The translations under genes were made by a program, and so were the position numbers. Positions 1 through 64,000 of a stretch of DNA of 64,000 bases are shown in pieces. The notes under the pieces were generated by a model, which was given only the letters and a program-made list of their open reading frames with translations, was not told the origin of the DNA and searched no databases. The first letter of the stretch is position 1, and each line of letters begins with the position of its first letter. Origin of the DNA: Pseudovirgaria hyperparasitica (Eukaryota); NCBI GenBank assembly GCA_010093815.1, contig ML996576.1. One strand, 5' to 3'.

Positions 1-521
1 ATAAAATAACCTAGCATATATAGAGAGGATATCAGATATCGCTCATGGAACCTACTCCGTGACGCAAGCTCTAACTCTGACGAAATGGTCATGAGCCATC
101 AATACTCATGCTTTTACGGTCACCTGTAACAGAATGTGACAGGTGCTGGTAATATAGACAAAGCTGTTATTGTTGTTGTTGTTGCTGCTGTCCAGACAAT
201 CACAGCTCCAAAACGAGGGAACAGCTCGGGCGCCTAATTAATTAGCGGGGAAGTTCATTAATCACCCCTAGCTTCGGGAGCGAGGTCCGATGTCGATCCC
301 CCAAAATAGTCACGTCTCTCACCAGGTCCACGTTGAGTGCATATACCAAAGCGTAGAGTATCCGACTACGCGCGGGAGGTGCCGTTGGGCTACCTGATGA
401 TTGAGCTAAAATTACACATGACCCCCCTATACGCCACATGTCTCGTCTCCATCGCCTAGAAAACCACCCAATGCTGCGCTGGACACAGGAGATTCGTTGC
501 TCGGAGGCTGCCGACGAGCGC

Positions 522-2416
522 CTAGTCGCCGTCATCGCTGGTAGGCTTGTACATGATGGTAGTGAGAAACTATGGTCTGTTAGCCTGGATACGCAAAGGG
601 TACATACTGTACGATACGGCCTTACCTTCCTTTTGTAACGAATCGTCGCAGAAGTTGCGAGAACGTTGGAGCGGATGCTGCTGGTGGCGAGATGATTGAG
701 GACAGTGTGATTTGGGTATGTGAGGACAGAGTTATCGTCTTTCATTGGGGTCTGGCCGTTGAGGATACTCTTGTTAAGGAACTGCGGGAGCGTGGGTGGG
801 GCAGGAAGAGATCCCATGGCTTCAGTGGCGCGGGCAAAGCGAGACGAGTCTTCGGGTGCATCGAGGTCGAGCAAAAAGCGTGGAATTGTAGAGTGGTATT
901 TCTTTGGCGCAGCAGGAACGACGGGTGCAGGCTTCGTGCTGTGGGCTGGGGCCTCGGGGACCTTGAGGCCGGCGGGGGCGACTGGAGAGTTTTTAGGGAC
1001 AGAGGTGGAATGATAGGCAGCGCGGCTGGTAGGAGAAACGGCTTGATCGTGGGCGTCGGAGACGGGCTGCTTGCCTTCGGCTTTGGAGAGCTCGGAGGCT
1101 GCGGTGTGGTCTGCGCCTGGGTCATCGGGAGAGACTTCAATATAGTTGACGAGACTGTTGGTGAAGTCGACGGTGGCGGGGAGCTGATTGCTGATCTGCA
1201 TGTCCCCATCGACGATGAACTTCAAGTGATGAGTTCCGGGAAGAAGAGGAATGGTAGTCGAAAGGACATTGCTATTCGGACTTGGGCCGCTGTAGCAAAG
1301 CTATGTCAGTAAATTTACCAAGGAACGACAGTCGCGCGAGACGCCACCCACAGCTAAGACAGTCTGTCGCAACACCACCAAGCTCGCACAAGTGGCTCCT
1401 CGCCCGTATAGGAGGGAGGGCTGACTGCACGAGAGAGGGGTAGTTACATTGCAGCTAGCGACTGTGTAACGTAGCAAGAACACGAGTAGAGGAAACACTC
1501 ACTTTGGATGAAGCTTGAACTTCCTGTCCCAATCTGCAAAGGTACCGGTCACGTAGACCTTTTCACCCTCGCCATTCCACTCCAGAAGCGTGTTGACCAC
1601 ATGGCGACCCTCTTGTTCGGTAGGTAAGAAGTCGTCTGCCACACTCTCGTCGTCCTCGTCTGGCCTGCTCAGGTCGGAAGTATTGCGCAAAAGTGGCACG
1701 TCGTCGATCTGGGCGATAGGAGCGCCTGCGGAGAGGTCGGCAGGTGTGATGATGGGCGAGCCTGGAGTGTGAAGCTCCTCGGCGATGGGGAGAGGTACGC
1801 GCGGAGGCTGATGGAAGGTTGAAGGCGGAAGATACTTGTCGGGGGCGGTCGCGTGAGGGTCATTCTGAGGTTGCGAAAGTTTCGAGGCGTTTGACTGAGG
1901 GACATTCAGAGGCTGCGAGCTGACAGCAGGAAGCGGCGAAGGTCTGCGGGCGGGCGAGGCAGCCTGGACGGTTGTATCCCTTCTGGTCTTCTCTCTTGGG
2001 GTCTTTTCTCTGCTGGTTTCGTTGCCCATTGCGATGGGAATTGGTGAGGAATCGGGATTTGGGAGATGCGAGCGAACAGCTTGAGGAATTTGGATGTTTC
2101 CGGTGGTGTGGGATCTAGAACGAGCATGGACATGTGTTTTTGGAGTCACACTCGTGCGAGCAAAGGTTGCGGCGGTGACCTCGAGCGAGGCGGACGGCGG
2201 GGCGGCCGAAGACTTGACGTTATTTGGAGCCTTTGAGTTTGAGTTTGACGTGGACAGAGCTTGAACGCTGCCACGACGCTGCGGCTCTCTGCGCGGAGGA
2301 TGAGGGAACAGCGGCTGTGAAGTCAGACCGGACTGTGGAGGAATGATGTTGTTCGGAGGAGGGAGAGGCGGAGGTGGAGGAGGGTTGTGCGAGTTGCGCG
2401 AGGTGTTGTTGCCCAT
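522..2416 (-). CDS. GAL83: Snf1/AMPK kinase complex beta subunit (Gal83/Sip2 family); exons 2416-1503, 1289-626, 569-522
   Basis: MGNNTS myristoylation start. Glycogen-binding domain (LEWNGEGEKVYVTGTFADW...PGTHHLKFIVDG). ASC domain (PPTLPQFL...YPNHTVLNHLATSSI...RYKRK/FLTTIMYKP). GTGAGT..CAG and GTAAGG..TAG introns restore the frame. Confidence 0.95.
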
Positions 2417-2810
2417 GATGGCGGCGCGCGAACTGGAGAACGAACAAGACGAGAGGACGAATGAAAGCCTGAGGTTGCAAAGTGTAATTAACGGCTTCAG
2501 GTACAGGTACAGTATAATAAGGGTATTATTAAGGTTGAACGCGTGATGCCCGCGGTGTACCGTTACCGTAACCGTAAAAGTACGTAAAACCTACGTACAC
2601 GTAACCGTAACAGCTGGTGCGAGGTGGTGAGGTAAGGGCGAAAAGGCGTCCCGGGTATCGGGGAAGCTCCCAGAGCTGTTTTTGGGGCCAACAGAGCTTC
2701 TTTTTGGCGGGGTCGCTGGCTGGTGACGCCGAAAGTTGGGGGTGAGTAGACTGGCGCTGGGGCCTCGTCTAGCCTTCGTGGCGGGCGGGAGTCTGCGGTT
2801 TTAGGTTGTG

Positions 2811-2831
2811 GTTGTTGTTGTTGTTGTTGTT
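2811..2831. repeat. (GTT)7 microsatellite
   Basis: gttgttgttgttgttgttgtt read directly. Confidence 0.9.
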
Positions 2832-3538
2832 ATTACCCGGGCCTGCAAGTGAGAATCAATTCTTCTGTTGCTCCAGTGGACTGAATGTCGGGCACACGAC
2901 AGCCCAACGACAGGGCCTCCTCCCATTAGCTGGACCGATCGAGTACAGCTGAATCGTCAACGGTCAGGTTGATCCGCGAGACGAACAGAACAGTAACTAC
3001 ACAAGAAGGAAGAACCTGGAAGAGAAATGAACAGAAGAGGGTGAGAATGGAGCAGAGAGCCTGGAGATTGACGAGAGTGGGAGAGAGAGTGTGTATATGA
3101 GTGGGTGAGCGAGTGAATGAGTGTATGAGTGAGAACGAGGTCCTGCAGCTGCATATCATTCTTTTTTCTCCTGTTGACAGATGGGAACCGCAGATCTTAC
3201 TTATTATCACTCACACTCCACATTCCTTGATTAGTTCTGCCCAGTCCCCATATCTATCACTGCCTGAGCCACTAGCAAGAATCCGTCAATTGAAAGCCCA
3301 AACATTGTCCTGCGCGAATTCAACATCAACATCATCATCGTCGTCGTCATTGTCATCATCTCCAGGTCCGCCGGAGTCGTGCCTTTAGGCTCTGTCTGCT
3401 GCTTGCGGTCTGTCCTATGTACGAGACAGGGGCCGCCCATCATCATCCCCACTTCAACTCGCCAACCCATCAAAACACCTCGACCGACCCACCAATTGAT
3501 CATTCATTTCATTCCATAATTACAACCCATCAATCGAC

Positions 3539-4184
3539 ATGGCTGACATCGAAGAAGATACTGGTGCCGCCAGCCTGCCCAATGCCTCTTCTTTACACCA
3601 ATACTTCGCCCTCATCGGTAGCCTCTTCTACTACACTCTCATCCTACCCATCTACAAGCTCCTCCAGCTGCTTGTCTATCTGCTATCGCCCCTCTTCTAT
3701 GCCGTCCAGTTCCTCTTGCTGCCGGTGACATACTTACTGGGCTTTGTACTGAACATTCTTGGCTTTCCGTTTCGCTTGGAGGTTAGGACAAAGATCGAGG
3801 TATGCCCAGGTGCCTGCCTACCATTAGTTTAACCACGGACACGTGATTATGGTCGTGTGCTCACCATCTCTGCAGACCATATACACATATGTCGGTCTGG
3901 CCGTGCTACTTGGTCTCATTGCTGCCATCTCACTGCACGCCATTGTTGCCATGCTCTCGTCCGTACTCGGCTGGGACACACCCTCGTCACCACCATCTTA
4001 CGACACCAACCAGAAACCTGCGCTAAGATCTGCTGCGTCGCATAGAGCCTCACGGAGAAGAAAGCATCAGGACTCACTCGAGGACATGGATAGCTCTGAT
4101 GCAGCCAACGCTGTGCGAACGAATACGTCACCCAAATCCAAACGCACAACCTTCTTTTCGCCCCCGGTGTTCAAGGAACTGTAA
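3539..4184 (+). CDS. Uncharacterised fungal membrane protein; exons 3539-3799 and 3876-4184 (3' end uncertain)
   Basis: Hydrophobic N-half (LIGSLFYYTLILPIYKLLQLLVYLLSPLFYAVQFLLLP). GTATGC..CAG intron joins KIE/TIYTYVGLAVLLGLIAAISLH in frame. Basic, Ser-rich tail. A GTAAGT at 4181 could open a further intron. Confidence 0.7.
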
Positions 4185-4602
4185 GTATGAAAAGGCAGAA
4201 CCGCCCTCGTGCATTACTTCATGTCTTATACCCAGAGTATGTCTATATACCTGTATCAAGCGTGACAGTGATTCCGAGCTTCTTGAACTCAACTCAACCT
4301 AGTTCATGATACTACTTTTTCGTCCATACCGACAAAGCCTAACATTCCAATTCAATTCGATCCACAGCTCCATCTTGCCTTTGAATCTTTCTTCCTTCTT
4401 TCTGTTCTGTTCGTTTGAAACGTCTGTACTCTGATCCATCTACTCCAGTGCCTGAGAGACCGGGGTATTCGTCCTTCCTATCGAACGCCGTTGTGTGCCT
4501 TGCCTGTTGTTGCATCCAACATCGCCCTTCATAGATCCAGAACTCCTTTTTCACAAATATTGTGCATCTTGTTGCGTTTCAATAAAGCACAGGTAGTCGT
4601 CT

Positions 4603-5997
4603 TTAGCATCGCACCCCTGGCGATCCCACGCTGGTCGTGATGCTAGAGGAGTCTGCAAGTTCTAACGATGGGTTGCGGCCATCCATCTCCATGGGATCCA
4701 TAGTGAGCCAGTGCACAATCGATACACCCCATGTTACTGCTTCGCGTTAGTCAATATTCCAAGCAAGGATTCTGCCTGTCAAAACTCTAAACTGCCGGCC
4801 CCATGTTGCCCGTCTGTGCACCAGTACTGTGGGTCTGACAGTCCAAAATGCAAAAGGATGCAGATGCCAATAATTAGCGATACGAACGGAGAAGCCGCTA
4901 CTTACTGTCGAGCGTGCATATTGTAAAGCATACCCATCCTAGTTCACGTCCTTGAAACGTGTACAGAACCGTCAAGTTGGCCATGGTAGGAAGCAGCACC
5001 AGCAACATGCCAAGGAGGGATTTCCACAGCAGTTTCTTGACTCGCTTGAGTAGCGCTGCATTGCTGGGGTGTTCTTGATCGCTATGGCGTTTGCCAATGC
5101 CCAAGGCCCATGACGCAATAGAAACGGCTTTCGCCACGGCCGACGAAGACGTTACCGAATTTGAGCCCAGTGTCAGTAGGGGGCGTAGAAGGTAAATGAA
5201 AACTGCAGTCAGGGCGACATTGACTGCCACGTCGAACGTGAGCAAGGGGACGCTGACTTTGAGAGGCAACCCAATACGACATTTTCCATCCTCGACTGAG
5301 AGGTCGGCCATGGGCCAAATGAACCCGATGATGGCGATGCCACCAAATCCTACTGCAAGTGACACCATGCCGCCAACCCAAACCCAGTCACGAGTGCGAT
5401 TGCTGTAGGGGCTTCGCAAGATATGGATACGCTCGATTAGAAAGATATACCTGACTAGTATCAGTTGGTCTGTTCGTCGTTCGTATTGGGACACCGCGAC
5501 CATCGCGCACTCACATAAATAGTTTGCTAGCCATGTAGAACACCAAACAGACGAAGATCGCAGCTTGACACACTGCCGGTGTTGATAGGCCTAACCCAAT
5601 CTCGACGACCGCGGCGGCGAACACGAAAAAGATCCCCATGACATACATCAACACGACTGAAGCCCGCACGACGTTGATCATGAGTATGTTGTTGAGCTTG
5701 AGCTGGCGCGCGCGACATCCTTGTCGCGATTAGTTCCAAGTTCGAAAAAATGCAATTTCCAAACATACCTAGCATAGTAGCAAGCCCCATGAGACAACAC
5801 ATAGAAACGACCGTATATATAGTGCGAGCTTCTGTGGATTCTCCATAAGTGACATCTGACTGTCGGAAACTTGGATATCCGTGGCTCTCGCGAGTGCCCG
5901 TGCCATTGGCGTAGTTCAGAGTCGCAGTCTCTCTCGGATAGGGACTGCTCGCGAGATTATCGAGTACAATAGCAGAGAGCGAGTTGATTGGGCTCAT
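4603..5997 (-). CDS. Putative seven-transmembrane GPCR-like membrane protein; exons 5997-5769, 5719-5515, 5450-4906, 4736-4603
   Basis: Spliced product has about 7 hydrophobic segments, a Cys before TM3 (AVCQAAIFVCLVFYMASKLFMYIFLIERIHI), a loop Cys (GKCRIGLP) and last helix WVCFTICTLDITWGVSIVHWLT. All three introns have canonical donors, branch sites and acceptors. Confidence 0.75.
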
Positions 5998-7425
5998 GTT
6001 GTGGTCCAGCTGGGGAATCACAGGTACAATAGGTACAATAGCGAGGACTGGTGTCAGCTTGACAGAGATATGATCATATTAAGCTCGAAAACAAAGATGC
6101 AAGAACCGTTGTCGTATGGGCACGTGGTTTATGAGCGATAATCAGGTAAGTGAATCAAGGGGGTCGGATGTTTATCCTAAGTCAGTGAAGTTAAGTTAGA
6201 TGTCCTTGGGGCTGGAAACTGTTCTTGAAGTCCTTGTTTGGTCGAGCTGAACTGTTTCGCCTCTCGTGGTGAACAGGGAGAGGGTAAGCTTTGGTCCGGA
6301 AGCCATTACTACATCGATTCTCGTGATTTCCAGGCTATTGTAATCTAATGCGGGCATGTATTTGCTAGGAAGGTTACTGTGGCCCAGTGAGTGTAGTCAT
6401 GGCACTGCTTTCAGGTAGTTGAGGCGTAGATGTGGAAGAGATTGAAAGAAAAACGCCAAAATCTGCACGCGTTTCCAGGTCTGGAAAAGTGTGTACTCCC
6501 CAGATGGGTATACCTTGAGCATGCGATAGGTGATGACTGGTTCGTGAAATATTGTGGACATGTTTTGCACGACCACACCGACGAAATGATCCCAGTATGA
6601 ACCTCACGATCCAATCCTTCGAAAGGAGAAAGGATGGCAATCGACGGCCACCGCACTCATCTTAGGAGAGACCGCCGTTCCCATGCTGTTCAAAGACTTT
6701 TCACGGACTAGGGCTTGGCGCAACGCTACCACGTGCGTGTAACATATACCGGTTCAAATCAACGCGTCTTGCGGATGGTATATACCGTTCCGTCGATGTA
6801 GAGACATCAAGTCCCCACATGCAAGGGAAACCATTTCTGCCAGGTTCATTTGATGAGTGGCCTTTGACGCTGATTCTGTCTCTAAGAGGGAGCGGTTTGT
6901 GGATTTTGACGATATGCAAGACGAATAATCTGACAAAAGCTTCAACGAAAACAGGAAAGCGGTGTCGACGTGACACCAAGGCGGGAATCCTCGTGACTGC
7001 TCTTACAGACCAGACCGCGATTAATTTCACATCAGTGCGAGGCTCTCCAATACTGACTCTGAACCGAATGGCAGATATCAAGCGGCGAGGGCTGCAGCTG
7101 TATTGAGAGGGAGTTAAGATTGGAGGCTCACTGCTTTGGTGCTGCGTCTGTGTACCAAAGTCAGGCCGTCCTCAATGGAAAGGACTACTCAAGCAAGGGA
7201 TGACCGGGAGACCAAAGTTAGGGTATAGAACACGAGCGGTGCAGATGAAGATATTAGAGTGGAGTATGGAAGTGAAAATCCATACAGGACCGTGTGTTGG
7301 AGGATGATTGCCTCGTTCCCGCCATCCATTGGAACGTCACCGACGGTGACAGGCGAGATGGATGACTAAAGGCACAAACGGCTTGGCAACACTGTGACCG
7401 GATAAGGTTGGCAACACCGGCTCCG

Positions 7426-7434
7426 GGTGGCAAA
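7426..7434 (+). promoter_or_regulatory. PACE-like element GGTGGCAAA (yeast Rpn4 consensus) upstream of KIN17/RTS2
   Basis: Exact 9-mer about 125 bp before the ATG; function not demonstrable from sequence. Confidence 0.3.
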
Positions 7435-7556
7435 GTCCAGCCGAGAAGCATACCACTCATTATCATTCCACGACGGCTCCGAAACCGACCATACCTTGCG
7501 TATACCTACGTCAAACCTCTCTTCCTGCGACTACCTCCTTACGAAATACCTGAACA

Positions 7557-8552
7557 ATGCCGCGCGCAGAGGTTGGCAGTTTGAAACACTTGAACAACAA
7601 GCTAAAGTCCAAAGGCCTCCAGAGATTGCGATGGTATTGCCAGGTTTGCGAAAAGCAATGCCGAGATGAGAACGGCTTCAAATGTCACACCCAGAGCGAG
7701 TCGCATGTGCGCAACATGCAGCTTGTCGGGGAAAACGCGCACAAGTTCATCAACGACTTCTCGAACCAGTTCAAGAGTGACTTTCTACAACTGCTCCGCA
7801 CATCACATGGCGAAAAGGCAGTCCACATCAACCATTTCTACCAGACCTACATCTCGAACAAAGAACACGTACATATGAACTCAACGAAATGGCCGTCCCT
7901 AACAGAATTTGCGAAGTACTTAGGCCGCGAAGCAATATGCAGGGTCACCGAGGATGAGAAGGGCTTATACATTGCATGGATAGACTCAAGCCCGGAAGCT
8001 ATGCGCCGACAAGCAGCTCTGAGGAAGAAAGAGCGACAAGATCGCGGAGACGAAGAGCGAGAGCAAAGAATGATTGAGGATCAGGTGAAGAAAGCGCAGA
8101 AAGACGCTGAAGCCAAGGCAAAAGCACCTCCAGAGGAGGAGGCCAGAGCATTGCAACGCGTCGACGGGGAGAAGATTTCACTCAATTTCGATTTGAAGTC
8201 GGCTGTGGCATCGAAACCACCAACACCTCCGTCCACAGCAGACACATTATCAGAAATAAGTTTGGCAGCAGTTGAAAACATAAAGGATGGTGTTCCACAG
8301 GTCCTTACGCCACCAGCAGAAGATAACTCAGTTCCCGATGCGCCTATCAAGATAACACTGAGTGCGAGTAGCACAAAACCTAAGAATGTATTTGCGCACA
8401 AAAAGAGTGTATTTGCTGGGAAGAAAGTAACGGTGAAGGAACAACCGAAGAAGATGAGCGAAGCAGAGCGCATAATGCGGGAGGAACTCGAAGCGAAGCG
8501 CAAGCGGGAAGAAGCCTCAGCCGACAGAGGACCAAAGAGAATGAAGATGTGA
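7557..8552 (+). CDS. RTS2: KIN17/Rts2 zinc-finger DNA/RNA-binding protein, single exon
   Basis: KSKGLQRLRWYCQVCEKQCRDENGFKCHTQSESH zinc finger and HVHMNSTKWPSLTEFAKYLGR winged-helix motif of KIN17. Confidence 0.95.
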   Translation: MPRAEVGSLKHLNNKLKSKGLQRLRWYCQVCEKQCRDENGFKCHTQSESHVRNMQLVGENAHKFINDFSNQFKSDFLQLLRTSHGEKAVHINHFYQTYISNKEHVHMNSTKWPSLTEFAKYLGREAICRVTEDEKGLYIAWIDSSPEAMRRQAALRKKERQDRGDEEREQRMIEDQVKKAQKDAEAKAKAPPEEEARALQRVDGEKISLNFDLKSAVASKPPTPPSTADTLSEISLAAVENIKDGVPQVLTPPAEDNSVPDAPIKITLSASSTKPKNVFAHKKSVFAGKKVTVKEQPKKMSEAERIMREELEAKRKREEASADRGPKRMKM

Positions 8553-10083
8553 AGAGTATGCGCGGTCGTCATTGTGCACGTTGATGATGCTGCAGCATGA
8601 GTGTAATGAGGCGGCTTGGGCATCAAAGGTACGGCAGGATTTGCAGCATTTACACCAGACTGGATGTCATGATGGAGTTTGTGTGTCGTCACGTCTGGCG
8701 TATCGCGTGTATTGCGGGGATCTTCAACATGGACAAATCCAATATCGATCTATAGCAATTTCCGGGCCGGGCTTTCGTGAGCAGTCCATGCAGGCTACAC
8801 CAGATCTGGTAAAATGCAGGCGAGCTTGGCGCTGCACGAAAATGCTCGCAGGCCATCCATTAAAGGTTATGAAGCAAGGCAGACCTGCAGACGGTCCTAA
8901 GTAATACTACGACGACGGCATGTGGAAGACAAACAGCCCTGGAGATACAGGTGACAGGCTTGGCAGGTAGAGGGATAGGAACCTTGGGAACGGAGCGGGC
9001 GGCGGTGGGTGACGACGGCACATGAAGATGTATTAGGTGTTTGTCCGTTCAACAGAGCGGGTCCTCTCGTCCGATGACCACAGCGCCCAAAGATAACAAC
9101 ACGATAAGTAGCCATAGCCTCTTAGCCATATCATGAAGCCGTAACAAAACGGCTGTGTACAGTGCGTGTGTAAGAGGAATGAAGGGACCGAAATAGTAGC
9201 TAAATCCACTGTTGCAAAGTTGACTGTTGCGCCAACACACCAACACACCAACACGCGGCGCAGTGCTTGAAGCTGACTGGATCTGGGCGCCACCTAGAAG
9301 CGACGATCTGGCACTGGGAGTGCGTGGCTGTATACTAAGTAAAGGTTACAGTAGGCTGGTGGGCAAAAAGGGGGGGGTTTTGGCATTCGTTTCAGCACAA
9401 GGTTCTACAGTAATTAGGGAGACCAAGCAGCCATTTTCGCGTCTCTGAGGCTTGGGGGGGCTGCTTAATAGATGGCAGATGCTAGGTGCTAGGTGCTAGG
9501 TGGGGCTGCTACTGGCGGGCTGATACTGCTACTGGGGGGCTCCATACATGCTACAGTACAGTATCTTGGCCCGTCGGGTTAAGTCGTCGAAGCGCAGCCA
9601 AAAGGGAATGGATGGCTTCTAGGTTCTTTTTTGGGGGGGTGCAGGTGGCAGGTGGTGGGGTGGGGCGCCCAGCAAACAGCAACAAGCAGCAAAACAGTGC
9701 AGGGTCCTTGTCCTTCCACGCACGCTAAACGTCCCGCCATCTCCTCCGCCGCGAAGCACAGCCCTCCTGGCCTCATCACATATTCATCTTTCCAATCGCT
9801 TTCTCCTAATCTCCCCTGGAACCGCTAACCAAAACGCTCCTTCGCAAGCCTTCTTCACCACAACGTCGCTCCTTACTCTTAAACCTTTCCTCATTTCCAC
9901 TCTCTTTGTCTACACAATACTGTTACCCCCCCATATATTGTCTTATAATCCCCGTATATGGCTTAATACTTGCTCTTCTATTCTTCTAGTCGCCGTCGCG
10001 ACCTCTCTCTCTCCTCGCTTCCATCTCGACACTCATCCTCCCGACCTCAAAAACATCCTTGTCCTCCTCGTACTACAGTCAAG

Positions 10084-11236
10084 ATGCGGAAAGGCGTACT
10101 CATCTTCCTCCTGGTCCAGGTTCTCGTCATAGGAATGCTGGTCCGCAGCGTATGGACATTATTAGAGCTTCTTGTTATCGATGGCTCGAGAGATCAAATC
10201 TCCCGTGCTGAACTACCCGCTCCAAACTCTGGCGCCATTCAAGAACGACCGCAGCTGATACCAAAAATTATTCACCAAACCTACGTCAACACAAGTATTC
10301 CTGAGAACTGGAAGGAAGCTCAGCAAAGTTGCTTGGATCTTCACGAGGACTATGAATATCGAGTGCGCCTGCGTATGTCCTTCATCAGAAATATTTTAGC
10401 TAACCAAACCACAGCTTTGGACCGATAAGAAGGCTCGCGAGTTCATTGCCGCAGAGTACGTTCGGCCAATCTCAATTCACAATGAGAACAATTGTTGACA
10501 CTGTTCAGGTATCCTTGGTTCCTCGAGACTTACGACGGCTATGAACATCCCATCATGCGAGCAGACTCAATTCGATACTTTGTTCTAGCCCACTTCGGTG
10601 GCATCTACATCGACTTGGATGATGTTAGTACACAATCACAATCACATTCACGGCATCCTCCGAGCTAACAGAATACAGGGTTGCAACCGTCGTCTTGACC
10701 CTCTCCTCGCGTATCCCGCATGGGTACGGCGCACTGCTCCCACGGGTATTTCCAACGATGTAATGGGTGCCGTGCCACGCCATCCTTTCTTTCTTCGAGT
10801 CATTGATTCGCTGCCCGAATACAATCGCAATTGGGTCCTTCCGTACATCAGTATCATGGCATCCACTGGGCCTCTGTTCCTATCTCTGATTTGGAGGCAC
10901 TATGACCGTGAAGGGCCAGTTGGCGTTGACAGGGTCCGCATACTCTTCCCGGATGAATACAACAATCACCCATGGAGTTTCTTTACGCACCACATTGGCA
11001 ACAGTTGGCATGGCAAGGACGTCCAATTGATCTTCTGGATGGCTCGTCACTGGGTCATGCTCACTGTAATTGGCTTCATTGTGGGTTTCTCCGTCATCGG
11101 TTGCATGTACTGGACCTATGGTCGCTTCTCGGCCACACCCCGATATCGCATTCGCGGTTGGCGATACCGTGTCGCTCCGTGGTCACGACTAGAGAAAAAA
11201 GGTGACTACGAGCGCTCAGATCGCCACGAGGTGTGA
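10084..11236 (+). CDS. SUR1: Mannosylinositol phosphorylceramide synthase catalytic subunit (GT32); exons 10084-10362, 10415-10455, 10509-10623, 10679-11236
   Basis: IPKIIHQTY, RADSIRYFVLAHFGGIYIDLDD (DxD), GISNDVMG, STGPLFLS and GNSWH motifs; N- and C-terminal TM helices; three canonical introns. Confidence 0.93.
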
Positions 11237-12282
11237 GTCACCTCACAGGTCATAACGATTTGACGACGTCCGAAACCCCTACCCCCCAAAAATAAATCAT
11301 GATTGTGCATTATCCGGCGTTTCTAAGGTTACCAGCATCCAAGGAGTTCCATATGAACAAAATTAACGATTGTAATCACCGAGGACACCGTACATTCGCG
11401 TTCAATTCTTGTACAGATACAGGGTTTCACATGAGCAGGTTTTGACAGATTCTGCATTGTGGTGGCTTGTTGGATTAGACATCTATTCAGGTCATCACAA
11501 GAGCAAACACGTCATGTCTATAGCTCCTGTACACACAAAGCACAGCTTATTGTTATCATCAAGCGACAGGAAAACGTGACGTAGATAGAGAGGAACACTA
11601 TTTTAATCTATTCTGGCGAGCTGGCTCCGGACCAACCGAAATCGTTCATATAGGAAATGAAGAAATCAACATTCTATAGTAGTGGCGCCACCAAATTAAT
11701 GAAATGAAGCTGAACATGAAGTCCGCAAATCCTTGGCAATAAAACTTCTAGTATAACAAGCTACCCAAAACCAATAACAGTAATCTGATCTGATCAACAC
11801 GATCACGGAATACCGACCAGGTTGCCTAATGCTGCCAATAAACTGTTCTGCCACATGCGTCCTCATCACATAGATATATATACAGGATAGGTATGTATGC
11901 AGGACCGATTTGTCCAGGATGCTACTAGGCAAGAATAGTATCAACATGCCTTGTTTCCGAAATGGTATATCCCGTAGAGATGAAAAATACAAGCAGATAA
12001 CCATCCTCCAACACCCAACATACGCCGAAACAAAAAGAGGAGAAGAAAAAAAAACGCCTTTCCAATGCTGACATAGCCAAATCAGGACACTATGCTTTTT
12101 TCCTCGAACACAAGAGCCTCAGTACCTCTGACGCAGGCATACACCTACCTGTCAAACGCCACGCTAGAAATAATCAAGATACACGCACGCGGCTCTAGCC
12201 AAGAATATAACCCCAGCCAATTGGCTGTTGGGATCATCTGAGACTTCCAGACCCACTGAGGAACCGAGACACGACAGTCCCA

Positions 12283-14197
12283 TCATGCGCCACCGCCGGC
12301 ACTCATCATCCTTCTTGCCGCAACCCTCTCCCGGGCCTTCGCCGCTCGGTCCTTGTCCATCAGACTATTGGTGCGCCGACCATCATTGAAGGGGCTATGC
12401 TGATGCGACTGCGGTTCTGCGGCTGATTGTCTCCGCGTATGCTGTTGAGCTGGAACGTGTGCAAGATGGTGGGCAGAGTGACCGCGTAAGTGCATCGGAA
12501 CAGGTCCTGTCGCGGCTCCAGGCGGGCCAGTCGAACCGGGGCGCTTTGGGACGGAGATCAAGTCCGACGCGTCGACCGGGGCTGTAGCGGGTCGGCGATA
12601 TTCACGACGGCTCGGACGATATTCCCGGTGGTGATCATGACGGTTGCTCGGTTGGTGCTCGCATGGTGGAGTTAGGGACATCTGTGAGGCGGACGCGAGC
12701 GCGGCTCGTGCTTTAGCCCCCATGCTTACGCCAATGCTGCCATTTATGTTTCCTAGGGTTGCTTGTGAGCCAGATCTTTGCTCAGACGGCTTGTGTACTG
12801 GCGGGGGAAGGGTGAGTTTGTCAAGTTTGCTTGGTGAGATATAGAGATCTTGCACCCAAGGGTCAGGAGAGGAACGCACTTCCGTTGGGGGTTTGGGTGG
12901 TGCAGGTGTGGAGCTTGTGTTGACATCATCTTTGCTTGGTGGATGGTTGTTCTCTTTCGTCAAAGTGTTCGAGTGGAGCTCATGGAGAGGCGGGCGGTCT
13001 GGTAGTACGGACGTTTCTGTTGGTGCATAGGACGTGTTTTTACGAGTACTACCACTTAAAGGTCTAGCAGACTTGCTCCTGCGTCGTCCGCGGGCTGGTG
13101 ATTGGGCGGATATGCGAGGCATACCATTCTGCATCTTCATTGCCTGGTCTTCGGAGATTATAGACTCGTCTTGTTTACGGCCCTTGCTCTTGATAGGCTT
13201 CACGCCCAAGCTTAGGAGCTGATGTTTGAGAGCGACCACTTCTCGATTCACTCGTAGGTTTTCCTGCGTCACGCGCCGTATCTGATCGTGATAGTCCCTG
13301 TTCTGCATCTCGAGTGCGTGGTTACGAGATGCAAGTTTCTTGCGCTCTTGATCCATGGCCACCCCAAGCTCTGTCACCTCCTGATCCTTCTTGGCCGCAT
13401 AGTTCTTTGCCAGTTTCGCCTTATTGACCAGTCTCTTCATTTCGCGCGTACTGTTCTCAGAGTATGTGAGATACTGTTGCTTCCAGTACTTCCCTGATTC
13501 TGATCTCGGTTCTGACAAATCCAATGTGATATCCAAGTCGTCCCTTGCCCAGGATTTAGTAACCGCGTCATTCGCAGAACTGGTCTTCCTACTCGTCTTA
13601 GGTTGAGATTCCTCCTTTGGCTTGATGGTTTCGCGAGCATCGTACAAAGCCTCTGCTAGCTTGCTGCTGCGGGATTTTGTATCGCCAACTGAGGCCATTC
13701 GTGGTGTCCACGGACTTGGGAACTTGCCGGGAAAATTTGCCGGAAGACCACTCCGTCCAATGGCCGGCTCCTTTCCTTCATTGTCCACGACTTGCGTGCC
13801 AAATGAAACAGTCTTTCGTCCTTTCGAGGTGGTGCCAGGTGTCATAAGAATGCCACTAGGCTTCCCGGAAGGCTGGGCTATGTTCTGGTCTACATCCATA
13901 GCAGCACCTTCAATCTGTATATATGGAGCTGTCTTTTCCGTAGGTACTTTCTTTTCAACTAGCTTCTGTTCTTTGCCGGGCACGGACTTGATCTCGTGGT
14001 CTGGATGAGGTGTGCCGAAGAGAGCCTGTTTGAAAGCTCGGACGGGGAAGACGTGTGCAGGAGTCTCCGGTGGCTCAATGAAGGTAGTATCTAGGTAGGA
14101 ATAGGTTCAGCTGGTGATCCAGTACGGACAGGTATCACATACCTTGTAGGTCTTCTGCTACATTGGTGATTCGGGGTCCACTAATCCATGAAAACAT
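12283..14197 (-). CDS. Spindle-pole-body Cut12-domain protein; exons 14197-14143 and 14090-12283
   Basis: EPPETPAHVFPVRAFKQALFGTP, GILMTPGT...KTVSF, FPGKFPSPWTP and LDLSEPRSESGKYWK motifs followed by a coiled coil; GTATGT..TAG intron. Confidence 0.85.
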
Positions 14198-14211
14198 CTC
14201 CAAAGGGCGAG

Positions 14212-14424
14212 ACGCGTAGACTCGAATAAAAGAGTGTTAAGACAATCAAGCCGCCACAAGATTTAGAAAGTATGCTATGCTAATGCAGAGCGATACTCCG
14301 TAGTATCTGTTCGCGTCGCGCTTAAGACCAAGGTGACGGACAGTAACAGAGTCGTGGTTTGTTTGTGTATTGTGGCAGCAGGCGGTTTTGAGTATCAGCT
14401 AGCGCGCATGCTTTGGCCACGCGT
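14212..14424. promoter_or_regulatory. MCB-like ACGCGT elements in the Cut12/GCN2 divergent intergenic region
   Basis: ACGCGT at 14212-14217 and 14419-14424, plus TCGCGTCGCG at 14311-14320. Confidence 0.35.
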
Positions 14425-14820
14425 CCGAGTGAGAGAAAGAGGGTAATCGCGGTCAAGGAGTCGCAGTCGAGATTGGCTTAAAAAGCAAAGAGCTGTTGTG
14501 AGGTCGAATGTTGCGAGTTAATTGGACGATGGAAGTCGCATTGCTATATTGAATCTGTGTGTTTACTTCGAGAAGCTGTCGCTGATGCCGCTAGCACTGG
14601 ACGCTGTTCCAGAAAGAGTTTAGACCATCTGCTGCTCCAGGTCTGACTGCCACTTCGCCCTCGCCGCCGCTGTTCTTACAGCGAAGCGAAAGACACACTT
14701 ACTATATTCCAGAGATATCTTGATTTATACAATGTTGTCTCACGCCGTGTGAAGGGTTGCAGCTCCGGCTGCACGTCTCTCAATCGACCCATGCCTCCTT
14801 TGGTCGACATCTGAGTCTAG

Positions 14821-19816
<4,996 letters not shown>

Positions 19817-19992
19817 AGTAGGTTGATACATGGATTCCTTGAATACAGCATACCTGATTGCAGCGTTAATGAGGGAGTAGAAACATTGATGAACATCATG
19901 AACTGCATATCTCTTACTATAGAACCATTAGCGAGCATAGAAAATGTCAAAAATAGGATGGGTCTGTTCAAAGACTCTATCCGTCCTACTAC

Positions 19993-21021
19993 TCAAGCTT
20001 TCGAGACATGGACAATTATGTTACCCCTTGCCCTCCCAGTCTTCTGCTTCTCATATGCATTTGGCGCCTCTTCGAACTCATACGTCGAATCAATCACAGT
20101 CTTGATCTTGCCCTCTTTCAACCACGAGGCCAATTGCTTCAAATCACCCTCCTTGCTAGCCATCATCATAAACACATGCTTCGCCTTACCCCCGCCCAAC
20201 ATCGCCGGTCTTAACTTCGCACTCAAGGTCGCACCCAAATCACCAAGACTAGGCATACCCGCAACCTTGACAAACGTGCCCTGCGGCTTCAAAAACGCAT
20301 TGCTCGCGGGATACAGCTCCGCCGGTGATCCCACATTGTCAACCACTAAATCAAACATCGGTCCTTTATCACCCAGACTCGCAATTACATCGCCCGCCTT
20401 ATAATCCACGACCTCGTCCGCGCCGAGCTCCTTGCACAGCGAAATGTTCGCACTACTACACGTCACCGTGACGTGCGCGCCCAGCAGCTTCGCAATCTGG
20501 ATCCCATACGTGCCCACCGCCCCACTACCCCCGTTCAACAACACCCGCGCCCCGCTTTGAGGCTTGACATACGGCACGATACTCTGCAGCGCTGAGACGC
20601 CCGCCGTCGGCAGCGCAGCCGCGTCATCATGACTGACACCCTCGGGGATCAGGGCCACAGCGTCGAGTTTCGGCGCCACGAACTCGCCAAGCGCGCCGTG
20701 TTTCGCGAGCGGGCCTGCGAGCCCGAAGATGGAATCTCCGGGCTTGATGGACAACGACGAGGAGGAGGAGGGTACCGACACGACGGTGCCGGAAAAGTCT
20801 TGGCCGGGGGTAGTCGGGGTCGAGAGCATATATTTGAAAGGTGCACCTGCTTCGGCGATTTTGTAGTCGACTGGATTGGTGGACATGGATGTGACGCGAA
20901 CAAGGAGGCCTGAGGATGGAGGTAGGGGCGCCGTGGTGTTGAGGATTAGGGATTTGGGGAGGGCATTTTGCGAGGGAACGTATTGCCACGCTCGCATCTG
21001 GGTTGGGAGTTTCTCGGTCAT
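19993..21021 (-). CDS. MDR-superfamily NADPH quinone/enoyl reductase-like protein (Yim1/RTN4IP1-like), single exon
   Basis: STNPVDYK, PGQDFSG, AAALPTAG, VLLNGGSGAVGTYGIQIAK, LGADEVVDY, GRARGNII. Confidence 0.9.
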   Translation of the reverse strand: MTEKLPTQMRAWQYVPSQNALPKSLILNTTAPLPPSSGLLVRVTSMSTNPVDYKIAEAGAPFKYMLSTPTTPGQDFSGTVVSVPSSSSSLSIKPGDSIFGLAGPLAKHGALGEFVAPKLDAVALIPEGVSHDDAAALPTAGVSALQSIVPYVKPQSGARVLLNGGSGAVGTYGIQIAKLLGAHVTVTCSSANISLCKELGADEVVDYKAGDVIASLGDKGPMFDLVVDNVGSPAELYPASNAFLKPQGTFVKVAGMPSLGDLGATLSAKLRPAMLGGGKAKHVFMMMASKEGDLKQLASWLKEGKIKTVIDSTYEFEEAPNAYEKQKTGRARGNIIVHVSKA

Positions 21022-21857
21022 TGTGCTCGAGTATTGGTTGGATATTTGGTCGTGAAAGAATAAGTGGTCAATAACAGGTCGAAAAGATAGGTCAAGGCCT
21101 TATGTTAGTTACACTTGGATAGCAGCGGGTGGCAAGTCAATTGACGTAATATTATGTAGATGCTGCGGGTCGCTCCGACATGGATGGTGACGTTAGCGTT
21201 GGCCAGCTTTGCAGGACTTACTAGGATCTATCGGAAGGACACGGACATGGTATGGTTCGGATTTGCATATAACGACCCTGAAACGCTTACATTTGGTGTT
21301 GATTCTAAGAAGGAAGAGAATTCCGATGTCTGGTCGGAAGCCTTCTCAGACGTTAACGCAACATATTACTTGCCAGTGGCTTTGACTTCGCATGTCCGCA
21401 TAGAACGACCTGCTGGATCTGATACCCTCGAGACAATATTACAATTTGTCACCCTTGTAGGGTCAGACCAAGAGCGGCCTAAACAAAGCGGACTGTTTCG
21501 GGTGGACGAGGCTCTATCCCAGAGTTCTCAACAATAATTAGCAAACCTGGTATCAACTTCAGAACATCATTTATCAATGTTGCTATATATCAGAACTCAT
21601 ATGTTGAAACATGTTTTCTATGTACGTCATAGCGATAGTCTAATCTTCGATTGGGACACGCGAACAGATCGTAATCTGAACATCCTCATGTAAAAAACAA
21701 ACCCAGTATAGAACACCTCTATCCAGCCGTACATGTTCCATGATAGGGCAGATTCCAGCTGCATGGGCACCCTCCTGCCTCGCGATTGGGACGCATTGGT
21801 CCTCATCGCTTGTCTGGCGTCTTCCTCCACTTTTCAGTCATCTGCTGTGAATAATGC

Positions 21858-23804
21858 CTAGACGGAGCCAGTCGATGTCATCTTTTTGCGGAGGTGGTTC
21901 TTGTACTCGGTGATGGTGCCATCCCATCGGCGTACTGTCTTGTGCTCGCAAACCATGATGTCTTTCGCAATTTTGTCGAGTAACCTGCACTTTGTGAGTA
22001 CTCAAATGCACAGGGACACGCAGGGTTAAAAGCTTACCTGAAGTCGTGGGAGACAACAACGACACCACCGTTGAAAGCGTTAATGGCGTCAGCCAAACTG
22101 TCAATAGTAGGAATATCAAGACCATTGGTAGGCTCGTCAAGTAGAAGCATGTTTGGCGATTCGATAGCCAAAAGAGCGAACACGATTCTACTCTTCTGTC
22201 CCTCTGACAAAGTGCCCATTAGAGCAGTCTGAGACTCACCACTAAGACCGTATTTGCCAAGTTGCTGTCTCCAGTATTGGTAGTCTTGGCTAACGGCGGG
22301 GTACTTGTCGCGGACAAAGTCGAGAGCAGACTTGGTAAGATCGAGTTGCTCTGCTGAATGCTGACTGTAGAGACCAAGCTTCAGGTGCGAGTGGCGTGAG
22401 ACACTTCCTCCAGATGGCGAAAGAGCTCCAGTAAAGATACGAAGAAGGGTGGATTTACCAACACCATTGGGTCCAACAAGACAAGTACGCGAGTCCATGT
22501 CGACACCAAAATCAAGATTTTCGTAGAGGTTGTCTTCTTTCTTGCCCGAGTACGCGAATGTCACGTCGTCCAAGGAGAGTACAGGAGGTGGTAGCTTCTC
22601 AACATCGGCGAAACGGAAAGAGAAGACACGGTCCTGAACGACCTCCTCGATGAAGCCATCTGCCTCCATTTTATCGAGAATCTTTTGCCGAGATTTGGCC
22701 TGCTTGACCAAATTGGCGTATGTTCCAGCGGATGCAATGAACTTCTTGATGTGCTTGATTTCTTCTTGTTGCTTTTCATAGGCCTTGGTCTGGTTTGTCT
22801 CCTGTTCGGACCTGGTCTTGATGTACGAGTCGTAATTACCACCGTAGTACGTGAGTTTCTTCATTCTCATGTCGATCATGTTGGTGCATACTCCGTTCAG
22901 GAAGTCCATACTGTGAGAGACGAGGATGAGGGTACGGTCCCATTTCTTCAGATATTCTTCCAACCACACACAGGCTTCCAGGTCCAAATGGGCGGTAGGG
23001 TCGTCGAGTAGGAGGAGAGAGGGGCGAACGAAAAGGGCTTTGCCAAGAGCAACACGCATTCTCCAGCCACCAGACATATCTTTCGTCTTCTTCAAAATCG
23101 TCTTCTTGTTGAATCCGAGACCAGTCAAGATGAGGGAAGCACGAGTGTGGAAGGTAGATGGGTCCATAGATTCCATGCGCTATCATTCAGTCAGTCGGTA
23201 TAGCCATTGAAATAGTAGTGTTGTGTCTTACCTCATAAAGATCCATAAGAACAGGGCTCTCAGGCCCATCGTTTTCTAAGATGGTCTCGGCTTGCTTCTC
23301 CATCCTCGCCAACTCGTTCTCAGCCTCCTTGACAACCCACTCCAAAGCACCCAATTCTGATGGTGGGGCACCCTCATTAAGGAGGTAGATATCAACATGC
23401 TCCGGAAATGGATATTCACGCTTGTCGATGGCTTTCAGGAGAGTAGACTTGCCGCAGCCATTCTCACCGAGGAGTCCGTATCTTCGACCGAAAGTGACCT
23501 CTAAGGTGCAGTCTGTGAGTAGATTTTTTCCGTGGAACACAAGACTGGCGGATGTGATTTTGACGTCGCGACTGGCCGCGAGCGACGAAAGCACACCAGT
23601 CGTGACACGGTCAGAGATACCGTGCTCATCGATTTGCGAAGTGAGCTTGGCGATCTCATCCTCCTCCTCGCCGTTGACAGACGAAGCCTTGGAGGCATTC
23701 TTGGAACCAGCCTTGGAAGAGACCTTGGAGGCGGCGGTCTTCTTGGGCTCCTTGCCGGCAGCGAGACGTTTAGCCTCGCGGGCGGCTTTAGAAGCAGATA
23801 CCAT
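21858..23804 (-). CDS. ARB1: ABC-F ATPase Arb1/ABCF2; exons 23804-23232, 23179-22038, 21984-21858
   Basis: Two ABC cassettes ([51 protein letters not shown]), no TM helices, linker [21 protein letters not shown]. Confidence 0.95.
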
Positions 23805-24563
23805 GTTTCTCTTCCTTATGTGTCTGTATGCAGAATGTGTAGACTGTAAAAGTCGGGCTGATTTTCTTTCAGGCTCTATATCGAGGTGGGGCCTAGGGCG
23901 CTAATCGATAGGCGGGACAGTGTCAGTTGGCAACTATCTAGGTATGCGATGCCTTATGAAGCAAAGAGGGAGGACTCGTGAAGTATCAAAGGCGTATGCT
24001 TGCCTATTACTTCACGCGGTTTGAGGGAACAAGAAGTGAGGAAGTAAGAGGATGAGATTCAGCGTTAGTTGGTGAGCAGCCCGAGATTGAAAATTAGAAT
24101 TCCCACAGAGCAGCCTGGTGGCGGGCGCCGCTAGATAGGGTTTAGCCTACATCCCGCTAATTTCCACCCCGCCATTACGTAGTCAGAAGCTCGTTGATCC
24201 AACCCAAGAACTGACAGGAAGATGTTCAGGTGTAGATTAATCTACCAAGACATCGCAGTATCACAATGTCATGTTCATTCTCTTTCGACTGGTTTGAACC
24301 ATTTCTCTTTGCTTACGCTGGCCAAAAGGACGGTTGGCCGCATTGCCGCAAGCGGTGACATAATTTTCATGGCGGTTCATACGAACCATGGTCTTCCTAA
24401 CCCAGCTAACACAATTCGTTGACCAGAACGAACTGATGTGCAATCGTGAATAGAAAATGCACGAGCACCAACCCATCGCGTAGCCAGGGCAACTGCACGT
24501 TTGCTATCAATTCGTCAAAGAACCCATCCTTGCTAAGCGTGTTGTTCCCATAACAGTTCGGGA

Positions 24564-25566
24564 TCATCGCGCGCCATCATGTACCATAGTATTTTCAGAA
24601 TTCGCACTGATCGAATCTTGACTTGTAATTTGACGATCGAGGGTCGTGTCGAGCGAGGTAGACCGCATTGAAAGACTCGAACGAGCGATAACAGGCGGTA
24701 GTAGTACTGGTGGACTGTTTCCGATATAATGCTGACCACTCAAGCCTGTCTCAGACACTTTCACATCGACAAGAATACCATGATCAGTAGCATGAGTGAT
24801 CTTCTGCTCCTCTAATGCTTCCAGGTCAGGCTGGTGCGACTGCTCTTGATTCCACAGCCTCCCACCGACATCTCGCGGTGTCCACCAAAAGACCGGAAAC
24901 GTTCGCTGGATATTATTAACAAGGAGAGCAATCCCAAGCATGACAGAAGTCCCGATCAAAACATATGGAAGGAGGGTCCACCCCATTGCCTCGACATCCG
25001 GATCAATCGCAGCCAGAAGCGCTGTCGCTCCGCCAGGTGGATGAGCAGTGTTGGTAAACGTCATAACGCTAGAGGCCAGGCCTACGGCAACAGCGCCAGC
25101 GAGCCACTTAATTTCCTCAAAGTTGTCCGAGTACTTGAAGAGCTTGGTGATACAAATGCCGCTCAGGGCTGACAGAAAGTGGCCGAGTATGCAGTTTCGA
25201 GGTTGACCGAGGGGTGACCCGATGACGCCATATTCGAGGACAGCAGATGCGCCCTATATTCATCAGCTTCAGTTATAAGATTGCATCCCATATACTTACG
25301 AAACTTGCGATGATGATAGGTGGATTGGCATGCTTGAGCGCTCCGCTGTATTTGAAAATAGCGCACACAGCAGCAATACCACAGAATGCTCCAAAGAATG
25401 ACCACCACCAAATGAGCACGTTTCCGACATCTTTTCGTGGGGTTTTCCTGTAGCCGAGAAACCAGGCTATGCATCGCGGTAGACGGTACACTTGTGATCG
25501 GGGCAGATACGGATTGACGTAGTCGTCAACATCGAAACTCAGGTTACGTATAGTCGAGTATTTCAT
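24564..25566 (-). CDS. HPP-family integral membrane protein; exons 25566-25300 and 25253-24564
   Basis: IIASF/GASAVLEY...SPLGQPRN...GH and TAHPPGGATALLA signature motifs; GTAAGT..TAG intron. Confidence 0.9.
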
Positions 25567-27157
25567 GGCGGTAGATATCAGGATTTAGATTACCGCCTTC
25601 ATACGGAGGTGGAGCAGCGATATCAAGCAATGACATTGTCTCGGATGACATCAAGGACGAACGGAAGGACAGCATGATTGCTGCAAGTAGCCGCGACTTG
25701 CAAAGAAAGAAGCGGATCAATACGGTCACGACGGCCCTCGTAGTCTGGTCTTATGGACTGGTTTGTAACAGACTTGCGCGCTTTCGGATTAATGTACGTA
25801 ATATGTTCGAAGACACATCGGTTTTCCTCGGAGAAAACTTCCCGGTTCCTTTTACCTACCTCGGGTCACCGTAGAGGGCATACAAGACAAAGATTACTTT
25901 GCTCATAAATTTCTGCATTCAATAAGACATAGACTCCAACACCACATACCCGGAATCACCGGAAATCAGAAATGCAATTTTACTTTGGGCTCATGAAACT
26001 CTACGAACGCCCTAAGACCCCCTAGAGCCCACAGCTGGAGCCCTGAAATACCCGATTTCAACGCTGCAGAACCACCAGCGCTCGCTCTCTCTCCTCCAGA
26101 ACATTCTCCCATTTGAGTCCCTATATCTGTTCGAGTATCATGAGTTCACGCAAAAAGCCAAATAGTAACAGCAATTTCTTATGTCAAATCGAGTGTTCTT
26201 ACGCGATTTCGTGTTTGGTATCGCGCATAAATCGATTCAGAGTTACATTTGGGTATCCCACATGAGTTATGCGCTATTCTAGCTGGTCAAGGTGTATATT
26301 AAACATAAGGAGACGGTCAATGATAGAAGCGTAGTTTCGTGAGATGTCACCAATAAACCTAAGGCTCCTCACCAGACTCGGTGTCGTGCGTTCTGTTGGC
26401 TGTGAAAGATATAGGTGTAGCAGTCTAAATGAACCGCATTGATTGATTCCCTTGGCCTTTAGATCACACCTCAGTTCAGATGTTGTGTCGAAATATCGAT
26501 TCTTGGACTTCCAGCGTCAAGATGAATGGCATGATGGTTTGGACGAGCCAAGCATCGGTTTGGAGTGCTTTGACTGGATACATATTCTATCAGATCGTCT
26601 CAGGGTGCCAGACAGACAACAGCAGGGGCAGTTCATCAACCTAGGTCTATACTATCGGGATGCATCTCCGCTGATCGACTGTGATATAAATCACCCACAC
26701 ATCTTTTCATTCCTGGTTGCCTCTCTCGAGCTTTGAGAGTGCCGAAAGTTCTTGGATCAAGGTAGCAAGTGCGGTGATTTGCATCTGAGGGCGGGTGCCC
26801 GGGGACACTGGATTGTGGATAGAAGCGTGCAGCTCAGTCTTGATAATGGCCCAATGACTACATGGTCTCATCAAGGAATTTATAAAGATTGTACATTGGG
26901 TGCGCTCAACTCTAGATTGGGTGAGCTCGCTGTTGTTGCCCGTGCGTCGATAGCAGACTTGGACGATCTACTGATGCACCACGACATAAACCAAACGCTT
27001 ATCGATGTTAACCCATGGTCCAGTTCTCACAATGGCCCTGTTGTTTACTCTCTACACTATAGTGTAATCCTTAGGGCATGATTTTGAAGTCTGATGTGTC
27101 AAGGGTAGTAGCAGCCGGAAACTTTGTATATTCTCTATCGTATGGTATGACGTGACT

Positions 27158-28657
27158 TCAGCGAATGCAAGAAAGACACTTCTTCTCAATCCATCTTGCA
27201 AAACGTACACTTGGTGCATCGATCAGTCTTTCGACCTGTGCAGCAGCAAAGAAGACGGGTAGTAGGAGGACAGGGTACCAGACAAACGCGCAAAGAAGCC
27301 AATAACCAAGAGATTCTTCGTGTGGTGCCAGGCTTGGTGGGTCCAGTCCAAAGAGCTGGAACAGGAATGCCTGAAACCGGAGAGCGAAGAGATAAATGAC
27401 AGCCTCATGTATGAGATAGAGAGAGAATGACACTTTGCCAAGATATTGACACAGTCGTGTTTCGAATACAGCTTTGAGTCGAGGCAGTTGAGATATTGAT
27501 CCTAGAATACCGACGCCAGATAGGGACCACCAGAAACGCGCGTGATCTTCCATGTACAGGCCAGTGGGAGTGTGTCGTCGCATGAATTCGAATCCCACCA
27601 TTGGTCTTGTATCAACCCATGGATATGCTTCCTTGTCGAGGGTTGGAAAGCCTCCAATATAAAAGGATAACAAGAAGATTGTAACCCATAAGGCTCTAGC
27701 TTTGTTTGTGATGGTCTTTCGGACTGCCAATGCGTCGAAGTTCTTCTCTTGAGCGAGGTTGATATCGGCAAGGAGCATTCCTGAGGCGAAGCAGAAGTAA
27801 TGCCAGGCTCCGGAGCACATGCAAATGACAACTAGAAACGCGGTGAAGATCATGCGAGTGATATGACTTGGTACGTGTATGAAAGACAGCAACCAGATGT
27901 AGCATAGGAAAGAGCCGTAAAATTCAAGAGGTATGGTCCATATGACAGCCTCATACCTGGGATGCGTCACAAACCCATGCATCGAGCGATAAAAATTGTG
28001 GACCGGGTTCATGAGGTGATCGAGGTCGAGCAACCAGTCTTTGACTTGTCCCCAGAACGTAGGTTCAGGCTTGAAGCTGAAGTTAAGAGGCGGCGCAAAT
28101 CCAACACGCGTTCCCAGCATCTCGAAGAAAGTCAGCAGTATGACGGGGCCATACAATCTAAACCCGCGTCGGAACATCGAAGACGCCACTGCTGGATAGA
28201 CCCGAGGGGCTGCTCCTGCACGTAGCCATAGAAGACTTTTGTGCGTCAGAACATAGCCGGAAACCACGAAGAAGAGTGAAACTGCAGGACCCCCAGAGAC
28301 GAAGATAGTCCTGACGAAAGGAAAGCCGAGGAGATTGGTAACGGAAGGGTCAGCATGCCAGGCAGGGACGAGTCGTATCCAGCATCCCATGGAGTGGAAG
28401 ATGAACACCCCAAGAGCAGCAACTCCGCGAACACCATCTAACCATGAAGTCGAGCGTAGCCGTATTGAATCTGAAGATGGATAGCCTATCAGTCTTCCTA
28501 ACAACGTTGTGCACGTCTTCTTCACGGATGATGACCGACGTCGTGGCTCCGAGACAGCACTGTCAGGCCTATGCAAGGCTTCAACGTCGAGTTCTGCTTC
28601 ATCCCTCAGTTCTGAGAGTTTCTCTAGCTCTCGGGAGGATGGTAATGTGAGTCCCAT
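27158..28657 (-). CDS. Acyltransferase-3 (OafA-like) membrane O-acyltransferase, single exon
   Basis: WLDGVRGVAALGVFIFH, AVSLFFVVSGYVL, RRGFRLY, WTIPLEFYGS, YLGKVSFSLYLIH; about 10 TM segments. Confidence 0.92.
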   Translation of the reverse strand: MGLTLPSSRELEKLSELRDEAELDVEALHRPDSAVSEPRRRSSSVKKTCTTLLGRLIGYPSSDSIRLRSTSWLDGVRGVAALGVFIFHSMGCWIRLVPAWHADPSVTNLLGFPFVRTIFVSGGPAVSLFFVVSGYVLTHKSLLWLRAGAAPRVYPAVASSMFRRGFRLYGPVILLTFFEMLGTRVGFAPPLNFSFKPEPTFWGQVKDWLLDLDHLMNPVHNFYRSMHGFVTHPRYEAVIWTIPLEFYGSFLCYIWLLSFIHVPSHITRMIFTAFLVVICMCSGAWHYFCFASGMLLADINLAQEKNFDALAVRKTITNKARALWVTIFLLSFYIGGFPTLDKEAYPWVDTRPMVGFEFMRRHTPTGLYMEDHARFWWSLSGVGILGSISQLPRLKAVFETRLCQYLGKVSFSLYLIHEAVIYLFALRFQAFLFQLFGLDPPSLAPHEESLGYWLLCAFVWYPVLLLPVFFAAAQVERLIDAPSVRFARWIEKKCLSCIR

Positions 28658-29507
28658 GATGAAGAAGTGATGATAGTGGAAAAGAACCAGGCGAATCTTC
28701 AGCTGCCGTGGCTAAGCTGGGTGCCTCGCCTCAGACCAGTGTGGTATCGAGCGAGTATAGCATATGAATATGTAATTACGAGATGACGGAGCAGGCGGAG
28801 GCTGATATAGATCAGCAAATAATGGAAAACATGCAGAAGATGCGTCGTTGACAATCAACGAAAGTCAAGAGATTGTCGCTGTTCATGCTGTGGAGGCCGC
28901 GGCCCAGATGACAGCCACAAGTAGGCTCGCGGGGCTCTGTGCACTGATTCTGGTTTAGCGTGCACTTTCGAAGACGCCTTTTGCATACATTAGGAAGGTG
29001 CCATGTCGATCTCTTCCCCTGACGGCTGTACGTAAGTCAGCGAGCTGTCCCTGCTTGAACAATAATTATATGATTATATGAGTGTATATGTATGCTATAA
29101 TTTATGGTCCGTGGCAATGAGTAGCCACTCCTTGCGACACCTATCCTGCTCCCGAATGATCTCTCGGCTAGAGTAGGAGCTTCTCAGCCACGAACGGATA
29201 CATGATAACCACAGAATAGCTTTTGGGTCACAAGTTAATATTGCTCATGGGACCTTGTTTGGGTATCGGTTAATATGGCCTCATCGAATCCAATGTGTGA
29301 AGAACATTTTATGCCGTCACGCATGGAGTCCAGCCTTCTTCGGATCACCCCGTTTCGTCGTGTAACAGAGCATGCTTATGCATATACTGTGCGATTCTGG
29401 CGAATGACTGTAGGATACATCTCTAAATACCAGATATCTTGTTTTTGAGTGGCTAGTTCTCATAAGTGTGTGTGTTCATACGATGCAAGATACATTACTC
29501 CTAAATT

Positions 29508-30893
29508 TTAATATCCAAGCTTCTTCGCAAACCACTTCCCTGCTCTGACGCTCGTCTGATCGAAATAGATTGTCCCCATATGTGCGACGCTCATGCATAT
29601 AGACAAAGATACGAATGCACATACCAGGAATCGGGAACTTAGCCCGATCGGGCCGATGTCCGGTATCCACAACCGATTGTCCCACCAGGTTGGATGTTCA
29701 TCAGGTCGAGCATCAATTTGTCCAAACATCCGGTGAATTGTCTCACTGAGCGTGAAGTAGACGAGTGCGTGTGTGAGATACAATGAGAACGACACCTGTC
29801 CAAGATAGCGTAACGGACGAGTGACGAAGAACCTCTGAATCCAGGATATACGTCTGCACGAACAGACAATCATGATGGCTCCCATTGATGTCCAGAAGCG
29901 TATGTATTCCACAGCCATGTAGTTCGCTGGTGTGAGCATCGTCACAGTATGCCAGCCTGGCGTGTCCAGTGCCCATTGAGGGCCTCCCATAAAGCCTGGT
30001 TGGCCAGCGAGCCATAGGCCAAGGAAGAGGAGAGCATTGTATATGACATCTGGAGTGACCTTGCTCTGATGTAAAAAAGGATAGCTGAGCTCGTAGACGT
30101 CGATAATGGACATAGTCATGCCCGCGAAGAACATTGCCATCGCCCAATGCCCAACGACGAAAACCAGAACAGTCGCGACCATGAATCCATACGAAAGTCT
30201 TTTCGGGGATATGAATTTCATGCGGCTTGTCACAAAGGCAAGAGCGTATATTAGCATCGACCCTCTGAGCTCGACTGGCATTGTCCACATCACAACTCCA
30301 TAGTAGCACCACCGTCCATTCATCAGACGGAATGGGTTGAAGAACCAGGTGAACTCTGATAGCCAGGCTACCAACTCAAGTGCCAGTGACTGTTTTGGCT
30401 CAGGCCAAGTGACATAGCGTAGCGTGCCAAAGGGCACATGCATCAGAATAGCATATAAGAGAGTCGACATCATTGGCGGTAGGTATAGCCGGATTGGTCT
30501 TTTTAGGACTGACGATATCAACTGAGAGTCACATTTTCCGTGGTCGCGTATTGCGCGTAGTGGTGAACGACTCAGCACATATCCCGAGAGGACGAAGAAG
30601 ACTGGGACGGCAGTATGACCCCCTGTGTAAATTAAACGGAAGATCGGAAAGCTGCCGAGGTAGTAATTCCCGTTCTCTCCGAATCCATGATTTAGATTGT
30701 CGCTTTCTCCATAGAAGTACGGAGTGTAATGCTGGAGGACGACTATTAAGGCGGCGATGCCTCGTAGGCCGTCTAGGTACGCGGTCGACCGTGAGGCGAG
30801 TTGCTGGTTTTCTACATCTGGTACAAGGCCTTCCGAAATCGGGTCGGAATCGTGGATAAGCTCCTTCTCCTCCGTGAGTGCATTTGACATCAT
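29508..30893 (-). CDS. Acyltransferase-3 (OafA-like) membrane O-acyltransferase, tandem paralogue, single exon
   Basis: YLDGLRGIAALIVVLQH, AVPVFFVLSGYVL, KRPIRLYLP, WTMPVELRGS, YLGQVSFSLYLTH. Confidence 0.92.
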   Translation of the reverse strand: MMSNALTEEKELIHDSDPISEGLVPDVENQQLASRSTAYLDGLRGIAALIVVLQHYTPYFYGESDNLNHGFGENGNYYLGSFPIFRLIYTGGHTAVPVFFVLSGYVLSRSPLRAIRDHGKCDSQLISSVLKRPIRLYLPPMMSTLLYAILMHVPFGTLRYVTWPEPKQSLALELVAWLSEFTWFFNPFRLMNGRWCYYGVVMWTMPVELRGSMLIYALAFVTSRMKFISPKRLSYGFMVATVLVFVVGHWAMAMFFAGMTMSIIDVYELSYPFLHQSKVTPDVIYNALLFLGLWLAGQPGFMGGPQWALDTPGWHTVTMLTPANYMAVEYIRFWTSMGAIMIVCSCRRISWIQRFFVTRPLRYLGQVSFSLYLTHALVYFTLSETIHRMFGQIDARPDEHPTWWDNRLWIPDIGPIGLSSRFLVCAFVSLSICMSVAHMGTIYFDQTSVRAGKWFAKKLGY

Positions 30894-31097
30894 GCTGAAT
30901 TTTCGATGAATGATTCCATGTCAAAGTAGCGCTGCAATGAAGTTGGAGAGCAAGGCCTTTTCTAGGTGAGGTAAAACCCCGTGCTTGTCAAGGGGCGCTA
31001 AGTCTGGGCGAGGGGTGCGTCGTGCCCTAAATATGAGGCAGCTTTCTTGTGCTTGATGAAAGTCGAATATACATTTTTTAAGATCAACATTTGTCAT

Positions 31098-31204
31098 GTC
31101 TCATTGGTCTAGTTGGTTATGACGTCGGTCTCATATTAGACTGTATGATCCACCCTCAGGGTGTGGTTATCCGAAGGTCGCCAGTTCGACTCTGGCATGG
31201 GACA
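31098..31204 (+). tRNA. Elongator tRNA-Met (anticodon CAT at 31132-31134) with a 33-nt intron at 31136-31168
   Basis: Acceptor stem GTCTCAT/ATGGGAC plus discriminator A. D arm GTC-TAGTTGGTTAT-GAC. Anticodon arm TCGGT-CTCATA^A-TCCGA with the U31:U39 pair typical of fungal elongator Met. T arm GCCAG-TTCGACT-CTGGC. TTTT Pol III terminator just downstream. The intron contains TATGA, complementary to the anticodon loop. Confidence 0.95.
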
Positions 31205-31368
31205 CATTTTGGCATTACTTTTGACCTTCGTCTTTTCCCCTCACTTAGTGACAGAATTACTTATCGTGACTGGATTATTCATTAACATCAAGTCATGGCC
31301 TAACAACACTTTCTATACAATCATGCTAGTGATTTCTTGTATTAATATTTATTAGTAGTCCTTCCTAT

Positions 31369-31385
31369 TATATATATATATATAT
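31369..31385. repeat. (TA)8 microsatellite within an AT-rich patch downstream of the tRNA
   Basis: tatatatatatatatat read directly. Confidence 0.9.
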
Positions 31386-34385
31386 CTCGCTGTTCTATTC
31401 GATTTACAAGAGCTATATAATCAGTATACTTATAATGGTTGTCAGTAATCTTGCTCCAGCTGATATTACGTTTCGCCTGTCAAGTTTCGGCTCATAACGT
31501 GCCCAGCTTAAGGTGGTAGGTCACGATCCTCCAATCATTTCAGGACCTACCTACTCTTTTAGCTCTTGACGGCGGTAAATGCTGTCCCAATATTACAATA
31601 GATGGTGGAGCACAGGTTCAGTCGAGATGCAGGATGAGAATTTCTAGATCATGTATTAGCACGGTCTAGAGAAAGAAAATCGGATGTGCGAGGACTAGGT
31701 GCGACGATGTTTCGCATAAGGGACACAAGAGGTGAAGGGTCCCGGGTGTGAGGGGCTGTTGACTTGCGTCATCGCGGGGCTGGCTCTTGAATTGTATATC
31801 TAGATCGAGAATCATGACTTGCCACACGTTTCGAAGACCATTTTAAGCATCTCGCCCCGGACACCATCGATGAGTAATTCTGGTAAAGGTTTACTGGGAA
31901 GTCTCATACTGGTCTCAAAATATTTGAGGTCTTTGCAAGCTGCCAATTGAGAAGAAGATGACAATGCATCACATACATATCATGCCCAGCGCAGCGAATC
32001 CCAGACACCAAGCGGATGGAGCGCTAGGGAGCAAGCGCAGTCCAGGCCTGCATGTCGACGTAATCCCGGATCAGGTCGTACGTTCTCCTCGGGACGACCT
32101 GAGAGGTATCAGAGTGGAATCTTGATGGACCGCACGGGCAGGCTCGGCCGCCGAAGTGGTCACATTTGTGGTTTCCTGGGCCCAAGAATAGATGCAGGCG
32201 AAGCTGAAACGAAAGGCTCGTGATTAGGAGCCATCGTGTCGGTGTGGTGGATGAGGCTCTGCTGCAACATGAACATGTCCACGTCCACACCCGCCCCGCC
32301 CGTCCTTGAGAAGGGTAAATGCATAGCCCGTGAGAAGTGGCCTGGTGGCTGGCCTGGGGCGAGGTCGCTCCCGTTGAAGCCAGTAATGAAGCCACGATGA
32401 TGGTGGGTCTGGAGCAGGGAGACGACAAAGGCCACAAAGGACTAGCCGCTCAAAAAGGCTGGCTGTGTGAAGAATGCTGATGGTTGGCTCCCCGGCACAA
32501 ACACATCTTGGCGCATGCAGCCAGCTGACCTCTTCAATAATGCGAATCTTCGCGTCTCGTGAGACACCTGTGTGGCTCCACCTTGCCCACATGTTGTGCT
32601 AGTTCTGCAGCTCCGCTTCAATTGGGACGCATACACAGGACCTACACACTCTCTCCCAAGAGTCTCAATTGATTGCGTGCATGATATCAAAGTAAATAAT
32701 TATGCCGTGTCTGAGACTTGCGTCAATTACTCTTTTGACAAAGGCCACCACCATCGATTTTGCCGCGCCAGGGTCCAGGGGACGTGATCGACACACAATA
32801 GGAAAGAATCGTTATTTAGGCGAGCTTTGCACAGAGCTGCCAGGCCAATTGATAATCGCGGTCGTGCCCCTTGGGCAGTCGTCGTCTCTTACACTGCGCA
32901 GCATAACGCAAACTTATCGAAGCCAGCCACTCTATCAATGGATCGCTCAGCAGTCCATACCAGCACAGAGGCGGGTGAGATCGTTCTTGCCCAACAGGCC
33001 CCAAGCAGGCAACGGCTTAACAACGTCGACAAGATCTGTGAAGCCTATAAGATGATGCTACTTCGCACCGTTAATCCTGTGCTGTGGTGGTGACATATTA
33101 CTGATGTGTGCTTCGGACGCTGGAGAGACAGCAACACAGCGGCCTGCCTGTAGAACGAAATGTGCCTCTTCTCTGTCGTTCATGTGCCTGCCGTTGGAGC
33201 CAATAAGGGGGCGTGAACTCAAGGACAGCCCAAGGTTCATGCGGAAACGCTGAGGAGGCGTATGGAGAAAATAGGCGTAGCCTCGTAGGTGGGCACTGTT
33301 AGAGTCGAGCAATTGGCCGCAACTGGGCTCGCTAGCGATTTGTGCTTTGTGGATTAAGCGTCCTGTAGTCTGTTGATGAGGACGAGAGAGCAAGACTCGA
33401 TGGCTGAGGATGGGATCCGAAGGTGGATACGGCGGAGACCAGCAGATGGTCGTGCAAACGTACCCGACAGCCATGATGAGCCCATCCGCTTTGTTACTTG
33501 GTCGTGTTTTGACCTTCCTTCCCAGTAAAAGCGATAATACCAATCTGGCTGCTCCCCTTCCGTGAAAACGTGGCATTGGTGGCCCTGCGAACACTTGCGC
33601 GCAAGGTAGGTAACTCCCAAGTAACTAGACTATGACCGCCAGTCTACCACCATTCAGACCTTCATTCACTGCACCAGTCCGCGGCCCACCGAGCTTGTGC
33701 TGTTTGTCTTATTGACTGACTTGGTCCCTTCAATTCGGTGCATCAGCATAGCAGTATTCACCCAGCTATTAAGCTCCACACACGCCAGGCCCAGGCACGC
33801 TACCAGCACAGGGTAGGTTACTTGACGGTATTAGAAGATCGAGGTAGGCCATCCTTATTAGTACGAGGTCACGCGCTGCCGTAATAGGGCCACAACCACA
33901 ACCCAAGCCCCTCCCATCCGCATCGTCATTTCACTACTTTCATCATCTTCGCTCTGCTCTCTCTTCAACCTCATCCTCAACCTCAGCTTCACCCTCGTCC
34001 TCATCTTGCACCTTTTCATTTCTTCCTACAGCTTCTACCCTTTCACCTTCTACTCGGCCTGTCTAGCTCTGATCACCTCGACTGTCCCCGCCTTTGCGTC
34101 CTGCTGATTGCCTCTTTCTTCAGCCACTCCCGCCCGCTACTCCACCATCACCTGCGCACTTGACGAACAGCCCTCGAGGGCCTGCGCCGACAAACCTCAA
34201 CAGCTCCTAGCAATCCTCTTATCATCCTCTTGACATCGCTTTGGCCTCATACTTTACCTTATATCCCCCACGATACTTGCCCAGAACGGATCAACTCGCT
34301 TGCACCCCGCTTTCCGCCAGTCCTCCATACTCTCGGTAGCAACTCGGTCACCAACGAATTCTCGTCATAGCTGTGCTGCAAGGCG

Positions 34386-35906
34386 ATGACCGGCTCCCGC
34401 AACAACGCTTTCACAAACATGAGAATGGGTGGTAAGGGTTTGCCATCACCAGTACTTGCACTATTTGACAGCTGACATAGACCCCGAAGAGATAATCCAC
34501 GAGAAAGTCCAGGATGGTGTGACTGGCGAATATCGGGATCTATCATATACGCAATGCAAGATCGTAGGAAATGGCTCCTTTGGTGTCGTATTTCAGACAA
34601 AGCTGTCGCCCAGTGGAGAAGATGCTGCCATCAAGCGTGTATTGCAAGACAAGCGGTTTAAGGTCTGCCGATGGAGAAGGTCTCGAGTGTATCAATGACT
34701 AACTCATGCTAGAATCGCGAACTTCAGATCATGCGCATTGTGAGACACCCAAATATCGTTGAGCTCAAGGCCTTTTTCTATAACAACGGCGAGCGGGTAA
34801 GCACGTCAATTGTTACCACACAGCGGTACTGCGCTAACCAACGTTCAGAAGGATGAAGTTTACCTGAACCTCGTGCTTGAGTTCGTTCCTGAGACAGTGT
34901 ATCGAGCATCGCGGTACTTCAATAAGATGAAGACGGTCATGCCGATACTCGAGGTCAAGCTGTACATCTACCAGCTCTTCCGATCGTTGGCGTACATCCA
35001 CTCCCAGGGTATCTGCCATCGCGACATCAAACCGCAGAACTTGCTGTTAGATCCTGGCAGTGGAATTCTTAAGCTCTGTGATTTTGGCAGTGCGAAGATC
35101 CTTGTCGAGAACGAACCCAATGTTTCGTATATCTGCTCTCGCTACTACCGTGCCCCAGAACTCATCTTTGGTGCCACAAACTATACGACAAAGATCGGTA
35201 GGCTTGCAATGCGCACTGTTTCTCCTAAGCACCGAAGAAACTGACATTTGTGATACAGATGTGTGGTCGACTGGATGTGTCATGGCAGAGTTGATGCTTG
35301 GCCAGCCTCTGTTTCCAGGGGAGTCTGGAATCGATCAACTGGTCGAAATCATCAAGGTTCTCGGTACACCCACTCGGGAGCAGATTCGAACCATGAATCC
35401 GAACTACATGGAGCACAAGTTCCCACAGATCAAACCGCATCCCTTCAACAAGGTCAGACAAATTCTAGCGCAACAACCACCGGTGAACCAACAGTTAATT
35501 CCCAATCAGGTCTTCCGCAAAGCGGACACGAATGCAATCGAGCTGATTGCTCAATTGTTGGAGTACACGCCTACTCAACGTCTCTCGGCCATTGATGCAA
35601 TGGTGCATCCATTCTTTGATGAGCTGAGAGATCCAACTGCTAAGCTTCCTGACTCCCGCCACGCCAATGGAGCTCCGAAGGACTTCCCTCCACTCTTCAA
35701 CTTCACTCATCATGGTTTGTGGTACTTTTCTTTTACTGTTTCGTATCTGCTAACAACAGGTCACAGAACTTTCTATCCGGCCAGAACTGAATCGACAGCT
35801 GATTCCAGCTCATATTCGCCCAATCCTTGCATCGCAAGGCCTCGATATCGAATCGCCAAATTTCAAGCCTATGTCCAAAGACGACATGCTCGCAAGATTG
35901 GATTAA
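34386..35906 (+). CDS. GSK3: Glycogen synthase kinase 3 (GSK3/Rim11 family); introns 34432-34489, 34663-34712, 34797-34848, 35198-35258, 35453-35509, 35715-35766
   Basis: [41 protein letters not shown] and activation loop [16 protein letters not shown] diagnostic of GSK3; C-terminus [14 protein letters not shown]...MLARLD. Confidence 0.97.
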
Positions 35907-37866
35907 ACTCTAGTCGACTCAAAATGGCGAGCCACTGTTACCAAATAGGTCTTGTCATCGTTTCGACAACCTTTACGCGCCTCCCTGACGACTTTGCCCT
36001 CTGGAGAGTGCCGTCTTTACAGGTACTACGGACTCTCTGACCACAATCACAACGGCCTTTTGTTTTCGTAAGGCACTCATTCCCGTGCACGAAGTATATT
36101 CCTCACGCCCGAAATGATACGAAATGTCAATATTCCACAGTTACACCGTATCACCGTACCAGTATTGTCGAATGCTCAGCTTGTTGTGCCTTTGCGCTCT
36201 TGGTGATATCGCAGAGCGATTGTAGTATCCTACTCTCAACTTCTTGCGACATCGGTCTTACTTGGTCCTGGATGAGAGGCAGCTATGAATCGACGACGAC
36301 AATTGCGCCCTTTGTTTTTGTGAAGTTGGATTCACGGGATGAATGTCTTATTTTGGTGCGACCAGGCCTTCTATACCACTCCAGGACATTGGAATGGTTC
36401 AAATACAAACGCAGCCTTCAGCCTGCGGTGGATCTTGCTCGTCTACGCGCAGTCTGCGTAATACTCAGATATGGCGCAGCCCTTGATCTTGATGGAGAAG
36501 GCTCAATGAGGCAGGACTAGCATACTGCAGGCATAGGCATCTTCAATTCTTCGTTCATCTCTTTTATTAGACGTTTTTCAATTTTTCTTTCCACTCATAT
36601 TACTGGTGTGACTGGCAGCCAGCGACGTTTCAATGTTCTGATTTCACCGCATTCAGGAAACCTGTCGTTTTCGCATTTTCTGACAATAGGTACTGTTCAA
36701 GTATTTCGCTGTTCCATAAAAGGATCTGGATTGGCTACAGAGGCGTCCATTTGCATCTGAGAAACGCTGTATGCGACGAACTTCCTGGTTAAAAGGTTCG
36801 AGATGTCAGTAGGCAAAAGAAAATCGGAGTTAGACACATTTCAATAGCGGGCCTCACTTCACGTGCACATCTTGAAATTTCTATTGATTAGTTGTCATCG
36901 CACATCTTCACATGAACTTTACCACGTCCCAAAACGTGAAACAATGGTATTGAAAGTAGCCTGTCTACCCGGCAAATGCCATGTACGTCGAGTGGTAATC
37001 CATGAATTGGTGACGGAGGTGCCTGGCAGAGGGAGAATTCAAGTCTCGATTTGTTAGACCTAACTGGTAGAATCTATTCACTGTCGTTCACCTACCAAAT
37101 GACCTCAACATCCTCTTACCTCACTCATCGTCGTATCTTCTAAGAGATTCCACACCCTGACTCATCTACTTTCTCGCCATCCACCATGAATATTATAGAT
37201 TCTCTTCTGGATGAGGAGACGCCAGGGCTCTCTTCATATGCTATACTTGAGCCAGATCTAAACTCACAGCGCTCAGGAGCGGTCCCAGCGGTCAAAGATT
37301 TGGCACCAAACTTGATCAATTACGATGAGAATGCATTGAGCGATCTGCAACATGATGTCGGTCTGGCAAGCTCAAACGTCTTCGCTATCGTCAAAGATCA
37401 CGAGGACAGTCCCCGGAATGGTCAAGATGCAGGCTCGAAAGTGTTTGTAGATCATGTTCATGCCCCGATTGCTAGTTCGTCTAGTAATGACAATAGTCAG
37501 TCGAGCTACCCCGGGAAAGGTTCGGAGGTAGCGCAAGTGCCAGCTGGTCCAAAAGGGAGTAGCCCGCGCTACCATAATCATGAGCATTCACGTCGGCAAA
37601 ACTTGATCCCCCGTTCGCGCAAAGGGCTTCAGCAAGGCCGACTTCGCGGTCTCCCAAATCCGAGTCTTATTCAGGTCAAACACTCCAACGACCGTGGAGC
37701 GTACAATCACTTCTCTGAAAATTCACCTAACGAGTACTACAAACTGGGCTGCTACTCCAGAGACGCTAGCTCGTCGCGAGGTGCAAGCTTCGCATCGCCA
37801 TCACGACCAAAGCTCAACACCGTTGAAAATCAGAACGATCCCGACAGGCCCATCGTTGACTCAAAC

Positions 37867-40626
37867 ATGGCAGATATGGACTCGAGAGACTCAAAGCCGA
37901 GGCACGGAGGAAGAGGATACCATAATAAAAATGGCAAACGCAGATACAGGGGCAAGTCTAGCCTGTGCTACCAAAGGCCTCGTGGGTTTCTAGCTAATGA
38001 TACCAAATAGAAGATGACGACTATGATCGCCAGCCCCAGCGTCGGAAGATTGAGGAGCCAGCCTTTGTCAAGGTGAGACGATGCGTTCTGCAGCTTGGCG
38101 ACTCTGGCACGAAGATTCCAGCCACTGAGACGCAAGAGGTTGCAAAGAAGATTGCAGAGAGCTATGAAGATTCGGAGGTGAAGGGTGGGGTGCTGGATCT
38201 AGTCATTCAGTTGTGAGTAGTCTTCGAAGGCCAGACGCGCCGTGAACTTAACAGATACAATAGTTGCGTCGAACAACCACTGAAGATCCCAATCATGGCC
38301 GCGCTGTGTCAGTACGCAAATGACTATAATTCAGATATCGCGGTCGAGCTACTCACCCGTGCCGGAAAACAGGCGCAGGCCGCGCTAGAGAAAGGCTCGT
38401 GGAGAGAGTTCAAGCTACTCCTCCGCTTCCTTGCATGCTGTCAGTCTCTTTACAACGACGATGGCGTTTTCGGAATACTCGACGAACTCTTCAACAGTGC
38501 TGCAGAACTTCAAGCCGCTAGCTCAGCCGACACAATCGGCCTTGAGATCGTCAAGATCATCCTGCTCACAATACCTTATGTCCTTGCAACCTCCGCAACT
38601 GGACTTGAGCAGAAGGCAGCGGAACTTCTCGAAAAAACTGGTATCGTCGCATCCGCCCCGCACGCCTTGGAGTCCTTAGTTGAGCCATATCATGGCGCGG
38701 CTGAGACTGAGAACTTCCATCGCGGAAGCGAAGACCGACCATATTCATACAAGAGTTTGCTCGGTTTGCTCCAAGATCAGATACAACAAGAAGCCAACAT
38801 GGGCTGGAAGTTGCCATTCATCCTTAGAGCGTATGTCAAGCCAGTTCTCCCTGCCACGGAGGGCGATGTTGACGCTGCTGGTATCATCGACTCGCCTAAG
38901 CAACACCCCTTCCCCGTTATCACCATGCCTAACCCAGTCTCGCAAGGGCCGAAGGCTCTTTTCCCCGAAGCATTTTACTCAATATACGCCGATCAGGACA
39001 TTGAAGTGAGTTACAGCCCGCGAAGCTCGATTCATACATTACTGATGATTCTAGACTGTTCCTAAGACTACAGCACTCGTCGGTACCCTTGTCCGCGATA
39101 CCCTTGTAGACACCATCAACATCCTCGACTTCAATCGTCACCAGGTAGCCAAGTTTCTAATCGACATGGACAATTTCTGGGCTCCTGGAACCTTCGTGAA
39201 AAGGGCGACGCCATTTGACAAGCTGCGCGACATCCCGAGCGGCGAGTCAACTTGGAAACCTGAAGATGTTGCCATCGATGCTCTCTTCTCGCAAATTTTC
39301 GTTCTACCATCTGCAGAGCATAAGCTTATATACTACCATTCAATCATTACAGAAAGCTGCAAGATTGCGCCTGCCGCTATCGCTCCTAGTCTAGGTAGGG
39401 CTATTCGATTCCTTTTCCGCAATTTAGACGGTATGGATATGGAGTTGAGTGCAAGATTCATGGATTGGTTCGCACATCATCTCAGCAACTTTGAGTTCCG
39501 GTGGAAATGGACCGAATGGACTGATGACCTGACCCGACCTGCGATTGATCCAAAGAAAGCTTTCATTGTTGGTGCCCTTGACAAAGAGATTCGGCTCAGC
39601 TTCGCCAAACGTATACGCTCCACCTTACCACCGGAATACCATCATCTCATTACTGAAGCCAAGGAGAAGGACATTCCTGACTTCAAGTACAATGACGAAC
39701 GTACGCCGTACGCTACGTACGGACGGGAACTGCTCGCCCTCATCCGCAAGAAAGCCCCTGAAGAAACCGTTGACATCGTCATGAACCAGATTCACGACGA
39801 GGCTGCCGAGCGTGGTATTGGGGATGTACACATTCCATCGACCGATGCATACATTACGTGTATACTCTTTGTTGGCTCCAAGTCACTCTCACATGCTCTA
39901 TCCATCATCGATCGCTGCAAGGACCGCCTGCTTTCAACACCTGAATCCGCGCGTATACAAATAGTACAGTCTGTCGTCGACTACTGGTCCATTCATCCAG
40001 GCACTGCAGTGTCTATTATCGACAAGCTCCTCAATTACACTATACTCTCTCCAATGCACGTTATACAATGGGCTCTTGGCCCTTCTCGTCTTAAGGAAGG
40101 CAAACTACTCTCACAGCCGTGGGTCTATGAGATGGTGTCTACGACAATGCATAAAGTCACCTCCCGAGTTCGTCAGATCGCTGCTGCACGTTTACAGGTA
40201 GCTCTCCCTCCTGAGCAGATCCGCATGCTCGACGAAAAAGTCACTGAAGAGCGTCAAAGCATGCGGGAGCTCTTTGCCGTGATTGCTGAGGCCACCCAGG
40301 GTCTTGCGGCTGGTGCTACCGATGGGTATATGGAAGCTGTTGGTGCGAACGATATCACCCCTGCTGAAGCCGAGCTACTACGTGCTTGGGGTGCACGTTG
40401 GAACCGAGTTTTTGCTCGAAAAGGTGCCGTTGAAGAAGCTGTTGTTGGTGAAGCAGTCATGGAGATGCGTGTCAAAGACGCCGAAGAAGCGTTGCAGAGG
40501 CTCAAACAAAATGAGGCAGAGGTTGAAGCAGCTGCTGAAGCGGCGGCAGCGGCAGCACAGGACGGACACGGGAACGGAAATGGAGATATGGATATGGACA
40601 CAGCTGCAGATGGGAACAATTTCTGA
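37867..40626 (+). CDS. STO1: Nuclear cap-binding complex large subunit CBP80 (Sto1/Cbc1); introns 37952-38010 (GC-AG), 38213-38263, 39006-39054; possible upstream start at 37186
   Basis: NLS KRRYR/EDDDYDR, VEQPLKIP, WREFKLLLRFL, PAAIAPSLGRAIRFL, RFMDWFAHHLSNFEFRWKWTEW, LDKEIRLSF, GSKSLSH, IIDKLLNY MIF4G-repeat motifs. Confidence 0.95.
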
Positions 40627-40974
40627 GTGTCTGGTTTGATTCGACCGTGATCGAGACGTGAGGAATACGTCTCACGTGTACCATTACCACGGTCTAGGGT
40701 TTCGCGTGGGTGGGTTACAGGCAGTTCAGTCGTTCCATAGCAGACTAGATCTGCAACTGTGGAGTCAATGGGATTTGTATTCTGCTATGCACTGTATTAT
40801 GAAATTTACCGTCAAGCAATCGATAAAACCTCTACTGGATACTATCTCACGTCCCTGTCTCACACATAGGGATGTCTAGTTCCGTTAATCGCTGATCGAC
40901 ACGCAAAACGTAAGATACTGGTGTGAGACAATGCCAATACTTACTCTGATACCTAGGTACCTTGGGAATAATTT

Positions 40975-41110
40975 AGGAGTGTACTATATATATCAAGACA
41001 CCAATACTTTTGACTTTCATAATATCCTAATATAGCAATACTCTAATTAAACTATACTAAGTCTTATCTAGATATAGTAAGCTAATTAGGTAGTACTAAT
41101 TATCTAGAGA
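40975..41110. repeat. Short RIP-like (TpA-rich, CpA/TpG-depleted) relic
   Basis: Hand count over 41021-41110: 22 TpA, one CpA, no TpG in 90 nt. Confidence 0.55.
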
Positions 41111-41294
41111 CTCACTGAATTATTGGTATCAAGATGACTTGAAGTAGTGGATTCAAGCTGTAATGGATGCCACTAGTGGTTTCTTGTAGCACTAGCACCT
41201 GATGACGGATGAACGAAGCCATATCTGTTGCTATTCTACATCCAACTCCAACGCTCATACATCTTACCTCTAACCCCCCCCAACAGCAAGTATA

Positions 41295-42085
41295 ATGGTG
41301 TCCCCAGCACGAACTGCGACAATCTCGCGCGACACCAATGAAACCAAAATTAACATCTCTCTTAGCCTCGACGGTGGCGCCCTCCCACACAGCAGTACCA
41401 ATGGCGAAACAGCTGTCAAGCAAGATCACGCAGCGCAGATCTCCAAGCGTCAACAGATAGATGTAAATACGGGCATTGGGTTTCTGGATCATATGCTGCA
41501 CGCACTGGCGAAGCATGCGGGCTGGAGTTTACAAATACGGGCGAAGGGTGATCTGCACAGTACGTCTACTTCCACTCTCCATTCAGACGCTGAAGACTTG
41601 AATAAACAATAAACCGCTCGAGCTGACTCGAACACTCAGTTGATGACCACCACACTGCTGAAGACACATGCATCGCCCTCGGTACGGCCTTCAAGACCGC
41701 CCTCCTCACACCCACAACCCCACCACACCCTGCCCCCGCCCGCTTTGGCAGCGCATACTGCCCGCTCGATGAAGCCCTCTCGCGCGCCGTCATAGATCTC
41801 TCAAATCGCCCATACTCCGTTGTGGATCTTGGGCTCAAGAGAGAGAAGATTGGCGACCTGAGCTGTGAAATGATACCGCATTGCTTCCAGAGCTTCGCAC
41901 AGGCGGCGGGCGTAACGCTGCATGTAGATTGCTTGAGAGGCGAGAATGATCATCACAGGGCGGAGAGTGCCTTTAAAGCGTTGGCTGTAGCGATTCGGAT
42001 AGCTACGGGCCCGTGGGAAAGACCAGGTGTCGAGGTCGGTGAGGGCGAGGGCGAGGTGAGAAGTACCAAAGGGGTGTTGTATTGA
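41295..42085 (+). CDS. HIS3: Imidazoleglycerol-phosphate dehydratase; exons 41295-41559 and 41640-42085
   Basis: [60 protein letters not shown]. Confidence 0.97.
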
Positions 42086-42583
42086 GAATTTTATCGGCAG
42101 TCGAAAGCACGATGTTCGACACCTGACTTGGTTAATGTATGGTTGCTACAGTACAAACTGTGTCTATAGCCCTGTACAATATCCTTAATGATGATACACT
42201 ACCGCTTGTACTCTCTATGTGTTAGACAGAAACTTCATAATTTTACATAATGTACTTAAAATGATAGATCATGCTTCAAGCATCGTTATTACTTCATGAG
42301 GTCATATTTGCTCTATGTAAAGCTATTTCTGTACAGATGAATGCTTCAGAAGTCAACGGAGTATAGTACACAACAGGATAGTTATTCTATAGATATAGTA
42401 AGGCTGTACTGTCTATAATAGTGGAATAGAGAGAAGACTCGTTAGTATTAGGTTGGGATGTCCGTAAATGCTAGTCCTATTCCGGGTTAACTCTGGATAC
42501 AGCTTAGACCCTCGGACCTTGTCATTCAACAACAACGACCTGACGAGGCACGATCTACCCCGAGATTCTCAACATGCTCCAAT

Positions 42584-43865
42584 ATGCATCTCAATGAAGA
42601 TGCGAAGTACCGAACGTCGACTCAGTTTCGGTATTGGAATTTTACTCCAGACTCATTAGCGTCGTTGCGTCGAAACACCAATCGAGCCGCAGTAGAGCGC
42701 GTGAAGGCAGCCTTCGACCGGCGCCGCAAAGCTCGAATTGCTGCAGACAAAGCACAAAATGGCGGAGAAGTGACTGTAGTGTCAGAGTTGCAGACCAAAG
42801 AGGTAGAATGTTTGACTTTAGAGGAGGAGCAGAAACTACTGGGGTACTACTGCGCGCAATGTCTGAAGATGGGCAAGGACAACTTCAAGTACCCCGCAAA
42901 CGTATACGTGAGAGAGGACACCATGCCTTGAGTTCTCCATGCTTACTGCTCAGGGAACTGCAATTCAGTATATGAAACGATTCTACTTGTTCAACTCTCC
43001 AATGACATATCACCCCAAAGACATTCTCAAGACTGCTCTTTTTGTCGCAACTAAAACCGAGAACCACCACCAAGACTTGGACAAATACTGCGGACAAATA
43101 GGAGGAAAAAAGCCGACTCTTCGAGACGATGTACTAGCCCCAGAATTCATCTTGACTCAAGCACTCAGGTTCACATTTGAAGTGAGACATCCCTTTCGAG
43201 GTCTGACTGGTGGTCATCTGGAACTTCTGTCCATGGCTAAGGGAGAGGCAGCTGTACTTCCTGGGCACTCACAGTCTGCCGTACAACTACAGCAGGCTCT
43301 ACTTAGTCTACCTCAGACCTCTGGTGGGCCTGAAATCATACACGAGGTGCATCAGATGGAGAAACGCATCACAGAAGCTCATAGTATTGCATCCGATCGC
43401 TATCTCAAAAATGCAGCCCTGCTTACCGATGCGTACTTTCTCTACACGCCTTCTCAAATTTGGCTCGCCGCTCATCTCCTCGCCGACGAGCCACTGACTC
43501 TCTTCTATCTTGATACCAAGTTTACTGTCGCTCCTGGATCAAACTCATCAGCTCCACTCAAAACTAGGGTCATTTCCACCATCCGTAGCTGCGCGACGAT
43601 GATATCAAATGGAGATACACCATCCCAGCCAACTCTCGAAGAGCGTGCCGAACTCACACGTGTAGACAAGAAACTATACCAATGTCGTAATCCTGATAAA
43701 ATAGATTTGATTGGCCTGAATAAAGCACAGAAACGCGACGCTACTATGGATGGGAAGTTGGAGGAAGGACTGGCGAAGAAACGAAAAATTGAGAGAGAAA
43801 AGCAAGAGAAGGAAGCTGACGACTTTTGGGGTCCACCTCTACCAAATACAGGCGCTCCAGGCTAA
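42584..43865 (+). CDS. CCL1: Cyclin H (TFIIK/CAK cyclin); exons 42584-42907 and 42954-43865
   Basis: YRTSTQFRYWNF, TAIQYMKRFYLFNSPMTYHPK, LFVATKTEN, EFILTQALRFTFEVRHPFR, LLTDAYFLYTPSQIWLAA. Confidence 0.93.
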
Positions 43866-44211
43866 CGAGGGTCCGGATAGTGTCCTAACAACTCGGAACA
43901 TACGTCTCTGCTTCCCTGGAATCATGGCTCATAGGTATTTGAATCCAGGGGTGTGTTCGGACCATGAAAAAGGAGAAAGAAACTCGACGCTACATATGGG
44001 ACAAAAGTCGAGTGTATCTCCTGGTCGCGACCGGCAACTTCTTGTAGTAAAGAACGAATCTTCCGGTTTAGACCTCGCAGTAATGTCAAATATATGAGTC
44101 TGATGATTTGTCTCAATATTGGTAGCGGACCCCATTCAATCAAGGGGATAATACATGTCTGTTCTATTCTACAAGAGTGAACGTGACCCATGAATCCAAT
44201 ACTTTAACTTT

Positions 44212-46326
44212 TCATACATCACGCCAGTCTTGAAGATCCGGAGAGAGCCCAGTGACACTTGAGACATTTCCAGCGAACCAGTCCGCAACCTCCGTACGAT
44301 ACATCTCAGAGTTCAGTCGGTGGTTATCTGCCTCCCTTTCTTCTTCTTCATCCACCGAACGATCCTCCAGACAATCATGCGGATACTGCATAGCTGGTCC
44401 ATCCGTGGAAACATGTTTACGCTCACGTGTATGCTGTGCCTGGTACTTCAGACACTCAATCTCTTGCTCTTGCTGATGGATGACCTCGCTTATTGTTTGC
44501 GGAGCTTGTGTTTGGATAAACATTTTCAGCTTCATATACTGGATATTCATGTCCTTCATTTGAGCCTGTAGTGTCTCGATCGTCCCTTCTAAATCTAATA
44601 TCTTGGACTGTGCAAGGCTGTTGGACATCTCTTCGTGTAGGAGTCGACTTTCACTTGCATCTAGCTTTTCCTCCATAGCGGTAAGTGTTTCGTTGCGCTC
44701 GGCTAGAGTACTATGAGACACGCTGAGCTCGGCACGTAGTAAGCTGTTCGAGCGTACGAGGCTTGATATTCGAGTTTCAGCAAGCATGGCGTACGAGAGG
44801 TAGCTTGGATCGTTTGGGTGGGTTTGCTCCTCTGGATTGCGAGCCAGAGCGCTATTCTCGGCCAAGTTCCTCGAACCAAACAGTCCAGAGATATGTCCTC
44901 GGGCCAGTACATCAAGCAAGGTCAGACGGTTTCGGGCGAGGTCTTCGTATTGTTTGGCCTCTTCACAAAGGAGTGCAACAGTCTGATCTGCGATTCCAAT
45001 TGATTTCTCCTGGGTGGTGCGCTCCGTTTTAAGCCTCTTTATGGTCTGCAAGGCGTCGTTCATCTCCGCGATGGAAAGACTGCTCAGACGATTCTTGCTC
45101 TCCACTGCGTCGGCGACATCTTCTTTGAGCTGGACATTCTCAATCTTTAAGTCGTGGTATTCTGACAAGATCTTGAGCGCAGAGTCTTGGATCTGCCTGT
45201 CTTTAACTTGATCCCGCGCCAACTGCCCCTGAAGCTCCTCGACGAGGTGAGATTGTGTCTCGATCCCCTCTTGAGCTTCGGCGAGTTCTTTCCTAAGCTG
45301 GTCGTTCTCGGACTTGAAGTCGGCGATACTTGTTCCCACCGCCCAGTCTTTAATTCGCTCCTCGATCAGGCGCTCTTCTCGCAGCTCTGCCACAAGATCT
45401 CTTGCAGCTCGCGCTTCTGATCGACACACCTTTGACAATTGATCAATTTCCTTTGTCAACTCCTCCTTCTCTAGGACAAGCGTATTGACAATCTCCGCCC
45501 GCTCCACGACTGACCTGAGACTGTTCATACACGTCGAGCACTGCGGCATGAACTGCGAATCGCGATCATGCGTATGCTCCGCTCGCTCCCACTTACAGAT
45601 CCCCGCCGCTTCATATATACACCCACTAATCACACGACACAGTTCCTCATTGTGCTCGCGAACTTTGCTCGTCTCGTCCCCCATCTCTTCAATCCACCCA
45701 CCAGGATTCAGACGTAGCTTACCAAGCGGGGACAAAAGAGCCAGCAAGATCATTTCACACCCGTGGCAGTTTATTTGGAACCCATCGTCAACGTTGTGAA
45801 GGTGGTACTCGGTGTCGTATGCATCAGCGAACATGTTTCTAAGGGCCCCAGAGACCAGGTCTTCGTGGCGTCTGATATCATCTTCCTGTGTCTCCGCCTT
45901 CCTAAATGCCGTGCGCGCCTCTAGTCTCGAAGTCTCATATGCTTTCTCCGATTCAAGTCTCGCACTGCGTTCGTGCTCTAGCGCGCGCTTCGTCGCAACG
46001 AGTTGTATACGCAGTGGGTTTATCTGTTCGAACAGGCGTTTCTCTTCTGCCATCCACTTTTGTCTTTCACGTGAGAATTCTCGATCCTTGAAGTACAACT
46101 CGTCGTTCATTTGCTCCTTCTTGGTCCTGAGTTTGCAAAAGTGGTACGCCCAGGTCACGCCAATAGAACCAATGAAGCCTGCTTCGTTCATGTCTAGGTT
46201 AGTGGTGGGTGGCGCCGTGAGATGTGTGAAGGAGTCCATGTGCGAGAGGCAAAGCTTGGGTGCACAACAGCCAGTATTGCTTCCCGTGTCGCTGTGAGGC
46301 ATTAGACTTGATGATTCAGTCGACAT
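44212..46326 (-). CDS. Uncharacterised 704-aa coiled-coil protein with two HxH-x9-CxxC motifs
   Basis: 2.1-kb uninterrupted ORF; E/K/L/Q/R-rich heptad segments; no family recognised. Confidence 0.8.
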   Translation of the reverse strand: MSTESSSLMPHSDTGSNTGCCAPKLCLSHMDSFTHLTAPPTTNLDMNEAGFIGSIGVTWAYHFCKLRTKKEQMNDELYFKDREFSRERQKWMAEEKRLFEQINPLRIQLVATKRALEHERSARLESEKAYETSRLEARTAFRKAETQEDDIRRHEDLVSGALRNMFADAYDTEYHLHNVDDGFQINCHGCEMILLALLSPLGKLRLNPGGWIEEMGDETSKVREHNEELCRVISGCIYEAAGICKWERAEHTHDRDSQFMPQCSTCMNSLRSVVERAEIVNTLVLEKEELTKEIDQLSKVCRSEARAARDLVAELREERLIEERIKDWAVGTSIADFKSENDQLRKELAEAQEGIETQSHLVEELQGQLARDQVKDRQIQDSALKILSEYHDLKIENVQLKEDVADAVESKNRLSSLSIAEMNDALQTIKRLKTERTTQEKSIGIADQTVALLCEEAKQYEDLARNRLTLLDVLARGHISGLFGSRNLAENSALARNPEEQTHPNDPSYLSYAMLAETRISSLVRSNSLLRAELSVSHSTLAERNETLTAMEEKLDASESRLLHEEMSNSLAQSKILDLEGTIETLQAQMKDMNIQYMKLKMFIQTQAPQTISEVIHQQEQEIECLKYQAQHTRERKHVSTDGPAMQYPHDCLEDRSVDEEEEREADNHRLNSEMYRTEVADWFAGNVSSVTGLSPDLQDWRDV

Positions 46327-46850
46327 TGTTGGATTTGAAAAGGGGAATATCTGTGTTGAGTAATCTAAGTCAAGAGATCGACCTTTTCTGTCGCGTGAGT
46401 TCGAAAGCTATCAAGAGAAAGCTATCAAGCAATCTTCTCTTTGGAAATTCGAAAACAGGTATGAAATTGAGCAGCCAGCACACTAATGAGCTATCTGGCA
46501 AACGGGACAGCGAGCAAAAGGGAATGTACACGTGCTTGTGTGGAACCAGCAGAGATGCTACTTAGTTAAGGGAGCTCAGTGACGTTCAAGGCCTGATGTG
46601 AATATTGCAATACGAATCATACCTAGTTCATTACCGATTTTCTTCTTCAATATGCCTGATTCGATTCACAGTGGTCCAATGATGTTCAAGCCGGGGGTTC
46701 TATAGAGCTTTCAATCCTTGTCACATCTAGACGCAAGAGTATGACGACCTCGCAGGCAATGTATTACTACAGCAGGTCGATGTCTTCTCATTAAATGCCA
46801 TCCGACCAAGTTCACTTGTGCTTCCAGCTACTGCCATCTATCCACTGATC

Positions 46851-48440
46851 TTACAGGTACAGGCCCTCTGGTTCGCCTTCACTCTTAGTCTTCAGTACTC
46901 TTTCTCTTGCTGAGCGGAAATCTGCCATCTGCACCCGCATCCTTCGCTCACGGAGTGCCATGAGACCGGCTTCGGAGCAGATAGCCTTGATATCTGCTCC
47001 AGAAAGATCATCTTTCTGGTTGATGAATTCATCGAGATCGACATCATCGGACAGTGACATCTTTGAGGTGTGTAGAGTGAAGATCTTTTTCTTTGTGTTC
47101 TGGTCCGGATTCTCGAAGAGGATCTTGCGATCTATACGTCCAGGTCGGATCAAGGCAGGGTCAAGTGTCTCAATCTTATTAGTTGCCATGATCACTTTGA
47201 CATCGCCGCGATCATCAAATCCATCAAGTTGATTAAGGAGCTCCAACATAGTACGCTGGACCTCCCGTTCACCACCAGATGTCGACTCATATCGTTTCGT
47301 GCCAATCGCGTCGATCTCGTCGATAAACACTATTGATGGGGCGTGCTCGGCAGCGACCTGGAAGAGCTGCCGCACCAATCGTGGGCCGTCACCAAGATAT
47401 TTCTGGATCAGCTCACTACCAACGATACGAAGGAAAGTTGCGCTGGTCTGGTTGGCCACAGCTTTGGCTAGCAGTGTCTTTCCAGTACCAGGACCTCCAT
47501 AGAGGATGACACCCTTCGGTGGCTTGATACCCATCTCCTCATAGAGCTCCGGATGAAGTAGAGGTAGCTCCACGGCTTCTCTTACTTCTTGTATTTGCTG
47601 CTCCAAACCACCAATATCCGCATACGATTCCGTAGGTGCTTTGTCCAGCTTCATGACCGATACAAGTGGGTCGGCATCATCTGTCAGTACACCAACGACC
47701 GAAACAGACTTGTGGTGCAGGAGTATGCTGGCTCCCGGCTCAAGGAGATCCTTATCGACGAAAGACATGATCGAGACATAATACTCCGGTCCGGTAGCAC
47801 TAGAAACGATCGCATGATCGTCATCGATCAACTCTTCCAGGTTTCCAACGCCCATGGGACTGCCCCTCATATCATCAACTCTAGATCTTTCATCGGCGTT
47901 GCGGTCAATAGCGTCGGAATCGCCACCAGCAGCGGCTGGCTGGGTGGTACTTGCTGCTTTGGCCTTGCGGATGCGTTCCTGATTCTCGACGTATTCCTCC
48001 TCCAACAATAGATGATCGTGAATTCGTTGCATACGCAGATACTTAAGCTTACAGCGTGCTGTCGGGTATACTGTCGGGAGCTTTGCAGCGGCGTTTGGGC
48101 CTGCAGCCTTTCTTTTCTTACGACCGATACGGGTTGTTGGCTGCGGTGGTGGTTCATACTTGGGCTTATCCTTCTATAAAACATGATGTGTTAGTTTTTG
48201 TCTTCGCGTACCACATCAGATATATACAGGAGGCAATAGATTCAAGTCGCGTATCATAGGTTCAGCCATCTGATGGTGTTCTTTCTCTTTCGTAAATGAG
48301 AGTTTCATACCTTGCCGTCTTTCTTGTCCTTCCCACCCTCACCTGGCGCTCGGCCACCCGCGCTTGATTGGTTCGCGCCCTATAGAGAACGTCAACATAG
48401 CTCCTCGGCCTAGGTGTTCTTTATCGTGTATGCTTACCAT
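46851..48440 (-). CDS. RPT2: 26S proteasome AAA-ATPase subunit 4; exons 48440-48438 (ATG only), 48380-48311, 48174-46851
   Basis: MGANQS myristoylation start, [45 protein letters not shown]-terminal HbYX motif EGLYL. Confidence 0.97.
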
Positions 48441-49154
48441 ACTGAAAGTGTGCTTAGCAACTCTAGGCTAATAGCGCGCGTGTGAACGGTTTGTAGTGAT
48501 GAAAATTTGCAGGTTGTCAACAGAATGACGAAAGAGATGCACGAGATGCAAGTAGTTGATGGGTTATACAACCAGCGACGTTTACATGTGTATGAGAGCT
48601 CGATAGCCCTGGAAGATTGATGGGGATGTTGGTAGACGGATAGGTAAGCTGCGCTAGTCGGTGGCGTCTACTAGCGCTGCTGCTGTAGCTGTACCTTCGT
48701 GGATGACTGGCCGCTGGCAAACGAATGGAACCACGAAGCCAGATTCGAGGATTGTTGCAACACGTCAAACCCTCTTCTTCAACGAAATCACCCGGCTACT
48801 TCTACCTGTAATCTGGACGTCGTATACATATACATACAACCATCCAACTATACTTCCCTCTCATCTTCTCTCCACGTCTAAGCTCGCGTGAACGACTACT
48901 GATCACCCCACCGTCAACATTACACTGTGGTATGAATACTACATAAACACACTCAGAGATCAATACTCACATAAGACCTGCTCCAGGCCTACTGTTTTTC
49001 GCGAACAGAAAAACCCGATACCCTTCCCCAAATCACGACCTGTTACCTACAGACGCCTAGGCAAGCATTCCCAAGGGCTCGCCTTGTCTGTCCGACACCT
49101 CCGGCGCTACCTCGACACCTGCTACATCTACGTTTTGGTCTTCAGTTCTACGAT

Positions 49155-49989
49155 ATGTCGAATCGAAATCGTCGCATTGCAAAGGAAATTGCCGACATTC
49201 AAAACGACAGACATTCACAAATAGAAGCCGGACCTGCTGGCAATGGGGACGATATGACCCATCTGACTGGGTCGTTTCCTGGGCCGCCAGATACTCCTTA
49301 CGAAGGTGGCACATATGTAGTCGATATCAAGATACCGACTGACTATCCGTTTCGCCCACCACTCATGCGGTTCACAACTAAGATTTGGCATCCTAATGTC
49401 AGCAGCCAAACGGTAATGCTCCGAACCATAAGTCAATGTATCGATCCTTGACCTATTCTTGTAGGGTGCAATCTGCCTCGATACTCTCTCCTCCCAGTGG
49501 TCTCCAGTCCTCACAGTCAAGTCCGCCCTCATATCACTACAGTCATTACTCAGTACACCAGAGCCAAAAGACCCCCAAGACGCCGAGGTCGCCGCGATGC
49601 TTATCAGACAGCCAGAAGAGTTCAAACATAAGGCAATGGAATGGGCTGTGAAGTACGCAGGTGCATCTCGCAAAGAGCAAGGTGAAGGCAGCGGTGGTGC
49701 CACGGCTGAATCTATCAGGCGCAAAGCAGCACAGGCGAAAGAAAATGAGGAGAAGGCGAGGCTGGAAGCGTAGGTGCACCCCGAACTATATCAGATCAAA
49801 GCTAACAATTGTAGATATCATGGGTACAACAAGCAACTGATCGACCGATTTGTGGACATGGGTTTCGACGTACCTGCAGTGGTGTCTGCTTTTGAATATT
49901 TAGAGATCGACAAGAACAATGGGGAAGATTATGAGCTGGAAGAGGCGTACATGGGCGATATCACTGCACGACTATTTGGCGAAGCATGA
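49155..49989 (+). CDS. UBC1: Ubiquitin-conjugating enzyme E2 with C-terminal UBA domain; introns 49413-49464 and 49770-49814
   Basis: [38 protein letters not shown] (catalytic Cys), [15 protein letters not shown]-like IDRFVDMGF. Confidence 0.95.
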
Positions 49990-50556
49990 GATTTCAGCGA
50001 ACGGAGTATCATCTTTGCTTAGCGCTGTTAGGTCACATTCCAAAGGATCATAACTTTTTTACTCTGATTATGGGGGCAAAGTCCTCAGGTGGATATGGCG
50101 TTTTTGGGGTGTGGCAAATAGCATACCAGCTGCCAAATTGTTCACATCTGACGACCTGGCACTTCTCAAGCCGTATTGATATCAAGCATTGGATCTTACC
50201 TAGGTATGTAGCTTAGACTTAGCCGCACGAACAAAGCTTGGCTACATTAGTACCATATACATCGTATAATACATCGTATAGGATAGAATAGTCTGAATAT
50301 ACCCCTTATCACAGCCTATGTCAGTTCTTCAATCGATATTTTGTTGTTTGATGGAATAGATTTCTCTCGAGCAGCTGCTTGGTCGCACCCCAGCCGAGAG
50401 CAGTGAGCACGCTAGCCCATTGAGGCTAGACCGCCGTTCAGGTCCGGCCGGGCTGGACCCACATCAATATTTAGAGCTACTCCAGCGCATATAGAAATCA
50501 CTGCGCGAGGTACCCCATTTGGAAGTACATCGATCTTACCTGGAGCCGAGATTGAG

Positions 50557-52326
50557 ATGGACGAAAATGAAATCACGGACACGGATGACCAAGCACTTCG
50601 GAGCTTCCTGCCAACATCCTTCGGCAAACAGAGCAAGAAAACGAATGTGCAGGCACAGATCGAACAGTCAAAGCGAAACGTAGCTCCCGAGCCAAAGAAA
50701 CTGGTTGCGGCTGGATATGACAGTGATTCGGAGGAAGGCAAGAAGGATACTGGGAGTTCCGATGATAATGGTGACAGCAGCGATGAAGATGAAGACGAAG
50801 ACGACGAGTTTCCCGTTTCGCATGAGATGAAGCTAAAGACGCACGAAAGCGCCGTAACAACGATAACCCTCGACGCGTCCGGAGCACGTATGGTGACTGG
50901 GTCTAAGGACTGCTCGCTCAAATTCCACGACTTCTCATCTATGACTCCGACTACTATACGTGCTTTCAAGTCTGTAGATCCTGCAGCGACCAAGCTGAAG
51001 TCCAACGCCGAAGCTCACCCTATATACCAAGCCAGCTTCAGCCCACTTTCTTCGAATCAGATACTCGTTATAACAGCCTCACCGCAAGCAAAAGTGTTCA
51101 GTCGAGATGGAGAATTACAATGCGAGTTTGCCAAGGGTGACATGTACCTGCGTGATATGAACAATACCAAAGGACATGTATCAGAGGTTACCTCCGGAGC
51201 GTGGCATCCAACAAACCGTGATCTCTGCGTGACAGCAGGGACTGACAGCACACTACGAATATGGGATGTCAACAACAAGAGGGCGCAGCGAGATGTTATT
51301 GTGCACAAGTCACAACTGCCAGGCTCTGGAGGCAGAACGAGAATGACAGCTGTCTCTTGGGGTTCTCCTATGCAGGGAGGTCCCAACGTACTCGTCGCTG
51401 CAGCATATGACGGGAGCTTGGTTATGTGGAGCGGTGAAGGTCCGTATTCGCGGCCGGCTGGCGTTATTCGAGATGCTCATGAGAAGGACACATGGACTGG
51501 AGGACTGGACATCAGTGCAGATGGTAGACTTATCATCACTCGTGGTGGTGATGACACGATTAAGCTTTGGGATACCCGCAAGTTCAAAGCTCCAGTCAAC
51601 ACTGTTTCGCACAAATCAACTTCGCTAGAATTCCCAACCTCGAACATCCGGTTCTCCCCGAACTCATCTAGTGTCCTGGTCGGGTCTGAGACCGGCCATT
51701 TGCACATTTTGAACCCAGCGACTCTTAGACCAGAGCTCGTGACTCCGATTACTCCAGGATCTCCGTTGGTCACAGTGCTATGGCATGAGAGATTGAACCA
51801 GATAATCACAGGTTCTGCTAATGCAGAAGCGCACGTCCTCTACAACCCCAATACGTCAACATCAGGTGCCAAGATGGTAATGAGCAAAGCTCCTAAGAAA
51901 AGACACGTGGACGATGATCCTAGCCTCACCATGGACCTCTCGCAGGGTATCTCCAATGATGCCATTGTCACTCCTGGAGGCATTCTCACTGGATCTGGTC
52001 AGCCCTCGACGAGTTTTGCAGCCCGACACCCCCAGCTAGGCCTCACAGCGTCAGGAAAATCAAGAGATCCGCGGAGACCACATATACCTGCAACAACTCC
52101 ATTCTCGAAGAATGCCCCCGACGCAAGACACATCAGGGACAGCATACCACTTAGCTCTATGCGCGATGAAGATCCCCGTGAAGCATTGCTGAGGTATGCC
52201 GATAAGGCCAAGAACGATCCCCTGTTCACGAACGCATGGAAGACAACACAGCCAAAGACGCTTTATGCAGACCTTAGTGACGAGGACGAAGAAGGTGGTC
52301 CAGAAGCCAAGAAAATCAAACGATGA
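50557..52326 (+). CDS. WD40-repeat protein WDR70 homologue, single exon
   Basis: LPTSFGK, FPVSHE, KGDMYLRDMNNTKGH, DSTLRIWD, RGGDDTIKLWD and EDPREALLRYA...AWKTTQP motifs of WDR70. Confidence 0.9.
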   Translation: MDENEITDTDDQALRSFLPTSFGKQSKKTNVQAQIEQSKRNVAPEPKKLVAAGYDSDSEEGKKDTGSSDDNGDSSDEDEDEDDEFPVSHEMKLKTHESAVTTITLDASGARMVTGSKDCSLKFHDFSSMTPTTIRAFKSVDPAATKLKSNAEAHPIYQASFSPLSSNQILVITASPQAKVFSRDGELQCEFAKGDMYLRDMNNTKGHVSEVTSGAWHPTNRDLCVTAGTDSTLRIWDVNNKRAQRDVIVHKSQLPGSGGRTRMTAVSWGSPMQGGPNVLVAAAYDGSLVMWSGEGPYSRPAGVIRDAHEKDTWTGGLDISADGRLIITRGGDDTIKLWDTRKFKAPVNTVSHKSTSLEFPTSNIRFSPNSSSVLVGSETGHLHILNPATLRPELVTPITPGSPLVTVLWHERLNQIITGSANAEAHVLYNPNTSTSGAKMVMSKAPKKRHVDDDPSLTMDLSQGISNDAIVTPGGILTGSGQPSTSFAARHPQLGLTASGKSRDPRRPHIPATTPFSKNAPDARHIRDSIPLSSMRDEDPREALLRYADKAKNDPLFTNAWKTTQPKTLYADLSDEDEEGGPEAKKIKR

Positions 52327-52413
52327 TTGTCAAGTCAAATTTGAGCGAGATGTGCATTCTCGGCGTTTTGTTATCGAATACCCAAAAGATATATCACTTT
52401 CAAAGACGCAACT

Positions 52414-52443
52414 ATGGACAGTAGTCTCATGGACAGTAGTCTC
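52414..52443. repeat. Exact 15-nt tandem duplication (ATGGACAGTAGTCTC)x2
   Basis: Read directly, between WDR70 and RMT2. Confidence 0.9.
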
Positions 52444-52610
52444 GCAGTCATTGTAAAAAACCCTCACGACCGTGTGCCATGCGGTTCACCGTTCGCTTAA
52501 GATCCCGCCATCTAGCCGGATTACGTTTAGCTCAGCCCTGCATCTCGTAAACCTCGAAATTATTCAAAGTTCTGTCTATCTAAGTGGCGAAGTTCATGGA
52601 CACTTGAATC

Positions 52611-53877
52611 ATGTCTTCTACAGGAATCAGCGACGAGGATATTCTTCTGGCTCAGAGGATAATCTCAGCTGCGTCAAGACATGACACGGAGGCACTGAAG
52701 ATTTTGCTCAAGAGCGGTGGATCAGCGAATGTGCGCGATGACACTCGCACAACACCCTTACATGCAGCAATAGCTGCTGGGACGAAGGAAAATGAGAAGA
52801 AGGTTGTCGACACGGTCGGCTTACTTCTACAGCATGGAGCTATCTGGAACGACACAGACAAGAGAGACGAGACCCCAGGATGTATTGCCTTACGTTTAGG
52901 GCTGCAAGAGGTTTACAGCCAAATGGTCGAAGCGGGCGTGCGCGCGGAGCTTCTATTTAATGCACTAGGTTCTATAGAGCGCGACATGGAGGACGTGGAA
53001 TATGACGAGGAGGACGACGACGTCGAGCTAGTCGACGCAACCGCAGATACTAAGATGGAGACTGGAGGTCATACCACTGAGTCAATGCAGGAGGAAAGTG
53101 CCGAGAGCGCTGTGGCCGTGGCTGGAGCAGAGGAGGAATGGTACGACGTCTCTAAGGACAACTCCTCTTACCTCAATTCAACGCTTCGCTACCGCAAGGA
53201 CATTCTTCTGGACTCTAGCAACAATGCCGTCATGATGTCCTGGGAAACCGAGATAATGACCAGACACGCCGAAACACTACTCCCAAAACCAGGCCTGCGA
53301 GCAATGAACGTCGGTCATGGAATGGGTATCGTGGATGGACAGATTCAGCTTCGCGGGCCAGCAGAGCATCACATCATCGAAGCACATCCGCAAGTGTTGC
53401 AGAGGTTGAGGGAGACGGGATGGTACGACAAGCCGAACGTGACGATCTGGGAAGGTCGGTGGCAGGACATGGTTCCGAAGATGGTGGAGAAGGGTGTGGT
53501 ACTGGATGCGATCTACTATGACACGTTTGCAGAGGATTACGCTGCGTACAAAGCGTTTGTTGAAGAAGGTGTCATTCCGCTACTTGACAACGACGGTAAG
53601 TTTGGATGGTACAATGGGCTTGGAGCCGATCGCCAGATATGCTACGACATATATACAAAGGTAAGGACCACAATTGTCTTCGGTATACACGCAGAAATTG
53701 CGTGCTGACTCTGGACAGGTTGCGGAGATGGACCTCTATGAGTTTGGCTTCGATACGACCTGGGAAGATATACCGGTGCCTGCAGGGTTACATGGATCAG
53801 CAGAGTGGGAGGGCACGGTGCGGCCATACTGGACGATAGACGTTTATCGTCTTCCGATCAACACGTTCATCAAGTGA
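52611..53877 (+). CDS. RMT2: Type IV arginine N-methyltransferase Rmt2 (ankyrin plus GAMT-like domain); intron 53661-53718
   Basis: TPLHAA, GAIWND...ETPGCIA, AGVRAELL, VMMSWETEIM, NVGHGMGIVD, IIEAHP, GRWQD, IYYDTF, NGLGAD. Confidence 0.95.
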
Positions 53878-55423
53878 AGATGAATTGGCAAGTTGAGCTC
53901 GCAGCATTGAGTATTTTGGCGAAGGCGTAGGCATAAGCGTAAATCGTACAGTATATGGGCACTGATTCGTACAGTGTGGTTGGCAGAGGAAGTGTGCGTA
54001 ATTATGCGATCAAGCTTAGAAGCCTAGAATAGATAGACAAGTGGCCAAAGCGAAGAGTGGAATAGCCAATGAATAGCAATTAGCCTCTTATGACATACAA
54101 GGGTATTCCGAGAGTCAAGCTATTGGCGAGCATGCAGTGGCACGCAGTCTATGTATGCAAACAGCTCGTACAAGAGCCCGTCGCACGTTGCACATTTTCT
54201 GGAGGAGTGAAGTCAATCTCTTGTCCTGAGTAGTAATTATAACAAAGACAGGAGTTTCAAAGTGAGTAAGTTTAGCTTCAAGTCACATGCCGCAATCGCA
54301 GCACAGGATAGGGGCGGTTCCGGCTTGATAGCTATGACAAGTTGACAGGCGGGTAAGGATTCTTCAGTGGCGCTTCTCGACCAGTCCGACGAATCACGGA
54401 GCGATGTGATGCTGCAACTGTTGAAGGTCCGTTAGATGCCTGCAAGGAACGTCCATGATGGCCAAGGCGCATTTAGGTGATACTTAGTGCAGATAATAAT
54501 AACGATCTGCCCGTGCTTGGAGAGGAGCGAGAAGAGGGAGGGCAAGGAGAAGGTTTGTGCTAGAAATAGCGCTGGTGCAGCAGCGAGAGGTTGCTGGGTA
54601 ATGTTAAAACATGGCAGCATGGAGCATCAAACATGGCGCATCAAACACCACAACGTATCAAGATAGCGCACGCCCTGGCCAGTCTGTTGAGTGACGACTT
54701 GACAAACGAAGAGACACGATCACCAGATTAATAGCAGATATAGAAGAAAGGGAGCATTTTATTGGTGTGGATGTGCTGCAGAGCAGAGGCGGAGGTGTGG
54801 CGCGCGTACGGGCACGAAACGGGGCATCCAGGGAGGGGGCCTGCATGGCATGAGCGGAATCTCAGGGGGTCGCGTGTTTCACTACGACGCGAGACTTTGA
54901 TGAGGAGGCAGCACGATAAGATGAGCCGACGGAGCAGACGATTGTGTATTGTTTACTAGTGTGCAGTGTGTATATATGTATATGCAAGTAGTTCGTGATG
55001 CGCCTGATGCTACATAATATAGTCAGTCAGTGTCAAAAACCACCGCATGTCCCACCGACGACTGCTAATTAACGGTCAACGTTCCCTTATCCAAGATCAA
55101 TTATCCCGTCTCCATCGCGGCCCCTTGCCAAAGGTCCCCTGTTGTCGTCCGACGCATTGCCATCAAGTACAAGAGGAGCGTCGAAGAACGTTCCCCGAGG
55201 ACTAAGGAGACCAAGCCTCGCCAGCTTGAACAAACATATCGACAAGACTAGAAGTGAGAGACTTATCGACGAATTGCGGCACACGAGCTTCATCAACGCT
55301 GCCCCTGAGTCCCTGACGGCGGTGACAGTGACAGAAACAGAAACAGTGACAGCCTGGCCTGTGGACTGGCTCCAGTGTTGACTCCACAGCACATATTAAT
55401 ATTAACACACCTCAACACCCAAG

Positions 55424-55472
55424 TGGACACTGGACACTGGATATTGCACACTGCACACCGCGCACTGCACAC
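55424..55472. repeat. Degenerate 7-nt tandem repeat (TGSACAC) upstream of KNR4/SMI1
   Basis: TGGACAC TGGACAC TGGATAT TGCACAC TGCACAC CGCGCAC TGCACAC. Confidence 0.75.
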
Positions 55473-56015
55473 ACTGGTGACTCGATAGGACAGCAGCAAC
55501 ATCTGGGCAGCTCCCTACAGCCACCGACCGCCCTTTCTTCGCCTCTCGCCCGCCCGAGGTCCCAGCCATCATTAGGCTGTTTGCTTTGCTTGCTAGCTGG
55601 CTTACCTGCCTGCCTGCCTGCGTGTGCCACCGCCTATCGCCAAGCGCAAACCCGCCAACCGTCTAACTTACGCACCGTTTTTCCCCCCCCGGCCACACCC
55701 CCCCCTCCCCCCTGCTTCTGCCTCTCTCTCCCTTATAGAGAGGCTTCTCTAAAAGTCCCAATGTTAGCGTCGGCACCGTTACCGTCACCGCAACGCGATC
55801 CTTCATTCTCTGCTTCTCCATCTTTTTCCCTGTCCTCTTCCTCCACGACCACTACCACAACAACAACAACTACTGTCACACTCTCCCAACCCGTAATTCT
55901 ACGCTTATCTGCCGATACCTCATCTCCTGTACCATCGTGTTCATCCCATCTTCTTCCTTACCGCGCTGCCGACACCAATTTCAAACTGTCTGCAGCTGCA
56001 GCCCCCGTGCCAAAC

Positions 56016-57670
56016 ATGGCACAGAACCTGTACGTCACGCCCACCCTGCCTACAATTGCTTGCATTCCACCTTCGACTGACCGCCAAACAGCTTCACCCA
56101 GTCTCTGCGATCTTTTTGGCATACTATGACCTCGTATGACCGTCATGCCTCTTTCGATTCGCCATACCGGACTGGCCGTCACGTCCCCTTACCACAGAGC
56201 CGACACGCTCCCCTCACATCAGTCGCGACCACTGCCTTTGAATCGAGACAAGATCTCTCCTACGGTCAGGATGATCCCCAGACGAGTAATGGCTTCATGA
56301 ACTCCCCCAGTGAGGTCGCCGCTCCCAATTCGCCATACGTTCCTGGCCAGCGATCGACTTTATCAAGACAGAACACCGGGACCCTGCCCGGGAAAGATGA
56401 CGAGTCCAGATTAGCTGCCGGTGAGATTCCCATGCAAAGCTTCTCAGACGGCTTGCCACCACCTCCGCCTGTTTCACATTCCTGGAAGCGTATCGATCGC
56501 TGGGCAGAAGATCATTACGAGGAACTCTTCGAACAGCTTTGTGAAGGCTGTACCAAACCCGATGTAGACGAGCTAGAGCACGAGTTAGACTGCACACTAC
56601 CACTGGACGTGCAAGACTCTTTAAGGATACATGACGGCCAAGAGCGAGGAGGAAGACCAACTGGCATAGTTTTTGGCCTAATGCTACTTGACTGCGAAGA
56701 GATTGTCGAAGAGTGGTCAAACTGGAGGAAGGTCCGCGATGATCATTTGGCCCAAAGATCCGACTTTCGTGCCCCTCAACCCCCAAGCAAAGCGTTTGCT
56801 GGAGCCAGTTCGTCTGCTGCTCCTCCCCCTCCTGCACCCGCAACCAACACACTTTGGCGACAGGAACTTCAAGAGAAGCAGGACTCGCAGCCTGCTGGTG
56901 CTATCCAGAAGACATACTCTCACCCAGCATGGATCCCGCTCGCTCGCGATTGGGGTGGTAACTGCTTAGCTGTCGATCTTGCTCCGGGACCAGCTGGCAA
57001 GTGGGGTCAGGTAATCATTTTTGGTCGTGATTATGACTGCAAGTACGTTGTCGCCCGGTCTTGGGCTCATTTTCTTGCCCTTCTGGCCGATGATCTTGGC
57101 TCCGAGAACGTGCACATCGACGAGGAAACCATGGAACTCAAGCTGCTCGAGTTCAAGAAGCAGAATGTTGAGCCGCCATACCTCGAGATCTTGCGCTGGC
57201 GCGCTGACCAGAAGTACGGACGCAAGCCACCGCGAAGACGCCCTGGGCCTCCAAATGGCGGCTTGCATATCAACCCGAACCTCGCTGGAACCAGCAGTCC
57301 TCGTGGCTCGGACTCTGGAAGCCCATATGCAAGCCCAGTCAGTGGTGTGGAGGAACGCGGAAGGAGCTCAAACAGACCGCACAAGGGCGCGACCGCGAGT
57401 CCACGAACCAAGATGTCAAGTCCTCTAGCTAGAGTCGCGGAAGAAGCGCCTCTACCAATTCGCGTGAACACGGACGTCAACGGCATTCGAAAGCCTATTG
57501 CGGAAGAGAAGCTTGTTTCGGTTGACACTCCTCGGACCAGTGGAGATATACCTAGTCCACGCAAGCTGACCATGAACGGCCACGACAAGGAGAATGCTGA
57601 CGTTAAACAAGTGGTTGAGAACAAGATCGAGCCATCGGACGACTCGGAGCTCAAGACAATCGAGATATAG
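56016..57670 (+). CDS. SMI1: Cell-wall glucan synthesis regulator Knr4/Smi1; exons 56016-56029 and 56092-57670
   Basis: SFWHTMTSYDRHAS, SWKRIDRW, LRIHDGQE, GLMLLDCEEI, YSHPAWIPLARDWGGNCLAVDLAPGPAGKWGQVIIFGRDYD. Confidence 0.95.
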
Positions 57671-59180
57671 CTTACAGCTTGTGAAATAGCTCCCTCACGC
57701 ATCCACCACGCTCCATAATGACCCTTTCTACGGCCAACATTTCATTAGACACGAGACCAGCGAGACGATAGTTCCAATCCTGATGAATGTGGGCTGCCAT
57801 CTTTTTCTGATTCCCACTTTGCAGCCCACGAACTATACCGAATGCGCTTTCCTCACATCGTTCCATCAGGCACCACGTCTCTACCTCGACGCGCGGAGTC
57901 GTTCCTCTTTTAACCAGCTCTGGCTACATCAAAGCTACACCTTTCCCGTCTGGCGTCATTTCACCCAAGTCTCGACAAAGAAGTCCGCCACTGGATTCGG
58001 CTGTCTATCTATTTCGTCGCGCGGCCGCGCTGCAGCAGTTCACTTTTCTTATCCACTTCACGGAGTCTTTCTCGTACACAGGTTTTTATCACTTTCATCA
58101 CACTATGCAGGTATCAATAATCAGGCAAGCTGACCAAAGAACGGCGGTTGGTCCTGTTGTTTTTGTCGTTGTTTTTTCCTCTCGGTGGTCGAGGAACGCT
58201 TTGAAAGCGCTGGGCTTGGGTGTTTCTAAACATGTAATATTCTCGAGCATAAATGACGAATGGACGGAGAAGGAAGTTGTATGATTGGATCGAAAGGCAT
58301 GATGCAAAGGCGTAGTAAACGAGGTGGTACTGTAGACCGTAGCATGATTATCATATGCGCTTGGACATGCAATGCGTGCGCTGAAAAGTGTAAGTCTAGG
58401 CATGCGATGCATCCGGGACGGAGCTCCGCAGAATGGCAAGTAATTCATTCGTGCGACGAGACAGACCCCTGGCTCGGAAGAGTTCCATCGGGGGGTCGTG
58501 TCTACAAGTCTACAATCTCCGTGTGCGGACATGCGTCCGATCGCGCTACGCAACAGTTGACTGAACCGCTGCTTACTTCCACTGTCTTGACATTCATTCC
58601 TTCTACTTGATTACAGAAGCCGCTCGCTATCCTGTAATTAGATCAGATGATTTTCAAACTTCTCTTCCCGCTACCCCCCCCCCCCCTATTCTTGACATAG
58701 ATAAGACAGGATCAACACACTTTGCCATCCTCGACCCCATCCGTTTCCCCATTCCCTCGTATACAACACTTTGCCTCAAGTTCACGCTCCACTGCGATCA
58801 AAATAATAATGCCTTTGATGCTTCCCTTTGCTGATATGCCGATTCACACCATACTCGATCGATTTGAGGATCTCCCGCTCTCGTATCTGGTTTTTTGGGA
58901 GTCTGTTCAACTGAGAATGGGTAGATATGCACCGCTTTTATGCTTGTGTGAATGGTCTTTAGATGGTTAGCGCATCGTCGTGTGATTTACTGCGAATTTA
59001 TTCGGACGGATGGTGGGCTGAAGGGCTCGTATGGGTTTGGGCATTTTCTGTCCTGTGGCTTTGGGATGAGAGTAGCATCGTCTCGGGAGTGGCTCTAGTA
59101 AGAAGCTGACACGCTCAATGTCCATAGAAGGCTGTTGCTCTGGCCTAGCCAAGGGGTATTCTTTGATCTTCAGGTGCTAT

Positions 59181-61420
59181 TTATCGTACGACTATTTCTA
59201 TAGCGTCGTCTGGGTTAGATAAATCAAGAATATCAATCATCTCCTGTGATAGACGGGTGCGACCGGTGACGAGTCCAACTCTATAGTACTCTTTTCCATC
59301 CGGGTTGGCTTTCAAGGCAACGCCACACAGGTGATCGGCACCGTCAATCATGAGCGGAAGAATGAAGATGCCAACATCGATATCGGGAACTTCGCTCATC
59401 CAGCGGCCATCACGTTCAACGTACGTCCCGCGGGGAGTGTACCGATTCGGGACGTCGGGGTAGAAGCTATACTTCATGTCACCAAGATTGCCAACACCAC
59501 CCTGTTTCACGACGAGGAACGGTGTCCATTTGGCTGTCTGGTATTCCTCCCCTCCCAGGAGTGCTACGAATAGCTTCGAGCGGACATGGATGTGCCCTTC
59601 ACTTACTTGACCGTATGGATCTGGCGTACTCGACAGACTAGCAAGCTTTGTTGTGGTGCTGATTGCCGATTGCGTCCACCGAACCTGATCGCCAGGACGC
59701 TCGAACTGCCAGACAACCGGATATCCCTTGGACGCAGCCCAGACCTTGGATGACCATGACCAAGAGGGCGAAACATCCTCCCTCATTTCTGGTCTATCTT
59801 TCCCTTGGCCCTCAGATGACCACTCGTAGCTGTATCGCCATAGCAAGGCGCCGGGGAAGTCACCTACCCAAAGCCCCGCGAGCAGTCTATCCTGGTCCAT
59901 CGGCGACGGATATCTGTGTGCGATGCCAGAAATGGCCGGTAAACGATCCTTCTCGAACGTGAGGTGACAGATCGAGTACCGTCCCACCAGACTGTACCAC
60001 CATTCGTAATACTGGACGGCATCAGAGTACGTAGGAAGAGTCTTGGTCATGTTCGGTCTCGACAAGGGAGCGCTGTATTCCAGGTCACTGATCTCGTAGC
60101 GTCGCGAGTGTGAACACTCAAAGAAGATCTGGCTCGAGCCAAAATAGAGAATCCGGGGTGACAACAGCCACTCCTGAAAGACCCAGCCCCGATCCTTCAA
60201 CCCTGAGACGCCCGGGTGCGTGGTCGGACTCACACATCCGCCTTGACTGGATGTTCGGAAGCATATGCCAGGGTGCCACATTGTCACTGAACCTTGCGGC
60301 TCCCCTTGCTCGTTCCTGTATTGGAGCTCCACCGAGTGCGTACTTCTCCGTGGTAATAGGAACGCCGAGTATGAGTTCTCGGCCCCTGGGACTGTAATGG
60401 TCACGGCGGTTTGTCCGTATATGGACGCCATCCTCGGACATTCGCGTTCCCAGTCTTGCGTGTCGTCCTGGATGATGCATAACGAGTCGATCCATATATA
60501 CTCGTATCCGAGCGTCTGGGTTGCGAGAACTGCGTCTCTAAATGTCTCCGGGAGGTTCTCGGTCACTATGGATGACATATGCTGCTGAATGTTTGTGCGT
60601 AACGTACGCATCGGCAAGCGGTCGGTGCCCCATCTGTGGGAGAGGGTAGTATAGTCATACCGCTCTGAGTTCGTTGTCGCTATGAGTTTGACGATTGAGC
60701 CGTCTCCAATGATCTGAAGTAGTCGCGTCGGATTTGTCCAGGTTACCACTTTACCTCGAGCGCAAGAAGCATGGCCCTCGCAATCTTTGATCCATTGCCT
60801 GGCTAGATCGAAATCGGGATATGCACAGCACTTTCGCCCCATGAATCGGCCCTCCTGTCGCGCCTGACTCCCTGGGGACTTCAACATCAGTACTGTGGAA
60901 CATACCGAGAGATCATGTCCTGTTACACTCACCAGCTTCTGCGGCAAGTACAATACCTCCAAGGTAATCCTTCCCTTCGTGAACTCTTTCCCTGTTTTCG
61001 GAAACGATCTGAGTCAGCCACTATGCCATGCTACGACCCGAGTGAACGGGTGTGATGAAGTACATACGGGGTCTGGCTTGACTCGTACTCAGTGGAAGCT
61101 GTCAAGAGAGGTTGTCCTTCGTGTCGAGGTATAACAATATTGCCACATCGGACAAATGGATTCTGTCGGCGGTCGTAGCTTTCGAGACACAATGGTAAAA
61201 GTAACTGGCATAGCTCGCAACCGCCTTGGGCAGAATCGTACAATGCTTTCCAATGCCAGTAGTGGTCTTCACTGTCGTATTTATAGCCCTTGATAACCTT
61301 ATGTCGTAGCACCTTCTCCTCGAATTTGTAGCAGACATCGCAGAGCGTGGACTTTACAGTCCTTGGTAAGCGGGACATGATCTGCCCTGTGCTAGTACTC
61401 GAAGAGGTCGAGTCGGCCAT
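59181..61420 (-). CDS. HET-domain (heterokaryon incompatibility-like) protein with N-terminal Cys/His cluster; two introns, near 61068-60992 and 60932-60872
   Basis: CDVC...H...SAQGGCELC N-terminus; PTRLL, YTTLSHRWG, LPETFRDAV, YIWIDSLCIIQDD, MASIY, RGWVFQEWLLSPRIL, DRLPAISG, PSWSWSS. GTATGT..CAG and GTGAGT..CAG splices join the two ORFs in frame via a short exon (ERVHEGKDYLGGIVLAAEA). Confidence 0.9.
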
Positions 61421-62070
61421 ATGAGACAGGATACTTTGAAGAGATATGTGAGGTATCTATGATTTAAAACTATAATTTTGCCTGTTACCACCATGTCGCA
61501 TCATCACGATACTCAGCTAGGCAGATGAGAATCCGCCCGTTGTATTAGTAAGCAAGACAGTACCAGTACCGGTAGTTATAATAAGTTGGATTAGCTTAGG
61601 TAGGCGATGACTTCAGCAAGTCCGACATACTGGACTGGCTACTGCTCAGGTCGTCAATACGGCTTGCAGATATAGAAATACTGATACATATGTGCTAATG
61701 AAAGAAGAAGAGATTTATTAATGGTACAGTCTAGACATCTATATTCAAAGCATGGTACTGAGCCGAGAAAATCTATATCTAGATCAAGAATTAAAATATA
61801 ACAGAGCGATTCTGCAGTCAGGACTCCGTGCGTCGCGTGGTAGATTTTTTTGGGTTTCATGCGCAGGTATCGCAGCAGACAGGTCGATCGGCCTGATGGC
61901 CCTTGCCAGCTATGTTCGTGAAGTGTTGTACTGAAGCGATCTTCGAGACAAGCCAAGGCTTCGCGGCTCTTTGGTTAAATATTTCGCACTCATATCCTGT
62001 GTAAAGGGGAAAAGACTTCAATAGATTGTCAGTAGGTGAGGCGAAGTGAGTGTTCCCTGAACCAGACTCG

Positions 62071-63966
62071 TCAAAGAGGAATCTCCACGTCATCTTTGAA
62101 CGGCCAAGCTCGCATCCATTGACTTCTTTCTTCATCGTGGTACGCGTGGCGACGCAGAAAGTCTTCGCGATGACGGGCCAAGCGTTCTTTGTACAACGAG
62201 TAATTGCTGTGATTCACCCACCCATTCCATCCCTGGTATGCTCCTATCTGCGTCAAACTCTCGTACATTAGCTCGACACCTTCGTTCCAACTCTCCTGAA
62301 GACGTTGCTGGTGTGCCCTGTCATCGGGGGTATATGAAAGAGGGCATGCTGTCTCGGAGTTGGCACATGTCGTCCATTCATCCTGAAGTTGTATGAGCAT
62401 GCCCTGGAGGACCGGCTCTCCGTCGCTGAAGATTGAGCTTGCTATACCGGTGATCTGACCGGGTAGAGTATCTCGAAAGCGCAATGCACGGGCAATGTCT
62501 GGACACTGACGCAGCATGGAAATGTCGTAGAGTTTGTAGAGAGATTGAGCAGCCCGGAGGATCTTCGCCTGGTGTTGTTCATCCTCATTCAATTTGTCAA
62601 AATCGTCAGGTAATTCTATGGGTTTTAGACCCTCTGGAATTGGCCCTTCAAACTCGATAAGAGAAGGATGTCGTGCTTGAAGGAAGAGCGGGGAGACATT
62701 GACAGCTTGCCAATCAATCACGTTTAGGATTTTGGTCGGCTGGGAAGGGTCAACGAAGATGTTGTCGGCATGTAGATCGGAATGCCAGAGAACTGGCTTA
62801 GAGAGATTTTCATCCTTGGGCAGAATCTGTGTTGCTACTTTCAAATAGTCTCGGAGGACTTTGATCTTCAGTTCTTTGGTCGGACGATACTGGTTGGGAC
62901 CGTTGAACATCCCTTGCTGATTAGGGAATCTCGAGAATTTCTCAATGCATGCCAGCTCTCGATTGGCACGGGAAGAGATGAAATCGTTGATTGAAGACCC
63001 TATCACTCAGTCAGCTTGGGTCGAGCACGAGGGCGATGGTAAGGGGTGTTACAAGGCCCTCGCTTCGCTTCAACGTTGTATCTTCCTCCATCGAAGAATG
63101 CTCTATTGGTCGTTGGGCCGATCGCAAATGGCGCAACTTCACCTACCACATCTGTGGAATTGAGGAATTGACCCGAGCTTAGGTTAGGCAGATCCTTCGC
63201 ATAATACAAGCTCCCGTACATGGGTGAATTGACAGAATACATAGCTTTTTCGTAGCCAACCAATGACCTCACAATCTCAAACTTGTCTTTCCCAGGCATG
63301 TTTTCCCATATTTTGCCTAGCTCTATCCCTTTACTGCGTTCCATCAAAATATACTCTGCTCTAACAGGGTTGTCTGTTGAGGAGCAGTAGCCATATACCT
63401 GGGGTGCAGGAATGCCAAGGATGTTCCTAATCTTCAATGGCCTCATATTAGCGACTGCTAAACGTGACGCCTGGGATAACTCATACGTAGTCCATTGTAG
63501 CGACTTCACTGGCCGTTGTGAAGTGCGGCGGTCCAGCATTTGGATTTGGAATTTTAGCGATCAAATCTCGGCCATCATCAAATGTGATCAAAAAGACCTT
63601 GTTGAAGTTTCCTTCATGCAGCTTTTCGATTTCGACGCAAGACCGGCCTCCCATCGCCTTCGACGAGACTTGGAGGAGTCCAGGTAGGTTGAACCTGACA
63701 TAACGGCAGGCAAGCTGATCATGCTCATTCCAGAGCCATCGACCCGATGTATATCTGTAGAATTTCTCTAAGTCGTGGTCTCGAAAGTCGAGATTGTGTG
63801 AAGTAGTGGTGTGATAACTTGGGTGGGGCAACGTGGCCGAAGCCAATGGAGTCGACGAGCTGGAATAAGAAAAATTGTACCGAGACCAAGCAATTCGCAG
63901 GGAAGATTGTCCGAGACGCAATGTTGATGGACTACGAGACGCAGCATATGCAGCTAGAGACGACAT
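62071..63966 (-). CDS. APH/choline-kinase-like phosphotransferase (Aim9-like); exons 63966-63487, 63431-63053, 62999-62071
   Basis: YRYTSGRWLWNE, EGNFNKVF, IAKIPNPNAG...TASEVATMDY, EYILME, LWHSDLHADNIFV, IDWQ. Arg/Ser-rich, acid-free N-terminus resembling a mitochondrial presequence. Confidence 0.9.
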
Positions 63967-64000
63967 GCTAGGAGCGATGGAGATGGAGTCACTGTGAGGA

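Follow-up and report, generated by a model that had tools for sequence, protein, structure and literature searches.

An orphan gene between a cyclin and a proteasome ATPase

The window, by which we mean the whole stretch of 64,000 nucleotides that was analysed, contains a single-exon open reading frame of 704 residues between a cyclin gene, which we take to be CCL1, and a proteasome ATPase gene, presumably RPT2. The stretch belongs to contig C12 of a fungal genome whose housekeeping genes contain introns; judging by its genes, the fungus is probably a filamentous ascomycete. The locus comprises:

42584..43865, plus strand: cyclin H/CCL1-like gene with a Cyclin_C_2 domain, convergent with the orphan (Pfam)
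44212..46326, minus strand: single-exon orphan ORF P0001, 704 aa (ORF list, codon statistics)
46851..48032, minus strand: last exon of the RPT2-like proteasome AAA ATPase gene, upstream of the orphan (Pfam)
45145..46262, strand unspecified: contig of run X1, free of gaps and joints, with both repeats described below inside it (public run)
44202-44999, strand unspecified: second X1 contig over the orphan ORF (public run)

Codon log-odds, from a table trained on nine genes of the window, are clearly positive for the coding frame only (0.121 in frame against values between -0.06 and -0.22 for the remaining five), while the His/Cys module taken alone scores merely 0.024 in frame. There is an A at -3 relative to the first ATG, and a search of the organism's own genome (35.4-Mb assembly) finds the ORF in one copy. 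In NCBI nr/UniRef the identical 704 residues form a cluster with no other member; since this means that an annotation pipeline called the same ORF, it is no independent proof of a gene. The region is also present in two public runs (X1 and X2) from the same sample, neither recorded as RNA. All seven joints in their contigs (7/7) are GT-AG or CT-AC skips located in the neighbouring genes, and therefore we take both runs to be RNA. Contigs of X1 cover most of the orphan ORF without introns, but leave uncovered stretches between it and each neighbour, and those of X2 leave 44612-45815 uncovered; in both cases holes between contigs carry no proof. Depth over the orphan is about 6.5, compared with 700-2,500 over its neighbours, though depth in such data is unsuitable for ranking genes. 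Transcription of the ORF, a point raised in the earlier note, is thus probable, as contigs of runs with RNA-like splicing span both repeats, with read-through from either neighbour as the other possible source.

The position of the orphan between CCL1 and RPT2, to which the earlier note drew attention, turned out not to be a kept one. We compared the best 80 of 263 RPT2 relatives, 30 of which have at least 2.5 kb downstream. Within these 80 loci CCL1 occurs in six, always beyond the UBC gene on the opposite side of RPT2, so the order CCL1-orphan-RPT2 is not preserved, and all 80 are devoid of an orphan homologue (best phmmer E = 2 in 5,003 frames). The pattern HxH-x6-14-CxxC appears in six short frames of the RPT2 loci, never twice in one.

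Other features of the neighbourhood are better kept. The divergent RPT2-UBC pair (46851-49451) is widespread, UBC being found in 43 of the 80 loci, with many of the others too short. In two related loci (L074/L075, 1-10279) GCN2, Cut12, CCL1, UBC and RPT2 all lie within 10 kb; here the same stretch is shuffled, with the five genes in another order and spread over ~37 kb (12283-19816 and 42584-49451). The gene for a Cut12-domain spindle-pole protein (12283-13899, minus strand, Pfam E 1.4e-26) adjoins GCN2, 30 kb from the orphan. Elsewhere in the window there are two tandem intronless membrane-protein ORFs (27158-28657 and 29508-30893, minus strand), presumably acyltransferase-3 paralogues judging by their translations. 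Near the window end, also on the minus strand, 59181-60887 is what we take to be a HET-domain-like ORF, which matches locus L026 at 33%, and 62071-63966 presumably a phosphotransferase-like gene in several frames.

A duplicated His/Cys unit between two coiled coils

The orphan protein is built mostly of coiled coils, with the His/Cys module placed between the first and the second:

45832..46158, minus strand: coiled coil 1, aa ~57-165 (heptad score, dimer model, AlphaFold2 long helix)
45733..45876, minus strand: repeat 1, aa 151-198, comprising helix A with H154, HxH (175, 177), CxxC (187, 190) and a short helix B (alignment, model)
45865..45867, minus strand: H154, fifth candidate ligand of repeat 1 (alignment, dimer model)
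45757..45804, minus strand: motif 1, H-x-H-x2-D-x2-F-x3-C-x2-C, aa 175-190 (pattern search)
45505..45663, minus strand: repeat 2, aa 222-274, comprising helix A with H225, HxH (251, 253), CxxC (263, 266) and a helix B that runs into coiled coil 2 (alignment, model)
45652..45654, minus strand: H225, the repeat-2 equivalent of H154 (alignment)
45529..45576, minus strand: motif 2, H-x-H-x2-D-x2-F-x3-C-x2-C, aa 251-266 (pattern search)
44932..45531, minus strand: coiled coil 2, aa ~266-465 (heptad score)
44497..44784, minus strand: coiled coil 3, aa ~515-610, with an acidic tail after it (heptad score)

Our own heptad score is high over residues ~57-165, 267-465 and 515-610 and falls across the module, in agreement with the view of the earlier note that the motif pair breaks up a long coiled coil. 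The observation at the heart of that note is also confirmed in the ORF: H-x-H-x9-C-x2-C is present twice, with equal spacing, at an offset of 76 residues and with D and F in register. It is the sole C/H four-ligand pattern repeated within the protein. Two copies of H-x(1-3)-H-x(4-24)-CxxC with equal spacing arose in none of 20,000 whole-protein shuffles, and any C/H four-ligand pattern occurred twice in 4/20,000, the same number as when only aa 140-280 were shuffled (4/20,000). The form with six fixed residues (H, H, D, F, C, C) occurs twice in 35.4 Mb, both times in this ORF, with none in the control.

Could the two motifs nevertheless be a coincidence, brought up by a very large scan? The look-elsewhere effect over many proteins is large: by our arithmetic the rate is 2 in 10,000 per protein, and a chance pair could occur somewhere in a proteome. 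The four-residue motif as a DNA pattern in any frame is found 180 times in the genome (111 in the control), and the ungapped self-diagonal at offset 76 is unremarkable, its score of 35 being attained somewhere in 78 of 100 shuffles. Outside the ligands, similarity between the copies gives p 0.046 for the spacer, 0.22 for the 12 residues after CxxC and 0.022 for the sum; the upstream stretch with free register gives p 0.18, and local alignment of the two halves p 0.007-0.009. The two motifs are identical in 19 of 48 bases. Against coincidence, however, stands a match between the preceding helices that is independent of the four ligands (p ~0.004), as well as the helix-loop-CxxC-helix layout common to both copies, and we consider chance a poor explanation, at long odds.

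The resemblance of the preceding helices had been suggested by the earlier note and holds up. Helices 151-169 and 222-240, with boundaries picked after inspection, align with a BLOSUM score of 17 and a hydropathy correlation r of 0.71 (that same shuffle p, taken over 11 registers), and none of 341 coil 19-mers from the same protein equals this match on either value. The repeating unit is accordingly larger than first described: a helix carrying a histidine (H154 or H225), then HxH, then CxxC, then another helix. The upstream histidine lies 21 residues ahead of HxH in the first copy and 26 in the second. Aligned in this way, the repeats share ten identical columns, five of which are His or Cys, at an overall identity of ~16%. 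The idea of a four-ligand HHCC module has to be extended, since each unit has five candidate ligands, with H154 and H225 in register.

An old tandem duplication as the origin of the two units is moderately supported by the sequence: we accept it mainly because of the helix-A match, independent as it is of the four ligands, while the generic self-alignment alone falls short of significance. Identical third codon positions between the repeats are near background (4/19 and 7/24), from which we infer that the copy is old and that the shared histidines and cysteines have apparently been under selection. A genuine duplication could also be free of metal, having lost it or never bound it, in which case the module would serve as a helical linker, and the gene would be lineage-specific and under weak constraint. 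The low identity of the copies, the lack of a homologue among 1.84 billion representative sequences and the low confidence of the structure models all suit such a linker. It fits less well with the concentration of His and Cys in 5/10 identical columns while third positions are near background, which suggests selection on ligands, and we regard the metal-free alternative as unlikely.

Coiled coil 2 contains a second internal repeat, aa 336-361 (45244-45321, minus strand) against aa 392-417 (45076-45153, minus strand), spaced by 56 residues, or eight heptads. The two stretches agree in 11 of 26 amino acids and in 43 of 78 nucleotides. The best self-diagonals of the 704-residue protein are at offsets 54 and 56. 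Judging from these sequences, several internal duplications may have enlarged the gene. At the N-terminal side, aa 47-62 (46140-46188, minus strand) form a stretch of mild hydrophobicity with basic residues after it, ahead of coiled coil 1. We considered aa 47-64 as a membrane anchor but discarded the idea, as the highest 19-residue hydropathy in the protein is only 1.21 and lies at aa 183-201.

Searches for relatives

The statement of the earlier note that the module matches no named family is borne out across the sequence, profile, PDB and fold libraries that we searched. Homologue searches recovered only the protein itself, with aa 60-340 (3,871 candidates) as well as with aa 300-704 (8,000 scored), and so did a weak search of longer proteins with a two-repeat profile (93 candidates). 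In 1.84 billion representatives phmmer with aa 110-310 produced two matches, the protein itself and P0002 (E 4.4e-5). We rejected P0002 as a chance match: it is a Ser/Thr-rich repeat protein which matches aa 212-245 eight times and has no HxH or CxxC. Pattern-seeded scans confirmed 0 of 56 stretches in JGI metagenomes, 0 of 35 in viral contigs and 0 of 77 in prokaryote genomes, although these are weak tests requiring exact peptides. No Pfam family is detected in the 704 residues at E up to 1, PHROG and BFVD have no match to the orphan, and PDB sequences return nothing meaningful (three rows at E 0.028-1.3, and none for the two-repeat profile). In the ESM Atlas the best value is 0.88, from generic coil clusters, and 0.82 for the module alone, both below lead level, with structure rows at TM under 0.5. 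Sub-threshold coil matches include ADIP (E 0.0045) and Csm1_N (E 0.07). Literal word matching in the open-access literature found no published report of this motif or of an HxH plus CxxC coiled-coil zinc protein in fungi.

The genome seems isolated in the collections searched: the conserved WD40 neighbour is likewise a one-member cluster at 90%, and the CCL1 relatives found are merely 37-40% identical. That no relatives are seen may thus come from sparse sampling together with fast evolution.

The gene could also have been domesticated from a transposon or virus, as a Gag-like coil joined to an integrase-type HHCC. In favour of this, the part of the ORF covered by contigs is intronless and relatives have no orphan at the syntenic position. 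The integrase HHCC is spaced H-x3-7-H-x23-32-C-x2-C, whereas the spacings here are 1 and 9, and the unlikeness to retroviral integrase noted earlier is evident; moreover, a coil follows instead of a DDE core, with no rve-type family. What the two have in common is only the sequence of ligands, two histidines and then two cysteines (PMC3381236). The orphan is furthermore single-copy, its RIP indices (0.62 and 1.20) are like those of the window (0.71 and 1.22), and it has no match in Pfam, PHROG, viral contigs or BFVD. A mobile-element origin thus appears very improbable.

A modelled dimer and a candidate zinc joint

Predicted as a single sequence by AlphaFold2, aa 120-300 reach a mean pLDDT of 56.5, with the two coils alone confident and aa 168-263 almost entirely below 50. 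A model of repeat 1 from the two-row alignment (pLDDT 64) shows a helix at 147-172, a loop and a helix at 188-198. CxxC is placed at the start of this second helix (43-53 of 61 in the model), which is a usual geometry of zinc sites. In fold searches with these low-confidence models the best Z was 4.8 for repeat 1, with none of at least 5 among 48,161 chains, and Foldseek gave nothing at E up to 0.001; for models of such confidence the missing match speaks neither for a new fold nor for a different one.

An ESMFold2 prediction for a pair of aa 110-325 chains together with four Zn scored 0.41, compared with 0.14 for the best control. In calibration, 21 of 30 proteins solved as pairs attained the dimer mark, and none of 23 solved as single chains did; for eukaryotic proteins the figures were 17 of 29 pairs and 0 of 30 single chains, and for eukaryotic pairs without an older solved relative 1 of 7. 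Our job differs from the calibration set in that zinc was included, and the zinc itself is unscored, with metal distances not returned. At least 45% of contacts are common between runs, and the pLDDT of the partner is at least 62. The interface consists of a parallel coil over 112-162 together with residues 185-186, 191 and 194-199. Contacts run from residues 185 and 191 to H154 of the partner, with an expected error of 2.8 Å, and from 194 to 158; H175, H177 and all of repeat 2 are outside the listed interface. Because residues 140, 144, 147 and 151 pair with themselves across the dimer, we place H154 in the core of the heptad pattern, and H225 aligns to the same position. The earlier note suggested a hinge or dimerisation module; the model is that of a parallel homodimer, although a score passing the mark may reflect a generic coil. 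It suggests a parallel dimer and, for repeat 1 only, a cross-chain contact. In this respect the HHCC module proposed earlier has to be amended, as the dimer model points to an inter-chain site and not to a self-contained finger.

What would such a module do in the coil? The feature is real, and it is probably an old duplicated metal-binding module without a catalogued relative. We propose that the gene product is a parallel homodimeric coiled-coil rod, in which two ~50-residue units of ancient duplication lie between coil 1 and coil 2, and that each unit would bind one zinc and form a joint in the rod; we give this reading a probability of about 0.5. Each unit would consist of helix A with a histidine at a core heptad position, the HxH loop, the D-x2-F spacer and helix B capped by CxxC. 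The chain would exit the coil, turn back and place helix B along helix A of the partner. A more specific version, which we put forward only tentatively, is that of a zinc staple, where the core histidine of the partner is captured in trans by the folded-back HxH-x9-CxxC loop: C187, C190 and one histidine of HxH would share a metal with H154 of the other chain. Repeat 2 presumably repeats the arrangement with H225 and runs straight into coil 2, so that two staples in series would make an articulated joint. Sharing the metal would hold both chains together and give the two rigid rods a defined joint, as in CtIP. Zinc, the choice of ligands, the arrangement of repeat 2 and the hinge are what we infer here. 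The protein may evolve fast and function as a scaffold or tether, and for a rod of this kind a structural tether suggests itself most readily. Our results contain nothing in favour of the spindle-pole, kinetochore or meiotic role that the earlier note brought up.

An alternative closer to the interpretation in the earlier note is that each H-x-H-x9-C-x2-C forms a zinc loop of its own (H175, H177, C187 and C190 in the first copy), serving as a partner-binding surface in the manner of the C-terminal domain of YabA, with H154 and H225 not being ligands at all. In favour of such a loop, both copies have the same four residues at the same spacing, whereas the distance to the upstream histidine varies (21 and 26). 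YabA itself, a coiled-coil protein, binds 0.94 Zn per chain and has H-x-C-x11-C-x2-C in that domain (PMC4705661). This short loop, with an H-x-ligand pair followed by a CxxC pair, is the nearest short motif that we found. Differences from YabA are that the second ligand here is His and not Cys, that the spacer is 9 and not 11, and that the motif is internal and duplicated; the YabA family is bacterial. The YabA profile matches coil 2 only, with E 0.031, below the cut-off, leaving the motif unmatched. Since H154 and H225 align with each other and the dimer model sets H154 of the partner beside the CxxC region, we find the self-contained loop rather unlikely, and the inter-chain joint remains our preferred reading.

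By analogy, the best functional counterpart of this putative joint is CtIP, not as a member of the same family. Its C89/C92 zinc site is common to two chains, breaks a parallel coil and serves as a hinge (PMC8205527). In the CtIP/Ctp1/Sae2 proteins a zinc motif within a parallel dimeric coil sets the angle between coil segments, and the orphan would have a counterpart of it if the dimer model is right. However, each CtIP chain has a single CxxC and the dimer a single zinc, whereas the orphan has two units with candidate His ligands. The SAE2 domain (PF08573) is missing from the orphan, and the one SAE2 match of the genome is on a separate contig (C14). In the Rad50 zinc hook CxxC is also tied to a coiled coil and zinc is inter-chain (PMC5093744), but there the CxxC forms the tip of a coil that is antiparallel and intramolecular and lies between the ATPase halves, while the orphan is modelled as parallel. 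There is no ATPase domain (Walker A and B) in the orphan, and, as the earlier note said, the module goes beyond the lone CxxC of Rad50, having HxH and two copies. The Rad50_zn_hook profile (PF04423) has no match to the orphan or anywhere in the genome, which probably indicates an insensitive profile and not absence. Zinc fingers formed between molecules are also the subject of a paper on ZMYND11 (PMC12839526).

Long coils with weak conservation are characteristic of fast-evolving fungal scaffolds, such as the transverse filament protein Sme4/Zip1, the coiled-coil axis protein Red1 (both in PMC11244814) and Cut12, and in this the orphan is like them, with no sequence link found. Even so, Cut12 of the same window is still detectable (Pfam 1.4e-26, and 34% identity in 2 of the 80 loci), while the orphan matches nothing.

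Zinc sites that interrupt coiled coils, as in the CtIP hinge and the Rad50 hook, shape large chromosome machines, and to our knowledge few kinds of them are known. If our proposal is true, the duplicated His/Cys unit with a cross-chain His ligand would represent an additional kind of zinc-interrupted coiled coil, its weight limited by the protein being a singleton. A 215-residue fragment can be easily expressed and tested. Repeat 2 contains in addition C230, C236 and C244 (45595-45639, minus strand), which have no counterparts in repeat 1; they could make up another metal site or have no significance.
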